Part shown: positions 1 through 64,000 of the stretch, in pieces | Layout of the letters: each line of letters opens with the position of its first letter | How positions within the stretch are numbered: position 1 is the stretch's first letter | Source of the DNA: Candidatus Latescibacterota bacterium | GTDB taxonomy: Bacteria; Latescibacterota; UBA2968; UBA8231 | Direction: 5' to 3' | Assembly: GCA_965248265.1 (NCBI GenBank) | Contig: CBDFJF010000002.1 | Location: forward strand, 352,001 to 416,000 | Length of the DNA stretch: 64,000 bases | Translations under genes and position numbers: made by a program | The notes under the pieces: model-generated | What the model was told of the DNA's origin: nothing | Database searches by the model: none | Seen by the model: the letters and a program-made list of their open reading frames with translations, nothing else

Positions 1-1
1 G

Positions 2-325
2 TACCAGGAATACTACCGGGCAGAGTGTGAGAACGGGGAAGTGGAAGTCGATGACGATGGCATCGTGCGCACAGTGATACGCGATAAGAAGACCGGGAAG
101 ATCACGACGAAAGAGATAAAGCTGAAGACACCGAAATTCGTCGGACACGGTTACGTCATCGACGCCCACCTGAAATGGCTGAGCGGCGGTGCCAAACCAG
201 AGACCGCCCTGGACGAAAACATCCACAGCAACGCGGCCATGTTCGGGGCCATCGAGGCCTCTCGTAAGGGCACCGTCGTCGATGTTGCTGCCATGGTTGC
301 CAAAGCGACGGAGAGCAGGCCATGA
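2..325 (+). CDS. C-terminal part of a probable Gfo/Idh/MocA-family oxidoreductase (5'-truncated by window edge)
   Basis: Frame is open from position 2. The C-terminus (…KWLSGGAKPETALDENIHSNAAMFGAIEASRKGTVVDV) resembles Gfo/Idh/MocA ends. Stop overlaps the next ATG (ATGA). Confidence 0.55.
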   Translation, partial: YQEYYRAECENGEVEVDDDGIVRTVIRDKKTGKITTKEIKLKTPKFVGHGYVIDAHLKWLSGGAKPETALDENIHSNAAMFGAIEASRKGTVVDVAAMVAKATESRP

Positions 326-1275
326 CCCATCGTATCCTGTTCCAATCCGATGCGGATCCCTACCACGCCATCGTGCCGATGCTGCAGGAGCGCTGCCAGC
401 TGGACTGGTGGCGCGAACCCGAAGTCGACCCAGGGATCGATTTAAATACCATAGAAGGGATCTACGTCTACAGCCACATGTGGCTGGATCAGTCCCTGAT
501 GGAGCGCATGCCCAACCTGCGGGTGATCAGCAACTTCGGGGTGGGCTGTGACCATATCGACCTGGAAGGGGCGGTCCGCCTGGGCATTCCCGTAGGTAAC
601 ACGCCTGGTGTTCTGGATGCGACGACGGCCGATTTGACTTTTGCACTGTTGATGGCTGCCGCTCGCAACCTCTTTCCCGGTTACCATCACGCAAGGGGTC
701 CGGATTTCACTCACTACGATGCCGCCATCCTACTCGGCCAACACCTCACCGGCGGTACCATCGGCATCGTCGGGCTGGGACGCATAGGCTACCAGGTGGC
801 CAAGAGGGCGCTGGGGTTTGACATGGATGTCATCTACCACAATCGCACTCGCAACGCCAGGGCCGAAGAAGATCTCGGGGCCCGCTACGTGCCGCTGGAT
901 GAGCTCCTGACGAAGGCTGATTTCGTCACCCTGAACATGCCGCTGACGGACGAGACCCGCGGCATGATCGGGAGTCGTGAGTTGTCACTGATGAAACCCA
1001 CTGCTGTGCTCGTGAACGCCGCCAGAGGGCCCGTCATCGACCAGGGGGCGCTGGTCGAGACCATGCGTGAGCGCCGGATTCATTGCGCGGCCCTTGATGT
1101 GACTGACCCCGAACCGCTACCTCGTGATCATGAGCTGTTGAGCATGGACAACGTCATCGTCATCCCTCATCTGGGCAGTGCCACGGTGAAGACGCGCGAC
1201 GACATGACGCGGATGTCGGTGGATAACCTGCTTGCCGGTCTCGAAGGTCGTCAGGTGCCGCACCGGATTGCGTGA
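322..1275 (+). CDS. D-2-hydroxyacid dehydrogenase (glyoxylate reductase / D-glycerate dehydrogenase-like)
   Basis: GVGCDHID, NTPGVL, Rossmann GLGRIG, NAARGPVID, LDVTDPEP and catalytic PHLGSAT motifs. Confidence 0.92.
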   Translation: MTHRILFQSDADPYHAIVPMLQERCQLDWWREPEVDPGIDLNTIEGIYVYSHMWLDQSLMERMPNLRVISNFGVGCDHIDLEGAVRLGIPVGNTPGVLDATTADLTFALLMAAARNLFPGYHHARGPDFTHYDAAILLGQHLTGGTIGIVGLGRIGYQVAKRALGFDMDVIYHNRTRNARAEEDLGARYVPLDELLTKADFVTLNMPLTDETRGMIGSRELSLMKPTAVLVNAARGPVIDQGALVETMRERRIHCAALDVTDPEPLPRDHELLSMDNVIVIPHLGSATVKTRDDMTRMSVDNLLAGLEGRQVPHRIA

Positions 1276-1339
1276 GCATGGGAAAAGTGGATGTTAAAAC
1301 AGCATACACAGACAGACACGGAGGACAGGACAGGAATCG

Positions 1340-2284
1340 ATGACTGAGAATCACCGCAACGTAATCATCATAGGATCGGGTCCAGCAGGGTTCACGGCCG
1401 CCTTGTACGCAGCACGGGCCGACCTGGCACCACTTGTGTTCGAGGGACTGCAGCCCGGCGGGCAGCTGACGATCACGACGGACGTGGAGAATTACCCCGG
1501 TTTTCCCGAGGGCATCATGGGGCCGCAGATGATGGATCTGTTCCGGGAGCAGGCGCAGCGCTTCGGCGCCGAATGCGTGTTCAAGACGGTCACCGGAGTC
1601 GATCTGGAAAGCGGGGCGCCGTTCACGGTCGAGGCCGAAAACGGGACCTTCACCGCCGATGTCGTCATCATCGCCACCGGGGCTTCGGCACGGTTGCTGG
1701 GCATCGAGTCAGAGGATCGCCTGATGGGACACGGTGTCTCCGCCTGCGCCACCTGTGACGGGTTCTTTTTTCGAGACAAGGAGCTCGTCATCGTCGGAGG
1801 CGGGGACTCGGCCATGGAGGAGGCCACCTTCCTGACAAAATTCGCCTCCAAGGTGAACATCGTACACCGCAGGCCCCAGTTCAGAGCGTCGAAGATCATG
1901 CTGAGGCGGGCGCAGGACAACGACAAGATTGAGTTCGTCTTGCCCGCTACCGTCGAAGAGATTCTCTCCCCGGATGGTGAATTGGCGGTCAATGGCGTGC
2001 GGCTGAAAAATCCGGACACAGGCGAGGTGTGGGAGAAGGGATGCGAGGGTGTCTTCATGGCGATCGGACACCGGCCGAACACACACCTGTTCACGGACCA
2101 GCTGGAGATGGACGAAAACGGTTATCTGATCACGGCGCCGGATTCGACGGCGACGAAGATTCCGGGGGTTTTCGCCTGCGGTGATGCTCAGGACCACGTC
2201 TACCGGCAGGCCGTTACCGCTGCCGGCACCGGTTGCATGGCGGCGATTGAGGCTGAGCGCTGGTTGTCTGAACACGCCGCTTGA
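1340..2284 (+). CDS. trxB: Thioredoxin-disulfide reductase
   Basis: GSGPAG, GGQL, ENYPGF, CATCDG active site, [19 protein letters not shown]. Confidence 0.97.
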
Positions 2285-2316
2285 GACAAGCGTGCCTGAA
2301 ACTCTACGCTACTCTC

Positions 2317-2397
2317 GAAAAACGCGATCCGTGTCAGCACGATCCGTGTCAGCACGATCCGTATCAGCCGGCGATGGCTGACACGGATCGTTTTTTC
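2317..2397. terminator. Probable bidirectional intrinsic terminator between convergent genes
   Basis: GGCTGACACGGATCG (2376-2390) is the reverse complement of the repeat unit. It is followed by T6, and A5 precedes the first copy. Confidence 0.75.
2325..2369. repeat. 15-bp tandem repeat x3 (CGATCCGTGTCAGCA, third copy degenerate)
   Basis: Copies at 2325-2339, 2340-2354 and 2355-2369. Confidence 0.9.
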
Positions 2398-3849
2398 TTA
2401 GTCGATCAGGTTTTTAAAGGCGTCCTCACCACGCCGGAACAGTTCCTTCACGTCCTGGCGCTGGCGGTCGTCGTTGTAGCGTCCGACCGTATCGATCCAC
2501 TTGAGGGATTCCCCGATCGAGTCGAGGAAGAACCGGGTGGCTTCCGGGCGTTCGGCCGGAGTGCGGCCACAGCGGACATAGACCGGACTGCTGTGGGCGT
2601 AGATCGATTGATCAAAGCTGTCGCGGGCATTGCCCCATAGCCGCACGGCAATCCAGCCGTCGGTGTCGAAGCGTGATCCGTACTTGAAGGTCCCTTCTCG
2701 CGGGCCGCTCAACCACTCTTCCCGGTGGACGACGGTGCCGTTGACGACAATCTCGGCGGCGTCGACGGGGTAGTAGGAACGAAACGTCACTTCTGCCTCG
2801 ACCTCGGCCGCGCCATTAGACTCCACCGTACTGCCGATGGGCAGGTCGTTGACCTTGAGGTCGACGGCCGGACCGTTGGTGATGTAGGTGCGGCCCGCCT
2901 TCATGCCCTCGATCCAGCTGGCGTAGGAGAACTCGGTGCCGTTATCCATCTGGACGTAGACGCGGTTGTTGGAGCAGACGAACCAATCGGTGCCGGTTGA
3001 AGCCGGCAGCCGTATGCCACAATTGAGCAGCTTGTACCACAGGTCGTATTCCGGATCCATCCAGAATGGATCGAACATGTTGAAGGCATCCAGCTTGCCG
3101 AGGACGGCGGCCACGGGTGCCTCCATGCCGCGGCCATTGTGACACCAGATGACGATACCGCCCTGATCGCGGGTTTCGTCGCAGCAAAAACACAGGGGTG
3201 GATAGTCCGGATCGAACTGGGCCGTGAGCGTGTGACCGCGACTGACCGGTTGCACCAGATTTCGGATGTTGAGGAACATGACGTGACCGTAGCCGAAGCC
3301 CCATGGCGAGCTGTCGCCGTAGTGCCGGTTCTCCTCGCCGATGTCGAGTACATGGTGGGCGGTGGTGAATTCGTTCATCACCCCGATCGGGTACTTGTTG
3401 CTGGCGTAAGGCAGTTGCCGGCGGTCGAGGACGCTGACGGCTGTGACGTTGTAGCCCTCGACGCTGCAGTCGACGGCGAGGCGGTCGTCCGGGCGGGTCT
3501 CCTTTTCATCGTAGTGGATGTGGGTATTGCCGGGGTACCAACCGTCTTCCTGCGGGTAGTTCCAACGCTGAATCGGGATCTCGACGTCGACGACGCCGGT
3601 CTCCGGCGCCTGGACGACGACCCGGGTGGGCTCGTACTCGGTGCCGCGCTCTACCAGGATGTCATTGCGCCCCCGGTGGACCTCGACCTCGAACTCGCCG
3701 TCCGAGAAGAAGAAGGGCGTGCCGGACCCGATTTTCAGCAGGGCGTCTGCCGGGCGCTTGAATACCCCTGAACTGTCCAGGACGTGAACCTTGGCGTCGA
3801 TCTTCTGGTTGGTGGCGGCGTCCACGATGGTGCCATGCAGCGTAGCCAT
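2398..3849 (-). CDS. CehA/McbA-family (PHP-like) metallohydrolase
   Basis: GNTHIH metal motif, GEE, GHV, WCHNG, STGTDW, RTYITNGP and AHSSPVYV. Confidence 0.8.
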   Translation of the reverse strand: MATLHGTIVDAATNQKIDAKVHVLDSSGVFKRPADALLKIGSGTPFFFSDGEFEVEVHRGRNDILVERGTEYEPTRVVVQAPETGVVDVEIPIQRWNYPQEDGWYPGNTHIHYDEKETRPDDRLAVDCSVEGYNVTAVSVLDRRQLPYASNKYPIGVMNEFTTAHHVLDIGEENRHYGDSSPWGFGYGHVMFLNIRNLVQPVSRGHTLTAQFDPDYPPLCFCCDETRDQGGIVIWCHNGRGMEAPVAAVLGKLDAFNMFDPFWMDPEYDLWYKLLNCGIRLPASTGTDWFVCSNNRVYVQMDNGTEFSYASWIEGMKAGRTYITNGPAVDLKVNDLPIGSTVESNGAAEVEAEVTFRSYYPVDAAEIVVNGTVVHREEWLSGPREGTFKYGSRFDTDGWIAVRLWGNARDSFDQSIYAHSSPVYVRCGRTPAERPEATRFFLDSIGESLKWIDTVGRYNDDRQRQDVKELFRRGEDAFKNLID

Positions 3850-4907
3850 CAGAGCGTGTAGGTCTGGTAGGGAGTTTCGCAGGGATTGCCGTGACTCACG
3901 TGCATGCGTCCCTCGTCCACCTCCAAGATCACGCTGAACACGCTCCTGCAGTATCCGGTCGTCGGGTCGTCGTTGGGGTGCCGGCAGATGGAGGTCGGGT
4001 AGTGGTCGTGATCGCTCATGACCTTACATAACTCCTCAAGGGTGAAGGGTTGCTCGATACTGTCCAGTAACGCGTCTATGCGGCGCTGCCGCGAGCATGA
4101 CTGCATCAGATCGTCATACTCCTCCTTCACCGGGATTAGCGCGGGGTGGAGGCAGTGATTGGCATGGGTAAGAACCCCGTCCAGGGTGTCATCCAGCACG
4201 TGCACGTCCCCCAGGGTGACTTCCAGATCAGCCGGCCCCTCCGGCGTCGACAGCAGGATATTGGCCGGGATGGCGCGCTCGGCCCGGGCCACGGCTTCGA
4301 CCGCTTCTTCCAGCGAGCGAGCCTTGTAAATGCCACGGACGGTGAAGTAGTGGGGCACGCCAACCTCACGACTCGGCGCTGGCAAGGTATTGAGGCAGAC
4401 GCCGATGCCGGCTTCGCTGAGGCCGATGTAGGCCACCCGCCCCACCTGGGTGATGTTGATGTGGGCCAGCTCGTCACCCCCGGGACGACGGGTTAGGACG
4501 ACTGTGAAGGCATCCAGACCGGGGTCGTTGTCCCAGTTCTGTCCCAGGGTGGCGCTGCCGCTCTGGCAGACCTCCGGTGTCAGCGCGAAGGCGGTGCAGC
4601 CTTCGACAGCTTCCGGCTTCAGCTGGTTGCGCACCTGTAACAGCATGAGCTGTTCGAGTGACAGGCCCGAACTCTCCGACACGCCACGCAATTCTTCCAG
4701 CATGGCCGGGTCGTAGGCCTCGACATACGGCACACACCGGGCCGCCAATGACAACGCCGTCTCCCTCTTGACCGGGAACTCCAGATTTGCCCGTTCCATG
4801 AGTACGGCGTCGAATTCGTGCAGTTCCTCACGGGCCGCCTCTCCGAGCTGACGCCCCATTTCAGCAGGCGTGCCGCTGACTTCAATTTCGCGATAGCGCT
4901 GATTCAT
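3849..4907 (-). CDS. Peptidase C45 family (acyl-CoA:6-APA acyltransferase-like Ntn hydrolase)
   Basis: Autoproteolytic G-C-T site (EGCTAF), GQNWD, GIGVCLN, THANH, ICRH and GNPC. Confidence 0.88.
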   Translation of the reverse strand: MNQRYREIEVSGTPAEMGRQLGEAAREELHEFDAVLMERANLEFPVKRETALSLAARCVPYVEAYDPAMLEELRGVSESSGLSLEQLMLLQVRNQLKPEAVEGCTAFALTPEVCQSGSATLGQNWDNDPGLDAFTVVLTRRPGGDELAHINITQVGRVAYIGLSEAGIGVCLNTLPAPSREVGVPHYFTVRGIYKARSLEEAVEAVARAERAIPANILLSTPEGPADLEVTLGDVHVLDDTLDGVLTHANHCLHPALIPVKEEYDDLMQSCSRQRRIDALLDSIEQPFTLEELCKVMSDHDHYPTSICRHPNDDPTTGYCRSVFSVILEVDEGRMHVSHGNPCETPYQTYTL

Positions 4908-5878
4908 CGTACCTGCAACACCACCTTGCCGATGTTCTCGTTGTCGTTGAGGATGCGATGGGCCTCCTCCGCTTCGGTGATTGGCAATACCGCGTGGATG
5001 AGGGGTGCCATGGAACCGCGTTCGAGGACGGACCAGAACCGCTGCCGGAACTGGTTCGCGATATCGATTTTTTCTTCCAGGGGCCGGCTGCGCAGGAGCG
5101 AGCCGACAATGCGCAATCGCTTGCCCAGCACGGCAGCCAGATCGATGGTCGCCTCAGTGCCACCCAACAGAGAGATGATGACGAGTCGCCCCTTGAGCTT
5201 GAGCACCTCGATGTTCGAGGGCAGGTGGCTGCCTCCAGCGACGTCCAGCACTACGTCCACGCCGTCGCAGTGATCGAGGATGGCCGTGGCGAGATCGTCG
5301 CGGCGATAATTAACAGCCAGCTCCGCGCCCAGTTGTCGGCAACAGGCCAGCTTCTCTTCGGAGCCGGCTGTGGCAAGAATGCGGCAGCCTTCCACGCGCG
5401 CCAATTGAATCGCGGCCGTGCCGACGCCACTGGCCCCGGCATGGATCAGCACGGTCTCTCCCGGTGACAGGCCGGCTTCCAGAAAGAGGTTGACAAAGGC
5501 CGTATAGAAGGCTTCTGGGACTGCGGCCGCGTCGTTGAAGGGGAGCCCATCCGCAATCGGCGTCAGCAGCTTGTGATGTACAGTCACTCGCTCCGCATAG
5601 CCGCCGCCCGCCAGCAACGCGCAGACGCGGTCGCCAGGTTGTACATCACTCACATTAGCGCCGATTTCGGCAACCCTACCGGCCATTTCGAGTCCTAGGT
5701 AGGGAGGGGCGCCCGGTGGCGGAGGATAGTTGCCGTGGCGCTGCAGCAGGTCGGCCCGGTTGACGGCCGTGGCATAGATATCGACGAGGACCTCGTCCGG
5801 ACCGGGATCCGGGTCGGGCACTTGTTGCCATATCAGCTGATGTTGGGGACTGTCCTCGTCAACGACGATGGCATTCAA
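4904..5878 (-). CDS. NAD(P)H-quinone oxidoreductase, PIG3/zeta-crystallin family
   Basis: VNRADLLQRHGNYPPPPGA, GLEMAG, GGGYAE, HAGASGVGTAAIQ and NIGKVVL. Likely TTG start at 5878 with GGAG upstream; the 521-aa track ORF is over-extended. Confidence 0.92.
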   Translation of the reverse strand: MNAIVVDEDSPQHQLIWQQVPDPDPGPDEVLVDIYATAVNRADLLQRHGNYPPPPGAPPYLGLEMAGRVAEIGANVSDVQPGDRVCALLAGGGYAERVTVHHKLLTPIADGLPFNDAAAVPEAFYTAFVNLFLEAGLSPGETVLIHAGASGVGTAAIQLARVEGCRILATAGSEEKLACCRQLGAELAVNYRRDDLATAILDHCDGVDVVLDVAGGSHLPSNIEVLKLKGRLVIISLLGGTEATIDLAAVLGKRLRIVGSLLRSRPLEEKIDIANQFRQRFWSVLERGSMAPLIHAVLPITEAEEAHRILNDNENIGKVVLQVR

Positions 5879-5928
5879 AACGACGGCACTCCGGAGATAA
5901 TGTTGTGGGACGATAACGCGGGACAACG

Positions 5929-5970
5929 ATTGAGAGACACCAATTGCGAGACACCATGCGAGACACCAAT
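5929..5970. repeat. Degenerate 12-14-bp direct repeat x3 (ATTGMGAGACACCA) in a divergent promoter region
   Basis: attgagagacacca / attgcgagacacca / tgcgagacacca, just upstream of TATAAT at 5983-5988. Confidence 0.75.
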
Positions 5971-6031
5971 GGAATGTTCCGCTATAATAATCTGGCAGGC
6001 AAGTCGAAGATATCGAATCGTGCGGGAACTG

Positions 6032-6448
6032 ATGACGGCTGACGAGATGCAGTTGTACCTGTTTTATGATGGCAGCTGCGCGCTGTGCCGGCGCTTCGCC
6101 GATGTGGTCGAACGTTGGGACGTGGACAGGTCCATCGGTGTGATCGATCTGGCCGATCCAGGAATTGCAGAGCGATTTCCCCAGATAGACCTGGAATCGG
6201 CAGTCCAGGAGCTGACCGTGAGCGAGCCAGGCGGCAATGTCTTTCAAGGGAGCCAGGCACTGCAGCGCCTGACGCGGTTGTTGCCGGGGATTCGGAGCCT
6301 GACCTGGGCCTATCGTCTGCCCGGGGTGGTTCCCGCGGTTGGCAGGGTGTACGGTGCCGTGAACCGCCGCCGCAAGCGGTTGTGTCTTCACTGCGGCGAA
6401 AAGTGGATGCCTTCGATGAAGTACAGCCGCCGCAAAAAGGGCCGATAG
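6032..6448 (+). CDS. DCC1-like thiol-disulfide oxidoreductase (DUF393)
   Basis: LFYDGSCALC (DxxCxxC) motif, G..A...L helix and Y..VNRRR end; ATG at 6032 or 6047. Confidence 0.88.
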   Translation: MTADEMQLYLFYDGSCALCRRFADVVERWDVDRSIGVIDLADPGIAERFPQIDLESAVQELTVSEPGGNVFQGSQALQRLTRLLPGIRSLTWAYRLPGVVPAVGRVYGAVNRRRKRLCLHCGEKWMPSMKYSRRKKGR

Positions 6449-6564
6449 TAAGGGCGTAAGGCGGTTCATTAAAGCTTGCCCGACAGAGCAGTAAGTCCTA
6501 AGTTCTAAACAACTTCCGTGCGATTCGGAGAGACGAACTCAGACGTTCACAGGGTCGATGTCCA

Positions 6565-6966
6565 ATGGCAGATCAAAACGCGGCAAAGGGTGAGATCAAG
6601 GGCGTAGTTGTCGAGATTTTTGACGAGGAGTACCGCATTGGCGGCGAGCCGTCGCAGGTACAACCGGTCGCCGATTATGTCGACAAGAAAATGAAGGAGA
6701 TGGCAGCCGAACACGGCGGTCGCCTCCCCAAGGCGCAGGTCGCCATCCTCACCGCCATGGAAATAACCGCTGAACTGTTTCGTGTCATGCGAGATCGCAC
6801 CGACTTCACGGAGAAGGCCCATGCCAGTATCGACCGGCTCACCAAGCTCGTCGAGGAGAGGGCCAAGATGTCGGATGTCGGTGGCGGCACCGAGGAGACG
6901 TCGGCTCTTGAGCGCAGGATCCGCGAACGCTCCATCCGCATCCCGGATTCATCCGTTATCTCCTGA
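6565..6966 (+). CDS. zapA: Cell division protein ZapA
   Basis: VEIFDEEYRI, VADYVDKKM and VAILTAMEITAELF match the ZapA pattern, followed by a coiled coil. Confidence 0.85.
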   Translation: MADQNAAKGEIKGVVVEIFDEEYRIGGEPSQVQPVADYVDKKMKEMAAEHGGRLPKAQVAILTAMEITAELFRVMRDRTDFTEKAHASIDRLTKLVEERAKMSDVGGGTEETSALERRIRERSIRIPDSSVIS

Positions 6967-6970
6967 GCTC

Positions 6971-7378
6971 CTGAACCCCCCCAGAGGCTTTCTTTCTGGA
7001 ACGCTCCTGCTGGCGGCACTGGCTCTATTCTCGATCAGTTGCGCCAGCACCCCCAAGTACATCCCCGAAGATTGTCCCGTGTTCTCGGAGATCGAAGCCG
7101 TACGCGTGAACCCTGCGTGGGCTCTGGATCGCCACTTGCGTTTGGAGGTAGCCTTCAAGGTGTGCCCACCCAAAGAGGGATTGGCCGAGATCCGGCGCAA
7201 ACGTATCGAGATCAAGCATACCCTGATCAGGTTCTTGAGCAGCAAGACCGAAGCCGAGTTGGAGGATCCACTGCGGGTGGAGAACTTGAGGCGTGGAATC
7301 CACCGGATCGTCAACGAAGAGGTGATGAAGAAGGGCACGGTGGAGGAAGTATTCATCACCGCCATGGAACTGGAATAA
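6971..7378 (+). CDS. FliL-like lipoprotein (start uncertain: CTG 6971, or ATG 6875 overlapping zapA)
   Basis: Lipobox-like LALFSISC. C-terminal FliL pattern VNP..RHLRLEV…IKHTLIRFLSSKTEAEL…LRRGI…VN…V.EVFIT. Confidence 0.65.
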   Translation: MNPPRGFLSGTLLLAALALFSISCASTPKYIPEDCPVFSEIEAVRVNPAWALDRHLRLEVAFKVCPPKEGLAEIRRKRIEIKHTLIRFLSSKTEAELEDPLRVENLRRGIHRIVNEEVMKKGTVEEVFITAMELE

Positions 7379-7397
7379 GTCGGAGGCAGCAGTTCGG

Positions 7398-8771
7398 CTA
7401 CGTCGAGCCCAGTAGAGCCTCCGCCTCGGCGCCAAGTAGCGCGGCCTCTTCGGCTGTCGCGCTTTCCGCGATAATTCGCACAACAGGTTCGGTGTTGGAG
7501 GCCCGCAGGTGTACCCACGGACACTCCAGTTGCCCGCTGAGATACAACTTCACGCCATCCTGAACGGGGTGGACGTAGGCCTGTGGATGTTGCTGCCGCA
7601 GGGCTACAACGCCAGCCTCGAGCTGGGCGGTCGTGCACCCGCTCACCTTGCGTTTGTCTATGGCGTAACGCGGTAATCGGTCAACCAGGGCACTGAGCGA
7701 CTGATTGCCGGCAGCCAAGCGCTGCAATACCAGGGCGATCCCAAGTCCAGCGTCGCGCCCGGGGACGATATCGGTCAGAATGACGCCGCCGTTTCCCTCC
7801 CCACCAACCGCGGCAGCCGTCTTCATCATCTCTTCAACGACGTGGACTTCCCCCACCGGAGTCAGAATGACGCGACGGCCGGCTTGCTCTGCTGCATCAG
7901 ACACGAGCTGGGACGTCGATAGGGTCGTGACCACGGGCCCGGGTCGCTCCTGCGCGGAGATGGCCTGAATCGCAAGGGCCAGGGTGTAATCCTCGCCGAT
8001 GGCAAGGCCATTCTCGCCAACCAGAGCGACTCGGTCCGCATCGGGATCGACGGCGAATCCGATCGCCGCGCCAGCATCGCGCACGGCATCCCCGAGTTGC
8101 ACCAGGTTTTCGGGAATTGGCTCCGGCTCGTGGGCGAATAAGCCATCCGGTTCGCCGTTGATGATGGTGGCTGTGACGCCGAGGCGGTCGAAAAGTCTCT
8201 GCAGGAACAGGGCCCCGGAGCCGTTGCAGGGATCGGCGGCCACCCGCAAGCAAGCGTCACGGATACGGTCCGCGTCGACGGCCGACAGGATGCGATCCAG
8301 GTAACGGTCCTCCACCTCGTCCCGGGTGATGTGCTCGATCCGCCCTCCGGAGCGCTGTACCATGTCGCCAGCGCGATAGGTGCTCTCTACCTGCGTTCCC
8401 TGCGTCTGATTGAGGAAGACACCATCGGCGCGGATCAGTTTGAGACCGTTCCACGGGGCGGGGTTGTGACTGGCGGTCAGGATGATACCGGCTTCTGCTC
8501 CCAGCTCCACCACCATTATTTTTGCAGCCGGGGTCGAGCACATTCCAAGGTCCATGATGACGCAACCCGTCGACGTCAAGCCATCGGCAGCTGCCTGGGC
8601 AAGCTCTTCGCCTGAGGGACGGGTGTCTCGCGCCAGTACGACGCGAGCTCCTGGAGACAGGAGGCCACCGTAGGCGGCGGCAAAGCGCCTGACGACATCG
8701 GCAGTCAGGGATCGTCCCACCAGACCGCGAATGCCGGAAATGCTGATGATCAGGGGGGCGTCAGACGTCAG
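7398..8771 (-). CDS. glmM: Phosphoglucosamine mutase / phosphomannomutase (alpha-D-phosphohexomutase)
   Basis: TASHNP phosphoserine motif, DPDADR metal loop, GGEGNGG and RASNTEP. The conserved N-terminal SISGIRG lies upstream of the track GTG, implying a CTG start (8771 or 8753). Confidence 0.8.
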   Translation of the reverse strand: MTSDAPLIISISGIRGLVGRSLTADVVRRFAAAYGGLLSPGARVVLARDTRPSGEELAQAAADGLTSTGCVIMDLGMCSTPAAKIMVVELGAEAGIILTASHNPAPWNGLKLIRADGVFLNQTQGTQVESTYRAGDMVQRSGGRIEHITRDEVEDRYLDRILSAVDADRIRDACLRVAADPCNGSGALFLQRLFDRLGVTATIINGEPDGLFAHEPEPIPENLVQLGDAVRDAGAAIGFAVDPDADRVALVGENGLAIGEDYTLALAIQAISAQERPGPVVTTLSTSQLVSDAAEQAGRRVILTPVGEVHVVEEMMKTAAAVGGEGNGGVILTDIVPGRDAGLGIALVLQRLAAGNQSLSALVDRLPRYAIDKRKVSGCTTAQLEAGVVALRQQHPQAYVHPVQDGVKLYLSGQLECPWVHLRASNTEPVVRIIAESATAEEAALLGAEAEALLGST

Positions 8772-8776
8772 GATCC

Positions 8777-9289
8777 CTATCCCTCGGTATCGTCCTCGGG
8801 CGGTGGTTCATCGTCAGGCGAGGTGCCGGTGCCCGGATCGGGCTCCGGCTCGTTGACTCCTTCGAGCAGACTCAGATTGATCATGATGATGGTGGTGTCA
8901 CCGGCGACGATGCTGATGTTGCGACGCTCGCCTTCAAGGATCAGGACTCCGTCGTGATCGTAGCCCTCGATGGTCAGCGTGCGCCCCGTTCCAGGAGACA
9001 CTGCACCCATCGTCAGGGTGGCCGGCCCCACAGGTGAGTGGTCCAGCTGCTTCACGATCGAGGTCATTCCCGGTCCCGAGAGGACGGCTACCAGGCTGTC
9101 GACGACGCTGACGAGCGGCTTGGGCAGGGGGATCACCAGGCTCAGGGTGTTGCCGCTCGAGTGTTCAGGTGCGGAGCCACCCGGATCGGCCGGATTGTTG
9201 CGCTCGAGTGAGCCACACGCAGCGATTACGACTACCGCAAGGGCTGCGAACGCGGGTGAGCCAAGGGTGAACTTGCGATGCGTATTCAT
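8777..9289 (-). CDS. Hypothetical lipoprotein with a beta-sandwich-like domain and acidic Pro-rich tail
   Basis: Signal peptide with lipobox VIAAC and NPADP after the Cys; divergent from the NHL gene. Confidence 0.7.
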   Translation of the reverse strand: MNTHRKFTLGSPAFAALAVVVIAACGSLERNNPADPGGSAPEHSSGNTLSLVIPLPKPLVSVVDSLVAVLSGPGMTSIVKQLDHSPVGPATLTMGAVSPGTGRTLTIEGYDHDGVLILEGERRNISIVAGDTTIIMINLSLLEGVNEPEPDPGTGTSPDDEPPPEDDTEG

Positions 9290-9378
9290 GACACCGTCAA
9301 ATGTACGTCCGCGAACACGCTGAACCAAAGGTCTCATTCATGGGCCAGGGCTGCGCCGAGCGTTTCTTGACCCGCAAA

Positions 9379-10710
9379 ATGGTTCCCAGTATCGTACCTA
9401 CCGTGAAAACCGTCGCGTTGTTAGCTCTGACCACTCTGGTCGCTTCGTGTACTTACCCTTTCCTATTCGGTAAATCCGACGTCCTTTCCGGTCCCAATGC
9501 CCTTTCGGCCGTGTTCGACAGCGCTACAGCCAGCGCTCGTCTTCGTTGGCAGAGACCGGCGGTCAAGGATTTTCGACGCTACAGGGTAGAGCGCTCCAAC
9601 GGCAAGGGATTCGAGCCGGTGGCCGAGGTTTTCCATTTAGCGGATACCTCCCACGTCGACGATGGACTGCTCTCCAATGAAGTCTATCGATACCGGGTGG
9701 TGACGGTATTCGGCGGTGGCTCCAAGAGCAGTGAAGTGGACAACTACGATTCGCTGTTGAGTGTGGAGGTCGCTGGCGGCATCCACCGCTTCGTCAATGC
9801 GTGGCCGGTAGCCGAAGGATTTCTGCCCACTCGCATGGCCCTCAACAGCGAAGGCGTTCTGCATGTGGTCGGCGCCGGTGCCAGCTGGGTTGAGCGTTTT
9901 GACCGCGGCGGCAATTCGATGGGGCGTTGGCAGTACGCCGCGGCGGAGAACGCCTGCCTCGAGACCGGCACGCTGGATGGTCCGGGTGTGGCTTTCGACA
10001 CCGACGACAATCTTTACGTGCTCTATAACTCCAGGCGTCCAGGCCAGTCGCCGCAAGCCAGATGGTCAAAATTCGACGTGCATGGCAATCAACTTTGGAC
10101 GGCGGACCTCAACGGGGTCTTCGCCCGTCACATCGCCATCCACAAAAGCGAGATCTTCATAGAGAGTATCAGCCACCTCAAGCAGTTCGACACTTCGGGT
10201 GAGTCAGTCGCCGATTATCGGGTGCCAGCCCTGCTGGTATCCAGTCTCAGGTTCTGGCATGGGAACTTCGCGGCTCTGGTAGAGCCTCTCAACTTCGCTC
10301 TGGTGGGTTGGCAGTCGCCACGACTGGTCATCTACAGCGGCGCCACCCGGGAACAGGTCGAGGCCGCCATCGGCCGGGATCCAATGACGGAGGAGGATCG
10401 CGGAGCCGGATTGCTCAATCGGCCGAGCGATTTTGCCATCGATGAGAGCACGGATAGAGCTTTCGTCGTCAACGCCGGCCGTGGCCGTATCGAAGTGTTC
10501 CGCGACGGGAAATACCTGACACGCTGGGGGAAACGGACCGATGGGTCGGAGAGTTTCAACTTCACCGGTTCGCTGCCGGTGATCGACGACATGTCGGAGG
10601 GCAGTCTGCGCGAGAAGGAAGTGGTGGCCGGTGGTATTGCTCGCGATGCCGACGGCTATATCTACGTCGCCGACACCTTCAACAACCGCATCCACAAATA
10701 CCTGCCGTGA
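9379..10710 (+). CDS. Lipoprotein with FN3-like domain and NHL-repeat beta-propeller (start uncertain)
   Basis: Lipobox LVASC; FN3 features (LRW…RYRVERS…YRYRV); NHL ends (GIARDADGYIYVADTFNNRIHKY). Confidence 0.78.
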   Translation: MVPSIVPTVKTVALLALTTLVASCTYPFLFGKSDVLSGPNALSAVFDSATASARLRWQRPAVKDFRRYRVERSNGKGFEPVAEVFHLADTSHVDDGLLSNEVYRYRVVTVFGGGSKSSEVDNYDSLLSVEVAGGIHRFVNAWPVAEGFLPTRMALNSEGVLHVVGAGASWVERFDRGGNSMGRWQYAAAENACLETGTLDGPGVAFDTDDNLYVLYNSRRPGQSPQARWSKFDVHGNQLWTADLNGVFARHIAIHKSEIFIESISHLKQFDTSGESVADYRVPALLVSSLRFWHGNFAALVEPLNFALVGWQSPRLVIYSGATREQVEAAIGRDPMTEEDRGAGLLNRPSDFAIDESTDRAFVVNAGRGRIEVFRDGKYLTRWGKRTDGSESFNFTGSLPVIDDMSEGSLREKEVVAGGIARDADGYIYVADTFNNRIHKYLP

Positions 10711-11639
10711 CGCGCCTGGAGATTGCATCAGGTTCTCTGATCGCGCTGGTCATTTGCGCCAGCGCTGGTGAGGGTAAGGAGGGCTACAACCTCTGGACGA
10801 AGGAGCGCGTCCGGTACCTGCTCGAGCGCACCAAGCGCGAGCCTGAGAATGCCGGTCTTCATGTTATGATCAGCAAGGCCTACTTCGAAGACAGCCAACC
10901 CCGCAAAGCCGAGAAGCATCTGCGCCTGGCACTGGAGATGGAGCCGAGTTTCGCCGAAGCGCACTGCAATCTCGCCGTGATGTTGCACGCCCAACGCCGG
11001 CTCAGCGGTGCTCGACAACAATACGAGGCGGCCCTGATGTCCGATTCGACCATGGTCGAGGCCATGGCCGGGCTCGGCACGCTGCTGTGCAGCACGAACC
11101 GCCCGGGGTTGGGCATCCAGCACCTCGAGCGCGTGTTGGTCCTTGACCCCTCCCGACTCAAAGCGCGCTACAACCTGGCAGTTGCCTACCATCAGGTCGG
11201 GGATTTCGAAAAAGCGATCGAGCACCTGCGCTCACTGCTGGCGGAGCAACCCGGCTATCCCGGTGGTCGCCACGCCCTCGCGCAAGCCCATTTCAGTCGT
11301 GGTCTCATACTACTGGGCGCCAAAAAACCAGAGGAATCACTCGAGTTCTTCGAGAAGGCACTGGAAGGTGGAAATGACGACGACTTTTTTTTTGCCACGG
11401 GTATCGCCCACTTGAAAATGGGCGAAATGCAGCAAGCAGAGCAAGCCTTCTCTTCGGCGATCGAACTGAACGAGGAGCACCTACCGGCGTTGCACAATCT
11501 GGCTACCGTTTTCGAACTCACGGACCGAACCGCCAAGGCCCGGTACTACTACGATCGCGTGCGGGTACTAGCGCCGCACATAGACAGCATCGAAGCAGCC
11601 CGTGCCGCGATCTACGACGAAGCCTACCTGATGGAGTAA
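10707..11639 (+). CDS. Tetratricopeptide repeat protein
   Basis: Repeated AHCNLA, ARYNLA and ALHNLA TPR helices; GTGA overlap with the upstream gene. Confidence 0.88.
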   Translation: MTRLEIASGSLIALVICASAGEGKEGYNLWTKERVRYLLERTKREPENAGLHVMISKAYFEDSQPRKAEKHLRLALEMEPSFAEAHCNLAVMLHAQRRLSGARQQYEAALMSDSTMVEAMAGLGTLLCSTNRPGLGIQHLERVLVLDPSRLKARYNLAVAYHQVGDFEKAIEHLRSLLAEQPGYPGGRHALAQAHFSRGLILLGAKKPEESLEFFEKALEGGNDDDFFFATGIAHLKMGEMQQAEQAFSSAIELNEEHLPALHNLATVFELTDRTAKARYYYDRVRVLAPHIDSIEAARAAIYDEAYLME

Positions 11640-11653
11640 CCCGTTGGGAAGCT

Positions 11654-11682
11654 TTGACTTTTGCAGGTCCAATGCGTAACCT
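11654..11682 (+). promoter_or_regulatory. Sigma70-type promoter for infA-lysS
   Basis: TTGACT (11654-11659), 17-bp spacer, TAACCT (11677-11682). Confidence 0.6.
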
Positions 11683-11848
11683 TTACCCGTTCATTATGAG
11701 ATTATAGGGGGACAAACGAACACATGTTTTAGCAGGTGCTGACGTTTTGAAGGCGTCGACGGCGAGCGGTTCCCTTGGGAGGATCTCATGCGGATATACG
11801 CTCGCTTTTTTTGTGCAATTTTCCAGGTACGAGGTATCGAAGGAGCGT

Positions 11849-12064
11849 ATGGCAAAAGAAGAAGCGATAGAAGTCCAGGCGGTGGTGCGGGAAGCACTGC
11901 CCAACGGCTTCTTCAAGGTCGAGATGGAGAACGGTCACGAGATTCTGGCACACATCTCCGGCAAGATGCGCAAGCACTACATCCGCGTTCTTCCAGGCGA
12001 TCAAGTCACTGTCGCCCTGTCTCCCTACGACCTTACTCGCGGTCGCATAACCTTCCGAAACTAG
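11849..12064 (+). CDS. infA: Translation initiation factor IF-1
   Basis: MAKEEAIEV…ALPN…[19 protein letters not shown]…[14 protein letters not shown]; AAGGAG RBS. Confidence 0.98.
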
Positions 12065-12070
12065 CCGAGC

Positions 12071-13657
12071 ATGTCCGTGGGGGAGTCCGGCGCGGCGGGT
12101 GAATACAAGGCCTGGCCCTTCCAGGAAGCGCGCCAGATAGTACAGCGACGACCATCTGTGCAAGACCGAATCGCTCTGTTCGAGACGGGCTTCGGTCCCA
12201 GCGGTCTGCCCCACATCGGCACCTTCGCCGAGGTGGCTCGTACCTCCTGGGTGCGCCACGCATTTTCCCACCTTTACGACGTTCCCAGCCGACTCGTCGC
12301 TTTCAGCGACGATATGGATGGCTTGCGCAAAGTCCCCATCGATCTGCCCGAGGGCGACATGCTCGCCAGCCACCTGGGGAAACCTCTGCACGCGATACCC
12401 GACCCATTCGGTTGCTGTGAGAGTTACAGCGGTCATATGAACCAGAAGCTGCGTGATTTTCTCGACGCCTACGGTTTCGACTACGAGTTCCAAAGCTCGA
12501 GCGAGGCCTACGGACGTGGGGATTTTGACGACGGCTTGACCATCCTGTTGCAGAAAGTGGAGGAAGTCCGGGCGGTCATTCTGCCCACCCTCGGAGAGGA
12601 CAAGCGCGCCGACTGGTCGCCGTTCTTCCCGGTGTGCCCACAATGTGGTTCGGTGTACGCGACCAGGGTTACCGGCTACCGGCCCGAGAGCAACGCGATC
12701 GACTTCGCATGCGATCAAGACATGGGCAACTACGCCGGGTGTGGTGCAGGGGGTGAGCTGTCCGTGCATGGCGGCCATGTCAAGGTCGGCTGGAAGGTCG
12801 ACTGGGCGTTGCGTTGGTACACCTACGACGTGGACTACGAGATGTACGGTAAGGACCTGATCGATTCGGCCAGATTGTCGTCGCGTCTTGTCCGCATCAT
12901 GGGCAAGCAACCTCCGGTCGGTCTTACCTATGAATTGTTCCTGGACGATGAGGGACGCAAGATATCCAAGAGTGTGGGCAAGGGCTTGAAGGTCGACACC
13001 TGGGTCCAGTACGCACCGATTGAATCACTGTTGTATTACCTGTACCAAAATCCCAAGCGGGCAAAGCGTTTGTTCTGGGATGTCGTTCCACGATGTGTAG
13101 ACGATTATCTCGATGAGCTGAGGCGCTACAGCGAGGTCGTCGAAGACGAGCGACCGGATATCGCGATCTGGCACATCTACAACCGGGGTGAAGCTGTGCC
13201 CGAGTACGGGGCCACGGTGAACTTTTCCGTGGTCAACAACCTCATTTCGGCGCTCGGGACCGACTCGTCCGAATTACTGCTGGAGTACTTGCAGCGCTAT
13301 GATCAGAGCACAGCCGACCACGCTGATGTCGTTACCGATCTTGTCGATAAGGCGCTCAATTACTACCGCGATCAGATTCTGCCGACGAAGGAATTTCGGT
13401 CCCCCAGTGACGACGAGCGCGCTCTCCTCAACCAGGTCAGAGAGCGTCTGGCGCAGTGCGAAAACGGCAACGAAGAAGAACTGCAGGGAATACCGTTCTC
13501 GGTCGCCCGGGATGCAGGCATCGAGCCAAAGGAATTATTCCAGACGATCTATCAGGTGCTGCTGGGTCAGGAGCGCGGTCCGCGCTTTGGCTCCTTCGTC
13601 AACATGCTGGGCAAGACGCGCATGCTGCAAATGCTGGATGAGAAAGCGGCGGGCTAA
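12071..13657 (+). CDS. lysS: Lysine--tRNA ligase, class I
   Basis: ETGFGPSGLPHIGTF (HIGH-type), DDMDGLRKVP, WKVDW, GKDL, KISKS (KMSKS-type) and GPRFGSF. Confidence 0.96.
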   Translation: MSVGESGAAGEYKAWPFQEARQIVQRRPSVQDRIALFETGFGPSGLPHIGTFAEVARTSWVRHAFSHLYDVPSRLVAFSDDMDGLRKVPIDLPEGDMLASHLGKPLHAIPDPFGCCESYSGHMNQKLRDFLDAYGFDYEFQSSSEAYGRGDFDDGLTILLQKVEEVRAVILPTLGEDKRADWSPFFPVCPQCGSVYATRVTGYRPESNAIDFACDQDMGNYAGCGAGGELSVHGGHVKVGWKVDWALRWYTYDVDYEMYGKDLIDSARLSSRLVRIMGKQPPVGLTYELFLDDEGRKISKSVGKGLKVDTWVQYAPIESLLYYLYQNPKRAKRLFWDVVPRCVDDYLDELRRYSEVVEDERPDIAIWHIYNRGEAVPEYGATVNFSVVNNLISALGTDSSELLLEYLQRYDQSTADHADVVTDLVDKALNYYRDQILPTKEFRSPSDDERALLNQVRERLAQCENGNEEELQGIPFSVARDAGIEPKELFQTIYQVLLGQERGPRFGSFVNMLGKTRMLQMLDEKAAG

Positions 13658-13677
13658 AGCGTCCACAGGCCAGGTCG

Positions 13678-14004
13678 TTAATAGGGTAGTTGCAGCGGCG
13701 ACGAGGACTCCGGGTCGGACCGGTAGAGGAGGATGCTTCGGCCCAGTACCTGTATCAGGTGCGATTTCGATCCCACCGCAAGCTCTGCCGCTGCTTCCTT
13801 GCGACCCAACGGACAACTGCGTTCGATCTTCAGCTTGATGAGTTCGTTGCTGCGGTAGGCCTCCTCAACCGAGTGCAGTACCTGCGAGGAGATTCCCTCT
13901 TTACCCACATTGACGACAGGGCGCAGGCTGTGGCCCAGGCCGCGAAGGTGACGACGCTGCTTGCCCGAGAGTTCGGTTTCCGCCAGCGCCGGTTCTTCAC
14001 TCAC
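13678..14004 (-). CDS. yhbY: YhbY/CRM-domain RNA-binding protein
   Basis: LSGKQRRHLRGLGHSLRPVVNVGKEG…ELIKLK…QVLGR..LLYR. Confidence 0.92.
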   Translation of the reverse strand: MSEEPALAETELSGKQRRHLRGLGHSLRPVVNVGKEGISSQVLHSVEEAYRSNELIKLKIERSCPLGRKEAAAELAVGSKSHLIQVLGRSILLYRSDPESSSPLQLPY

Positions 14005-14402
14005 CGTTCCACCTCGAATTCAGCCTGAACCGCGCCAGATCGCTGCTGGGGTCTGACCCGCCGTTTTACCTGTGATTTGATCAAGGCCCGGGTACCCGGA
14101 ATCAAGGCCGCAAAGCCGATGACGTCGGTGATCAATCCGGGGGTGAGCAACAACAGGCCCCCGCCAAGCACCAGCACTCCGTCGAAAATTTCCTCGCCAG
14201 GGAAGCGCCCTGCCGCCAACTCGCTCTGAAGGCGCTGCCAGGCCTGAATACCCTGACTGCGCGCCAGAAACGCACCGACAGCGCCCGTGGCCAGCACCAC
14301 GGCGATCGTCGTCGGCACCCCGATATGCGAGCCGAGGCGAATCAACAGCGCCAATTCGACCAGTGGCACCAGAGCAAACAGCAGAAAGAGGCGGAAGAGC
14401 AT
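14001..14402 (-). CDS. fxsA: FxsA family membrane protein
   Basis: PLVELALLI, LARSQG and GGLLLLTPGLITDVIG motifs; ATG at 14402. Confidence 0.92.
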   Translation of the reverse strand: MLFRLFLLFALVPLVELALLIRLGSHIGVPTTIAVVLATGAVGAFLARSQGIQAWQRLQSELAAGRFPGEEIFDGVLVLGGGLLLLTPGLITDVIGFAALIPGTRALIKSQVKRRVRPQQRSGAVQAEFEVER

Positions 14403-14510
14403 GACGAGAATATACAGGGCGCAGCAATGACTAGAAAGCCTCGCGCTCGCCGCACCGGTTTCGATACAGGTTTGATACAATGATGGAACACGATTTGCGC
14501 CCTCGTGTAC

Positions 14511-16988
14511 ATGCCACACTCACTCCGACGACGCAGGCGCCCGGCGCTGTGGACGGCGCTGGCGCTGGGGCTCGGCATCGTTCTGTCGAGTCTGTTGGAG
14601 CCGTCCACCACCGCCACGGCCCTTGTTGGCGCAACCAGCACGGGGCTCGCCGTGTTGTGCTCGATCATGCATTGTCGCGGCCTGGCCGCCTCCATCTTCG
14701 TACTCATCGCAATCAACTGCGCCGGCGGCCTGCGTTACCAGGTGGCCACACAACTGTTTCCTCCCGAACACATAAGCCGACTCGATCTGGATAACCGCGA
14801 GGGGATCGTGTGGGGCGTGATTGAGGAGGAGCCGGTACTCCGGGACGGGAAGACGCGATTCGTGCTGCGGACTGAGGCGGTTCAGTTCGATGATGGGGGT
14901 GATGCGGGTCGCGCCTACGCGGGTCGCGGGTACGCGGATCGCGGGTACGCGGGTCGTGGTCCGATGGAAGGTCTGGTGTTGGTTACCGTGAAGGAGATCA
15001 GCTTTGCTGGCACCTACGGCGATCGGGTGGCGTTGCGCGGCCGCCTGCGGCATCCGCCAGTGGCGCGCAACCCGGGGGCCTTCGATTACCGTCAGTTCCT
15101 GATGCAAAAGGGGATCCACGCGACGCTGACCGTGCGCAAGACGGAGCAAGTAGTCTCCCTTGAGGCACGGGATGGGGCTTGGATGACGGAGAACGTTATC
15201 CTGCCATTGCGCCATAGCATCCGTGGCGCCTTCCAGGCTCATCTCAGTGGCGCTCCGCTTGGGTTGTTGCAGGGTATTCTGCTCGGCGACAAGCACAGCA
15301 TACCGGAGGAAGTGGCCGGGCGATTTCGCCACACCGGCCTGGCGCATGCCCTCGTCATCAGCGGCCTCCATGTGGGGCTGGTCACCGTGTTCTTTTTCAC
15401 CGCGTTCAAGCTGTGCAGGCTGCCCGATCGCGCCGCCTGCGTCGCCACCGTCAGCGTATTGATTCTGTACGCGTTCGTAACTGATCTGCAGGCTCCTGTG
15501 GTACGTGCGTCGATGATGGCCACCGTTGTGCTGCTGGGCCGAGCCATGGAGCGCGACGGCGAGATTTACAACTCGCTCGGTGTTGCGGCGTTGATGATCC
15601 TGCTTGTCTGGCCCCAGTCCATCTTCAGTTTGAGCTTTCAACTCTCTTTCGGTGCGACCCTGTCCATCGTCGCCCTGCACGGGCCGCTGATCGAGTTTTT
15701 TCCGGCACGATGGAGACGAGAGGGTCACTGGGCCGGCAAGTGGATCATCTCCCCGCTCTGCGTCTCGGTGGCGGCCCAAATCGGCACTGGACCGCTCATT
15801 GCCTACCACTTTCAGCAATTTGCTATCATTTCGCTGGTCGCGAATCTGTGCGCGGTACCGCTCCTGGCGTTGGTGGTGAGTCTGGGGATACTGGCCGGCC
15901 TGTGCGGCAGTCTCGCACCGGTGCTGGCCCTGCCGTTCAATGCCTGCAACTACCTCGTGATCACTGGTCTCATCCACATCGTGGACGGCTTTGCAGCCAT
16001 CCCCTATGCCTCGGTACAAACACCCAGACCGGATCCGTGGTTTCTCGCACTGTGTGCCGCAGCCGTCCTGCTGGCCGCGCACAGCCGGCAGAGCCCGGTT
16101 GCATTGAAAGGGCTCGTGTTCATGGTGCTGATCGCCACGAACGTGGTTACCTGGCGTCACGTGCTTGGCGAGAGGCCATTCGAGATCGTCTTTCTGGACA
16201 TCGGTCAGGGTGACGGCGCTCTGCTGCAATTCCCCAACGGCAAGACGATGCTGATCGACGCCGGTGATCGCAGCCCGTACTTCGATTACGGCGAGCGGGT
16301 TGTCCTGCCCTACCTGCGCCGGCGCGGTATTCGCCGAGTGGATGTGGTCGTGGCTTCCCACGCCCACAACGACCACATCGGCGGCCTTGCATCAGTGCTC
16401 GAACAGGTGGAGGAGGTCGGCCACTACGTAGACGGCGGTCAGCTGGCGGAATCCCAGGGGGCACGCAATCTGCGCAATTTGGTGGAAGGCCGCGGGGTGC
16501 GCTACCACCGTGTGTCATCCGGCGACAGTCTGGTCGGTCTGGGAGGCGTCGGAGCGCTGGTTCTACACCCCTCAACAGCGTTCGTTGACTCGGACGGGCG
16601 TTCACTCTCGGGACTCAACAATGGATCCGTCGTCGTCCGCTTCGATTACCAGGGCAAACGGGTGTTGTTCACCGGCGACGCGGAATGGGAGACGGACGAA
16701 TCGATCCTGGCCTGGGGAGAGCGCTTGCGCAGCGATCTGCTGAAGGTCGCCCACCACGGCTCCCGGACCTCATCGACTCCCGCCTTCGTGAGCGGGGTGG
16801 ATGCGGACATCGCCATCGTTTCTGTCGGAGAGTTCAACAGGTTCGGTCACCCGGCGGCAGAGGTCATGGCGCTGTATCGTCAGCGAGGGACCAGGGTTTA
16901 CCGTACGGACCGTTGCGGTGCCGTTCTCGTGACCATGGCCGGTGGTGAGCACTCGGTCGAAACCGTGATTGACGAAGGATGCTGGTGA
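14511..16988 (+). CDS. comEC: DNA internalization competence protein ComEC/Rec2
   Basis: RNPGAFDY, HALVISGLHVG, SFQLSF, FLDIGQGD, SHAHNDHIGG, LKVAHHGS and NRFGHP. Confidence 0.95.
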   Translation: MPHSLRRRRRPALWTALALGLGIVLSSLLEPSTTATALVGATSTGLAVLCSIMHCRGLAASIFVLIAINCAGGLRYQVATQLFPPEHISRLDLDNREGIVWGVIEEEPVLRDGKTRFVLRTEAVQFDDGGDAGRAYAGRGYADRGYAGRGPMEGLVLVTVKEISFAGTYGDRVALRGRLRHPPVARNPGAFDYRQFLMQKGIHATLTVRKTEQVVSLEARDGAWMTENVILPLRHSIRGAFQAHLSGAPLGLLQGILLGDKHSIPEEVAGRFRHTGLAHALVISGLHVGLVTVFFFTAFKLCRLPDRAACVATVSVLILYAFVTDLQAPVVRASMMATVVLLGRAMERDGEIYNSLGVAALMILLVWPQSIFSLSFQLSFGATLSIVALHGPLIEFFPARWRREGHWAGKWIISPLCVSVAAQIGTGPLIAYHFQQFAIISLVANLCAVPLLALVVSLGILAGLCGSLAPVLALPFNACNYLVITGLIHIVDGFAAIPYASVQTPRPDPWFLALCAAAVLLAAHSRQSPVALKGLVFMVLIATNVVTWRHVLGERPFEIVFLDIGQGDGALLQFPNGKTMLIDAGDRSPYFDYGERVVLPYLRRRGIRRVDVVVASHAHNDHIGGLASVLEQVEEVGHYVDGGQLAESQGARNLRNLVEGRGVRYHRVSSGDSLVGLGGVGALVLHPSTAFVDSDGRSLSGLNNGSVVVRFDYQGKRVLFTGDAEWETDESILAWGERLRSDLLKVAHHGSRTSSTPAFVSGVDADIAIVSVGEFNRFGHPAAEVMALYRQRGTRVYRTDRCGAVLVTMAGGEHSVETVIDEGCW
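14904..14963 (+). repeat. In-frame 15-bp tandem repeat x4 inside comEC (AGRAY-AGRGY-ADRGY-AGRGP)
   Basis: GCGGGTCGCGSSTAC-like units at 14904, 14919, 14934 and 14949. Confidence 0.85.
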
Positions 16989-17013
16989 TCGAGGGCACGG
17001 GTCGGCTCACTCC

Positions 17014-18168
17014 CTATGGGTTGCGCTCCAGTACATAGATGCGCGGGTAAATGCCGCCGGTTTCGACGACGCGAGCTTGGAGACGGCGGAACAGGCCCTG
17101 GCGGCGATTGACGCGATCGATGACCCCGCGTTTCCATGATAGCATTGCCAACCGGCCGCCGGGCTGCAACACCTGTGCGGCCTGTTCAAGAAGCCGGTGG
17201 TAAAAACCGTCGAAGTTGATTCTCTGACCGTGACGGATGCCGAAGGGAGGGTTGGTGATTATCGCATCAAAGGTGCGTCCGTACACAGTCGCAATGCGCC
17301 GGGCATCACAACAGCACAGAGCAATGCGACCGCTGTGACCGGCGCTGGCGACGTTGCGCCGGGTGCCGGCCAGGGTGGTGGCGTTGTAATCGCTGCCGAA
17401 TAGGCGCAGGTGAGGATGCAGTTCAGCCGCTTCGAGCAGGATGGTTCCCGAGCCGCAGAACGGATCGAGCATGGAGGTCGTTTCATCGCTGATGCCGGCG
17501 AGATGGAGCAAGGCGTAGGCGACGTTGGCCTTGAGAGCAGCGACGGGTCGCAAGCTGCGCGATATGCGCTTGCTCAACGGGTGACGACTCAGCTGGACGC
17601 CGACGATACAGGTGCGGTCGATGACGTCGGTACGGACATCGACGTCGTAGTTCTCCAGATCGACGGCGCACCCGTGGCGCGCCAACAGGGCGCCTCCTGC
17701 AAAGCGCTGTACGTCCAGGCTTGTGAACGAATGTGTGCCGCTACGTTTGGTGGTTACGCGGAAGGTGGTAGCAGTATCCAGTTCGGGGACCCCCCGCTGT
17801 CTCAGTACGCGGTAGATGCGAGCGATCTCAGGACAGGGAGCGGCTTCCGGCGGATCTGCGCTGTTACCGGCAATGTCCTCCTCTACCATAGCAGAATCGG
17901 CAAACACCTCGACTGTTTCCGACCTATCGCTCAAGTCAAAACGATACAGCAGGCGCAGAACATGATGGATAGACCGCAGCTGTAAGGCAGTCTCGGCTCC
18001 ACTGTTGGCGGTGTGCACGATGACCTGACCGCCAAATCCGAATGGTCTCAGCTCCACCTGGGGTGCGGGCAATTTTGCCTCCGCGCAGCGCCGGCGAAAC
18101 TCCTCGGCGACTATGCTCTCCAGCCCGGGATTGGTAGTCAGCAGCAGGTGAGTCACGGTCCGTGGCAC
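17014..18168 (-). CDS. THUMP-domain RNA (guanine-N2)-methyltransferase (Trm14/RlmL-like)
   Basis: TNPGLE N-terminus, TFRVTTKRSGTH THUMP region, LDPFCGSGTILLE SAM motif and TNPPFG. Confidence 0.87.
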   Translation of the reverse strand: MPRTVTHLLLTTNPGLESIVAEEFRRRCAEAKLPAPQVELRPFGFGGQVIVHTANSGAETALQLRSIHHVLRLLYRFDLSDRSETVEVFADSAMVEEDIAGNSADPPEAAPCPEIARIYRVLRQRGVPELDTATTFRVTTKRSGTHSFTSLDVQRFAGGALLARHGCAVDLENYDVDVRTDVIDRTCIVGVQLSRHPLSKRISRSLRPVAALKANVAYALLHLAGISDETTSMLDPFCGSGTILLEAAELHPHLRLFGSDYNATTLAGTRRNVASAGHSGRIALCCCDARRIATVYGRTFDAIITNPPFGIRHGQRINFDGFYHRLLEQAAQVLQPGGRLAMLSWKRGVIDRVNRRQGLFRRLQARVVETGGIYPRIYVLERNP

Positions 18169-18174
18169 GGGGAA

Positions 18175-18786
18175 TCAGAGAACGCTTCGGGGATGCGGCA
18201 GGTCGCCCAGATCGATCCAGTAGCGCAGTTTGTCCAGGTCGGCCACACCTTCGCGGCCTTCCATCCGCTTGACATGGGAATCCATCTTCATGGCGGTCTC
18301 AAACTGGCCGCCATTGCTCTCGATGATTCTCTTGGAGGCCAGGTTGTCGGCGTCGCAGGTGACCAATACCCGATCCAATCCGACGCGGCGCGATTTCTCC
18401 AATGCCAGTTTGAGGATACACTTGCCATAACCCTCGCCGCGGCGGGAAGGCCGGATGCTGTAGCCGATGTGGCCCCCGTATGTAATCAAGTAGGGCGTTG
18501 CCAAATCAGGTCGCACGGAGGCCTGGCCGATGTATTCTCCGCGATCGATCAGCCAGTGGACGATGTCGACGTAGCCATGTTCCGATTTTTCTCCGAGCCT
18601 CTTGAGGTCCCAAACGAAGGTGCGAAAATCCCGTCGCAATGCCTGCAGGTCGTAGCCGAGAGCGCGGGCATAGGTCGAGTCCAGTCGATCTTCCTGGGCA
18701 AACTCGGCGGCGCCCTCGAGGAAACTGCCCTCGTAGCGCCCGTCGGGCAGCTCGAGCAGGAGGCGTTTGTCGTCTGTGTCCGTCAC
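18175..18786 (-). CDS. GNAT family N-acetyltransferase
   Basis: GGHIGYSIRPSRRGEGYG and VLVTCDADNLASKRIIESNGG. Confidence 0.9.
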   Translation of the reverse strand: MTDTDDKRLLLELPDGRYEGSFLEGAAEFAQEDRLDSTYARALGYDLQALRRDFRTFVWDLKRLGEKSEHGYVDIVHWLIDRGEYIGQASVRPDLATPYLITYGGHIGYSIRPSRRGEGYGKCILKLALEKSRRVGLDRVLVTCDADNLASKRIIESNGGQFETAMKMDSHVKRMEGREGVADLDKLRYWIDLGDLPHPRSVL

Positions 18787-18792
18787 GCCAAC

Positions 18793-21700
18793 CTATCCTG
18801 AAAAGTCCGTCCTGTTGAATGCCCACAGTGCGAAGATGAGGGCCACACAGGTCTCCAGCACGAGAAGGGTAATCGGTAACATACTCTCAGAGAGGCTCCG
18901 AGGTAGGGGAATGGTCACCTCGTGAAAACGCGGGATGAGGGTAGAGTCAATCGGCCTGGCGGACAAGAATCCGGGCAGGTAGAGCAGGTGAGGTGAGTCG
19001 GGATCGGTGGAATCCTTGCTGCGGATGAAATCGCGCAGGGCGTCCCGGTAGCGCCAACCCTGGCGCAAGAAGCTTTGCGCTCTCTGCACTCCCGTACCAA
19101 GGAAGGCCTCCACCGAGTACTGGAAGGCGTATCCAGGAGAGAGCAGATTGACCATCCGCGCCACGCCGAACTGTCGGAACATCTGTTGATCGACCCGCCG
19201 GCGAACCGCATCGAGATCCCGCTCCATGGCGGCGACGCGCATGGCGTAGCGGCGCTCGACCTCGTAGTCGTCGAGGCGAGCCTGGGCCGCGTCCCGGGGC
19301 GTCAACCCGTCCCGTCGCACCGATTCCTCGAACGACTCTCGTATGGTATCGAGCTCCTCCCAATACGGTCCCACCGATTCGACGCTGCGCACGGCAATCA
19401 GGTAGGAGGACTGCGGGATCACGACCATGAGGACCGTCCACATGCTGACTAGAAAAACGAGGGCCGACGCCGAGGTGCCGGCCAAGGCGGAGATGCCGAT
19501 GGCCAACAACAGGAACAGGGACACCAACAGACTGCTGCAGAGCAGGAACAAGCCACCCCCCCCTGGCGATCTGGGCGTTGAACTCCAATACACCCGTACC
19601 TACGAGAGCGGCCAGGCTGATGGCACATCCCAGTACAAGGATCACCTCGAGGATGATAAAGTGAGCGAGGAACTTGGCGATCAGGAATTCAGCTCGCGCC
19701 ACAGGGTTTGCCATCGCCAGCAGCAAGGTCCCGTTTTCGCGCTCACCGGACACCGCATTGTAGGCAAGGACGATGCACAGAAACGACAGGACGTAGCGGC
19801 CGATGACGACCCAATCGACGACTTCGAAGCGCCGCATCCAATTGTTGGTTGTCCGGGTCAGGGATGTCCACATGGTCTGACCCGAGCGTGGGTTAACCCA
19901 TTGACCGGTGTACGACCAGTTGAATCCGCCTTCCGCGATGAATTCGGTGCCGACCGGATCGCTCTGAATCCGGTACCAACGGCCAGCCACGTCGCGCAGG
20001 GTCTTCGCCGAATCGTAGGACTGGGCGTCGACGGAGCGGAGACGATTGGTTTCCTGGTCGGTGCGCTCGATCTTGAGTCCGTACACCAAACCGTTGGCGA
20101 TAAAGAACAACAACAGGATCAACAAACTGACCTGGAACCGCAGCGACTTCAGGTTGTCCTGCAGCTGATGGACGAATACGGCGTGCACGGCCGAGCGCGC
20201 TATCCGACCTGGGCCGCTCTCATTGATCGGCCTGTTGCGGGACGGCGCCCATGCCGTCACCTGCTCGCCACTGTCAGGATCGTAGCGGTCGAAACGTCGT
20301 AAAGCGACGATGATGCTTCCCCCCAGAGTCAGGATCAGCATGACCAGGCCCGGAGTCATCTGCGTCAAGGTTGCCGGCAGCGAACGCTGCCACTGGCCGC
20401 CGAATTGAGGCAGATCAGTCAAGTCGAGTCGGCGCCTCGCGTCGCCGGCAGCCTCTACCTCGCGCTCCTCAACCCAGGCCATGCGCTCTTTCATGAACGG
20501 CGAGTCGGCGGCGAGCATTTGGGGTGTGACCGTCTCAGGAGTCGCGATCATCGGTTCCTGGTCCGCAGGATCGTCGCTGAACCAGCGCCGGTCGGCCATC
20601 GCTCTCTTGCCGTTCAGGAAGGCGATGATGGCCTGCCTGTATGAGCGTCCTGCCTTGCCCAGGAAGAAGCTGTCGTCCAGCGTGGTGCGCGCCAGGAAGT
20701 AGGAGAGCACCTGAAAGTTGGCGATAGGTGAGAGCAACGCCCACTCGTCGACTATGTGGGCCTGTCGCGCCAGCGGCTCCTGGTTGGCCCAGCGGTATCG
20801 GTAGCCGGCATCAGCGAGTTCGAGCAGTTTGCCGACGGAAAACAGATTGCGGTGTTGGCGCCATTCATAGCCGATTTCATGACCGTAGCGGATGTGGCCA
20901 TCCCGTTCGAGGCAAGCCATGTAGGCCTCTCCGGGACTGGGATTGCGGCGATCCCAATCCGCCATTTCACGATCATAGTCAGCGTAGAGACGCGCACTCT
21001 GATCCTGAAAAACCTGGTAGGGAGGCTCATACACGAGATACCGACTCAAGGAAGGAACGACATTGAGGTAGCCCACCCCGAATACCAACCAGCCGAAGAG
21101 GCAGATGATCAGTGAGGTGTCCGAGTTTCGCGCCAGCACCGACACCATCAAACTCAGGGAAAAGGCCTGCGCCAAGAACACACAGGAGAGCAGAAACAGC
21201 AACATGAGGCGCAGCCAGTCGTCGCGGCTCAGATCGACATCCGGGTTGGCGAGCATGATCAGGAGTGAGACGCCGAACGCGATCGCGAATGGGAAAATCA
21301 ACGACAGGGTACCGCCAAGGAGTTTGGCGAGCACGATGTAGGCGCGCGGCACCGGATTGGTCAGCATCTGTCGCAGGGTGCCACGTTCGCGCTCGGCGCT
21401 GATACCGTCGAAGCCGAGGACGACGGCGAGGAAGCTCAACAGCAGGCCGACGACAGTGGCGAAGTCGATCTGGGCAAGGGACTTCATGATCGCACTCTCG
21501 AAGCTGTGCTGCAGCGGCCAGGAGGCGATCTGGATGCGGTCGAGCTCGACCCGCATGGTGCGTCCGGCAGTGCTGAGAATTCCACGACACAGGATTGAAA
21601 GCGGTTGCGGAGGAACGACAACATCCGGTTCGAGGGCCGAGTAGACGGCCACTTCGTCGAGCGCTTCCCGGGCTTTGCGGACTTCGCGCTCGTAGGCGTC

Positions 21701-21835
21701 CATGTTGCGCGAGTAGTCCAGACTGCCGATCAGGGTGGTCAAAGCGGCCAGGAACACCGTGAACAACAGCGCCACGGCGAGGCGGAAGGTCAGCAGATTG
21801 CTCAGCAGCTCTTTGCGTACGAGGACGGCGAACAT
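18793..21835 (-). pseudogene. Tandem (two-unit) ABC-2 type permease, frameshifted at a G8 tract (19556-19563)
   Basis: Two ERE.GTL…NPV.R…AK permease motifs. The hydrophobic TM sequence stops at AQIARGG in ORF 18947..21859 and resumes as GGLFLLCSSLL in ORF 18793..19593. Confidence 0.8.
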
Positions 21836-21976
21836 GGCCGCAGCATAACCTCCGACCACAGCCTGTCAAGGCAGTTGGGCTGTCTGCAATTTCGATTGCC
21901 CGGCGTTGCTACGTGAGCGATATTCGACGTGCAGTCTATTGAGTAAGGCCACCGATCGAGGATACACACACTCATT

Positions 21977-23434
21977 TTGAAAATCGAAATTCCCGAGCCC
22001 GGAGGCGTGTACTCCGAGCCGTGGTCGACGGGCAAACTGGTGCGCTTGATGTCCGTTTTCGGACCGGCCGCCATCGTCGCATCGGTCAGCATCGGCGCCG
22101 GCGAGACGATCGTCGTTGTGCGCAGTGGCGCCTGGGCAGGGTACGGCCTGATGTGGCTTGTCCTGCTCAGCTGCATCGTCAAGGGCATCTTTGTCACCTA
22201 CCTGGTCGGTCGCTATACAGCCATCAGCGGCGAGTACATCGGTCAACGGCTGGTGCGCATTCCGGGGCCCCGAGGCTGGTTCCTGATCACGCTGATTCTG
22301 CTCGAGCTGGTGGCGGCGCCCCTGGCCTGGGTGCCAATATCGAAACCTTGCGGCGATCTGGTACACCATTTGTTGCGCGACCAACTCGACGCATCCTGGT
22401 CTGAAGTCATCTTCGAGAACGCGGTCACCACCGGCTTCATCATCCTGGCGATGTTCTTCGGTCTGCGTCTTTCATTCGAGCGTCTGGAGCGGCAACAACT
22501 GCTGATTTGTGGCATTCTGGTCAGCGGCACCCTGTTGGGCACCCTGATGGTCAGGCCGGATTTCTTCCAGGCGTTGGTCGGCAGCCTCAGCATCGGCAAT
22601 CTGCCTGAATTCCCGGACTGGGCGCCCCAGGACGCTATCGAACACCCGATGCTGACCATGGCGACGGCTTTCGGTTACGTCGGGGGTGGTGTGTTCGCCT
22701 ACATCGCCTATTCGAACTGGGTCGGCCTGCACCGCTGGGGACTAACCGGCCACGACGACATCGAACGGATCCGTGCGCACGCCGCCGACAGCGATTCGAT
22801 AGACTATCTGCCCGACGAACCGGTTCAAGTGAGCCGACTGCGAAGGCTGGCCGGCCCCCTGCGATGGGACGTCTGTCTCGGGGCGATCGTCCTGTTCGTC
22901 GTGACCAGCGCCTTCATGCTCTCGGGGGCTGCGGTGCTGTATCCTCTGCAAAGCCGGTTCGAGGGCTGGAGCTTGTTGACCAATCAAGCCCACGTCTGGA
23001 GCGCCATCCATCCTACTCTTGTATGGATCTACTATGTCTGTATCATCGCTGCTCTGTGGGGGACGCTGCAGGCGCTGCCCGAGATCTACGCTCGAGTCAT
23101 GCAGGGATTCCTGACGGCGGTGTGGCCTGACCGGGAATGGAATTACGACCGTCTGAAGCGGGGTGTCTGCCTGTACATCTTCGCGGCAGCGGTCGTCCTC
23201 ATTTGGACTGATGTCGCCTTCGACGTGCTCACGCAGATCGCAGGATTCCTGTTGGCTAATCTGGCCATCGCCTTGCTGATGCCCGCTGCCATCTATCTCA
23301 ACTTCAAGCTACCGCCCGCCTACCGCACCGGCAGGATAACTCTTGCCGGTTCTCTGGTCTCCGTGGTCGTGCTCGCCATCTTCGCCGTCATCAGCGGCTG
23401 GAGCCTGGCCGGCAAACTGTTCGGCGCAGGTTGA
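21977..23434 (+). CDS. Nramp-like/APC-superfamily membrane transporter
   Basis: GPAAIVASVSIGAGE TM1 motif, G…GYGLMW and about 11 hydrophobic segments. Confidence 0.75.
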   Translation: MKIEIPEPGGVYSEPWSTGKLVRLMSVFGPAAIVASVSIGAGETIVVVRSGAWAGYGLMWLVLLSCIVKGIFVTYLVGRYTAISGEYIGQRLVRIPGPRGWFLITLILLELVAAPLAWVPISKPCGDLVHHLLRDQLDASWSEVIFENAVTTGFIILAMFFGLRLSFERLERQQLLICGILVSGTLLGTLMVRPDFFQALVGSLSIGNLPEFPDWAPQDAIEHPMLTMATAFGYVGGGVFAYIAYSNWVGLHRWGLTGHDDIERIRAHAADSDSIDYLPDEPVQVSRLRRLAGPLRWDVCLGAIVLFVVTSAFMLSGAAVLYPLQSRFEGWSLLTNQAHVWSAIHPTLVWIYYVCIIAALWGTLQALPEIYARVMQGFLTAVWPDREWNYDRLKRGVCLYIFAAAVVLIWTDVAFDVLTQIAGFLLANLAIALLMPAAIYLNFKLPPAYRTGRITLAGSLVSVVVLAIFAVISGWSLAGKLFGAG

Positions 23435-23452
23435 GGTGAGCCGGCGCCGACT

Positions 23453-24886
23453 ATGCCCGCATCCGGAATCGATTTCAAGAAACTGAGCAGGAATTTTGCC
23501 TTTGCGAGCACCGGGCTGATGGTCTTGCTGCTCGGACTCGGGCAGGTTGAAATCCTGTTCTTCCTGCATCCCCTCAAGATTCCGCTGGTGGCGCTGACTG
23601 CCACAAGCTGGGCCGGGTTCTATCTGGTCAAGACCCTGCTCGATCCGATGCGCGGTGGGAAGCAGATCGTCACCACCGAGGGCCCCGGTGAGGAGGTGAT
23701 TCAAAAGGCGACGCTCGTGAGTCTGCAACAACAACCCGGTTTCGTCGCCGGCGACGTGGCTGAGGAGGAGTTCGTCAAGGGCGAGCAACGGTTCCTGGCG
23801 TTTCGCTACAGCGAAGCGGCCGATCACTTCAGGAAATCCCTCGACGCCTACTCGTCTCTGCCGACGTTGCTGAACCTGGGCGCTGCATTGTTGAACAATT
23901 CGGCGTTCGAACAGGCTCAAGAGATCCTGAACATGGGGTTACAGACGGCGCAGAGAATGGAGAAACGGCTTTTCGAAGCGGCCTTTCACGCCAACCTGGG
24001 GACCATCAACTCGCGTCTCGCCAACTACGAAACCGCGACCGAAGCCTGCGACACGGCCCTGGATCTGTTCCGCGGGGTCGGGGACAGCCGCGGCCAAGCG
24101 GACGTGTTGCTAACGATGGGCAATTTGCAGCTGAATCAGGGCGACCGCGACAAGGCCAAACGCACCTTCGAGCACGCGCTCAAGCGATACGAAGTGGCCA
24201 AGAGTTCGTTAGGCCGTGCCAATGCGGTCGGCAACCTCGGCAACCTGCTTCTTGGAGCGGGGGAGTTCGACGAGGCGCTCAAGCACCATCAACGGGCATT
24301 GGAAATCCACACCCAGACAGGCAACCCGCTGGGCCGCGCCAACGCCTTGAGCAACCTCGGCAACATCCGCTTCCGCACTGAGAAATACGACGAGGCGCTG
24401 AAGGCTCACCAGGCAGCACTCAAGATCTACGAGCAGATCGGCGCGGCACTGGGGTCCGCGGGAGCTCTGGCCAACATCGGCAACGTCCTCTTCAAGCAGA
24501 GCAAGGCGAAGGAAGCGCTGGCGACCTACGAGCAGGCGTTGAAAATTCACACCGAAGTCGGCAATGCCCTGGGAAAGGCGAACACGCTCACCAACATGGG
24601 GAGTCTGTATTCGCGGATGCGACAGGAACAGGATGCTCTCGACTGCCTGCGACAGGCGATGCGGATCTTCGAGTCGGTGGGGGCGCGCACCAAGGGGGTG
24701 GAAGCGGCGGAGGAACTGATTCGGAGAATCACGGGGGGCAAAGCCAAAATAGAAACGACGGAAGATCCGGCAGATGAGACTGACGAGTCGTCGAATGCGG
24801 ACGAAGTCGAAGCTGAAGCTGAAGCGGAAACCAAAGACACCGGCTCACGGCAGACTGAAACCGACGAAGACACTACGGCGAGTTAG
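23453..24886 (+). CDS. Membrane-anchored TPR protein with acidic C-terminal tail
   Basis: Two N-terminal hydrophobic segments, then ~40-aa repeats (G.ANAL.NLGN…EAL..HQ.AL.I) and a D/E-rich tail. Confidence 0.85.
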   Translation: MPASGIDFKKLSRNFAFASTGLMVLLLGLGQVEILFFLHPLKIPLVALTATSWAGFYLVKTLLDPMRGGKQIVTTEGPGEEVIQKATLVSLQQQPGFVAGDVAEEEFVKGEQRFLAFRYSEAADHFRKSLDAYSSLPTLLNLGAALLNNSAFEQAQEILNMGLQTAQRMEKRLFEAAFHANLGTINSRLANYETATEACDTALDLFRGVGDSRGQADVLLTMGNLQLNQGDRDKAKRTFEHALKRYEVAKSSLGRANAVGNLGNLLLGAGEFDEALKHHQRALEIHTQTGNPLGRANALSNLGNIRFRTEKYDEALKAHQAALKIYEQIGAALGSAGALANIGNVLFKQSKAKEALATYEQALKIHTEVGNALGKANTLTNMGSLYSRMRQEQDALDCLRQAMRIFESVGARTKGVEAAEELIRRITGGKAKIETTEDPADETDESSNADEVEAEAEAETKDTGSRQTETDEDTTAS

Positions 24887-24897
24887 GCAGAAGGAAG

Positions 24898-25012
24898 AAA
24901 AAAAAGAGCAGCCAATTCACCTGAATGCCGGTTTCTATTTTGTCGAAGTCCCACATTACAGTGGAGAAACTTCCAACTGGGCATTCGCTTATGAATTCAG
25001 GCCACCCCTTTG
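24898..25012 (-). ncRNA. Candidate rod-shaped small RNA (~115 nt)
   Basis: Nested pairings AAAGGGGUGGCC/GGCUGCUCUUUU, AAUUCA/UGAAUU, GAAUGCC/GGCAUUC, GAAGUU/GACUUC and CCAC/GUGG. It ends in U8, and a sigma54 motif lies directly upstream. Confidence 0.55.
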
Positions 25013-25023
25013 CCAAGATGGAC

Positions 25024-25038
25024 GCAAATGCCGTACCA
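25024..25038 (-). promoter_or_regulatory. Sigma54 (-24/-12) promoter candidate
   Basis: Minus strand TGGTACGGCATTTGC vs consensus TGGCACG-N4-TTGC, with correct GG-N10-GC spacing. Confidence 0.6.
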
Positions 25039-25137
25039 CCTGTGCACCCAGTGAAGCGGGGCGGCGGGGTCTGGAGTAGCGGCCGTTTGTTCCTACGGTC
25101 GGTCCACTACCGGGCAGGATATTCCTGCAAATAGAGC

Positions 25138-25821
25138 TCACGCCGGCTTTTGGGCTTTGATCTCTTTGATCCAGCCTACGACTTCACCGCATTTCGTCGT
25201 GAGGGCGTCAAAGTCCCCGGCAGCGACGATTTCCTTGGTGACCAGTTTCGAACCGATACCGACGCATGCTACGCCCGCATCGAACCAGGACTGAAGGCTC
25301 TCCCTGCTGGCATCCACTCCGCCGGTGGGCATGATTCTGGTCCATGGACAGGGTCCGGCAACCGATTTGACGAAGGCGGGGCCTCCGACTTCACTGCCTG
25401 GAAAAACCTTGACGATCTCGACACCAAGTTCTTCGGCCTCAGCGATTTCGCTGACGCTTCCGCAGCCCGGCGCATAGGCGATCTTGCGGCGGTTGCAGAC
25501 GCGGGCGACGTCGGGATTGAGCAGCGGGCCGACGACGAAATTGGCTCCACTGGAAATGTAGAGTCCCGCGGTGGGTGCATCGACGATCGAGCCGACACCG
25601 AGAATGACATCAAGATCGCTGTCGATGATGTGCTGGGCGGCGTCGGCGAAAACGCGGTAGGCCAGGTCGCCCCGATTGGTGAACTCGACGACGCGGGCGC
25701 CGCCCGCAGCGCAGGCCTCGATGATGGCGATGACGGTGTCGAGGTCCTTGTGATAAAACACCGGCACAACGCCGACGTCGAACATGGTGTTGAGGACCTT
25801 CATGCGATCGTACTGAGCCAT
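25138..25821 (-). CDS. eda: Bifunctional KHG/KDPG aldolase
   Basis: VVEFTNR, GVGSIVD, GANFVVGP, PGC, VKVFPG and MPTGGV. Confidence 0.93.
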   Translation of the reverse strand: MAQYDRMKVLNTMFDVGVVPVFYHKDLDTVIAIIEACAAGGARVVEFTNRGDLAYRVFADAAQHIIDSDLDVILGVGSIVDAPTAGLYISSGANFVVGPLLNPDVARVCNRRKIAYAPGCGSVSEIAEAEELGVEIVKVFPGSEVGGPAFVKSVAGPCPWTRIMPTGGVDASRESLQSWFDAGVACVGIGSKLVTKEIVAAGDFDALTTKCGEVVGWIKEIKAQKPA

Positions 25822-25964
25822 ACCAGGTTTCCTATGAGACGAGAAGCGAGCTCGGACGCTGCCTATGTGTGAGTGAATGTGACGATACGTAAGTTACCAT
25901 CGCCATGTGGCCGGTCAACAGGTTATACTTGCGACGCCCCGACCCCCTAACACCCGGCAGGCAC

Positions 25965-27209
25965 ATGAAACCAATACTGGTCAACGAACAACTGTTCGCC
26001 GAAACCGCCTATTTCAATAGTGACCAACGCCTGGTCGAGCTGGTCGAGATGTTCGGTTTCCAACGGCGACGAGTGATGCTGGGGGAGGGGGCGGTCTACA
26101 ACTTGGGGGACGAGTGCCGCCGCCTGAATGCCAGGAAGGTGTTCCTGGTTCGCGATCCTGGCATCGAAGCGCTGGAGCAGCCGGTACGTTGGATTCTCGA
26201 ACGTGAAGGCATCGAGATCACCGGTAGGTTCACGGATATCGTGCCGAATCCCCGGGTCGCCGGCGTGGACGCGCTGGCATCCGCCGTGAAGGCAGTGCCA
26301 TGTGATGCCGTCATTGCCATGGGAGGGGGCAGCACCATGGACACCGCCAAGGTCGGGTTGTGTGTGGCCACGTGCGGTGGGACAACACCAGATTACTTCG
26401 GGTTTGATCTGTTTGACAAACCATCGAGCTGGCCATTAATCGCGGTGCCGACGACAGCGGGTACCGGTGCGGAAGCCAGCAGAGTTTCCGTCATCGTGTC
26501 TGAAGGCATCAAGCAAGTCGTCTCCTCCGAGCACATCGAGCCCTCGGTCGCACTCGTCGATCCCGGTCTCACTCGAGAGTTGCCACCGGCATTGACGGCA
26601 ACTACGGCACTGGATGCGCTGGGGCATGCCCTGGAGTGCACGGCCTCGCGCAAATCGAACGAAATCGGTGATGCCGTAGCTCGCGAAGCGCTCTTGGCGG
26701 GATTGCCTTACATAGAAAAGGCGATCGCCGGTGGTACCGATTCAAGCGTCGCCCGCTATCAGATGTCCCGCTGCAGCCTGCTGGCCGGGATGCTGCTGAG
26801 CCCTATAAACACTGGCGCGGCCCACGCACTCGGCTATGGGATCGAAAAAGTTTCCCTGGCCAAGAACAAACCGGTGCCACACGGCGCCTCGGTAGCACTG
26901 GTGTTGCCGGGGGTCATGCGCCACAATGCATCGCAAGTCGCCGCCAAGTACTACTACGCCGCAGGGGTCGCGGGACTGGACTTGTCAGGCAAGAGTGTAG
27001 AGGAAGGCGCACAACTGGCTGCCGACCACGTGGACTCGTTGCGGCGCCGGTACACGGCTTTCGGATCATTGACGAGTGCAGGGCTGGACGAGGCGGACAT
27101 TCCCGAGATGGTCGAGGTAGGGATGAGTGTGCGGCGCCTCCTGGATCCAAACCCGGTCGAGGTAAAACCGGAGCAAGCAGCAGCCATCTACAGCGAAGTA
27201 CTGACGTAG
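25965..27209 (+). CDS. Iron-containing alcohol dehydrogenase family protein
   Basis: PNP, GGGSTMDTAK, AVPTTAGTGAE, DALGHALE and VPHG. Confidence 0.9.
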   Translation: MKPILVNEQLFAETAYFNSDQRLVELVEMFGFQRRRVMLGEGAVYNLGDECRRLNARKVFLVRDPGIEALEQPVRWILEREGIEITGRFTDIVPNPRVAGVDALASAVKAVPCDAVIAMGGGSTMDTAKVGLCVATCGGTTPDYFGFDLFDKPSSWPLIAVPTTAGTGAEASRVSVIVSEGIKQVVSSEHIEPSVALVDPGLTRELPPALTATTALDALGHALECTASRKSNEIGDAVAREALLAGLPYIEKAIAGGTDSSVARYQMSRCSLLAGMLLSPINTGAAHALGYGIEKVSLAKNKPVPHGASVALVLPGVMRHNASQVAAKYYYAAGVAGLDLSGKSVEEGAQLAADHVDSLRRRYTAFGSLTSAGLDEADIPEMVEVGMSVRRLLDPNPVEVKPEQAAAIYSEVLT

Positions 27210-27217
27210 GGAACCGT

Positions 27218-27865
27218 TCAGGGTCGCGAGGATGGAGCGCGACCACCCGCCCACAGCAGCGCGTTCTCGATCAAGCGCAGGAAATCGAGCTCCCAGAAGT
27301 CCTTCTGGTGTCCCAACGACGTATAGAAGACGCGTCCAGCCGAGGCGCGGGTCCAGGCAACGGGTTCCGTTTGCTCTTCGGTGCGTCCGTTCAACAGCAG
27401 CTGAGCATCCGCTGCCAACGGCGCTGTCCGGTAGAGGCTGCCTTGTGAGTCGAAGGGCAAGACACCGTTCAGGATCTCATCATGCGCTGCCACCACGTCG
27501 ACATGGCACAGCGGTCCGGCGCTGAAATGTCCGTCGTAATTGCCACCCAATATTTCTCGATCGAATTCCAGCCACTGTTGAAAGGCGTGACTCGCCGTCC
27601 GAACACCAACGACCGGTTTGCCTGCTTCACAATACCGTCTTATGCACTCGAGTTCGGGCCCCGCCATGGTGAGCCGTCTGGTGAACACCAGCAGGACGTC
27701 GGTATCCTCCTCCAATACACTCAAGGAATGGACGTCGCTCTCGGTCTGGTAGATGATCAGGTGGGAGTCGATGTCGGGCGCGTTTTCGCGCAGGTACCCG
27801 GCCAGGACCGTCAGTGAATCCTCCGAGTCGTACTCGAAAGAGCCGGAGAGCATGGTCACCCGCAT
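27218..27865 (-). CDS. ThuA-like (class I glutamine amidotransferase-like) domain protein
   Basis: GKPVVGVRTASHAF, ILGGNYDGH and EPVAWT…RVFYTSLGH; ATG at 27865. Confidence 0.85.
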   Translation of the reverse strand: MRVTMLSGSFEYDSEDSLTVLAGYLRENAPDIDSHLIIYQTESDVHSLSVLEEDTDVLLVFTRRLTMAGPELECIRRYCEAGKPVVGVRTASHAFQQWLEFDREILGGNYDGHFSAGPLCHVDVVAAHDEILNGVLPFDSQGSLYRTAPLAADAQLLLNGRTEEQTEPVAWTRASAGRVFYTSLGHQKDFWELDFLRLIENALLWAGGRAPSSRP

Positions 27866-27872
27866 TTGTCGG

Positions 27873-28844
27873 TCACAGCTCAATCGACACCTTGACCGGC
27901 TCGTCATGGCTGAGGGATCGTCTCGGCCGGCAGTGGGGTGGGTACTGCTCCAGGGCTGTTTCCCACCTGCGGGCCCACTCCTCGTAATCGTCGTAGACGG
28001 ATTCGGGGGCGGCACGGCTGCGGGTGACGAAGTCAGGATAGCACGATCGGCCTGTCGGGGTGCCCGTCCTCTGGTAACGCAGGTCCATGCTCCAGCGAAT
28101 GGCATTCGTGGTGTTGGGTCCGGATCGATGCGGCGTGAGCTTGTGCATGAGGATGATGCCGCCTCTGCGCATCGGCAACGCCACGGCCTGGCGTTCGCTC
28201 ATATGCTCATCCGACACCCCGAAACCTCCGCCCCAGTAGACGGTCTCTTCCTTGTGGACGCGAGGGAAGACTTCGAGACAGCCGTTGTCAATGGTCGAAT
28301 CCATCATGGGCAACCAAACGGTCAGGATGAAGGTCGAGTCGGCCTCTTCCAGATGCACCTGGGCGTCCTGGTGCAGGGGGGCCACGTTCTCGCGGACCCG
28401 CTGATTGTTGTCACGTCCAGCCCCCGCCTCCTGCTGTGGATGGCGCAGGGTTTCGGGCAGCTTGGCTCGCACATGCTGGATGGGGCTACAGGAGATTTCA
28501 GGACCCAGAATCCCCTCCACGGCATCCATCAAATTGTAGTTGCGAAGGAACTCAAAGATGGCACGCCCGCGCATGTGGTCGATATCGACATCGTCGTAAA
28601 TCTGTGCGCACTCAGCCGTGATGCTGGCAAGGCGGCGCCCGAAGGGTTCGTCGGCGTACAAGCGGGACAACTTGCCGGCGGCATGCAGGTCCTGCGCACG
28701 GCGGTCAATCCAGGCAGAGTACTCTTCGATGACAGGATCGATATCGTCGTCCTCGAGGACGTCCTCAAGGACCAGGTATCCGTCCGCCCAGAACTGCTCT
28801 GTCTGTTGTGAAGTCAGTTTCAATTCTTGCTCCTGTAGCGTCAC
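27873..28844 (-). CDS. Phytanoyl-CoA dioxygenase (PhyH) family Fe(II)/2OG oxygenase
   Basis: F..DGYLVLEDVL, HQD, TVWLPM…NGCL, HRSGPN and RWSMDLRY. Confidence 0.9.
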   Translation of the reverse strand: MTLQEQELKLTSQQTEQFWADGYLVLEDVLEDDDIDPVIEEYSAWIDRRAQDLHAAGKLSRLYADEPFGRRLASITAECAQIYDDVDIDHMRGRAIFEFLRNYNLMDAVEGILGPEISCSPIQHVRAKLPETLRHPQQEAGAGRDNNQRVRENVAPLHQDAQVHLEEADSTFILTVWLPMMDSTIDNGCLEVFPRVHKEETVYWGGGFGVSDEHMSERQAVALPMRRGGIILMHKLTPHRSGPNTTNAIRWSMDLRYQRTGTPTGRSCYPDFVTRSRAAPESVYDDYEEWARRWETALEQYPPHCRPRRSLSHDEPVKVSIEL

Positions 28845-28959
28845 CGGCAGGAAAATATAGGTACCGCCGGTTGATGATGCCGATCATGGCGTTGACGTGT
28901 CCGCGACCAAGGCCGAGGTTGAGCCCACGCAGTCTGGCCATTCAAGCAGGAGATGATCA

Positions 28960-30027
28960 ATGAAACTCGGGATGTTCATGATGCCGGTGCACCCGCCGGA
29001 CAAGGACAGGACGAAAACCTTCGAAGAGGACACGGCCGCCATTCTGCTGGCGGAGGAGCTCGGGTTCACGGAAGCATGGATCGGGCAGCACCACACGGCA
29101 GCATGGGAGCCCGTTCCGTCGAACGACCTGTTTATCGCCAGTCTAATCCCGCAGACGACGAGCATTCGTCTGGGCACGGGCGTGTCGATTCTACCGCAAC
29201 ACCACCCGGCCAACATCGCGACAAGGCTGGCCTACCTCGACCATCTTTCTCGTGGCCGTCTCAACGTGGGCTTCGGTCAGGGTGGGGTGCCCACGGACTG
29301 GGGTCTGTTCGATCTGCCCGATCCCAAGACGCAGGGTTTGATGACACTGGAAGCCATCGACTTGATCATGTACCTGTGGCAAACGGAAGCCCCGTTCGAT
29401 TTCAAAGGAGAGTTTTGGCGTTCGAGGATCGAAGAGCCTGTTCCAGAGCTGGGTCTGGGAGAGCTACTCAGGCCGTTTCAACAGCCGCATCCGCCGATCG
29501 CCATGAGTATCGTCAAGGGGGAGTCGATGGCCGCCCACATGGCGGGAGAGAGGGGCTACATGCCGGTCAGCACTAACATCGTCCCCGGTGTCATGGTAAA
29601 ACGCCAATGGGAGGTGTATGGCGAAGGGGCGGAAAAGGCAGGCAAAGCGGCCGATCCCGCCAACTGGCGTGTATCGCGCAGCATCTACGTCGGGGAGTCT
29701 GATGCGGAGGCGCGTGAGTTTTGCCTGCAGGGGGCGTTCGCGGCTTCGCTGATGTACCTGCGCGGCATGGTGAACATAGCCGGAATACTCGAAATCATGA
29801 AAATGGATCCCAATATGTCCGACGAGGCGATCACGCCCGAATACGTCATCGACCAGATCGCCATCGTCGGTAGTCCGGACACGGTCGCGGCCAAGCTGAA
29901 CGAGTTGTATGAAATGACGGGCGGCTTTGGAACCACAGTGATGATGGCCCACGACTGGGACGACGAACCCAGGATGCGCCGGTCGATGGAGCTGATGGCG
30001 AAAGAGGTTATCCCGCAGCTGCCGTGA
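28960..30027 (+). CDS. LLM-class flavin-dependent monooxygenase (luciferase-like)
   Basis: MKLGMFMMPVHPP, EAWIGQHH, IRLGTGV, LDHLSRGRL, PFQQPHPP and AKEVIP. Confidence 0.92.
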   Translation: MKLGMFMMPVHPPDKDRTKTFEEDTAAILLAEELGFTEAWIGQHHTAAWEPVPSNDLFIASLIPQTTSIRLGTGVSILPQHHPANIATRLAYLDHLSRGRLNVGFGQGGVPTDWGLFDLPDPKTQGLMTLEAIDLIMYLWQTEAPFDFKGEFWRSRIEEPVPELGLGELLRPFQQPHPPIAMSIVKGESMAAHMAGERGYMPVSTNIVPGVMVKRQWEVYGEGAEKAGKAADPANWRVSRSIYVGESDAEAREFCLQGAFAASLMYLRGMVNIAGILEIMKMDPNMSDEAITPEYVIDQIAIVGSPDTVAAKLNELYEMTGGFGTTVMMAHDWDDEPRMRRSMELMAKEVIPQLP

Positions 30028-30049
30028 GGGCAGTCGGTGGAGGTCTCGC

Positions 30050-31865
30050 TCAGCGGACGAGGAGCAGTTTCCTCAGCATCTGCCGTCCATCTGTACTGAG
30101 ACGGTAGAGGTACACGCCACTGGCCAGCGCCCGGTCATCATCGCCGCGTCCGTCCCAGCGCATGACGTAGCTGCCAGCCAGGTGTTCCCCGTTGACGAGC
30201 GTGGCCAATCGTTGTCCGGCCGTACTGTAGATTCCCAGATCGACGGTGCCAGGCTTCGCGAGCGCAAAGCGGATGACCGTTTCGCTGTTGAATGGGTTGG
30301 GGAAGTTCTGCGCCAGCTCGGACCGTTCTGGTAGGCCGACTCGATCCTCTTCGCCTACCGCCGTCTGCTGGTCAAGTTGAACCTCCAGCATTCCGTTGAG
30401 TGGATAGACCGCTCCGTCGTCGTCTTCCACCCACGCATGCAGCGGGTAGGTACCGGTCTCCAAATTCTCTGGTACCGGGAACGATCCGGAGAATACCCCG
30501 TCTCCGCTCTCCGCACCCCCTTCCGATTCATCGTCGTGCAGCTCGACGATGAATCGGTTCCCCTGGTAGATCTACTGACACGGCGACACGGCTTACCAAC
30601 TGATCGGTCCGATGCGGCAGGGGTTCTGTCCACACTTCGATCCGGGCGGTGCCACCGGCGAATACCGGCGACACCGGGGCGACATTTCTGACAGCAAAGG
30701 CGGGTTGGTCGAAGCGAAAGGCGCGCAGTCCAAGCCTGCTGTCCGCGACGTAGACGTGACCATCAGAGTGAGGGTGGGCTCCCCAGGCAAGGGTGCTGGG
30801 GTGATGGGCGACCTCGACCGGATTTTCCGGAAGCGAAATGTCGAACACACGCAGACCGGCATCGTAGTATGCCCAATACAACCAGTCGCCGAGGACGAAG
30901 GGGTTGTGAGGACCGATGGCCGGGCTCTGGAGTGGGACATCGGCCCGGAATGAGCGGACGACTTCAGGGGCAGTTGGATCGGCAGCATCGACTATATGAA
31001 GGAGACGTTGAGCCCCTCCAAATTCCTGGTTGCAGTAGACGTAGCCGTTGTGAGCCCAGGCGCTGTGGATGCCTTCGGTAAAGTGGACGGAAGACAGCGT
31101 CACCGGGTTGTCTGGGTCGGCCAGATCCAGCAACACCAGGCCACTGAACAAATCGCTGACATAGGCAATGCCGTCGTCGACGAAGACATCGTGGATTCGG
31201 TCGCTGAAAATCGACCGCTCATTCGTCCAGTTGCCCGAGATCGTCGGTTGAGACGGGTCCGTCAGATCCACAATGACGACCCCCCTGACTCGTTCATTGC
31301 TTCCGATGGGTGCCAGGTAGGCTCTGTCGTTTGCGAGGAACAGGTTGTGGATGCCCCGCCAATCCGGGTCGGACAACTCGCCGACAACCTGGGGGTTAGT
31401 GGGGTCTGAAACGTCGACGATGAGAAGACCAAATTCGGATCCCGATTTCTGCACTCCCACAACGGCCAGATCGTCATCGACCTTGACATCGACGGCAGGA
31501 CCTGACGTGGGGAGCCGCGCAACCAACTTCAGTTGATCTGGTCGTGAGATGTCGACGATGTGGAGGGCATTGGCGAAAGAGCCGACGTAGGCGTGATCAC
31601 CGCTGACGAACAAATCGGAGATGGCCAGTACGCCCACCGGAGTTTGAACCTGGGTCTCCAACTGGCCATCATCGGTGAGTTTCAGTTCATCGACCAGTTC
31701 GAGGTTGAGTGGATCGAACACCAGAGGAGATTCCGACAGATGGTCAGCGATGTACTGCAGTTTGTCTCCATCCTCGTGGGCAGGCGCCGCCTCGAGCCAC
31801 GATGGAGTTGCCACGATCGTCAGAGGCAGGGATGCTGCCAGATAGAAACGAGAAATCTTGTTCAT
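30050..31865 (-). pseudogene. Secreted LVIVD-repeat protein with choice-of-anchor-X-like segment and FlgD-Ig/secretion C-terminal domain; frameshift near 30545-30572
   Basis: Signal peptide and LVIVD repeats (IVDISRP, IVDVSDP, IVDLTDP, VFDISLP). The downstream frame gives VELHDD…GDGVFSGSF, then QNFPNPFNSET…ASGVYLYRL. Confidence 0.8.
30523..30557. repeat. Perfect 14-bp inverted repeat with 7-nt spacer
   Basis: CCGATTCATCGTCG (30523-30536) and CGACGATGAATCGG (30544-30557). Confidence 0.9.
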
Positions 31866-31991
31866 CAGCTTTCACCCAAAGCCCTTCGCACCGTGCAAAT
31901 CTATTGACGCCAACCGGGATACGCGGGTTCCGTTCACAGCTGTGCCCGGATCAATCGCTGCTACGATGAGGCCAACCGCGCGGGTTGAATC

Positions 31992-32741
31992 TCAGTGTTG
32001 CCGCACCCAGCTGGCGAAGTACTCGGGAGCCCATCTCCGCGCCAGGAAGTAAGAGCGCGTTGAGTGCTGGCTGTGGGGAGGACGAACCTCGGCATCGATC
32101 CAGGCTTCGGCGCCGGCTACTTCCGGAAACTCCAGTACCCAGACAAGATGCCAGTTGTTCTGCGGGCCAATCAGTTTGAAAGCCTCATACCGCATCAAGC
32201 CGTGCTCGCCAGCGACGGAGCGCATACGTGCAGTCCGCTCGGAGTCACCGCGCTCCTCGGGCGAGGCCTGATCCGACTCGGGGCGCCAACGTCCGAACAC
32301 GAGCAGGATCACGCTATCGCTTTTGGCGCTCAGGTTGGGAATCGATCTGGGGTCCTTGTGGCGCTGCGGTACCATGGCCGCCGGATTCTCTACCCATTCA
32401 CTGAAGAAATCCGGCCGCCACCGCTTGGACATGTAGTACTCGTAGAATCCGTAACGGCCGTAAGGCGGTGCCATCTCCGCTTCTATCCAGGCTTGTGCTC
32501 CACCAACCTTAGGGAATTCGATGGTCCAGAAGCGCTCCCAGTTCTGCTGTGGGGTCATCAACCGGAAGCCCTCCACAAGCATGAGATTGTGCTCGTCGGC
32601 GATCGACAGCATGAGTTCCACATGCTCGTCCTGATACGTCGACTGATCTTCCGGGCTCAGAGCATCCCACGAGGGCAGGCGGCCCCCTTTGTAGAGGACG
32701 ACGACCCCGTCTTCGTTGTCTGTCTTGTGGTCGATGGGCAT
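31992..32741 (-). CDS. Hypothetical protein with an internal domain duplication (dimeric alpha/beta-barrel-like)
   Basis: Two homologous halves: [33 protein letters not shown] and [33 protein letters not shown]. Confidence 0.75.
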
Positions 32742-32804
32742 GGCGCTAACTTAACGCAAGACATGACGCGATCTCAAGCATCCCTGAAACGGGCACAGGT
32801 TACG

Positions 32805-33212
32805 ATGGCAGAACGGATAGACAAAACCGAAGAGGAGTGGCGGCAACAACTCACGCCCGACCAGTACGAAGTCCTGCGCAACAAGGGCACGGAGCGGGCT
32901 TTCACTGGCAAGTATGACGGCTTCAAGGGCAGCGGCAAGTTCGTGTGCGCGGGGTGTGGGGCCGAGTTGTTCAGCTCCGAATCCAAGTTCGACTCGGGTT
33001 CGGGGTGGCCCAGTTTCTGGCAGCCAATCGCCGACAACCAGGTGGCAGAAGAGCGTGACACCAGCCACGGCATGGAACGGACGGAAGCCCTCTGCAACCG
33101 TTGTGGTGGCCACCTGGGTCACGTGTTCCCTGATGGCCCCGAGCCGACCGGTCTGCGCTATTGCATCAATTCGCTGTCACTCGATTTCGCTGAGGGCGAA
33201 GGCGACGAATAA
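32805..33212 (+). CDS. msrB: Peptide-methionine (R)-S-oxide reductase
   Basis: [35 protein letters not shown] and RYCINS; ATG at 32805. Confidence 0.97.
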
Positions 33213-33277
33213 GCCACTACTTCTACCTGCCACTGCACCAGCGGGGCCGCCGACTCCGACCCGGCTGGGATTACTGA

Positions 33278-34429
33278 CTACCGGGCCGAGAACCGGTATT
33301 CGGTGATCTGCCGATAGGTTTCACCCGGCCGCAGCACGACGGACGGGAAGTGCGGTTTATTGATGGCGTCGGGGAAGTGCTGGGTCTCGAGGCAGAACCC
33401 CTCGAATTGACTGTAGCCATCGCCGCCCCCCTTGCTCCTGTCCGTGTCCAGAAATCCCGACGTGTAAAGTTGTACTCCTGGCTCCGTCGTCAGCGCCTGC
33501 AGGACGCGGCCGCTGGCCGGATCGTAGACCTCGGCGAACAATACCGGCTCACTCCTGCTCTCGCCAGCCAACACGAAGTTGTGGTCATAGCCGAACTCGA
33601 GTTCATCGATGCGATCCCCGATCCGGGTCGGCTGCCTGAAATCGAGGGGCGTTCCCGTCAATGACAGGACCTGACCGGTCGGGATACCGTCCTCACCGCG
33701 CTCGGTAGCGTAGTCGGCGTCGATCCTAACCACGTGGTCGAGAATCTTGCCGGCGTCATGTCCGGACAGGTTGAAGTAGGCGTGGTTGGTGACGTTGAGG
33801 GGGGTAGGCTTGTCGGTGGTGGCTTCGTACTCAATGCGGAGACCGTTTTCCTCCGTGAGCACGTAGATCACGCTGATGGTCAGATTACCGGGGTACCCCT
33901 CTTCGCCATCGACGCTGAGGTAGTCGAAGCGCACGGCCTGGCCATCTTCGTGAGCGATCACCCGGGCATTCCAGAATTTGTGCGTGAAACCGGAGATTCC
34001 CCCGTGAAGGTGGTGATGCGTGGCGAAATTCTTGGCCACTTCGTAGGAGATTCCGTCGACGGCGAAACGAGCGTTCGAGATGCGGTTGGCGACGCGGCCG
34101 ACGATGCAGCCCATGTAGGCGGTGTTTTCGGTGTAATCGGCGACGGAATCGTACCCGAGGAGAACATCACCGAGGTTGCCGTCGCGGTCGCGCACGTGCA
34201 TTTCAGTCACAGCGGCGCCGACATTGGTCAGTCTCACGATGGTGCCGTGTGAGTTGGCCAGCGTGTAGCGATCGGCAACCTGGCCGTCTGTGCCGGTACC
34301 GAACGATTCGCGATGGACTTCAGTCACTTCGGGCTCTCCTGCGGTTGTGGGGAGGACGGTCAGAGTGAAGGAAGCGCACAAGAAGGCGGCTGCCAGCGTG
34401 AAGGAAGAGGCGATTGTCGTTCTCGTCAT
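33278..34429 (-). CDS. galM: Aldose 1-epimerase (galactose mutarotase) with N-terminal signal peptide
   Basis: GRVANRI, HLHGG, GEEGYPG, NVTNHAYFNL, GYDHNF and FCLETQHFPD. Confidence 0.93.
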   Translation of the reverse strand: MTRTTIASSFTLAAAFLCASFTLTVLPTTAGEPEVTEVHRESFGTGTDGQVADRYTLANSHGTIVRLTNVGAAVTEMHVRDRDGNLGDVLLGYDSVADYTENTAYMGCIVGRVANRISNARFAVDGISYEVAKNFATHHHLHGGISGFTHKFWNARVIAHEDGQAVRFDYLSVDGEEGYPGNLTISVIYVLTEENGLRIEYEATTDKPTPLNVTNHAYFNLSGHDAGKILDHVVRIDADYATERGEDGIPTGQVLSLTGTPLDFRQPTRIGDRIDELEFGYDHNFVLAGESRSEPVLFAEVYDPASGRVLQALTTEPGVQLYTSGFLDTDRSKGGGDGYSQFEGFCLETQHFPDAINKPHFPSVVLRPGETYRQITEYRFSAR

Positions 34430-34850
34430 GGCACAGAGATTATTTGGGGTCAGCTTCGTCAGGTACGGGTCGTAGGATACACCAGACGAATAGCTGCATC
34501 AAGACAAGCTACTCCCTCAAGGCTTCAATCCACCGTGGGATCTGGGAACAGGCGTTTTTGCCGATCGAGCGCGGCCGGCGCGACATAGGCAAGGTCAACG
34601 TGGACGACGGCCTGTTCGCCCCGCTATCCGAAGGGATTAGCAGCCCCCACCTCTGGTTGCGCGGCTCCGGAGCCACTGTGTGTCGTCCCTCGGGAAGGGA
34701 CTGAAGAAGTAACTCACGGTATCTCAGGGATCTCCCGACATATCGGGTCGACGGCTGCTTCCACCGGAGTGCCATTTACCGCCTGTCATACGTTCGTAAC
34801 TAGTTAATAACTATCCAGTTACGATCGCTATCGTGAAGCTGTATGGGAAC

Positions 34851-34865
34851 TGGCATGGCTTTTGA
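34851..34865 (+). promoter_or_regulatory. Weak sigma54-like promoter
   Basis: TGGCATGGCTTTTGA: the -24 element matches, but the -12 reads TTGA rather than TTGC. Confidence 0.3.
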
Positions 34866-34916
34866 TACCAAGGGGTCAGAGCCATTGATCCACACACCGC
34901 ACCAGGTAGTGAATCC

Positions 34917-34994
34917 ATGCTACGAATCACCAGAAAGGATGTTGGCAGTGGCGGTGCAGCCCTCAAGCTGGAAGGCCGCCTGGTCGGACCCTGA
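34917..34994 (+). pseudogene. Truncated remnant of a small STAS-like protein (MLRIT…LKLEGRLVGP*)
   Basis: The 25-aa ORF matches my recollection of a small STAS-like family (MLRIT…LEGRL.GPWV). TGA falls where Trp is expected. Confidence 0.5.
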
Positions 34995-35038
34995 GACACC
35001 CCCCTGACAATCAAGCCTGGATGAAATGGAGGAACACA

Positions 35039-36322
35039 ATGGATACCCGATTAGCCCTAGCAATCGCTCTGGCTTCCACAGCACTCATTGCCTGTAGTGG
35101 AGGCAGTGACAAGACACCCGTCGGCTCTGTCGTCACAGACGATCAGCCGCCACTGTCGGACGAGACTCCAATCGGATCAAAACCCGGTGATGCTTCTGCA
35201 GATCAGAGTGATGTGCCGAACGCAGATGAACAGCCTGCGCCACCGGCCACCGATGTCGAAACGGACATCGGTACAGAGATTTCACTGTCTCCCTACGGAG
35301 CGAATTCACCCCTTCAGGGAAGCACGCTGGACCTTGATACCTTCCCGATCTCGGGAATCGTTTCCGGGGGCGTTCCAAAGGACGGCATTCCGGCGCTGAC
35401 CAATCCAGCGTTCGTCGGACCCGATGAGATCTCCTTCATGGCTGAAGACGATCTCGTCCTTGGACTGGTCGTGGGCGGAATCGCCCGGGCGTATCCGGAA
35501 AACATCGGTTGGTGGCATGAGATCGTGAACGACGAAATCGGCGGTCACTCGATCTCGGTGACTTTCTGTCCCCTGACCGGAACCGGCCTGGTGTTCGAGG
35601 CGGCTGACGGTGGTCAACTGGAGTTGGGTGTCTCCGGCCGTCTGTTCAACAACAACCTGGTCATGTACGATCGTCGCGACGGCGAGACTCTGTACCCCCA
35701 GATCTACTTCACCGGTGTCAGCGGCAGTCGTATGGGCGAGTCCTTGACCCTCCTGCCTGTCGTCGAAACAACCTGGCGGACCTGGAAACGACTGCATCCC
35801 GATACCGATGTAGTCGAAGGCGTCTTTGACGAGTCGCGCTACACGCGGTACCCGTACCGCAACTACCGCACCGATGACGACCACCTGATTTTTCCACTGA
35901 ATCCCCGCATCGTCGAGAATCTCAACCCTTACGCCGACGACTACGGAAGAAAGGACTCGATGCTGGGCGTGCGGTTGAATGGAGACCCCAGGGCATACCT
36001 GTTCGAGAAAATGGGTCAGCAGGCCGTCATCAACGACCAACTCGGTGGCGTCGATATCCTTGTGGTCTGGGACCAGCATAGTCATCTGGCCTTGCCGTAT
36101 GCCCGCGAGGTGGATGGACAGAGTTTGACCTTCGCGATCGAGGATGATGGGGGATTCCCATTCTCCCTCGTGGATGAACAGACGGGGAGTGTATGGGATA
36201 TTCATGGTAGGGCGATCGAGGGGCCCATGGCCGGTGCGCGTCTGACGCAGGTTCCGGCGCACAACAGCTTCTGGTTTGCGTGGGTGACCTTCTGGCAGGA
36301 CACGGACATGTGGACGCCGTAG
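35039..36322 (+). CDS. DUF3179-domain lipoprotein
   Basis: Lipobox LIAC, GGVPKDGIPAL, HEIVND, TFCPLTGTG, GVSGRLFNNNLVMYDR and FWFAW; GGAGG RBS. Confidence 0.88.
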   Translation: MDTRLALAIALASTALIACSGGSDKTPVGSVVTDDQPPLSDETPIGSKPGDASADQSDVPNADEQPAPPATDVETDIGTEISLSPYGANSPLQGSTLDLDTFPISGIVSGGVPKDGIPALTNPAFVGPDEISFMAEDDLVLGLVVGGIARAYPENIGWWHEIVNDEIGGHSISVTFCPLTGTGLVFEAADGGQLELGVSGRLFNNNLVMYDRRDGETLYPQIYFTGVSGSRMGESLTLLPVVETTWRTWKRLHPDTDVVEGVFDESRYTRYPYRNYRTDDDHLIFPLNPRIVENLNPYADDYGRKDSMLGVRLNGDPRAYLFEKMGQQAVINDQLGGVDILVVWDQHSHLALPYAREVDGQSLTFAIEDDGGFPFSLVDEQTGSVWDIHGRAIEGPMAGARLTQVPAHNSFWFAWVTFWQDTDMWTP

Positions 36323-36464
36323 TTCGCTCACACCATTGAGCAACCGCATCCAAAATCAATCCATCACCCGGGCGTTGCTCCATGTGGAGCAACGCCCGAT
36401 GTTTTTGCGCGATTCATGCGTCAACGCTACGGGTGCTCACCCAGAGAAACCAGGACTCCCAATT

Positions 36465-37733
36465 TTGTCGTCATCGAAGCAACAGGCATTCGCCGATCTG
36501 GCCGTCAATGGTGGTCCCAAAGTCAGACAGCAGCCGTGGCCTGAGCGAGCTCTGATCGGCGATGAAGAGAAGGTCGCCGTGAATGAGCTTCTGGACGAAG
36601 TCGTGCGCAGCGGCGCGGCACCCTGGTACGATGGTCCAGTCGAAGAAGCCTATTGTCGAGAATTTGCCGAGTTCATGGGTGGGGGTTACGTCGACGCGGT
36701 CAATTCGGGCACCTCAGCCATCTACGTGGCGTTGCGGGCACTGGAGCTGGAATCGTTCACGGAGGTCATCGTCGGTCCCATCACCGACACCGGCGGAATC
36801 ATGCCGGTACCTCTATTGAACTGTATTCCCATTATCGCCGATTCTGCACCCGGTTCGTTCAACGTGGGTCCAGGCCAGATCGAGGAGTGCATCACTCCAT
36901 TGACGCGGGCGATCATCGTCGCTCACATCATGGGCGAGCCCGCCGACATGCCCGGCATCATGCAAGTGGCCGAGCGGCATGGCATACCCATCATAGAGGA
37001 TTGCGCCCAGGCACATTGCGCGCGCATCGATGAGCGACAGGTGGGTAGCTTCGGCAACATGGCCGCGTTCTCGACCATGGGCGGAAAACACCACTGCACC
37101 GGGGCCCAGGGTGGTGTCGTTTTCACCGCAGATGAGGATCTTTACTGGCGCTCTCGCCAGGCTTCGGACAGGGGGAAGCCGTTCGGTCTCAAGAGCGGGT
37201 CTACGAACTGCATCGCCGCCTTCAACTTCAACCTGAATGACTTTGCGGCCGCGATTGGCAGGGTCCAGCTCGCCAAGCTGCCCGGTATCGTCGCCCGTCG
37301 CAGGAGTGTGGTCGCCGACCTCAGCCAACGCTTCGCGGATCTGCGTTCCGTCGTTATCCCAGAACAGATCGCAGGGGCGGAGACCTCGTACTGGTTCTGG
37401 CGTCTGGGTTTGTCCGAGAAGGATCTCGCCTGCGACAAGATGACCTATTGCCGGGCGCTGCAGGAAGAAGGGTTGCTCCTGCGGCCGCAGTACGGCTTTC
37501 TGCCGCACACCTTCGAGTGGTTCACCGAGCGCCGTGTGTTCGGCACGAGCGGGTATCCCTGGACCGCACCCGAATACCAAGGTGACCGAGAGCGTACCTT
37601 TACCTGCCCGAACGCGAAGGAGGCGGATTCGCGGCATTTTCTGCTGACGGTTCTCGAAAGCTGGGGGCAAGAGGAAGTCGACGACATCGCCGCTGCATTC
37701 GAGAAGGTAGAACGCGCATATTTAAAATCATGA
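36465..37733 (+). CDS. DegT/DnrJ/EryC1/StrS family PLP aminotransferase
   Basis: LAVNGGPK, NSGTSA, IIEDCAQAH and FSTMGGKH (Schiff-base Lys region); start uncertain. Confidence 0.9.
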   Translation: MSSSKQQAFADLAVNGGPKVRQQPWPERALIGDEEKVAVNELLDEVVRSGAAPWYDGPVEEAYCREFAEFMGGGYVDAVNSGTSAIYVALRALELESFTEVIVGPITDTGGIMPVPLLNCIPIIADSAPGSFNVGPGQIEECITPLTRAIIVAHIMGEPADMPGIMQVAERHGIPIIEDCAQAHCARIDERQVGSFGNMAAFSTMGGKHHCTGAQGGVVFTADEDLYWRSRQASDRGKPFGLKSGSTNCIAAFNFNLNDFAAAIGRVQLAKLPGIVARRRSVVADLSQRFADLRSVVIPEQIAGAETSYWFWRLGLSEKDLACDKMTYCRALQEEGLLLRPQYGFLPHTFEWFTERRVFGTSGYPWTAPEYQGDRERTFTCPNAKEADSRHFLLTVLESWGQEEVDDIAAAFEKVERAYLKS

Positions 37734-37814
37734 GGAATCCAGTATGCCAGATCTGCTGCGGGTAGGGATCATAGGGTTGCGAGCCACTCGGTCGAGGACC
37801 AGCGCGTGTAGCGC

Positions 37815-38606
37815 ATGAAGATTCACGGACCCGTACTCAGCGAAGCGGAATTCGATCACTGGAAGGAACACGGCTATGTAAGGCTCGGTCATGTCGCACC
37901 AGCCGCCGACATTGAAGAGCTGTGCGAGCGCATCGATGCCATCATGCTTGGACAGATTTCGTACCCGAACATGATGATGCAACTGTGTCCGTCTGTCGGG
38001 GACCAGGAGAAGGCGCGCCAGACGAAGACCTTCAAGGGTTCGTCGCTGAAGTACCGGAAGATTGAGGCCCTGGAAAAGGACCCCCTATTCCTCGCCTACA
38101 TGCAGAATCCACTGTTCCGCGACATCACCGGCAAAATCCTCGGTGATCATGTCTCCTGCTTCCGCGCCATGTTCATGAACAAGCCGGCCGGGCAGGGCAT
38201 CCTGCTCAACTGGCACCAGGATGGCACCGGTCACTGGGGTTTGACGATTGCTCCTCAGGTCACCATCTGGACGGCCCTCGACGACACCAGCACCGCCAAC
38301 GGCTGTCTGCGTATCGTCCCGGGTTCACACAAATCCATGGTGACGGCGGGGCGTGACATCCTCAACGAGGAGGAGCTCGCCATCCACGCGCCCGTGGAGA
38401 AGCAGATGCCCCTGGAAATGGTCCGTGGCGAGGTCGTGCTGCTGCACAACTGGACCATCCACAGCTCCGAACCCAATCAGACGGATCGCCCCCGGCGTGC
38501 CTTCAGCACCTGCTACATCGACGCGGCGACGCGGCACAGGGACACCGGCGAAGCCTATCCGGAAATATTCCCGGCGTACCAGCCGGTGGTCGCAACCCGA
38601 GGTTGA
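37815..38606 (+). CDS. PhyH family Fe(II)/2OG dioxygenase
   Basis: EHGYVRL, MNKPA, WHQD, TIWTALDD…NGCLRIVPGSH, HSS.PN and RRA. Confidence 0.92.
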   Translation: MKIHGPVLSEAEFDHWKEHGYVRLGHVAPAADIEELCERIDAIMLGQISYPNMMMQLCPSVGDQEKARQTKTFKGSSLKYRKIEALEKDPLFLAYMQNPLFRDITGKILGDHVSCFRAMFMNKPAGQGILLNWHQDGTGHWGLTIAPQVTIWTALDDTSTANGCLRIVPGSHKSMVTAGRDILNEEELAIHAPVEKQMPLEMVRGEVVLLHNWTIHSSEPNQTDRPRRAFSTCYIDAATRHRDTGEAYPEIFPAYQPVVATRG

Positions 38607-38690
38607 CAGCCATCGCGGGTTATGATATCGACGAATTGGCGAGGGATTTCCGGGTCAATGGATTCGCCGTTTTCGAGGATTTCACTGTGC
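38603..38690 (+). pseudogene. N-terminal remnant of a further PhyH-like dioxygenase
   Basis: TTGA-coupled start. DELARDFRVNGFAVFEDF is the typical PhyH N-terminal motif, after which similarity is lost and the ORF runs into the convergent GNAT. Confidence 0.55.
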
Positions 38691-38730
38691 CAGACCACGC
38701 GCGTCATGTGTTGCGATGGCAGCGGGTCGG

Positions 38731-39216
38731 TCAGGGGTTGGACAGGTCCAGTCCGAGAATGAGAAAGTCTTCGCCAACTTCATAGTAGTCGCCGAGCCTG
38801 CCTTCTTCTCTGAAACCGAAGCGCTGGTATAATCGCACGGCGTTGCTGTACCCGGCATCCGAACTGGTATCGACGTAGAGTTTACGGATGTTGAGCCGCT
38901 GCACATTCTCGATGACGTGCTGCAACAACATCGTGGCCACTCCACGACCCCGCTGGGCCTCGTGCACGTAAAACCAGTTGAGCCACAGGATGCCAGGCCA
39001 GTCATACTTGTCGGGGTACCACCCGACGACGCCGGCGATTTCACCCGTGTCCCCGGCGACTGCGACTACATTATGCTCACGCGGCGATTGTTCACCAGAC
39101 TCGAAAAACTCGTGGTAGTAGCTGTCGGCCAGTCTGCCGTCTTCTTGTTCGTGTGAACGGATGATGGCGACGACGGTGTCGATGTCCGCGGTGGTCATTG
39201 TCCGAATCGAGAACAT
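38731..39216 (-). CDS. GNAT family N-acetyltransferase
   Basis: WFYVHEAQRGRGVA and AVRLYQRFGF..EG…DYY. Confidence 0.9.
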   Translation of the reverse strand: MFSIRTMTTADIDTVVAIIRSHEQEDGRLADSYYHEFFESGEQSPREHNVVAVAGDTGEIAGVVGWYPDKYDWPGILWLNWFYVHEAQRGRGVATMLLQHVIENVQRLNIRKLYVDTSSDAGYSNAVRLYQRFGFREEGRLGDYYEVGEDFLILGLDLSNP

Positions 39217-41156
39217 CAGCCGGTCGCCATCGAGGACGCGGCTTCCAACGCTGCCGGTATATCGAGGACATGATGGAGACGAGGGTGGCGTCGTCTCAGT
39301 TCTTCCGCGTGCTGGCTCAGAAGATCCTGTTGCTCGTCGGGCGGCAGACTGCCCGCGGCATCGCAGAGTTCGGCCAGTGAGCGGACATACCAGGCATGCT
39401 CACGCATGAGGCGCCATGCTGCCGCCGTTGTCGCATCACTCGAGCGGATTCCTCGCTCGATTCTGGGTAGGAATCTGTAAACCAGATCCGAGACTGCGGC
39501 CATGTTATTCGGCAACCTGTTATCCGGAGCGACCTTCTCTCCGCGCAGCAAGGGAGGATCGAAGAGCTCGCTCAAGCGGGTCAGGTATCCTCTCACCGCC
39601 GGTCCACCGCGACCGAACACATCGACGAAATACTCATCCGCGATTGTGTCAAAATCCACCTTCCGGTCCCAGAGGGTTTTGCCCATCGTGTGCATCAACA
39701 GGCCGGTGGGAAAACAGACCCGTGTCAGCTGACAACTGATGTAACCGTTCATGCCGAGTTTTTCTAGTCCGGCAAGGTCCTTGAACAGCACTGCGGCCAA
39801 TGCCAGCTGGCCGGGGTCGAAGCGATGGGCTCTCCACAGGTGGTAGTCGAAGTCGATGCAGTCACCATGGAACGACTTGCGCCAGCCCTCGAGCAATTTC
39901 AGGCTACCCCTTGGACTACGAGGAAATCGCAGCCTGTTGCGTACGAAGCGCGGTGTCCTGGTCGGCGCGCGGTCGTCGAGGATGGAGGTGGCATAGCTAC
40001 GGGTGATAGGGGCGAACATGAGGATGAACCTCGCGGGATTGTGGATGCGCTCTCTCGTAGGCGCCCATAGCAGATCGACGTAGGCGAGGAAGACGATGCG
40101 GGTGGCAAGAGTCCGGCGTGACAGCTTTTCGTCGATTTCGTTGAGAATCTGAACATAGAGGTCACTGGGTCTCGTCCTGGAGCAACTCGAGCACTCGCAG
40201 TGGTTGTTCGAGCCGTCGCCGAGCCAAACGTGGATGACCTCTTCATCCGGGTGTCCGGCAGCGTAGTCGACGACAGCACGCGCCATGGTGGCGCGCACCG
40301 TCTTGTTCGAAAAGCACAACTGGGTATTGATCGGTTTATTGCCGAAGAACGTTCTGTGGCCGTCACGCAAGGCCAGAAATTTTCTGATCGTAGCTGGTGG
40401 CCGTCCCTTGAACTCGGTCCACTCGTTGCCGGCCACACCGAACGGGTCGCAGGTCCATCCATGACCCACCCGGTGGACGATCATGCCGCGTTTGCGCAGT
40501 TGCAGGATGATACGGTCACAGAGTTCGAAGGCGTCGCTCTGCGACAAAGCGATCTTCTCTTTACCCCTGCCCTCTTCATCGCAGTACCATCGCCTAAAGA
40601 ATTCGTAGGAATTGCGGAACTGCAGGTAGTATGAGTTGAAGCCACGCTTGGCGGCCCAGTCGACGATGCTCTTGAGATGCTTCTCTGAGCAGGAGCCTTC
40701 GATACAGATGCAGCGATGGCGATTGGAAGGAGTCTCCGCAATGGCGATTCGCCGCGAGAGGGCGTTTGAACGCCGCGGCACACGCTCACCCTGCCTACCA
40801 GGTCGCAACCAACGGCAGCCCAGTTCCTCCAGGTAACGGTAGGCGGCGAAAACGACACTGCGCGAGTTGACGCCAGCTACCACGGCATGCCCTGCTTGCG
40901 CGCTGACGAATACGGCATCGTCAAACGGATGCTCTCTGGGTGGCAAGTCAACGGCAGCAAGAGTGCCAAATGCTTCGGAGGTACCGACCCAGATTCCCTT
41001 CATGTCCGGACGGTAGGCGGTTGCAGATCGTGTCTTCACAATCCGGCCTGTCATTCGACTCAAATAGCGCCTCAACTCACTGGCGGCGAACTGAACCGGT
41101 CGTTGGCTGCTCAACCGGTAGACGACTACCTCTTCATCGAATCTCAATTTCACCAT
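39216..41156 (-). CDS. DUF4838-domain protein (GH20/GH67-like N-terminal domain plus TIM barrel)
   Basis: FAASELRRYL, RSVVFAAYRYLEELGCRWLRPG, QLCFSN, CECSSC and FLAY. Confidence 0.75.
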   Translation of the reverse strand: MVKLRFDEEVVVYRLSSQRPVQFAASELRRYLSRMTGRIVKTRSATAYRPDMKGIWVGTSEAFGTLAAVDLPPREHPFDDAVFVSAQAGHAVVAGVNSRSVVFAAYRYLEELGCRWLRPGRQGERVPRRSNALSRRIAIAETPSNRHRCICIEGSCSEKHLKSIVDWAAKRGFNSYYLQFRNSYEFFRRWYCDEEGRGKEKIALSQSDAFELCDRIILQLRKRGMIVHRVGHGWTCDPFGVAGNEWTEFKGRPPATIRKFLALRDGHRTFFGNKPINTQLCFSNKTVRATMARAVVDYAAGHPDEEVIHVWLGDGSNNHCECSSCSRTRPSDLYVQILNEIDEKLSRRTLATRIVFLAYVDLLWAPTRERIHNPARFILMFAPITRSYATSILDDRAPTRTPRFVRNRLRFPRSPRGSLKLLEGWRKSFHGDCIDFDYHLWRAHRFDPGQLALAAVLFKDLAGLEKLGMNGYISCQLTRVCFPTGLLMHTMGKTLWDRKVDFDTIADEYFVDVFGRGGPAVRGYLTRLSELFDPPLLRGEKVAPDNRLPNNMAAVSDLVYRFLPRIERGIRSSDATTAAAWRLMREHAWYVRSLAELCDAAGSLPPDEQQDLLSQHAEELRRRHPRLHHVLDIPAALEAASSMATG

Positions 41157-41164
41157 TTGTCTGC

Positions 41165-42736
41165 CTACTTGACGAACACCATGCGTTGGATTCGCTGCAA
41201 CCCCCTTGCCTTGAGCCGGAGGAGATACACCCCAGCAGCCACCGCTCGACTGTCGTCGTCAACACCACGCCAAGTAGCTTCGTAGGTGCCTGGAGGCAAA
41301 TGGTCCTCCAATAGCGAGCTGACCTGCTGGCCGGCGAGATTCAGGACCTCCAGCTGCGCGAAACCCTGATCTGCAAGGCCAAAGCATATTTTTGCCGACG
41401 AATTGAACGGATTGGGAAATGGGGGCTGTATCCACAATTTGCTCTCCGCAACCTCACTGCGCACGATAGGTGCGTCTTCATCGAGGACTGCCCGGAAATA
41501 CCTCACCTGGTTCATGTCATCGGCAGTACGCACGAAGTAGAGCCCTTCGAGTGTTTCGGTCACCGTCGTCGAGCCGCGGTCAGCCGTCAGAAACAGGCGC
41601 CCATCGTTGAACCAACCATCCGAGCGAATCCCGAGTGAAACGGGCCTTTGCGCCAGATCGCCATTGGCAGCCAGCGGTGCCACCTGCACATCGGTGCGCC
41701 GAGGCAGTACGGCGTAGACGGTGCCAGCGGGAGACTCCCACAGCCGGCCCAGACCAAAGTCCCCCGATTGGCCAAGCTGGATGTGAGTCAGCGGTCCACC
41801 CGGTGGGCCGAAGGCATGCATGCAGCGGTCGCCTCTGAAGTCATCCTCAACGTCACGAGTACGGTACAGCAAGTGAATTTTATCACCGTTTCTGGTCAAA
41901 AGGATGTCATCGTTGTGGACCCTGTCGGCCGTAAGCTCGACGTTGGCGATCTCCGTGCGAGCGAACGGCACTGAGGTGACATCTGGGGTGTAGAAATACT
42001 GCAGGTTGCGGAAGGAGTAAACGAAGTCGACACCCGCCTCGATTTTATCCGGGTCTGCGATGTCGGACGTGGTGAATACGTGGGCGGCCTGTCCTGAAAG
42101 CACGACGAAGGGGTAGGCCTGACGGTCAAAACCAGAAGGAGACTCGGGTACTTCCGGATGTTCGGAAACGAGGCCGGCGCGCCAGCCGTTAAGGTCGCCG
42201 ATGGCGAAGGTGCTACGAGGATAGGGTGAGGCTACGACCAGAAAATCACCTTCGCCGCTGACACTGGCACCCGCATAGGGCCAAAGGTCATTGTAGGGCG
42301 ATTCTGGATTGTCAATGACTGGATCGTCGTCGCCTGCAGTAAATCGGTAGCGCGTGAAGAGTCCACCCGGCCAGGCGAACACGTGCAGCGTGCCGTCATT
42401 GTCTGCCAATAGGGAAGGAGGCTGGTTCAGCTCCTGCTCTCGCGGACTGGTCCACATTCGGCGCCAGCTGCCGTTGCTCTGGCGTTCGTACAGAGTCCAT
42501 TGCTGCGCGAATACTTCGTCCCACGGCTCAAGCAAAGCGCAAAACAGCGAGCCTCCGGTGTTGACGATGATGGACTGATGATAACCCCACACCGTGGCCG
42601 TGTTGCCGGGGAATGACTGAACTTCGGTGATTGGTTCCGTCGTAACCGTCCATGGATTCACCGCAGCCGCGGCTGTTGCCACGAGTCCACAGTACAGGAT
42701 CGTCAGCTGGCATACCCGACGCATGGGGCTTGTCAT
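41165..42736 (-). CDS. Secreted beta-rich protein with FlgD-Ig/secretion C-terminal domain
   Basis: Signal peptide (…GLVATAAAA) and C-terminal PFPNPFNSS…W.G.DD..R.VAAGVYLLRL; start uncertain. Confidence 0.78.
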   Translation of the reverse strand: MTSPMRRVCQLTILYCGLVATAAAAVNPWTVTTEPITEVQSFPGNTATVWGYHQSIIVNTGGSLFCALLEPWDEVFAQQWTLYERQSNGSWRRMWTSPREQELNQPPSLLADNDGTLHVFAWPGGLFTRYRFTAGDDDPVIDNPESPYNDLWPYAGASVSGEGDFLVVASPYPRSTFAIGDLNGWRAGLVSEHPEVPESPSGFDRQAYPFVVLSGQAAHVFTTSDIADPDKIEAGVDFVYSFRNLQYFYTPDVTSVPFARTEIANVELTADRVHNDDILLTRNGDKIHLLYRTRDVEDDFRGDRCMHAFGPPGGPLTHIQLGQSGDFGLGRLWESPAGTVYAVLPRRTDVQVAPLAANGDLAQRPVSLGIRSDGWFNDGRLFLTADRGSTTVTETLEGLYFVRTADDMNQVRYFRAVLDEDAPIVRSEVAESKLWIQPPFPNPFNSSAKICFGLADQGFAQLEVLNLAGQQVSSLLEDHLPPGTYEATWRGVDDDSRAVAAGVYLLRLKARGLQRIQRMVFVK

Positions 42737-42829
42737 TGATCGACCGGGGAATCCTCGCTGTTTCGCTGAATCGTCTCCATGTCCCACATCCGCCACAGGC
42801 TATCCGCTGAGGCGGAATCCGACGCCGGG

Positions 42830-43348
42830 TTAGCTCAGCAATCCCTTCAAGGCGCTCAACGCCGCATCGTAGTCGGGTTCCTCGGTCACCTCCGGCACGA
42901 TCTGGCCGTAGACGACCTTGCCGCTGGCATCGAGGACGTAGACGGCACGCGCCATGATCTTGAGTTCCTCGATCAGCGTGCCCCAGTCTTCACCAAACTT
43001 GCGGTCCTTGTAGTCGCTTCCCACGCGCATGTCGATATCTTCAGCGCCGCAGAAGCGTGCCTGCGCGAAGGGCAAGTCGCAGCTGACGGTCAGAGCGTTG
43101 ACCTGATCGCCCAGAGCGGAGAGATCCTGGTTGAAGCGTTTTGTCTGGATGGCGCACACAGGTGTATCCAACGAAGGCACGACGCTGACGATCGACGGTT
43201 TGCCAGTCAGATCGGCGAGGCTGAGGGTATGAAGGCCGTCAGCGAAGTAGGACAAGGTGAAGTCAGGGGCTTGCTGCCCGACGGTCAACTCGTCACCAAC
43301 TAGCGTAAGCGGTCCTCCTTTGAACGTTACTGCGCCTGCACGTGCCAT
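42830..43348 (-). CDS. tpx: Thiol peroxidase (atypical 2-Cys peroxiredoxin)
   Basis: VTFKGGPL, VPSLDTPVC, DLPFAQARFCG, RAVYV and EPDYD. Confidence 0.95.
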   Translation of the reverse strand: MARAGAVTFKGGPLTLVGDELTVGQQAPDFTLSYFADGLHTLSLADLTGKPSIVSVVPSLDTPVCAIQTKRFNQDLSALGDQVNALTVSCDLPFAQARFCGAEDIDMRVGSDYKDRKFGEDWGTLIEELKIMARAVYVLDASGKVVYGQIVPEVTEEPDYDAALSALKGLLS

Positions 43349-43439
43349 GAATTCTCACTTTCTATGTTATTAACTGACATTGTGGTTTTATACACGGACA
43401 TTGTGGGACTTGATTGGGTAATTCAGGATCGGACGGCAA

Positions 43440-44300
43440 TCAACGCCGGCGGATAAATTTTTGCACTCGTTGATCGGTTTGCACCTCGCTGACATACAGA
43501 TCTCCGTTGCTGTCAGTCCAGATGCCGTGAGGGCAGCCCAGGAACTCACCGGGCTCGTCCAATCTCTCGCCCTTGCCCCAACGACACAGCAGCTCGCCCT
43601 TAAGGTTGAATATGCTGACGCGCTGTTCCAACTCAGCCACATAGACGATGCCATCTTCGTCGATATGGATGGTGTCGGGTTGAATCACGTCGTTCCACTC
43701 GCTCAGGTAGTTCCCCTCCGTGTCGAAAAACTGGATGCGGTCGTTGCCACGGTCGCAGACCATCAGGCGGTCGTCGGGGTCAACGCGGATGTTGTGAGGG
43801 GTGTCAAATTCTCCGGGGCCGGTGCCTTTACTGCCCCACGATTTGATGCGTTCACCACTGGCGTTGTACTTGTGAATGCGCTCGTTTTCGTAGCCGTCAC
43901 AGATGTACATATCTCCCTTGGAGTCGAAGGCGATATCGGTGGGTTGGCGGAAAGGCTCCCCGACTTCGGCTCGCTCTCCAGGTGTGCCCAGGGTCATTTC
44001 CAGCTCGCCGGCTGCATTGAACTGACGCATACAATGGGCTTCGCGCTCGACACAGAACACCCGATCCTGTTCGTCGATCAAGATGCCGTGCGCGTCGACG
44101 AGGACATCCTCGCCCCACGATTCCACGAAATGTCCATCTGAGTCGAGGAGGACGAGAGGGTGTTCGCTGCGATTGTACACATAAACCCGATCCTTCGAAT
44201 CGACAGCGACGGCGGCAACCCAGCCCAGTTTCCAGCCCTCTGGGTATGAGCCCCATCCTTGTGCCACTTCGAACGTGAAATCTCCCTGCCCGACGATCAT
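43440..44300 (-). CDS. NHL-repeat peptidyl-alpha-hydroxyglycine alpha-amidating lyase-like protein
   Basis: VAVDSKDRVYV, AHG, PTDIAF…DGY.N.R, PHNI, DRGNDRIQ and PHGIWTD. Confidence 0.87.
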   Translation of the reverse strand: MIVGQGDFTFEVAQGWGSYPEGWKLGWVAAVAVDSKDRVYVYNRSEHPLVLLDSDGHFVESWGEDVLVDAHGILIDEQDRVFCVEREAHCMRQFNAAGELEMTLGTPGERAEVGEPFRQPTDIAFDSKGDMYICDGYENERIHKYNASGERIKSWGSKGTGPGEFDTPHNIRVDPDDRLMVCDRGNDRIQFFDTEGNYLSEWNDVIQPDTIHIDEDGIVYVAELEQRVSIFNLKGELLCRWGKGERLDEPGEFLGCPHGIWTDSNGDLYVSEVQTDQRVQKFIRRR

Positions 44301-44541
44301 GGTGATCCCCTCGATGTGTTATCTGCACTATTGGGTGTTGTCGATTCCGAAATTGAAGTATGCGCAAAGATTGATGGTTGGTCGAGGATGGAGACTGCAT
44401 CCTATGGGGACGACACACATCCTCGTGGCCGGCCACTGTTGACGGATCCCTCCCGTTCGGATAGTATGCCCCGCCACTGGAACTCCTCATCCATCTGAAT
44501 ACGCTCATCTGAACATCATGCACCACAGGGAGATGACATAC

Positions 44542-45552
44542 ATGCTCAACATCGGGATTTCACGTGACACACTGGTAATTCGAGAGGGCTTCGGTGTTGA
44601 CAGCCTGGATGATGAGGCCTTCGTCAGTTGGAGATTCCTCGACGATGATACAATCGAGATGAGGCCGGCGGATATCACGTCGCTGGACGCCCTGTTGCTG
44701 GGCGGAACCAGGGTTACACCGGCGACCCTGGATGGCAACGAGCAACTTGCTCTCATCACCCGGTTTGGGGCCGGGTACGACCGCGTCGATTTGGAGGCCT
44801 GCACCAACAACGCGGTCATCGTAGCCAATACACCGCTCGCTGTGAAGAGGCCGGTGGCGGCGATGGCGGCCATGTTCATTCTGGCTCTTGGCCACGACGT
44901 AGCCAACCTGGATCGCCTGGTACGCGCCGGAACCTGGCCCACATCTGAGGGTAAGCGTGGGATCGGACTTGTCGGTCGTACCCTCGGTCTGCTGGGGCTG
45001 GGGAGTATCGGTCAAGAGATCGTCAAACTGATGGCGCCCTTCGACATGCGGGTCGTGGCGTTCGATCCGTACGTCTCGCCAGATACCGCGTCGGCGGCAA
45101 GCGTCGAGCTCGGCGATCTCGAAACGGTTCTGGCTCAAGCCGACTTCGTCTGTGTCAGCTGCACTCTCACCGAGGAGACGCGGAATCTTCTCGATTCGTC
45201 TGCGATAGGACTGATGAAACCGAGCAGCTTTGTCATCAACGTTGCCCGTGGGCCCATCATCAATCAACGGGCGCTCACCGAGGCGCTGAAGAACGGTAAG
45301 ATTCGCGGGGCCGGTCTCGATGTCTTCGAGGCCGAGCCCATCGACCCGAATGATCCGTTGCTGGCCTTGGACAACGTCATCGTCACGCCTCATCAGGCAT
45401 GCATGTCCGATCAGTGTGCCCATGACATTGGCAGACAGACGATGGACACGGCGCTGGGGTTACGCTCGGGCAAGCTCCCCGACAGCATCATCAACCGAGA
45501 AGTGTTGGACGATCCCAGGCTGCAGGAGAAACTGCGTCGATTGAGCGGTTGA
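44542..45552 (+). CDS. D-2-hydroxyacid/phosphoglycerate dehydrogenase-like NAD-dependent oxidoreductase
   Basis: RFGAGYD, GLGSIG, INVARGP, GLDVFEAEP and TPH. Confidence 0.9.
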   Translation: MLNIGISRDTLVIREGFGVDSLDDEAFVSWRFLDDDTIEMRPADITSLDALLLGGTRVTPATLDGNEQLALITRFGAGYDRVDLEACTNNAVIVANTPLAVKRPVAAMAAMFILALGHDVANLDRLVRAGTWPTSEGKRGIGLVGRTLGLLGLGSIGQEIVKLMAPFDMRVVAFDPYVSPDTASAASVELGDLETVLAQADFVCVSCTLTEETRNLLDSSAIGLMKPSSFVINVARGPIINQRALTEALKNGKIRGAGLDVFEAEPIDPNDPLLALDNVIVTPHQACMSDQCAHDIGRQTMDTALGLRSGKLPDSIINREVLDDPRLQEKLRRLSG

Positions 45553-45734
45553 GACGCCGTCGGCCGGCGCTGTGGCATTCGGCGACAAGTGATGGAGGCA
45601 GAATTCGATGGATCCATCGACAGGATCGACGGGAACTTCCGTCCAGTGCATCAGGCGTCGAGAACGCGAATCTCATAGATTCGCCGACATTGCCTTACTT
45701 CAGGAACAAACCGAATCAACTATCAAGGTCGGCG

Positions 45735-46823
45735 ATGAAGACCATTCGAATCATCCTGGAGCGGCGAGCCTGGCTGGCAAACACGGCCTTGCTCCTCTTC
45801 GGCCTGGTAGCCGGACTCGGATCGGCCGAGCTGCTGCTGCGCCTCTTTGATTCCGAAGACAATGTGCGCACAACCGCAGCGCTGGATATCTACGCCCCGA
45901 GCGAGTGTTGTGGAATTGCCCTCAAGCCGAACCTGTCGCGAGCCACATTCTGGAACGGCAAGAAGGTCTACATCGAGACGGACGACGAGGGACGACGGGT
46001 ACCGCACCGTGGCGTCGCGCCAATAGACGCGGAACGACCGTCAATTATTTTTTGCGGTGACTCGTACACCTTCGGCAACGAAGAAAACGCGGGCGACACG
46101 TTCCCTTATCTGGTCGGGACCGAGAGCAAGCGCCACACCATCAACCTGGGGGTGGGCAGTTACTCTACGTTTCAGGAAGTTTCCTCGCTCGAAAACTATC
46201 TCCGTCTCCACGGCAACGATTCAGTCGACCAGGTTTACCTGTGTTTCTTCGTCGGCAACGACTTCACCGACAACCTGCCGGGACGGGAACAACTCGAGAT
46301 CGACGGCCAGGGCCGCATTCGCCTCGGCAGATCGGAAGCCGCTGACTGGCTGCGACAATTCGTCTACGACAGCCGCTTGCTGTCCCTCGTCGTCTTGAGA
46401 TTGCGCACGGCGTACCTGAATCTCAGTTACAGGTTCACGACCTCGAGCCGGCCGTCCCTGTATGCCTCAACGTTCTACACCAGAGAGGTCGTGGATCATA
46501 CCCGGCGAGCATTGGAGAGGTTCAGCGACATATGTGCGGCCAATGAGCTCGACGCCGCTGTACTGATCATCCCTGACAAAGACCAGGTCTACAAGCCGTT
46601 CGCCAATGAGCAGGACCGGCATTGGCCCAATCGGGTGCTGAGCGGGCTTCTCGATGAGTTGCATGTTCCGCATGTCGACGCGCTGCCCCATTTTCTTCGG
46701 TCAAGCCAATCCGCAGCTGTTACGCTGTACAACATGACCCAGGCGGGGCATCTTTCGGTTCGCGGTCATCGAGTGGTGGCACAGATACTCCGGGACTTCG
46801 AGCAGGCGAGGCGAACCGAGTAA
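45735..46823 (+). CDS. Membrane-anchored SGNH/GDSL hydrolase family protein
   Basis: TM anchor ending AELLLR, GDSYTFG (block I), NLGVGSY, GND and GHLSVRGH. Confidence 0.85.
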   Translation: MKTIRIILERRAWLANTALLLFGLVAGLGSAELLLRLFDSEDNVRTTAALDIYAPSECCGIALKPNLSRATFWNGKKVYIETDDEGRRVPHRGVAPIDAERPSIIFCGDSYTFGNEENAGDTFPYLVGTESKRHTINLGVGSYSTFQEVSSLENYLRLHGNDSVDQVYLCFFVGNDFTDNLPGREQLEIDGQGRIRLGRSEAADWLRQFVYDSRLLSLVVLRLRTAYLNLSYRFTTSSRPSLYASTFYTREVVDHTRRALERFSDICAANELDAAVLIIPDKDQVYKPFANEQDRHWPNRVLSGLLDELHVPHVDALPHFLRSSQSAAVTLYNMTQAGHLSVRGHRVVAQILRDFEQARRTE

Positions 46824-46941
46824 AGATTGTAACCAGGAGAGATTTACGGTCTCGAAGATCTGGGAGAGGCCGTGCACCGGGCGCTGGAAATTGGGAACAC
46901 GCTGATCTCCCGAAGCCCGGTCATTGGCCGGCCGGCATCAT

Positions 46942-47430
46942 TCAGTGATGATGATGGCCACCGGGCCCGTGAGCGTGTCCGTGGGACAATTCCTCTTCCG
47001 TCGCTGCCCGCACCTCCTCAACGCTGACATCGAAGTGCAGCACCTCACCAGCAAGCGGATGATTGCCGTCGACGGTGACCTCGTCCTCGGCCACGTCGGT
47101 GACGACGATGAGCTGGGTTTGACTATCTTCACCGGAAGCCTCGAATCGCATGCCGGGCTCGATATTGTCCACCGCTCCGAAGTCGCTGCGGGGCACGGTC
47201 TGGATGAGATCCTCATTGACCACACCATAACCATTTTCGGGTTGGATCGTGACGCTGAGTGAATCCCCCGCGCCCTTGCCGGCCAGCTCATTCTCGAGGC
47301 CGGGAATCAGATTGCCGGCGCCGTGCAGATAAACCAGAGGTTCACCATCATCGGATGAGTCGAGGATTTCTCCTGCGTCGTCGGTCAGTTTGTATTGGAT
47401 GGATACGACACAGTTCGCTGCGATCTTCAA
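46942..47430 (-). CDS. slyD: FKBP-type peptidyl-prolyl isomerase SlyD
   Basis: PLVYLHGAGNLIPGLE, DGNHPLAG and a His-rich tail; TTG start at 47430. Confidence 0.95.
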   Translation of the reverse strand: MKIAANCVVSIQYKLTDDAGEILDSSDDGEPLVYLHGAGNLIPGLENELAGKGAGDSLSVTIQPENGYGVVNEDLIQTVPRSDFGAVDNIEPGMRFEASGEDSQTQLIVVTDVAEDEVTVDGNHPLAGEVLHFDVSVEEVRAATEEELSHGHAHGPGGHHHH

Positions 47431-47513
47431 GGTTTCTTCCTTTGTGGGAGGCGATTGGATGACGAGCGAGTGTGCGGAATACAGGTCCGTACCGCAACCG
47501 GCCAACCGGTAAT

Positions 47514-47546
47514 AAAAGCCTCCCGAAGTCGCTGACTCCGAGAGGC
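47514..47546 (-). terminator. Intrinsic terminator downstream of the 47575..48039 gene
   Basis: Minus strand GCCTCTCGGAGTC-agc-GACTTCGGGAGGC-TTTTA (13-bp stem with G-U pairs). Confidence 0.7.
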
Positions 47547-47574
47547 CTGTTTTGGTTGGACGCCGGTCGGCGTC

Positions 47575-48039
47575 TCACTCCGCCGAGGCAAGCACCTCGA
47601 CGCCATCCAACACGTCAGTGATAGCGGGAGCCGGGTAGCACAACCGGACGATCCCCGGGAGCTCCTTTGCGTTCGAGCTGGTTGTCATTTCAAAGGCCAA
47701 CTGCAAGCAGGTATGGTACATCGGCATGCCCAGCGCGAAGGGATCGACTTGGGATTCGATCCTGGTGGTGCGAAGCTCGGCCAGGGGCCGCCAGGTTTGC
47801 TCCAAACCGGCCATCAGGTCCAGGAGGGCCTGCCAGCTGGAAAAGCCGTATTCACCGGCAAGCACCTGTTGCGCATGACGCAGTCCAAACGAGTCGGTTG
47901 CCGCAGCAGGCAGATCGGCAATCACGGCCTGCACACGCGCTACGGCCTCGGACTGACCGTCTTTGTGATCGTTGAGAAGCTGGCGAGCCTGCTTTTTGAG
48001 AACATCGAGATTGGGTTGGGGCGGGAGCTGACGTGACAT
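47575..48039 (-). CDS. Hypothetical protein: 'LP..PNL..LKKQA…AQ..LA.EYGF.SW' N-terminal domain fused to a FliM-middle-domain-like fragment
   Basis: The N-terminal ~75 aa match a motif I recall on ankyrin and other modular proteins. The C-terminal W.PL…E…P…L.FE…G.VRLCYP resembles FliM. Confidence 0.7.
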   Translation of the reverse strand: MSRQLPPQPNLDVLKKQARQLLNDHKDGQSEAVARVQAVIADLPAAATDSFGLRHAQQVLAGEYGFSSWQALLDLMAGLEQTWRPLAELRTTRIESQVDPFALGMPMYHTCLQLAFEMTTSSNAKELPGIVRLCYPAPAITDVLDGVEVLASAE

Positions 48040-48160
48040 AGAACACCACCTTCCTTCACTAATGCCTGCTGTCCGCTCAGATCAGGCTGAAAGAAGGTCT
48101 ATGTATACTGCAGAAGGTGGGTTTAACCCTTGCCGCGGACTGGAGGCTCCCTTTGAGCAC
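48040..48160 (-). promoter_or_regulatory. Structured 5' leader with anti-SD elements (candidate cis-regulatory RNA)
   Basis: Outer stem GCCU..GUCCGC/GCGGAC..AGGC, inner hairpins, and two segments complementary to the SD region. Confidence 0.6.
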
Positions 48161-48167
48161 TGCCGTC

Positions 48168-48196
48168 AATGTAGATATCGTGGTGACGGTGGACAA
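48168..48196 (-). promoter_or_regulatory. Sigma70-type promoter for the leader-containing transcript
   Basis: TTGTCC-N17-TACATT on the minus strand. Confidence 0.45.
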
Positions 48197-48324
48197 GGTA
48201 AGAGTCAAAGGCTCATGCTCGATTGAGACAGGCAGCGGCGAAAGCAGCTGTGTCCACTGGACTTCCCGACCACCCACTCGATTTGTTATCTTTAACTCCC
48301 TGAGCAAGTTACGCAGGAAATCTG

Positions 48325-50664
48325 ATGGCGAAGAAATCACAAATGACGCAGGTCGGCAAGCGCAAGTTGGAGATCTCCAACCTGGACAAGCCGCTGTGGC
48401 CGGAAGACGGCATCGTCAAGGCCGAGCTGATCGAATACTACCTGAAGATCGCGCCGACAATTCTCCGTCACATCAAGGGCCGGCCGCTGTCCTTTGTGCG
48501 TTTTCCCGACGGCATTCACGGTGAAAGCTTCTTCCAGAAAAACAGGCCCGACTGGGCGCCGGCATGGCTGGAGCACGAGAAGGTCGGCGACGAGGACAGC
48601 GCTCTCGACTACGTCTTTGCCAGCGAAGAGGCCTCGATGGTGTGGATCGGCAATCACGCCTGCATCGAGCTGCATCAGATTCACGCGCGGCGGCCCCACT
48701 TCGACAAACCGGACTACATGGTCTTCGACCTCGATCCTCCGGAGGGATTTCCATTCCCTGACGTGGTCGAACTGGCATTCGAGTTGAAGGATCACGTCGA
48801 ATCCCACGGCTACCACACCTTCGCCAAGACCACGGGTCGCAAGGGTATCCACCTGGTTGTGCCGGTCGAGCCCAAGTGGTCATTCAGCGAGGTGTTTGAG
48901 ACTGCCAAGGCGATCGCCCAACCATTCGTGCGCTCCCACTCGTCTTCGACGACTCTGGCCATAAAGAAGGAGGCGCGAAAAGGGCGGGTTCTCGTTGACG
49001 TTTTCCGCAACCGTCCGGCGCAGACGATCGTCGCTCCCTACAGCGTGCGCGGATCTGCCGGCGCACCGGTGTCGATGCCGTTGACCTGGGAGGATCTGGA
49101 AGGTCTCGAGGACCCGCGCGAGTTCAATCTGCGCACGGTCTTTGACCGGGTCGTCTCCGAGGGCGATCCGTGGGAGGCACTGGCGGCGTACGCCGTGGCC
49201 CTGCACACCGAGCGCAAGGCGCCTGCCCGCAAGCGCGCCAGGACGAGCAAGTCGAGGACCTACAAGACCCCTGAACAACTGGAGGATTACGAGGCCAAGC
49301 GCGCCTTTGACAAGACGCCGGAGCCCAAGGCCGAGCTTGTCGGTGGGGGAGGTAATGCCTTCGTCGTCCACCGGCATCACGCCTCGCGTCTGCACTACGA
49401 TCTGCGCCTGGAAAAGGACGGGGCGCTACAGTCGTGGGCTATCCCGAAGGGTCTGCCACCACGTCCGGGTATCAAGCGCCTGGCGGTGAAGGTCGAGGAC
49501 CACCCGCTGGAGTACCTGACCTTCGAGGGCCGCATCCCCAAAGGGGAATATGGCGCTGGTCCGATGTGGGTCTACGCACACGGACGCTACGAGATCACCA
49601 AGGACAAGCCGGACAGCTTTTACTTTAGGCTGCAAAGCAAGGAACTGACGGCCGAATACCGGTTGATAAACACCAAGGGGAAGGATTGGCTGCTGGAGCG
49701 TCTCGACAGCCCGCAGGTCGACTGGTTGAACGACCAAATCGAGCCGATGCTGGCCGAAAGCCGGGATGAGCCACCTACCGGTGACGAATATGTCTACGAG
49801 GTGAAATGGGACGGCATTCGAGCCATGGTCGCTCTCGAGGAAGGGGAGATCCGCATTCGCACACGCAGCCAGCGCGATGTGACTACCTCATTTCCGGAGT
49901 TGCAGTCGGCGGAGCTCTTCCGCGGCGCCACAGGGCTGTTCGACGGCGAGATCGTCTGCCTGGATGATGCCGGCAAGCCGGTGTTCACGGATGTGATGGG
50001 GAGGCTCCAGGCCAAGGGGGAGCATGGCATCGCGCGATCGATGGGGCGCCATCCCGCGGTCTGTTACCTGTTCGATTGCCTCTACCTGGATGGCCGCCCG
50101 ATCGTCAATGAACCGATGATGCGCCGGCACGAGTGGCTGGAGAGTGCCATCAAGCCGGATGGGCCGTATCGAGCCAGTGAAGTGGTCGAGGAAGGGGGTC
50201 AGGAGCTGTTCGAGGCTGCCAAAACGATCGGGATCGAGGGGATCGTGGCAAAAACGAGGGACGGCTCGTATCTTCCGGGAAGGCGCAGCGACACCTGGCT
50301 CAAGGTCAAGGTGCGCCAGACTATGGAGTGCCAGGTTCTGGGCTATACCAGTGGAAAAGGGGACCGACTGAGCCACTTTGGTGCCCTGCATCTGGGGGTC
50401 TCAAACGGGGAAAACGGGGGCATCAAGTACCTGGGCAAGGTCGGTAACGGCTTCGACGACAAGTTGCTGAAGTCCATTCACTCGCAACTCAAAAAAGTCA
50501 AAGAGACCAAGCGCCAGATCAGCCAGAAACCAGCGGACGACGCTGAGACCACCTGGATCGAGCCCAACCTGATCTGCGAGGTGCAGTTCGCGTCGCTGAC
50601 GAACATGGGAACGCTGCGAGAGGCCGTGTTCCTGAGAATGCGACCTGACCTCGACGAATTCTAA
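48325..50664 (+). CDS. ligD: NHEJ DNA ligase D (polymerase-phosphoesterase-ligase order)
   Basis: POL: SNLDK, RFPDG, FFQKN, FDLDP, PYSVR. PE: FVVHRHHASRLHYDLRLE, SWAIPKG, EDHP. LIG: YEVKWDGIR, EGIVAK, WLKVK. Confidence 0.96.
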   Translation: MAKKSQMTQVGKRKLEISNLDKPLWPEDGIVKAELIEYYLKIAPTILRHIKGRPLSFVRFPDGIHGESFFQKNRPDWAPAWLEHEKVGDEDSALDYVFASEEASMVWIGNHACIELHQIHARRPHFDKPDYMVFDLDPPEGFPFPDVVELAFELKDHVESHGYHTFAKTTGRKGIHLVVPVEPKWSFSEVFETAKAIAQPFVRSHSSSTTLAIKKEARKGRVLVDVFRNRPAQTIVAPYSVRGSAGAPVSMPLTWEDLEGLEDPREFNLRTVFDRVVSEGDPWEALAAYAVALHTERKAPARKRARTSKSRTYKTPEQLEDYEAKRAFDKTPEPKAELVGGGGNAFVVHRHHASRLHYDLRLEKDGALQSWAIPKGLPPRPGIKRLAVKVEDHPLEYLTFEGRIPKGEYGAGPMWVYAHGRYEITKDKPDSFYFRLQSKELTAEYRLINTKGKDWLLERLDSPQVDWLNDQIEPMLAESRDEPPTGDEYVYEVKWDGIRAMVALEEGEIRIRTRSQRDVTTSFPELQSAELFRGATGLFDGEIVCLDDAGKPVFTDVMGRLQAKGEHGIARSMGRHPAVCYLFDCLYLDGRPIVNEPMMRRHEWLESAIKPDGPYRASEVVEEGGQELFEAAKTIGIEGIVAKTRDGSYLPGRRSDTWLKVKVRQTMECQVLGYTSGKGDRLSHFGALHLGVSNGENGGIKYLGKVGNGFDDKLLKSIHSQLKKVKETKRQISQKPADDAETTWIEPNLICEVQFASLTNMGTLREAVFLRMRPDLDEF

Positions 50665-50797
50665 CGAATTCATTTGCGAGTTCGACTCCTGTCGAACTCG
50701 TGACAGGTGACTCACCGTTAGAAGGGATTTTGCGTGACTAAAAGGAGTGAACCATGAGAAGGACGAGTTCTGCGAACTCGTTTCATAGGAGGGTACT

Positions 50798-51685
50798 ATG
50801 AGAAGCTTATGGAAGGGTCACATTCGGTTTTCGATGGTGACGATTCCTATTCGTCTCTACACCGCCGTCGACAGCGGGGCCACGGTCAGCTTTAATCAGC
50901 TGCACAAGGAGGACAATGGCCGCGTCGGCTATGACAAGAAGTGCAAGAGCTGTGGCGAGGCGCTCAGTGCCAAGGATATCATCAAGGGCTACGAGTATTC
51001 TCCGGATGAGTACGTCGTCGTCGAGGATGAGGATCTGCAGAAGCTCAAGCTGAAGAGCACGAAGATCATCGAGATCGAAGGCTTCGTCGATACCGAAGAG
51101 GTACACGAAACCCTATACGACACTCCGTATTACGCAGGTCCGGATGGCGAGGTTGCGGTCAAGGTCTATGCCCTGTTAAACGAAGCCTTGAAGGCCAGTG
51201 GCAAACTCGGTGTCGGGAAGGTGGTCATGCGTGACCGTGAGGACATGGTGCTGATCGGCCATCACGAAGGTGGTCTGGTCATCTACAAGCTGAGGTATCC
51301 TCAGCGAGTGCGTGCGATCGGCGAGGTTCCGGGGATCGATCAGACCGAGGTCAACTCCGAGGAGTTGAAGCTGGCGCAGAGCCTGGTAGACTCGATGTCG
51401 AAGCCGCTGGCCGACATGGAGCTCAAGGATACCTATAATGATGCCATCAAGGACCTGATCAATGCCAAGGTGGAGGGCCAGGAGATTGTCATGGCGGCCG
51501 AAGAGGTCAAGCCGGTCGTCGACATCATGTCCGCTCTCAAGGACAGCATCGAGCAGGCCAAGGAAGAGAAGAAGCCGATGAAGAAGGCGGCCGGTGAGAA
51601 AGCCGCAGCCAAGAAAAAGGCGCCAAAAAAGAAGGCAGCTCCCAAGAAGGCCAAGGCCAAGGCCAAGGCCAAGAAGGTGGCGTGA
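50798..51685 (+). CDS. ku: NHEJ Ku protein
   Basis: MRSLWKGHIRFSMVTIP, IIKGYEY, PYY, DIMSALKDSI and a Lys/Ala-rich tail. Confidence 0.97.
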   Translation: MRSLWKGHIRFSMVTIPIRLYTAVDSGATVSFNQLHKEDNGRVGYDKKCKSCGEALSAKDIIKGYEYSPDEYVVVEDEDLQKLKLKSTKIIEIEGFVDTEEVHETLYDTPYYAGPDGEVAVKVYALLNEALKASGKLGVGKVVMRDREDMVLIGHHEGGLVIYKLRYPQRVRAIGEVPGIDQTEVNSEELKLAQSLVDSMSKPLADMELKDTYNDAIKDLINAKVEGQEIVMAAEEVKPVVDIMSALKDSIEQAKEEKKPMKKAAGEKAAAKKKAPKKKAAPKKAKAKAKAKKVA

Positions 51686-51719
51686 GTGCGCGTCATATCG
51701 AACAATAGATCATGAGATC

Positions 51720-52325
51720 ATGGCTACCATCCTAAAATTCCCCGCGCAGGCACCGACCAAGTTCGGCTTCAAACGGGTCAGTCCGCGCCGGCGCAAAGAT
51801 GATGAAAACCAACTGGATCTGTTCGTCCCCAATGAGGGAAAGATCCTGCGGCTACCGACTGGCCTGAGCGCCTTCGAAGAAGCCCTGTCGATGGAGGAAC
51901 GGGGTGATGAGCAGGCGGCAATCGAGATGTACGGCAGGGCCATAACGGAAGGGGATTCGGTCGCTGATTCGCACTGCAACCTAGGTGTGCTGCAGTCCCA
52001 GCGCGGTGAGACGGGCACGGCCTTCGAGTCCTTCAAGAACGCGCTCAAGCAGGACCAGCAGCACTGGGAGACGCATTACAACATCGGCAACCTCTACTTC
52101 GATACAGAAGACTACCGTCCTGCCCGGTTGCATTACGAGCTGGCAGCCGAAGTCCAACCGGAGTTCCGCAACATCTTCTACAATCTGGGGCTTGTCCTGG
52201 CCATCCAGGAGGAGGTCCATCCCGCCATCGAAGCGCTCAACCGCTATCGCGAGCTCGCCCCAGACGGGGAAGCCGGAGCGGCTGCAGATCTACTCGAGAC
52301 CCTGAGGAGGTCGCTGGAGGGATAG
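51720..52325 (+). CDS. TPR protein with N-terminal QLDLF motif, encoded directly after ku
   Basis: TPR helices SHCNLG, THYNIG and IFYNLG; basic disordered N-terminus containing QLDLF (51810-51824). Confidence 0.85.
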   Translation: MATILKFPAQAPTKFGFKRVSPRRRKDDENQLDLFVPNEGKILRLPTGLSAFEEALSMEERGDEQAAIEMYGRAITEGDSVADSHCNLGVLQSQRGETGTAFESFKNALKQDQQHWETHYNIGNLYFDTEDYRPARLHYELAAEVQPEFRNIFYNLGLVLAIQEEVHPAIEALNRYRELAPDGEAGAAADLLETLRRSLEG

Positions 52326-52329
52326 ACGC

Positions 52330-53889
52330 TCAGGCCTGCATCTGGCGTTTCAGTTCGCGCTCGTACTCGCCGAGGATGTTGCCGTAGACATCCTCGCTCA
52401 TGAACCCGGTCACCCGCAACGACAATGTGTTTTGCTGCCTTCCCGCCGGGACGTAGTGGCGCTTGTCGGTCCCCTGAGGGCGGCCCCACAAATGGCCGTC
52501 ATGCGGCGAGACGTAGTCGAGCCGCCGCTTGGTGCTATCCGTTCCGGGTCCGAACAGGGTTATCAGATGAGGGGAATAAAGGTCATCGGTATGCCACATG
52601 CTACCAGCCTCGTAATCCGTCATTTCGATCTCTCCACCAGGACCGACGATGGAACCACTGAGCGCCACGTAGGCTCGGCGGGGGGCGATCACGTCTACCT
52701 GTGAGTTACACAGGGCGATGATGTAACGCAGGTAGGGACCTTCATGGGCATGGCCGGCCAGCCGGCTGATGACTTCAGGGCGTGTTTTGGCGCTGAAACC
52801 CTCAGTCTGGGTAATGCAGTATTCGGCTACCGCTACTGGAATTACCTTGTCGAGGTCATGTTCGTCGAGGACCTGGGCGATGGCGTTCCCCGCCCGCATT
52901 CCAGCCGCGGTCCGGGCCTCCTCCAGCGTGCGATAAAACTCTGACTTGAAGGTCCTCTTTCTGTCGTCATCGGGTTGATCAATGATCATTACCAGCGCCG
53001 GCTTGGTGGCAATGCGTATGGCATCGGAGTGAAAGAGGACTATCTGAGTCAGGGAAGGCAGGAAGTCGCTGATTTCCGAGATCTGCGAAATCAGGTGAGC
53101 ACCACTTACCTCGTGGCTTTCATCAGCGCCGGGCTCCTCATTCCACAGACCGCAATCGTGCATGAAGCCACCAAGAAAAATCTCCGCAAGGTCCCGTCGG
53201 CACCGAGCGTTATCCTCCGTATCCTCGCCATTGCCAGCCGTGTCTACCGACTCGGAATCTTCCGATTTGAGCAAGGCCTGCGAAGCCAACTCCGTTGCGA
53301 ACACGGCGACGTTGAGGGCGTGCTGCACCGTGCGCGTGGCCAGGTCGTGGCGGGCGATCAGATCCATGATCAGGGTATTGCCAATCAGGTACTCGTCGAT
53401 GGCCGTGCGCACAGCCGTGTGGAAGTGCCGGATGCGTCCTTCCAGTTCCTGCAGGTTTTCGACGACCTCCCGGTTGCGCAGGGCGGACATCGTAAAGGCG
53501 CCGCCGCCGACGATGCGGTAGATCTCCGTGGCTTTGCGGGCGACGTCCTCCGCTTTGACGACGACTTCCCGGGAGATCTCCGTGGCCTTGCGGGTGCGTT
53601 CGCGCGCCGCCGAAACCGGCTCCGCCAGATCGGGAGGCGTTCGGCTGGCACCCCGTTCCTGGCTGATGACGACGTCCACGTAGGTGGGCCGGCGGCCGGC
53701 GGCCGGGTTGCGCTGTTCGAGCCAACTGAGGTGTCGCTCTGTGATTTTGGCATTGACGGCGATGAATACGGATCCGCCTGGACCGTAGATGTCCTTGGCG
53801 GCACGCACGGCGAGGCCCATGTCCTTGCCCCTGGCTTCCTGCAGGATGACACGCAAATCCCGAGTGCTGATGCTGATAGCGCTGCTCAT
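52330..53889 (-). CDS. HD-domain protein, degenerate HD-GYP-like architecture
   Basis: AKDIYGPGG..I…ITERHL N-terminus, HALNVA, GGFMHDCG and HEVSGA; no GYP motif. Confidence 0.7.
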   Translation of the reverse strand: MSSAISISTRDLRVILQEARGKDMGLAVRAAKDIYGPGGSVFIAVNAKITERHLSWLEQRNPAAGRRPTYVDVVISQERGASRTPPDLAEPVSAARERTRKATEISREVVVKAEDVARKATEIYRIVGGGAFTMSALRNREVVENLQELEGRIRHFHTAVRTAIDEYLIGNTLIMDLIARHDLATRTVQHALNVAVFATELASQALLKSEDSESVDTAGNGEDTEDNARCRRDLAEIFLGGFMHDCGLWNEEPGADESHEVSGAHLISQISEISDFLPSLTQIVLFHSDAIRIATKPALVMIIDQPDDDRKRTFKSEFYRTLEEARTAAGMRAGNAIAQVLDEHDLDKVIPVAVAEYCITQTEGFSAKTRPEVISRLAGHAHEGPYLRYIIALCNSQVDVIAPRRAYVALSGSIVGPGGEIEMTDYEAGSMWHTDDLYSPHLITLFGPGTDSTKRRLDYVSPHDGHLWGRPQGTDKRHYVPAGRQQNTLSLRVTGFMSEDVYGNILGEYERELKRQMQA

Positions 53890-53935
53890 AGCTGTATAGG
53901 ATAGAGCGGGGCGGACCTGACTAGCGTGACCGGCC

Positions 53936-54202
53936 TCACATTTGGCCGGGCGGGTTTATCGCCACAATTGCCCGATTGCGGCCAGTTTCTCGTCGCCGAG
54001 GTAGCCGTAGCGTATCGAACAGGCGCGGGCTGCTGCCGGCGTCGTCAGACGGCTCTGTTACCGTGGGATTGATGGCGACGGCCGTGGCGCCAGCGCGCTC
54101 GAGGTTGTCGAGTACGGGGTCGATGCCCTCGCTCTGAATGAAATCACAGAAGACGGTAAAGCCCAGCAGGCGGCGGGTGCGGTCCGCAGTTTTGGACATC
54201 AT
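53936..54202 (-). pseudogene. Probable truncated remnant of a larger hypothetical (TIM-barrel-like) protein
   Basis: The N-terminus LGFTVFCDFIQSEGIDPVLDNLERAGATAVAINPTV looks like a folded beta-alpha-beta start, then degenerates after PRLFD. Confidence 0.4.
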
Positions 54203-54338
54203 CCGTTCCTGGCGCGCGCACACGCACGCGATTAGGATTGAGCCCTAAACCAAGTTATCGTCTCGACCGCGACCCGAGACGGTACACGATTCACACGAAG
54301 GCGCAAGCGTTACCGAATCTCACCGAGGTGAATGAGAA

Positions 54339-55745
54339 ATGAGTTCGACTGAATTCTGTTTTTTGTCCGCCACCGAACTGCGGGCATTGTACCTGAGCGG
54401 TGAGGTTTCCCCGGTGGAGGTGACGGGGGCGTTGCTGGGGCACATCGAAGAACACAATCCCCAGATCAATGCCTATGTGACGGTGACCGCCGAACTGGCC
54501 CTGGAGCAGGCAGCGGAGGCGGAGAAGGTGTTGGCAGACTCCGCTGATTCGTCGCCGCCCCTGACAGGGATTCCGTTTTCGCTGAAGGATCTAACCGCCA
54601 CCAAGGGCATCAGGACAACACGCGGCTCTCTGCTGTACAAGGACTGGGTGCCCGATTTCGATGGGCCCATGGTCGGTAGCATGCGCGAGGCGGGCAGCGT
54701 GCTGCTCGGCAAGACCAACACGCCCGAGTTCGGTTGGAAGGGTGATTCGGGCAATCGCGTTGTCGGGCCGACGCACAATCCGTGGAAGATCGGTCGCACC
54801 GCCGGTGGCTCCAGCGGTGGCGCCTCCGCTGCGGTGGCTGCCGGCATGGGACCCCTAGCGCAGGGCACGGACGGCGCCGGTTCGATTAGGATTCCTGCCT
54901 GCTTCTGCGGTGTCTTCGGGCTCAAGCCATCCTTCGGGCGCGTGCCACAGTACCCGGCGAGCCCGGTCGAGATGCTGTCGCATGCCGGCCCGATAACGCG
55001 AACGGTCCGCGATGCCGCGCTCATGCTGGACGCCGTCGCCTGTCCTGATGTCGTCGACAAGCTGTCGCTGCCTCGCGAGGAGGAGTTCGCCGCGGCCGTC
55101 GACGGAGGCATCGCCGGTCTGCGAGTCGCCTGGACTCCGGATCTGGGGTATGCCCCGGTGGATCCCGAAGTAGGACCAATTGTACAGAGAGCGGCTGAGA
55201 TGTTTACCCAATTAGGCTGTGAGGTCGAAGAAGCGAATCCAGGTCTGGCCGATCCGTGGGATTTCGTCGATCCCACCTGGGCCTGTGCCTTCGCGGCGGT
55301 TTACCGCGACAACTGGGACGCGGTCAAGGATCAGCTGGAGCCCGGCTTGAGGGACGTCGTCCTCCATGGCCGTGAGTTTAGCGGCGCCGACCTGGCTGCC
55401 GCCAACATCCGGCGCAATGAATACTATCACGGATGGCGCGAGTTCATGGAGAGTTATGATCTGGTGCTGATGCCGACGCTGCCGGTGGCTGCCTTTGCCG
55501 CGGGTGACGATCACCCCGGTCAGGTCAATGGCATGCCGACGACTTACCTGGGGTGGACGGCCTTCACCTATCCGTTCAATGTGACCGGACAACCGGCCGC
55601 GACGTTGCCGTGTGGCTTCACCAGTGAAAGTCTGCCGGTGGGCTTACAGGTAGTGGGCAAGTGGCGGCAGGATGGCACCGTACTGCGAGCCTGCGCCGCA
55701 TTCGAGGAGCTGCAACCCTGGCAGGGCACACGGCCCCCGCTGTAA
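54339..55745 (+). CDS. Amidase signature family enzyme
   Basis: GIPFSLKD, GKTNTPEFG, GGSSGG and GTDGAGSIRIPA (Ser-cisSer-Lys triad). Confidence 0.95.
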   Translation: MSSTEFCFLSATELRALYLSGEVSPVEVTGALLGHIEEHNPQINAYVTVTAELALEQAAEAEKVLADSADSSPPLTGIPFSLKDLTATKGIRTTRGSLLYKDWVPDFDGPMVGSMREAGSVLLGKTNTPEFGWKGDSGNRVVGPTHNPWKIGRTAGGSSGGASAAVAAGMGPLAQGTDGAGSIRIPACFCGVFGLKPSFGRVPQYPASPVEMLSHAGPITRTVRDAALMLDAVACPDVVDKLSLPREEEFAAAVDGGIAGLRVAWTPDLGYAPVDPEVGPIVQRAAEMFTQLGCEVEEANPGLADPWDFVDPTWACAFAAVYRDNWDAVKDQLEPGLRDVVLHGREFSGADLAAANIRRNEYYHGWREFMESYDLVLMPTLPVAAFAAGDDHPGQVNGMPTTYLGWTAFTYPFNVTGQPAATLPCGFTSESLPVGLQVVGKWRQDGTVLRACAAFEELQPWQGTRPPL

Positions 55746-55817
55746 TCAGGTGATCTTGCCACGCGGGCACGGCGATCGTACATGGGAAAGCCCGGGATCG
55801 CAGAACGCGGGACCGCT

Positions 55818-57185
55818 TTAGGGAATCGCGGCTTCGAAAGCAGCGATGATCTTGTCGGCTTCCGGCTCCGTGAGCACGAGTGGAGGCGACAGAAACAGCA
55901 TGCTCTCAAGGCCCGGCAGGCAGTGACTCATGCCGCCGACGAGGACGCCTTCTTCCTTGATGCGGCCTTTCACCTGAGTGAAGCGCTGTCCGTCCAGGGG
56001 ATCTCCAGACTCGGGGTCGATCAACTCAACTGCGATTAACAGACCCAGGCCGCGGACGTTGCCGACCAGCGGTGATTTGAGCTGTTTGAGTCCTTCCAGC
56101 AGGTAGGCACCGACGCGTGCCGAGTTTTCCCAGAGACGCTCTCCCATGACGATGTCGAGGTTAGCCAGCGCGGCAACACAGCAGGCGGGGTGACCTCCAT
56201 AGGTTGATACCTGTGCCAGTTCCCGCTCCTCGCCAGGATCGCCCATGAAGGTCTCGAAGATCTCCGGGGTGACGGCGCAGGCCCCCAACGGCAGGTACCC
56301 GCTGGTGGCACCCTTGGCCATCGTCATCATGTCCGGGACGACATTCCATTGCTCGCTCGCGAACAGGGTGCCGGTGCGTCCGAACCCGGTGATGACTTCG
56401 TCCAGGATCAGCAGAACGTCGTAGCGGTCGCAAATCTCACGCAGACGCGGCAGGTAGTCATCGGGAGGAATGATTACCCCACCGCCGCCGATGACCGGCT
56501 CGACGATGACGGCGGCTACCGTCTCCGGGCCTTCGCGTTGGATGACCTGTTCAAATTGATCTACGCAGGCGATTTCGCATTCGGGGTACTTCAGCTTGAC
56601 CGGACAGCGGTAACAGTAGGGCGGATCGACGTGCAGGAATCCGGGGACCAGCGGTTCGAATTTCTTGCGCCGGCCCACCTGCCCGGTCGCTGACATGGCG
56701 CCGAAGGTGAAGCCGTGATAACCCTGATAGCGGGCGATGATCTTGTAGCGGTTCTGGCCGGGGTACTTCTGTCTGCCGTATTGGCGAGCGATTTTGAAGG
56801 CGGTCTCGTTGGCCTCTGAGCCACTGTTGCTGAAAAACAGGTGATTGAGATCGCCCGGTAGAATTTCGGCCAATCGAGCCGCAAGCGTGGCGGCCGGGAC
56901 GTTGATCTGGGACAAGGGATAGTAGCACAGCTGCTGCATCTGCTCGTAGACTGCGCGGGCAATTTCTTCGCGACCGTAGCCGACGTTGACATTCCACAGC
57001 CCGGCATAGCCATCGAGGTAGGTACGGCCCTCACCATCGACGAGGGTGCAGCCGTTGCCCTCGCGGATCACCATCAGGTCCTGCTCCTCCAGCGCCCGGT
57101 GCTGAAACAGCGGATGCCAGACGTGTCCGCGATCCTGCTCGCGGACGGCGTCCACGTCGATTTCGGCCAATTGCTGCTGTGTCAT
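55818..57185 (-). CDS. Class III PLP aminotransferase (omega-amino acid/BioA-like)
   Basis: YLDGYAGLWNVNVGYG, SGSEANE, YHG, DEVITGFGRTG and AKG. Confidence 0.95.
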   Translation of the reverse strand: MTQQQLAEIDVDAVREQDRGHVWHPLFQHRALEEQDLMVIREGNGCTLVDGEGRTYLDGYAGLWNVNVGYGREEIARAVYEQMQQLCYYPLSQINVPAATLAARLAEILPGDLNHLFFSNSGSEANETAFKIARQYGRQKYPGQNRYKIIARYQGYHGFTFGAMSATGQVGRRKKFEPLVPGFLHVDPPYCYRCPVKLKYPECEIACVDQFEQVIQREGPETVAAVIVEPVIGGGGVIIPPDDYLPRLREICDRYDVLLILDEVITGFGRTGTLFASEQWNVVPDMMTMAKGATSGYLPLGACAVTPEIFETFMGDPGEERELAQVSTYGGHPACCVAALANLDIVMGERLWENSARVGAYLLEGLKQLKSPLVGNVRGLGLLIAVELIDPESGDPLDGQRFTQVKGRIKEEGVLVGGMSHCLPGLESMLFLSPPLVLTEPEADKIIAAFEAAIP

Positions 57186-57282
57186 CTTCTCTTACCTTGA
57201 AAGGTTGGTGCGTGGTCGATCAGATCGGATTACTGATATAGGTATTTGACCCTCTCATCTCAAGAAGGTTTGTGAGCAAGCC

Positions 57283-58527
57283 ATGGAGATCCGCACGGTC
57301 CGAGAGTCGGAAGTAGAGGAGATGATCGAGCTTATGTGTCTGGTGTTCCGGCCCAAGGGTCACGAACGCTACCGGCAGTACATGGTAGGAGATCAATTCT
57401 ACCAGAGGGACCAATCACGGGTCGTCGTCGTTGATGGGCGCATCGTCGCCACGCTGCGCGTGTGGGACAAACAGATGCGGGTGGGCAGTACGCCAGTACG
57501 CTTCGGAGGTATCGGCAACGTCTGCACCCACCCGGAGGCGCGCGGCAAGGGTTACGCTACAGCGATGATGGAGGAGGCTGTCCGTTATATGAAGGAGTCC
57601 GATTACCCTATCAGCTGCCTGTTCACGGACGCCGGCAATCGATTCTACCACAGGATGGGGTACCGGGGAGTGCCGTTCAATGGTTTCCGCATGAGCCAGT
57701 GGAAGTTGGGAGGGGACATCGAGTCAGGCTGGGAGGTTACGCCGTTCGATGAGGCACGCGACCTGGCCCCGGCGGCGGAGCTGTACGAGATCTGTAATCG
57801 AGACCGCAGCGGAAGTCTGGTGCGCGATATGGCCTACTGGACGTCCGGAAACGTTCGGGTGCGGGATGTGTTCCCCAAACTCGTGGCCCGCAAGGGTGAC
57901 GTCCTGGGGGGGTACCTGACCTATGACGATTCAGCCGATGAGGTGGAGATTCTGGATGTCGCCCACCAGTCGGAGCCCGGCGTGCTGACGGCGCTGGCAG
58001 GCCAATTCCTCGGGGCCTGCACGAGTCAGGGGATCGAAACCGTCCATGGATTGCTGCCGCAGCGGCATCCATTCGTCGACGCCATGCTGGAGCTGGGCAT
58101 GGGCAACCTGGTTTCAGCCGGCAACAATAAGCTGATGATGAGCACCCTGAACCTGCAGCCGCTGTCCGAGCAGATTCTACCGGAGTTGCAGGGGCGTCTC
58201 GATGCGTCTGATATTGAGGTTAATGCACAGGTGACCGTGGTGATTCAGGTGGATGGCGAGGAATGTGTGCTGATGCTGGGCGCGGATCGAATACTACAGC
58301 TGGGAAGCGCATCGGCGAGTGATGCGGCGGCCGTCACCGGAGCCGATATGGTGGCGCTTTCGGGCGAATTATTCTGGCGCATGTTGCTGGGCGAATCCGG
58401 ATGGCGTGATCTGCAACCAACCCTGTATGAGCGTTCGGAGATGTCGATCAGCCCCCAAGCGGACGGGTTGATGCGAGTGCTGTTCCCGACGAACGAACCA
58501 GTTTTCTGGCAAGCGGATCACTTCTGA
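57283..58527 (+). CDS. Eis-like GNAT acetyltransferase
   Basis: GGIGNVCTHPEARGKGYA, FYHRMGY, a second GNAT-like domain and an SCP2-like C-terminus ending DHF. Confidence 0.85.
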   Translation: MEIRTVRESEVEEMIELMCLVFRPKGHERYRQYMVGDQFYQRDQSRVVVVDGRIVATLRVWDKQMRVGSTPVRFGGIGNVCTHPEARGKGYATAMMEEAVRYMKESDYPISCLFTDAGNRFYHRMGYRGVPFNGFRMSQWKLGGDIESGWEVTPFDEARDLAPAAELYEICNRDRSGSLVRDMAYWTSGNVRVRDVFPKLVARKGDVLGGYLTYDDSADEVEILDVAHQSEPGVLTALAGQFLGACTSQGIETVHGLLPQRHPFVDAMLELGMGNLVSAGNNKLMMSTLNLQPLSEQILPELQGRLDASDIEVNAQVTVVIQVDGEECVLMLGADRILQLGSASASDAAAVTGADMVALSGELFWRMLLGESGWRDLQPTLYERSEMSISPQADGLMRVLFPTNEPVFWQADHF

Positions 58528-58564
58528 CCGGCTGTTCGAGACAGCTGCTAAAGGGCATAGCACC

Positions 58565-58936
58565 ATGGCGAAACCCCTCGATCTGGAATTCCTGTATTTT
58601 TTTTCCAGCCCATCGACATACGTGTTGAAGGTGAAGATTAACGGCCTGGGAGAAGGGGTTCCACCTGACAGGGTGTTTCACTGGCTTCGTTGCGACCGCA
58701 CGGTCCAGGGGGAAATCCAGAGACTCAGCTTTAAATCGATGGGTTCGGATGGCGGTATGGACTACCGCATCTTTGCGCAGGGTGCGCTTCACTTCAACAG
58801 ATCTGAAGCTCGGCTGGAGTTGCACGCTGGGAGTGACAGAGAGGAATTCGAGCTCGAGATCAACGAACCCAGTTCGGTTCCGGAAGAACTCGCATCGCAG
58901 GTCGATGACCTTCTGCGTCAGGATACAGACGCCTGA
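58565..58936 (+). CDS. Hypothetical protein
   Basis: 123-aa ORF with ATG filling the gap after the GNAT gene; no motif recognised. Confidence 0.6.
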   Translation: MAKPLDLEFLYFFSSPSTYVLKVKINGLGEGVPPDRVFHWLRCDRTVQGEIQRLSFKSMGSDGGMDYRIFAQGALHFNRSEARLELHAGSDREEFELEINEPSSVPEELASQVDDLLRQDTDA

Positions 58937-59033
58937 TGTCTTGCTTCAACCCCTCGGGTCACCCTCTGCTCGGGTTACCCTCTGATGGTGGCGATGCGGC
59001 AGGGACCATGGGCACCGCCGGTGTGATGCCGGG

Positions 59034-60107
59034 TTACATGTCATAGCGCCTGGCCAGTCCGAGCTCGTCCAGGATTTCCTCGATGTCCGACACCGTCTTG
59101 CCGTACACGGGGATTCCATCCCGGAGTCGGCGCTCACGTTCTCTGAACGCGCGCTCGCCTGGTACCAGGATCTCTTCGACTCCAGGCGCGCGACGCGAGC
59201 CTTTGACACCATCGATGAACTGAGACGCGATTCCCTCAAAGACGTTGGTGGACGCGAACCGTCCCGGATCGATGGCCAGGGCGAAGATGCCGTTGAGGTT
59301 GATGTCCCACGACTTGCCGGTGCTGCAACCGGCACCGCTGAGGGCGCCGCAAAGGATGTCGATGAGCATGCTCAAACCGAATCCCTTGTGTCCGGCCTCC
59401 ATGCCACCCAGTGGCAGCACGGCTCCTCGTTGGGGGTCACCCAATACCGTGTCGACATCTGTCGTGGTCTCACCATCTTCGCCGATGATCCACCCGAGTG
59501 GGGCAGGCTCTCCGGCCGCCGCCTTCATGTGGAGTTTGCCGAGTGCGACGACGCTCGTGGACATATCTACTACAATAGGCTGTCCATCCTTCCAGGGTAT
59601 GCCGGCCGCCAGCGGGTTCGTGCTCATGAAGGCTTCAACCGAGCCCCATGGCGCCGTGGCTGGGCTACCGCCGCCGTCATTGACGGCGATCAAACCGATC
59701 TGGCCGCGCAACGCCGGCGCTACGACGTAGCCACCAAGACGGGCAATGTCGCAAGACTCGGTCACGCTCACACACCCAACACCTATTTCGCGGGCCTTGT
59801 CGCTGGCAAGCTCCATCGCCCGGGTTGCGGCCACGGGTCCGAAGGCGCGGTGGGCGTTGATGAGGGCACTGGCTGCCGTCTCCTGCACAATCTCCAACTC
59901 AGCCCTGGTGTCGATGTGGCCATGGCGTGCGTCCTTGTAAAACATCGGAATGCGCATGACCCCATGGCTGTCGTAGCCGCACAGGCTGGCCTCCATCAGG
60001 GTATCGACGACGATCGAGCGCTCCTGCTCGGGCACGCCGGAGGCCTCGAAAATGTCCTGCATCAACTGCCTCAGGGTGTCGGCTGCGAGGATTACGTCAT
60101 CTGACAT
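59034..60107 (-). CDS. Ldh_2 family oxidoreductase (malate/L-lactate/ureidoglycolate dehydrogenase-like)
   Basis: GYDSHGVMR, TNPLA, VDMSTS, LPLGG…HKGFGL and VPGE. Confidence 0.92.
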   Translation of the reverse strand: MSDDVILAADTLRQLMQDIFEASGVPEQERSIVVDTLMEASLCGYDSHGVMRIPMFYKDARHGHIDTRAELEIVQETAASALINAHRAFGPVAATRAMELASDKAREIGVGCVSVTESCDIARLGGYVVAPALRGQIGLIAVNDGGGSPATAPWGSVEAFMSTNPLAAGIPWKDGQPIVVDMSTSVVALGKLHMKAAAGEPAPLGWIIGEDGETTTDVDTVLGDPQRGAVLPLGGMEAGHKGFGLSMLIDILCGALSGAGCSTGKSWDINLNGIFALAIDPGRFASTNVFEGIASQFIDGVKGSRRAPGVEEILVPGERAFRERERRLRDGIPVYGKTVSDIEEILDELGLARRYDM

Positions 60108-60137
60108 TCCTGGTGCTCCAGTGGCTGGGGTGCGGGT

Positions 60138-60926
60138 TTACGCGCCTTCGATGCTCGGATGCGTATCGAGAACAATCTGACGGCTGTGCCTGATGGCCTC
60201 GAGGGGGTCCGGCAGGTCGGGGCTCAATTCCAGGCTGACGGCGGAATCGTAGCCGATGCCTTCGAGGGCAGCAAAGGTCGAGTCGAGGAAATCCTGAGTC
60301 ATGACGCCATCCAGGAGGCTGAGGTGCAGGTCCCTTTCGCCGTCGTTGTCGTCGAGATGGACGTACCCCAGTCGATCTCCGGCAGAGGCGATCACACTGT
60401 CCGGATTTTCACTGGTCATAAGCAGATGGCCGATGTCGAGGAGGAGGTACAGGTTGGGATGAGCGATGTCGCGGACGAATCGCAGCGTGCCAGCCGCCGT
60501 CGGCAGGGCTCTGCCCGGGGCGTGCTCGATGCACAGGCGCATGCCGCGTTGGGCAGCCTGCTCAGCCAGGGTTTCCAGGGTCTGCGCGAAGCGCGCCAGG
60601 GCCTCCGTAGTGGTATCGAGATCGGGGATGAGGTAGGCGGTTTTGGCCTGCAGGTGAGCGGCGTGATCCAGGCCTCGGATGGCGTGGTCGATGGCGGAGG
60701 CGGAGATCTTCACACTGGCGCTGTCGAGGTTGATGCCCTCGGGTAAGGCGACTGAGGCAGCCACGCAGGACACGCTGAGACCTGTCTCGCGCAGGCTGTC
60801 GATGCCCTGTTGTCCGGCATGGGTGAAAGGTCGCACGTCGACCCAACGCAGACCCTCATCGCGCAGGGCAGCAAGGATTTCGTCTTCGGTCGCGGTCAGG
60901 GCCCAGGTGCAAGAGGATAGAATCAT
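60138..60926 (-). CDS. Sugar phosphate isomerase/epimerase (xylose isomerase-like TIM barrel)
   Basis: LCIEH, LDIGH, YVHLDDNDG..D.H and SLEL; ATG at 60926. Confidence 0.88.
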   Translation of the reverse strand: MILSSCTWALTATEDEILAALRDEGLRWVDVRPFTHAGQQGIDSLRETGLSVSCVAASVALPEGINLDSASVKISASAIDHAIRGLDHAAHLQAKTAYLIPDLDTTTEALARFAQTLETLAEQAAQRGMRLCIEHAPGRALPTAAGTLRFVRDIAHPNLYLLLDIGHLLMTSENPDSVIASAGDRLGYVHLDDNDGERDLHLSLLDGVMTQDFLDSTFAALEGIGYDSAVSLELSPDLPDPLEAIRHSRQIVLDTHPSIEGA

Positions 60927-61227
60927 GAGCAGGGCGATCGCTCTCGCTGGTATGGTTGGGGTAAAGGATTGACCGCGCAGTTGGCTGCAAGCACAAGAGT
61001 AAGGAGCCTGTGGCAGGGGCGACAGCGTGGCCATCCGCCCCTCGCCCGTCTTTGTCATGGCGGAAAAATGTGCCGACTCTTTCTGGGTCTCTCTGGTGGA
61101 CGATGGCATATTTGCCGTGTTACCGGCTATTGTGCCGGGCGCCTGGCAGTCAGAGAGCGTGGTATGTTTTTTGCGCCACTACGGTAATGTGCGTTCAATT
61201 AATGATAGCGGAGTACTGGGAGGGACA

Positions 61228-63444
61228 GTGACCGGCGTCACAAAGATCGACGAAAGGCCAGTGACGAGACGACGGATTGACCTCCGTGTGCTTGGTGCTC
61301 TGGTCCTCATCCTTGTGTTGGCTGCGTACTTGCGCTGGCTTCCCATCAGCGATGGCAATCTCGATGGCATTATCTCGGGCGACGCGCGCGAGTATCAGAG
61401 CCTCGCCGAGTTCTTCGTCGACAGGGATAGCCAGCTTCCCCCTGACCGCTACCCTGGATACCCTTACCTGCTGGCCGGTCTATTCGCCGTCCTGCCCTTC
61501 GCCCACGACACGGTCCAGATCGCTACCAGCATGGTGCTGGGAGTTCTCGTCATCGCGTTGGTGTACGTCCTCGCCGCTCCCCTTGTTGGCCGCGGTCTCG
61601 GTGTGGGGGTTGCCACTCTGGCGGCAATCCAACCAGAGATGGTTGATAACGCGCACCGGGGCATGTCTGAGGAGCTGTTTCTCACGTGCCTGCTACTATT
61701 GCTGATACTGTTTCGCCGGATCTATCTGTCGACTTCGATCGGTTGGGGGGGTTACTCTATCCTCGGTCTATTGTGTGGGGCGGTGGCGCTGGTGAGGCCC
61801 GACGGAGCTTATGTCTTCGTACCCATTTTTCTGGGTTTTCTATGGCGTGAAAGGGCGCAAGGAATAGGCAGGCTGGTTCAGATATTACCCATCCTTGTGC
61901 TTCCCCTGGCGTTGCCGGTACTGAGCCGGATTTGGACGGAGTCCCTCGGCATTTACGACATGAACATGCGCCTGGGTCGCGTGATTCTGTGGATGGAGTT
62001 CATGCTCGGACGCATGCCGTACAGCTACACGTTCTACAAGGAAACGCACGTCAACGAGTGGCTCTGGGAATACCATTCCCTGGCCGAGTTGGTCATTCTC
62101 GGCATGAAGAGTTCGATCCGCAATCTACTGGCACTCGGTGAAGCGATCTGGGGTCAAGTGGCTTTGCTGCTAGCCATGGTCGGCGCCGCGACCTATGTGC
62201 GCGAACACAGAGACTGGGCACTGCCCCTGGCGGTACCGTTGGTGGTGTTGCCGCAGTGGGGAATCGTCACCCTGTGGATGGAGGCGGACGTGGAGCGTTA
62301 CAGCATCCGAGCCGTGCCGATGTTACTGATCCTGCTTGCCCTTGGGGCGCGGCAGGCTGCCACGTGGACTCGCGTCCGGTTTTCCCTCGATGGGGTGGTG
62401 ATACGCTGGCTCCCGGCCGGGTTCGCTCTACTCTCCCTGGCACCCGCCCTGCTGCCTTTCTCTCTTTACGCGAGTGTGCGCCCGAACGTTTACGCTCTCA
62501 TCACCGAGCGTGAAGAATACCTGCCAAAATCGAAGAAGATCCATCCCCAACTGGTGGCGACCTGGCAGGAGTTCGTCAAGGGTCGCATGCCGATTCAAGA
62601 AGCGGAAGAGAAGGCGATGCGGTTGCTCGCTCGCCATGATGCCTACGCCCCGACTCATTTCGTGTTGGCAATTCTCTCCCTGACTCAAGGGCAGCGCGCC
62701 GAAGCGATCGAGAGTCTGGAGCGTGCCGTGGAAATCGTCCCTTTCTTCGCCGAAGCGGCTGTGATGCTCGCCGAGCTCTACGCCATAGAGCAGCGCTGTG
62801 AGGAGGCCCTGGCGCTATTGGAACAGACTGCCGTCCTGCGGTCGGATTATCCGCTGGTCGAGCTGATGCGAGGTCACCTGAACATCATGACTGGCGACAT
62901 GCAGAGCGCGCGGACAGCGTACATGGAATATCTGCGTCTCAACCGACACCAACACGAGCGCACGTTCGTGCGGCATGAACGAATCATGAAGCGCAAGGGT
63001 GTGGACACGACGAAGCTTCATCAAATACGTGCAGCCCTACAGGCAGACGCCTCCGGCCTGACGAGTCCACTGCTATGGGATTACCTGAGCCTCGATCTGG
63101 ACGGCATCAAGATGGCGCCGCCGGCGGACCAGACACTCTATCTCAACTTGGGGGTGTGTGACTTGCTAGCTGGCGATGTGAATGCGGCGCGGCAACACTG
63201 GATGGCGATGACACGCCTGATGCCCACCCACGCTCACGCCTGGGCAAATCTCGGGACTCTGCTGGCCGTAGGTGGACACCACGAGCAGGCGCGGACCAGC
63301 TGGGCGCAGGCGCTCTCGCTGGCGCCGGAAAACGCCATAGCCCGCGATGGGCTGCGGCAGCTCGAGACGGCAACCTTCAGCGCCGAGACGGCGCGTTACG
63401 AACCCATTCGGGTGGTCTTACCCTTGACCGGGGCGCATTTGTAG
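61228..63444 (+). CDS. GT-C fold (ArnT/PMT-like) membrane glycosyltransferase with C-terminal TPRs
   Basis: GDAREY acidic loop, PGYPYLLA, SEELF, LVRP, RY after the TMs, and a TPR tail (AWANLG); start uncertain. Confidence 0.8.
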   Translation: MTGVTKIDERPVTRRRIDLRVLGALVLILVLAAYLRWLPISDGNLDGIISGDAREYQSLAEFFVDRDSQLPPDRYPGYPYLLAGLFAVLPFAHDTVQIATSMVLGVLVIALVYVLAAPLVGRGLGVGVATLAAIQPEMVDNAHRGMSEELFLTCLLLLLILFRRIYLSTSIGWGGYSILGLLCGAVALVRPDGAYVFVPIFLGFLWRERAQGIGRLVQILPILVLPLALPVLSRIWTESLGIYDMNMRLGRVILWMEFMLGRMPYSYTFYKETHVNEWLWEYHSLAELVILGMKSSIRNLLALGEAIWGQVALLLAMVGAATYVREHRDWALPLAVPLVVLPQWGIVTLWMEADVERYSIRAVPMLLILLALGARQAATWTRVRFSLDGVVIRWLPAGFALLSLAPALLPFSLYASVRPNVYALITEREEYLPKSKKIHPQLVATWQEFVKGRMPIQEAEEKAMRLLARHDAYAPTHFVLAILSLTQGQRAEAIESLERAVEIVPFFAEAAVMLAELYAIEQRCEEALALLEQTAVLRSDYPLVELMRGHLNIMTGDMQSARTAYMEYLRLNRHQHERTFVRHERIMKRKGVDTTKLHQIRAALQADASGLTSPLLWDYLSLDLDGIKMAPPADQTLYLNLGVCDLLAGDVNAARQHWMAMTRLMPTHAHAWANLGTLLAVGGHHEQARTSWAQALSLAPENAIARDGLRQLETATFSAETARYEPIRVVLPLTGAHL

Positions 63445-63552
63445 GTGGTAAGCGGTCGCTGGGGATTCGTCACTATCTTAGAATGCGATTTTTGCCTGAC
63501 TGAGAGGGTCAGGTGATGCGATTCGCGTTAGCATCGGCTTGAGGATCTGGCA

Positions 63553-64000
63553 ATGAACAAGGCATTCGCCTCGTATCAAGGGAAGCGAGTACTGATCACC
63601 GGCCATACCGGCTTCAAGGGAAGTTGGTTGACGATCTGGCTCAAGATGCTGGGAGCGGAAGTAGCGGGGTTGTCCCTCGTTCCTGAAGAACCGGAGCGCT
63701 GTTTGTTCAATGCGGCGGGAGTGGCCGACGGCATGGAATCTGTCGTCGGAGATGTTCGGGACATCACCGTTGTCGAGAAAGTGTTCGAAGCACACAAGCC
63801 CGAGATCGTCTTTCACCTCGCTGCCCAAGCCTTCGTGAGGCGCTCCTACGATGATCCCGTTGACACCTATACGACGAACGTAATCGGAACCGTGAATGTT
63901 CTGGAGATGTCGCGTCGCTGCCAGTCAGTCCAAGCTCTGGTGAACGTGACCACGGACAAGTGCTACGAAAACAAGGAGTGGGATCGGGGCTATCGTGAGA
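63553..64000 (+). CDS. rfbG: CDP-glucose 4,6-dehydratase (3'-truncated by window edge)
   Basis: Manual translation: GKRVLITGHTGFKGSWL…FHLAAQAFVRRSYDDP…NVIGT…VTTDKCYENKEW. Confidence 0.93.
   Translation, partial: MNKAFASYQGKRVLITGHTGFKGSWLTIWLKMLGAEVAGLSLVPEEPERCLFNAAGVADGMESVVGDVRDITVVEKVFEAHKPEIVFHLAAQAFVRRSYDDPVDTYTTNVIGTVNVLEMSRRCQSVQALVNVTTDKCYENKEWDRGYRE

Follow-up and report, generated by a model that had tools for sequence, protein, structure and literature searches.

The question raised by this locus is what, if anything, is encoded in the gap between two convergent genes of a Candidatus Latescibacterota genome. The whole stretch of DNA that was analysed, referred to here as the window, comprises 64,000 nt, and the gap is flanked by a TPR-repeat gene on the plus strand (23453-24886) and a KDPG/KHG-aldolase gene on the minus strand (25138-25821). 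A preliminary description proposed that the gap holds an undescribed, sigma54-dependent small RNA on the minus strand and named an Rfam scan (6S, SRP and others), a search for homologues, a covariation analysis and the confirmation of rpoN as ways of checking this. The elements that the following argument uses are listed below; R1 denotes a covariance model built from the MAFFT alignment A1 (29 copies), and types A and B denote copies with sigma70-type and sigma54-type promoters, respectively.

25024..25038, minus strand: sigma54-type -24/-12 promoter TGGTACGGCATTTGC, by direct reading, with GG at 25037-25036 and GC at 25025-25024
24898..25012, minus strand: predicted sRNA transcript of about 115 nt, type B (sigma54 paralogue), from R1 and the MFE fold
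25000..25011, minus strand: basal helix P1, 5' strand AAAGGGGUGGCC, from the fold and the consensus structure
24898..24913, minus strand: 3' strand of P1 (24913-24902), which shares bases with the U8 run (24905-24898), from reading and fold
24998..24999, minus strand: nearly invariant UG two-base bulge between P1 and P2 (A1 columns 13-14, at least 90% conserved)
24970..24974, minus strand: GGAAG, 5' strand at the base of the apical helix P4, invariant in all 29 A1 sequences
24940..24948, minus strand: CUUCGACAA, the 3' strand of the P4 base together with the first bases of the 3' bubble strand, from alignment reading
24930..24944, minus strand: 3' strand GACAAAAUAGAAACC of the asymmetric internal bubble, opposite CAGUUG at 24979-24974, from the fold and the alignments
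25114..25128, minus strand: inverted repeat GCAGGAATATCCTGC, 10 nt past the aldolase stop; the -24 element follows about 90 nt further on

At the level of the single locus, the preliminary description is borne out in each of its parts. The near-consensus -24/-12 promoter that it placed on the minus strand is read as TGGTACGGCATTTGC, with both doublets in a spacing like that of TGGCAC-N5-TTGC; the -24 element itself is imperfect, with TGGTAC in place of TGGCAC. The irregular hairpin of about 115 nt said to lie behind this promoter begins at A25011, 13 bases past the last C of TGGTACGGCATTTGC and thus at the right distance, and ends in U8, and its internal bubble indeed sets CAGUUG against an A-rich stretch. 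The transcript start (25012 +/- 2) is derived from the -12 element, and its end is taken as the last U of U8. The minus-strand orientation, which had been argued from G-U pairs, is favoured by folding of a 131-nt stretch, for which an MFE of -39.7 kcal/mol (z -2.2; 4 of 200 shuffles fold equally well) is obtained on the minus strand and -26.9 kcal/mol (z -0.13), no better than shuffled sequence, on the plus strand. The fold is therefore asymmetric between the strands. The statement that the promoter has no protein gene behind it on the minus strand also holds: the ORFs below the hairpin are mere shadows of the TPR gene, no credible gene lies 3' of the promoter, and the flanking genes are convergent. 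The 12-bp helix P1 followed by U8 has the form of an intrinsic terminator, the base of the rod being predicted to serve as the terminator stem; a simple terminator scanner did not list this hairpin, as its loop limit of 3-8 nt excludes the 90-nt insert. The single-sequence z-score is modest, and it is the comparative evidence that is decisive for the element being more than a chance fold.

BLASTN comparison of the 261-nt gap with 61 related genomes matched 28 of them, in the hairpin region only and at 70-86% identity, and also revealed a second copy within the genome itself. R1 recovers the window copy at 24898-25011 on the minus strand with 101.4 bits over all 115 model positions, with no reverse-strand match listed at the locus, and finds exactly two copies in the genome (112.5 and 101.4 bits). 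The homologue search proposed earlier is positive in 75 of the 76 genomes that belong to the same family, the single miss being a genome that is 73% complete. Across the phylum sample, the RNA is present in 111 of 151 genomes (own genome counted) and in five of 14 families, namely f1 (62/63), f2 (25/30), f3 (2/2), f4 (19/19) and f6 (2/2), and R1 has no match in the 34 genomes of the nine other families. Forward matches score 47-119 bits and reverse-strand matches at most 28.8 bits. A pattern scan of named genomes returned 119 stretches, and 39 of the 80 listed match R1; the titles of these matches name Candidatus Latescibacterota or Latescibacteria (29), Gemmatimonadota or similar (nine) and 'uncultured bacterium' (one). 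The other 41 listed stretches, from Planctomycetota, Acidobacteriota, Bacteroidota, Bacillota, Actinomycetota and others, have no R1 match and were dropped as chance pattern matches. The predicted RNA is carried by nearly every genome of this Latescibacterota class.

Sequence variation among the copies respects the fold. The consensus rod comprises 32 pairs, and in A1 (28 distinct rows among the 29 copies) 11 of them show compensatory change, while 97.3% of the cells are paired, compared with 40-48% in slid controls in which the partners are shifted by 1-3 columns. None of 500 shuffles of A1 reaches the observed value on four of five measures; for further pair types, 54 of 500 do. Alignment A3 (80 distinct rows), which was fitted to R1 and is hence biased towards it, has 96.3% of cells paired and compensatory change in 18 of the 32 pairs. 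In helix 1, such pairs number 7 of 17 on the MAFFT alignment and 11 of 17 on A3. A different kind of constraint is seen at the base of the apical helix, where the four pairs of GGAAG:CUUC are GC in 79, AU in 80, AU in 80 and GC in 80 of the 80 rows of A3, with one compensatory change and no G-U alternates. This invariance without G-U alternates indicates that both strands are constrained in sequence, beyond pairing; compensatory change in the other three helices affects 16 of 24 pairs (A3). Also fixed in A1 are GACAA, which adjoins the P4 base, and the UG bulge. Within CUUCGACAA, A1 shows no variation in CUUCGACA and hardly any in the final A, and family f4 has the version CUUCGUCAA. The bubble sets 5-6 nt against 14-17 nt below an apical arm of about 13 bp, and its 3' strand is rich in A where the copy is of type B and rich in U where it is of type A. 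Of the 29 A1 copies, 27 carry a U-run after P1. The run is absent from two sigma54-type copies of one genus (L022:1493-1602 and L027:1311-1413), and in L022 the basal helix is followed by CCGAAAAAA instead; these two transcripts, if made, must end differently or be processed.

The upstream regions divide the family into two promoter classes. The 70 bases upstream were read for 82 copies, and the counts given here refer to 64 copies from 51 genomes of f1. A sigma70-type promoter, TTGAC-N17-19-TAnnnT, precedes 51 of these 64 copies, one per genome. The -24/-12 motif TGGYAY-N5-TTGY precedes 11 copies in 11 genomes, all of them second copies and the window copy included; it begins 25-31 nt ahead of the model start and is present in 11 of the 13 second copies but absent from all 51 sigma70-type copies. 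All 13 genomes with two copies have one of the sigma70 type. The remaining two of the 64 copies have neither promoter and are both divergent second copies (L030:753-864 in G005 and L076:401-509 in G016, with 67 and 47 bits); these may be decaying paralogues. At the window copy, no overlapping sigma70 promoter was found on the minus strand by a promoter scanner, and reading of the upstream sequence gave no -35 element. The hexamer CATCTT stands at window positions 25015-25020, where sigma70 copies have the -10 box TATCTT, and may be a remnant of an ancestral sigma70 promoter.

The type A copy of the same genome lies at G000:C2:342218-342336 (L032:1501-1619, minus strand; 112.5 bits), 34.6 kb from the type B copy and 9.7 kb before the window start, hence outside the window, and has a near-consensus sigma70 promoter, TTGACA-N17-TATGTT. 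It is located directly 3' of a class I/II aminotransferase gene, a position common to the type A copies of several genera: such a gene precedes the RNA in four of four loci tested, and a gene for an Ig-like-repeat protein follows it in three loci tested. Type B copies have neighbours of their own, with a KDPG aldolase gene upstream in three genera (G000, G011 and G007) and an AdoHcy (S-adenosylhomocysteine) hydrolase gene convergent downstream in three genera (G019, G027 and G007). This synteny agrees with a maximum-likelihood tree of the RNA body, from which the promoters were left out and in which ten of the 11 sigma54 copies, which come from five genera, form one clade (support 95/81), the tree being a coarse guide that rests on 117 columns. 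The eleventh sigma54 copy (L024) falls outside this clade and clusters with a second copy, lacking a promoter, from its own genus. On this evidence, type B appears to be an old paralogue, patchily distributed and vertically inherited, and the window copy is a minor, sigma54-type member of a near-universal family whose main copy is predicted to be sigma70-driven. A constitutive sigma70 gene beside a patchy, vertically inherited sigma54 gene would constitute a clean natural experiment on how an sRNA gains a new regulatory input.

The machinery that a sigma54 promoter needs is encoded. The gene rpoN, the presence of which had been named as a check, is found in the genome (PF04552, 211 bits) and in 76 of 76 genomes of the family. 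The sigma54-activator domain PF00158 has 34 matches in the genome, and the 29 of these that exceed 150 bits indicate a very large sigma54 regulon; these include a divergent adjacent pair about 14 kb from the type A copy (G000:C2:327390-328974). The strict motif TGGYAY-N5-TTGC has 84 occurrences in the 7.32-Mb genome, both strands counted, so that a chance match in the right 10-nt slot is improbable, and eleven such matches are far more so. For TGGCAC-N5-TTGC, 35 occurrences compare with about 17 expected by a hand estimate from base composition. As to the activator, inverted repeats lie 27-119 nt upstream of the motif at ten of the 11 sigma54 loci; their sequences differ, often on a GGAA...TTCC theme. 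The repeat GCAGGAATATCCTGC of the window could serve as a binding site for an activator or could mark where the aldolase transcript ends. No activator-site motif shared upstream of the 11 sigma54 copies, or between genera, was found, and no gene for an enhancer-binding protein adjoins any sigma54 copy. The sigma54 dependence put forward in the preliminary description is made likely by a motif kept at a fixed distance in 11 copies and by the presence of rpoN and of the activator-domain matches.

Whether the RNA is already known was addressed with the 4227 models of Rfam 15. No model reaches its gathering score across the 64-kb window; with E-values up to 10, the interval 24700-25300 yields only a chance sR30 match (11.8 bits), and in E-value mode 20 homologous loci yield only noise (ncS025 with 26.3 bits, E 0.48, and MIR1507). 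The SRP RNA model (RF00169) has no match in the window, and the SRP RNA of this genome is located elsewhere (G000:C1:2555255-2555355, 69.5 bits). The 6S model (gathering score 46.4 bits) has no match in the window, at the site or in the whole genome, nor in any of the 116 genomes of f1-f4 and f6. A search of the literature on non-coding and regulatory RNAs of Latescibacteria retrieved no description. The RNA family is previously undescribed, as had been supposed. That the element is a small RNA, the other half of that supposition, is supported by compensatory changes, promoters of its own, a U-tract terminator, variable neighbours and a convergent gene downstream at this locus. The element would accordingly represent a new family of a known type, the sigma54-dependent bacterial sRNA. 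Rfam holds clade-specific orphan sRNA motifs derived from comparative genomics, and the present family is like these in being a conserved, covarying hairpin with promoter and terminator in one clade; it is unlike them in its absence from all 4227 models and in having sigma70 and sigma54 forms. To our knowledge, the Latescibacterota have no cultured member. A family as widespread in its class as housekeeping RNAs, with a well-supported structure, is absent from Rfam and is ready for immediate use in annotation. What sets it apart is how broadly it occurs in an uncultured phylum and the pairing of sigma70 and sigma54 copies.

Parts of this arrangement recall characterized small RNAs. In the GlmY/GlmZ system, one sibling serves the partner protein of the other as a decoy. 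Like GlmY and GlmZ of the Enterobacteriaceae, the two copies are homologous sRNAs of one genome under different sigma factors; in E. coli, a sigma54 and a sigma70 promoter overlap at glmY, and glmZ has a sigma70 promoter only (PMC3045617). Unlike GlmY/GlmZ, the RNA is a single rod, has no match to these families in Rfam and shows no GlrR-type triple binding site, and RapZ (PF03668) was not found in the genome. The Qrr RNAs of the Vibrionaceae are Hfq-dependent seed-pairing RNAs. With the Vibrio Qrr RNAs (PMC10162802), the window element shares a -24/-12 promoter, a short non-coding RNA, an intrinsic terminator and paralogous copies. It differs from them in that Hfq was not found in the genome, no sequence similarity is seen and the main copy of the family is of the sigma70 type.

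The reading preferred here, which taken as a whole is considered probable, is that window 25012-24898 on the minus strand is an independently transcribed, sigma54-dependent type B sRNA gene. The sigma54-RNA polymerase would bind TGGTAC-N5-TTGC at 25038-25024, would be activated at this promoter by an enhancer-binding protein and would begin transcription near 25012. The whole transcript would fold into one irregular hairpin, the basal helix of which would form, together with U8, its own terminator. The RNA would then act in trans and bound to a protein, a component of the reading that is itself put at slightly less than an even chance. Recognition would take place at the junction between the apical helix and the asymmetric bubble (GGAAG:CUUC, then GACAA) and at the conserved UG bulge. 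Protein binding is favoured because selection on both strands of one helix suggests sequence-specific recognition; the invariant helix could alternatively reflect a seed that must be masked. Types A and B both retain this core, but their bubble strands and closing stems are not alike; the sigma54 copy would therefore provide, in response to a signal, either an additional dose or a decoy version of that binding module. The A-rich and U-rich bubble strands fit such signal-dependent supply or decoy and, equally, base pairing with partly different seeds. For a partner of this kind, the invariant helix-bubble junction marks the predicted binding site. Among candidate proteins, Hfq, ProQ/FinO, RapZ (PF03668) and Ro/TROVE were not found in the genome (92% complete). 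The preliminary description suggested a promoter mimic or a protein sponge, roles on which the evidence speaks neither way; a sponge for CsrA of the CsrB/Rsm type is, however, unlikely: the single invariant GGA is base-paired, and CsrA does not follow the RNA, being found in 26/63 genomes of f1, 0/19 of f4 and 0/20 of g19, with the RNA in 19/19 of f4 and 19/20 of g19. Covariation has removed a second GGA from L058, L080, L081 and L098.

The possibility that survives best beside protein binding, although it is regarded as unlikely, is a chaperone-free base-pairing (antisense) regulator in which the 3' bubble strand, with GACAA and its A/U-rich tail and perhaps extended into CUUC, is a seed for mRNAs. 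The partly different bubbles of the paralogues would then select partly different targets under different sigma factors. Such a role suits the usual anatomy of a trans-acting sRNA, with its own promoter and intrinsic terminator, and a conserved single-stranded GACAA that adjoins a variable A/U-rich stretch, in which A predominates in type B and U in type A. However, the invariant single-stranded stretch measures just 5 nt, the rest of the conserved block is paired, and the partner strand GGAAG is also invariant and admits no G-U alternates. Conservation of at least 70% across several families, as observed here, is unusual for seed-type sRNAs, and neither Hfq nor ProQ was found in the genome. 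The complement TTGTCGAAG is not enriched near candidate start codons (15/175, compared with a mean of 4.6/34 for shuffled 9-mers), in a weak test whose counts are dominated by coding sequence.

Considerably less probable is a compact 6S-like RNA, that is, a mimic of an open promoter that binds RNA polymerase holoenzyme and replaces canonical 6S. Some bacteria have two differently expressed 6S paralogues. Like 6S RNA (RF00013), the present RNA has the shape of a rod interrupted by one large internal bubble, occurs almost throughout its clade, usually as a single copy, and has a strong, near-consensus sigma70 promoter. The failure of the 6S model in the genome and in the 116 genomes of f1-f4 and f6 is compatible with replacement, as are the full-length, sub-threshold matches of that model in f9 (5/6) and f12 (1/1), two families that lack this RNA; moreover, no classical sRNA chaperone follows the distribution of the RNA, which leaves a universal partner such as RNA polymerase. 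Against these points stand the size of the element (115 nt, and 103-124 nt within f1, compared with 150-200 nt, or about 180 nt, for 6S), the very asymmetric bubble, the short apical arm and the lack of any 6S match at the site even at E-values up to 10. Seven further families (27 genomes) have neither RNA, and the complementary pattern may reflect the limited reach of the Rfam 6S model, which gives a signal in only 4-5 of 14 control genomes. The absence of a detectable canonical 6S RNA in these genomes makes a 6S-like role directly testable. The sub-threshold matches themselves (L226-L231, in f9 and f12) score 22.7-43.2 bits, with a cut-off of 46.4, and L226-L229 fold into U-tailed rods of about 178 nt; the matches probably represent genuine 6S RNAs of Latescibacterota with small genomes, missed because of the Rfam threshold. 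More far-reaching proposals, to be seen as long shots, are that a miniature, 6S-replacing polymerase-binding RNA has a sigma54 sibling that would retune global transcription on one enhancer-binding-protein signal, or that a decoy sibling in the manner of GlmY/GlmZ would free the housekeeping copy from a shared protein. If true, either would represent a new form of cross-talk between sigma54 and sigma70 programmes through paired RNAs.

Two further explanations carry very little weight. A mere long terminator common to the convergent aldolase and TPR genes, next to a sigma54-like motif that arose by chance, would suit a U8-ended hairpin located 11 nt past the TPR stop codon and 127 nt past the aldolase stop codon, and the hairpin probably also stops read-through from the aldolase gene, but it is highly improbable given a 115-nt sequence that is found again, at loci that are not homologous and behind a promoter of its own, in 75 of 76 related genomes, a -24/-12 motif conserved in 11 copies and a plus-strand fold no better than shuffled. 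Hardly credible, too, is a cis-acting leader or riboswitch-type attenuator, or a coding function of the 47-codon minus-strand ORF that overlaps the element (24873-25016): a large Ig-like-repeat ORF does follow on the same strand at seven type A loci among the 24 loci listed, but the gene downstream is convergent here and at three or more other type B loci, the genes downstream of type A loci vary, copy lengths of 103-124 nt fall into all three modulo-3 classes (17, 18 and 29 copies), and substitutions are pairwise-compensatory and not codon-periodic.

Some elaboration of the rod is seen outside f1. In copies of f2-f4 (L078-L084, L095-L101 and L106), an extra short hairpin stands between the -10 box TATATT and the main rod, and the copies L085 and L086 of f6 have an apical insertion of about 25 nt, for a total length of 140 nt.

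Follow-up and report, generated by a model that had tools for sequence, protein, structure and literature searches.

A predicted double-pseudoknot leader RNA that very probably sequesters the Shine-Dalgarno sequence and travels with one N-terminal protein domain across bacterial phyla

The main result of this study is that a short minus-strand gene of a Candidatus Latescibacterota bacterium very probably exemplifies a type of cassette in which a structured leader RNA, sequestering the Shine-Dalgarno (SD) sequence, is coupled to a single N-terminal protein domain. The gene lies in a 64,000-nucleotide stretch of contig CBDFJF010000002.1, which was analysed as a whole and is called the window below. 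The pattern is unusual, in that the leader keeps to one domain irrespective of what makes up the remainder of the protein, and it matters for two reasons. First, the leader constitutes a large, phylogenetically broad class of structured RNA that is absent from current Rfam. Second, it provides a first functional handle on a domain that spans more than 10,000 sequence clusters and has no family assignment. Our explanation taken as a whole, in which the domain reads the leader of its own cassette as a translational off-lock, is put forward tentatively.

The locus is laid out much as an earlier note, made from the letters of the window alone, had read it: promoter, leader, a 154-aa open reading frame (ORF) and an intrinsic terminator follow one another on the minus strand (Table 1), with a leader of ~125 nt where ~120 nt had been proposed. 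The terminator that the note had picked out holds up well, its hairpin folding at -34.7 kcal/mol (z -4.9) and being equalled by none of 200 shuffles. The promoter, TTGTCC-17 nt-TACATT, scores 8/12 as a match to the sigma-70 consensus, and a strict scan for sigma-70 promoters and terminators reported neither this promoter nor this terminator. Among homologous leaders, 57 of 98 have a sigma-70 match of at least 9/12, a level that 2% of shuffles attain. In the alignment of 27 domain genes described below, a -35 box resembling TTGACA and a -10 box of the form TAnnnT stand at a fixed distance upstream of the leader. Because the -10 box ends 1-8 nt ahead of the start of the RNA model in 88 of the 98, the leader RNA probably begins at, or adjoining, the transcript start. 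A 285-nt gap separates the ORF from the divergent ligD (48325..50664), which is followed by ku, and a gene for an FKBP-type isomerase lies downstream of the ORF.

Table 1. Features of the minus-strand cassette in window coordinates; pairing and compensation are counted over the 97 distinct leaders of alignment A5.
Feature	Position	Strand	Description
-35 box TTGTCC	48191..48196	minus	family-conserved position: TTGACA-like -35, 16-18 nt spacing
-10 box TACATT	48168..48173	minus	ends 4 nt upstream of RNA model start; 17 nt from -35 box
Structured 5' leader (predicted)	48034..48163	minus	covariance-model match over whole model, 108.9 bits; ends 3 nt past ATG
P1 hairpin	48146..48158	minus	GCUC 48158-48155 with GAGC 48149-48146; 97.4% paired, 2/4 pairs compensated
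Pseudoknot a	48115..48152	minus	P1-loop AGG 48152-48150 with CCU 48117-48115; 94.8% paired, 3/3 compensated
P2 hairpin	48119..48129	minus	GGGU 48129-48126 with ACCC 48122-48119; 98.7% paired, 4/4 compensated
Pseudoknot b	48071..48140	minus	GUCCGC 48140-48135 with GCGGAC 48076-48071 (P3 loop); 99.3% paired, 5/6 compensated
P3 hairpin	48064..48087	minus	GCCUG 48087-48083 with CAGGC 48068-48064; 97.9% paired, 4/5 compensated
P4	48048..48098	minus	anti-SD ACCUUCUUUCA 48098-48088 with SD-side UGAAGGAAGGU 48058-48048; -15.3 kcal/mol in window copy
ORF, 154 aa	47575..48039	minus	ATG at 48039
N-terminal domain, ~residues 1-80	47800..48039	minus	four predicted helices, basic, no family match
C-terminal remnant, residues 75-144	47608..47817	minus	resembles end of FliM-like cargo
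Intrinsic terminator	47511..47546	minus	hairpin 47546-47518, then UUUUAUU; RNAfold stem extends to 47548

Folded as a single sequence, the window leader is at chance level (minimum free energy -44.5 kcal/mol, z -1.28, equalled or bettered by 18 of 200 shuffles), so its significance was decided by comparison. When the 200 nt upstream of 27 domain genes (from the window genome, its family and one neighbouring family) were aligned, the same leader was present in 25 and only its 3' half in the other 2. A covariance model built from 25 leaders, whose structure comprised P1, P2 and the long-range helix of pseudoknot b, was used to gather 98 leaders (alignment A5, in which pairs were counted on 97 distinct rows). 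In A5, 97.9% of cells are paired and 18 of 22 pairs show changes on both sides, none of 500 shuffles being as good; compensated cells number 198 versus 43 in shuffles, and shifting the 3' strands by 1-3 columns lowers pairing to 32-48%. P3, pseudoknot a (which came to light in a mutual-information scan of the alignment) and P4 are absent from the search model yet co-vary, and pseudoknot b is also predicted by RNAalifold. The pairing extends to an independent set of 73 metagenome leaders (alignment A7), with 99.0% paired, none of 500 shuffles as good, P1 and pseudoknot a each at 98.6% and the pairing of P3 replicated, although A7 is independent for P1, pseudoknot a, P3 and P4 only, the search pattern having fixed the 5' strand of pseudoknot b and most of P2. 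G-U pairs on the minus strand, for example 18 U-G at the variable pair of P3, argue for an RNA rather than a DNA element. Judged by covariation, then, the leader is a structured RNA with six predicted helices, namely P1 to P4 and two pseudoknots. In pseudoknot a the P1 loop pairs with the strand following P2, and in pseudoknot b the P3 loop pairs with the strand preceding P2. The near-invariant unpaired bases of the A5 consensus include GG and AA after pseudoknot b and an A between P2 and pseudoknot a. RNAalifold also suggested a pairing of GGGC with GCCU, but the columns concerned carry compensatory changes for both P2 and P3, and for that reason this alternative was discarded. Homologues of the window gene thus carry a conserved upstream structure, as the earlier note had surmised.

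In P4, an anti-SD strand resembling the 16S tail is paired with the strong SD of the gene itself, a pairing that is supported by covariation and would mask the ribosome-binding site (RBS) in the folded state. The cognate anti-SD/SD duplex averages -14.85 kcal/mol versus -11.42 kcal/mol for non-cognate combinations, a value that none of 5000 permutations reaches, and it is lower than the duplex with a shuffled partner in 94 of 96 leaders. The same was seen in A7 (-15.05 versus -11.04 kcal/mol, none of 5000 permutations as low). The earlier note had proposed this pairing of ACCUUCUUUCA with UGAAGGAAGGU, together with the GGGU/ACCC hairpin (P2), and both are conserved. It had also proposed a second anti-SD, CCACCUUC, opposite GAAGGUGG at the RBS, but there the cognate duplex barely differs from the non-cognate (-7.35 versus -7.16 kcal/mol, 553 of 5000 permutations) and does not co-vary; the CCU of CCACCUUC pairs instead with AGG in the first hairpin loop, forming pseudoknot a. 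What survives of the idea that competing folds hide the SD is therefore a single sequestering strand, supported by covariation, and not a dual anti-SD. The outer stem that had been drawn around these hairpins fares similarly: its GUCCGC/GCGGAC half is conserved as pseudoknot b, whereas GCCU 48147-48144 with AGGC 48067-48064 is not, the variable pair being formed in only 52 of 96 leaders, so that the fold as drawn is unsupported. The AGGC pairs locally with GCCUG 48087-48083 in P3 (95/95 at that position). A UCAG/CUGA hairpin is likewise complementary in the window copy, but only 33-50% of rows are paired. All three of these pairings (GCCU/AGGC, UCAG/CUGA and that of CCACCUUC with the RBS) are complementary in the window copy, but they were rejected as conserved features.

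The coupling of leader and domain is seen from both directions. Starting from the RNA, the covariance model finds six copies in the window genome, five of which precede domain genes while one is a 5' relic running into a convergent gene; counted the other way, five of the six domain genes of this genome have a full leader and the sixth has its 3' half. In the family as a whole, the RNA occurs in 48 of 76 genomes with ~173 matches and up to 16 per genome, and in a sample of the phylum it occurs in 60 of 151 genomes. When 70 genome loci were selected by RNA, the domain was found at the ATG of the model in 66 (58 intact, 8 broken), and the leader preceded another ORF in 3. Within this set, the best match per genome (29 loci) gave 27 intact and 2 broken domains; the 20 lowest-scoring matches listed gave 15 intact and 3 degenerate domains as well as 2 leaders before a 96-aa FliG_C-like ORF; and the 21 loci from other families and classes gave 16 intact domains, 3 truncated or frameshifted ones, 1 unclear 21-aa ORF and 1 leader before an ankyrin remnant. 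Broken and relic copies such as L044, L155 and L196 show that the block turns over, as a whole or in parts. Metagenome contigs scanned with a 19-base RNA pattern yielded at least 120 stretches, from which 80 loci were obtained, 74 of them with enough downstream DNA. Among the matches listed, the domain is present in 71 of these 74 (70 by HMM, 1 frameshifted), the others being 2 5' relics and 1 chance match, and it starts 93-146 nt after the pattern in 68 of 70 listed loci, the two outliers lying at 179 and 284 nt. Viral contigs gave three pattern matches: a leader followed by the domain at the end of a contig, a lone 5' part, and a chance match in coding sequence.

Starting from the protein, a scan of named genomes with a single domain as query found a leader (51-102 bits) directly upstream at 17 of 17 loci, which belong to Acidobacteriota, Opitutaceae/Verrucomicrobiae, Lentisphaerae, Armatimonadota, Fibrobacterota, Latescibacterota, a Methylocystis metagenome-assembled genome and others. 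Leader and domain occur together in at least eight phyla, among them Planctomycetota, Acidobacteriota and Verrucomicrobiota. The RNA has a single copy outside Planctomycetota, both in the 5/5 genomes checked and in Acidobacteriota, where 11 of 101 genomes have one copy each. A comparison made by hand against the RNA matches covered 65 domain genes outside the window genome, one of which lies at a contig edge. In the remaining 64, the leader is complete in 52, restricted to model positions 6-107 in 3, present as a weak 3' half in 2 and absent in 7; 2 of the 52 are genes that repeat the domain in tandem, and in these the leader stands ~310 nt upstream of the copy that was matched. By the same hand matching, all 14 family genomes that have the domain also have the RNA, and 8 of the 10 family genomes that have no domain match have no RNA. 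The suggestion of the earlier note that leader and domain travel together in front of unrelated cargo is therefore borne out in the window genome, its family, its phylum, other phyla and metagenome loci. Since the leader almost never precedes anything else over at least eight phyla, selection on the pair appears more plausible than mere linkage. However, with 7 of 64 domain genes lacking a leader and 3 of 70 leaders standing before another ORF, neither part is strictly dependent on the other in cis, and adjacent elements are co-inherited anyway, so co-occurrence by itself cannot prove contact.

The domain is abundant. A profile search finds it in 10,428 representative proteins at E<=1e-3 (5,420 at E<=1e-10), and in nearly all of the best 150 of these 10,428 the match begins at residue 20 or before; many of the same 150 have two or three tandem domain stretches. 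An AlphaFold (AF2) model comprises four helices (pLDDT 74.4), the domain is basic (median pI 8.8 and 9.8 in two sets), and its conserved residues are K15, K16, R19, R35, R62, Y64, F66 and W69. Foldseek against the PDB returned no match to the domain at E<=1e-3, a wide structure search with VIA-align gave a best Z of 3.8, so that no solved fold, RNA-binding folds included, proved convincingly similar, and the neighbours in the ESM Atlas are unnamed clusters only. An assignment to OST-HTH/LOTUS (PF12872) was considered and rejected, the match reaching 12 bits against a gathering cut-off of 23.8 (E 0.19) and covering residues 63-76 only. No Pfam or NCBIfam model matches either the 154-aa protein or its N-terminal domain, and the cargo is heterogeneous, in keeping with the earlier note, which places this domain on many unrelated cargos and without an assigned function. 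The other five domain genes of the window genome encode ankyrin repeats (twice), a bifunctional-nuclease (BFN) domain, a FliM-like cargo and an APH-type kinase. Across 54 family proteins the cargo is ankyrin in 14, FliG_C in 12, a sigma-54 ATPase in 4, BFN in 3, FliM in 3 and APH in 2, with others besides, and the 62 metagenome proteins among the matches listed include ankyrin in 39, LRR in 7, Clp_N in 2 and WD40 in 1. Downstream of the leader, the unnamed domain is the sole feature that these genes share.

How might such a leader be tied to one protein domain? Base pairing between leader and coding sequence (CDS) offers a poor answer. Synonymous recodings of the 5' CDS pair more strongly with the leader than the real sequence does (-27.4 versus -23.4 kcal/mol for the 5' domain; the real value is the lower one in just 16 of 89), G stands at the third position in 22% of codons 2-16 versus 36% in the cargo, and the codons of the KK motif show no bias. 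That the real CDS pairs less than its recodings and that the KK codons are unbiased both argue that the coupling is not RNA-RNA. Promoter, leader and the first 80 codons, which encode a predicted four-helix, basic domain at the very N-terminus, are very probably inherited as one cassette, with differing cargo joined behind. The leading mechanism, which is attractive rather than probable, is that the N-terminal domain binds its own leader in an autoregulatory step. The leader would act as a translational off-lock read by the attached domain. The domain would bind the folded leader and stabilise the fold, perhaps while still nascent on the same mRNA and failing that from the pool of all paralogues, and binding would keep P4 closed, giving negative feedback. 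A bolder version, which we consider possible but doubtful, is a portable cassette in which the domain, being first out of the ribosome, folds and clamps its own double-pseudoknot leader, a device that evolution would have reused in thousands of proteins from at least eight phyla; any cargo fused behind the domain would then acquire cis-acting dosage control. Some observations sit uneasily with binding by the domain. The structure searches above revealed no likeness to an RNA-binding fold. With P4 averaging about -15 kcal/mol, the SD may stay closed with or without any protein, and the protein-binding ankyrin and LRR repeats that make up most of the cargo sit oddly with an RNA-binding head. If the domain does read the leader, the cassette would be a self-contained, transferable translational feedback module, with a bearing on RNA-protein recognition, on dosage control in gene families and on synthetic biology as a compact part.

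Autogenous leaders of RNA-binding proteins, such as the rpsO/S15 pseudoknot, the long-range pseudoknot of L20, the thrS operator and the cspA 5' UTR, offer the closest parallel to binding of the leader by the domain. In both cases a structured, often pseudoknotted 5' leader that controls the RBS lies just upstream of the gene for its putative reader, and leader and protein family co-occur across taxa, which here is seen as co-occurrence only (66/70 genome loci, 71/74 listed metagenome loci and 17/17 loci of the protein-first scan). One difference is that the present partner is a domain without a family that carries many cargos and reaches up to 16 copies per genome. In addition, we know of no cellular RNA target that the present leader would mimic.

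The strongest competitor, which we rate as somewhat unlikely, is a riboswitch. The double-pseudoknot 5' domain would be an aptamer for a small molecule or ion whose binding locks or unlocks P4, and the N-terminal domain would stay with the RNA because the protein uses or senses the same compound. SAM-II and preQ1-II/III are riboswitches in which a pseudoknot sequesters the SD, and the leader resembles them in being compact and pseudoknotted, in including or controlling the SD, in its presumed cis action on translation and in its strong covariation. The near-invariant unpaired bases are what an aptamer might have, the element is structured and co-varying with its platform on the SD (the strands of P4 co-vary), and it is found in many phyla, once per genome both in the five genomes of other phyla and in the 11 positive Acidobacteriota genomes (of 101). 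In the Planctomycete family, moreover, much of the cargo consists of motility-switch parts and sigma-54 activators, and such proteins are often controlled by second messengers. However, unlike SAM-II and preQ1-II/III, the leader has no Rfam match and is tied to one domain rather than to a pathway. Its partner is not a set of transport or metabolic genes, and gene context suggests no ligand. P4, moreover, is long and very stable for a switching helix. A conserved alternative in which the SD is open was sought by co-variation, pairing the SD-mimic GAAAGGG or the P1 loop with the anti-SD, or the spacer with the SD or anti-SD, and none of these co-varies; a linker CCUCC paired with the SD shows a small effect (-5.64 versus -5.28 kcal/mol, 18 of 3000 permutations) that we distrust given the relatedness of the sequences. 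If a small molecule does read the leader, the leader would represent a new orphan riboswitch class pointing to the ligand of the domain.

Less likely again is control by a third party, whereby the leader is opened or closed by some factor common to these phyla, be it an RNA-binding regulator, by a small RNA pairing with the anti-SD, by RNase III acting on the long stack of P4, P3 and pseudoknot, or by temperature, and the link to the domain reflects inheritance of a promoter-leader-domain block with cargo swapped behind it. Promoter, leader and domain are indeed contiguous, copies multiply within genomes (up to 16), and the broken or relic copies mentioned above point to turnover as a block or in parts. 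Leaders that require an activator, of which the rpoS leader is an example, resemble the default-off design implied by an SD helix of about -15 kcal/mol, and the GGA-containing P1 loop and the SD are possible sites for a CsrA-type protein. Nevertheless, no candidate factor was identified, and a block held together by inheritance alone fits poorly with a leader that stands before something else in just 3 of 70 genome loci and at most 3 of the 74 metagenome loci listed. Finally, it is improbable that the leader is a constitutive structure that never switches and merely keeps translation at a low fixed level, or shields the mRNA at its 5' end, where the protein would be harmful in excess: a single conserved fold is all that is detectable, and the first 15 codons avoid third-position G while the real CDS pairs with the leader less than its recodings, as if to leave that fold undisturbed, but two pseudoknots and ~20 near-invariant bases far exceed what SD masking or end protection needs, for which a simple hairpin, a kind of element that lacks cross-phylum sequence conservation, would suffice.

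With respect to known RNAs, no Rfam 15 family matches the leader. An Rfam 15 cmscan of window positions 47300-48500 (E<=10) gave no match to the leader and two weak plus-strand matches elsewhere, and the sole Rfam 15 match (E<=1) in 19 loci with homologous leaders is a group II intron outside the leader. Neither the motif nor the domain is mentioned in the main texts of PMC5737381, PMC11109978 and a 2026 bioRxiv survey, and the string LKKQAK was not found in the literature searched. The nearest entry in the literature searched, in the parts that we consulted, is one table row, and the link to a domain, the pseudoknots and the cross-phyla spread go unmentioned there. This is "Rhodopirellula-1" in Table 1 of Weinberg et al. 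2010 (PMC2864571), described as possibly cis-regulatory in Planctomycetes and Proteobacteria, marked "?" for being an RNA and given no Rfam accession. On the strength of that entry alone, its alignment being supplementary, Rhodopirellula-1 could be the same RNA: the taxa overlap and both are uncharacterised possible cis-regulators. The main text of that paper mentions for it neither a protein-domain link nor pseudoknots nor other phyla, all of which are features of the present leader. As to gene architecture, polymorphic toxin loci (see PMC3482391) similarly combine a constant 5' gene part with recombining 3' cargo; unlike in those loci, the present cargo does not consist of toxins, neither cassette arrays nor immunity genes were observed, and a structured RNA belongs to the constant part.

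Residues 1-83 of the 154-aa protein align to residues 1-84 of a 318-aa homologue (62% identity) and residues 75-144 to residues 246-313 of the same homologue, which implies that ~160 residues of FliM-like cargo are missing. Membership of the ORF in FliM (PF02154) was rejected, there being no Pfam match for the 154-aa protein, while two fuller relatives (L009 and L046) do match PF02154. The cassette in the window is intact, in front of a cargo that looks like a shortened FliM-like remnant, and the protein may represent a decayed, or else a minimal, form of these proteins.

The 5' end of the domain genes, which directly follows the structured RNA leader and encodes the N-terminal domain (N-domain), has a skewed codon use. 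Across 89 such genes, G is avoided at third positions in codons 2-16 (22% versus 36% in the cargo, the remainder of the protein), Leu and Pro codons in this stretch are skewed towards CTC/CTT and CCC/CCT, and synonymous recodings show stronger pairing with the leader than the native sequence.

The two halves of the window's 154-aa ORF recur separately: the N-domain, at 76-90% identity, ahead of different cargo (P0004, P0006), and the C-terminal half (compared with P0002 and P0003), at 84-92% identity, in short metagenome proteins without the N-domain. This separate recurrence fits recent recombination between N-domain and cargo. Flagellar-switch pieces are common cargo in the Planctomycete family (FliG_C in 12 and FliM in 3 of 54 family proteins), unlike in the metagenome set, where they are not. 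One 552-aa protein joins the N-domain to FliG_C and a stretch (residues 310-376) resembling the MotA cytoplasmic loop; FliG_C and the MotA loop form the rotor-stator contact.

The leader is also found apart from the N-domain. The clearest examples of it serving a different ORF come from two genomes of the same genus, in which complete leaders precede a 96-aa FliG C-terminal-domain-like protein lacking the N-domain. Beyond the window, its own genome holds a relic leader that retains P1 through the anti-SD plus the first strand of P3; past this point it stops abruptly, giving way to the closing part of a gene (453 aa) that runs towards it, and there is no domain gene downstream.

Table. Coordinates of the features discussed (each locus in its own numbering).
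Feature	Position	Strand
Window gene, codons 2-16	48036-47992	-
Window ORF, C-terminal half	47575-47817	-
Window ligD and ku	48325-51685	+
L031, 552-aa protein	139-1794	-
L032, group II intron match	2695-2834	+
L044, relic leader (G000:C2:1565244-1565376)	1501-1633	
L078, leader and FliG-like ORF	101-518	
L082, leader and FliG-like ORF	101-518	
L197, first leader	3365-3496	-
L197, second leader	3654-3791	+
L271, leader and domain-gene start	9068-9539	

One soil metagenome contig carries divergent leaders ~160 nt apart, hence two cassettes back to back. An IMG/VR contig classed as viral ends within a domain gene, whose start follows a complete leader; of two further pattern matches on viral contigs, one covers just a 5' fragment and the other arose by chance. 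The window's cassette diverges from a ligD-ku pair, in which ligD has primase-polymerase, phosphoesterase and ligase domains, and the 285-nt gap between cassette ORF and ligD must also contain the ligD promoter. In a related genome, a match to group II intron domain 1-4 (RF02003, 106.8 bits) lies just 3' of a domain gene.
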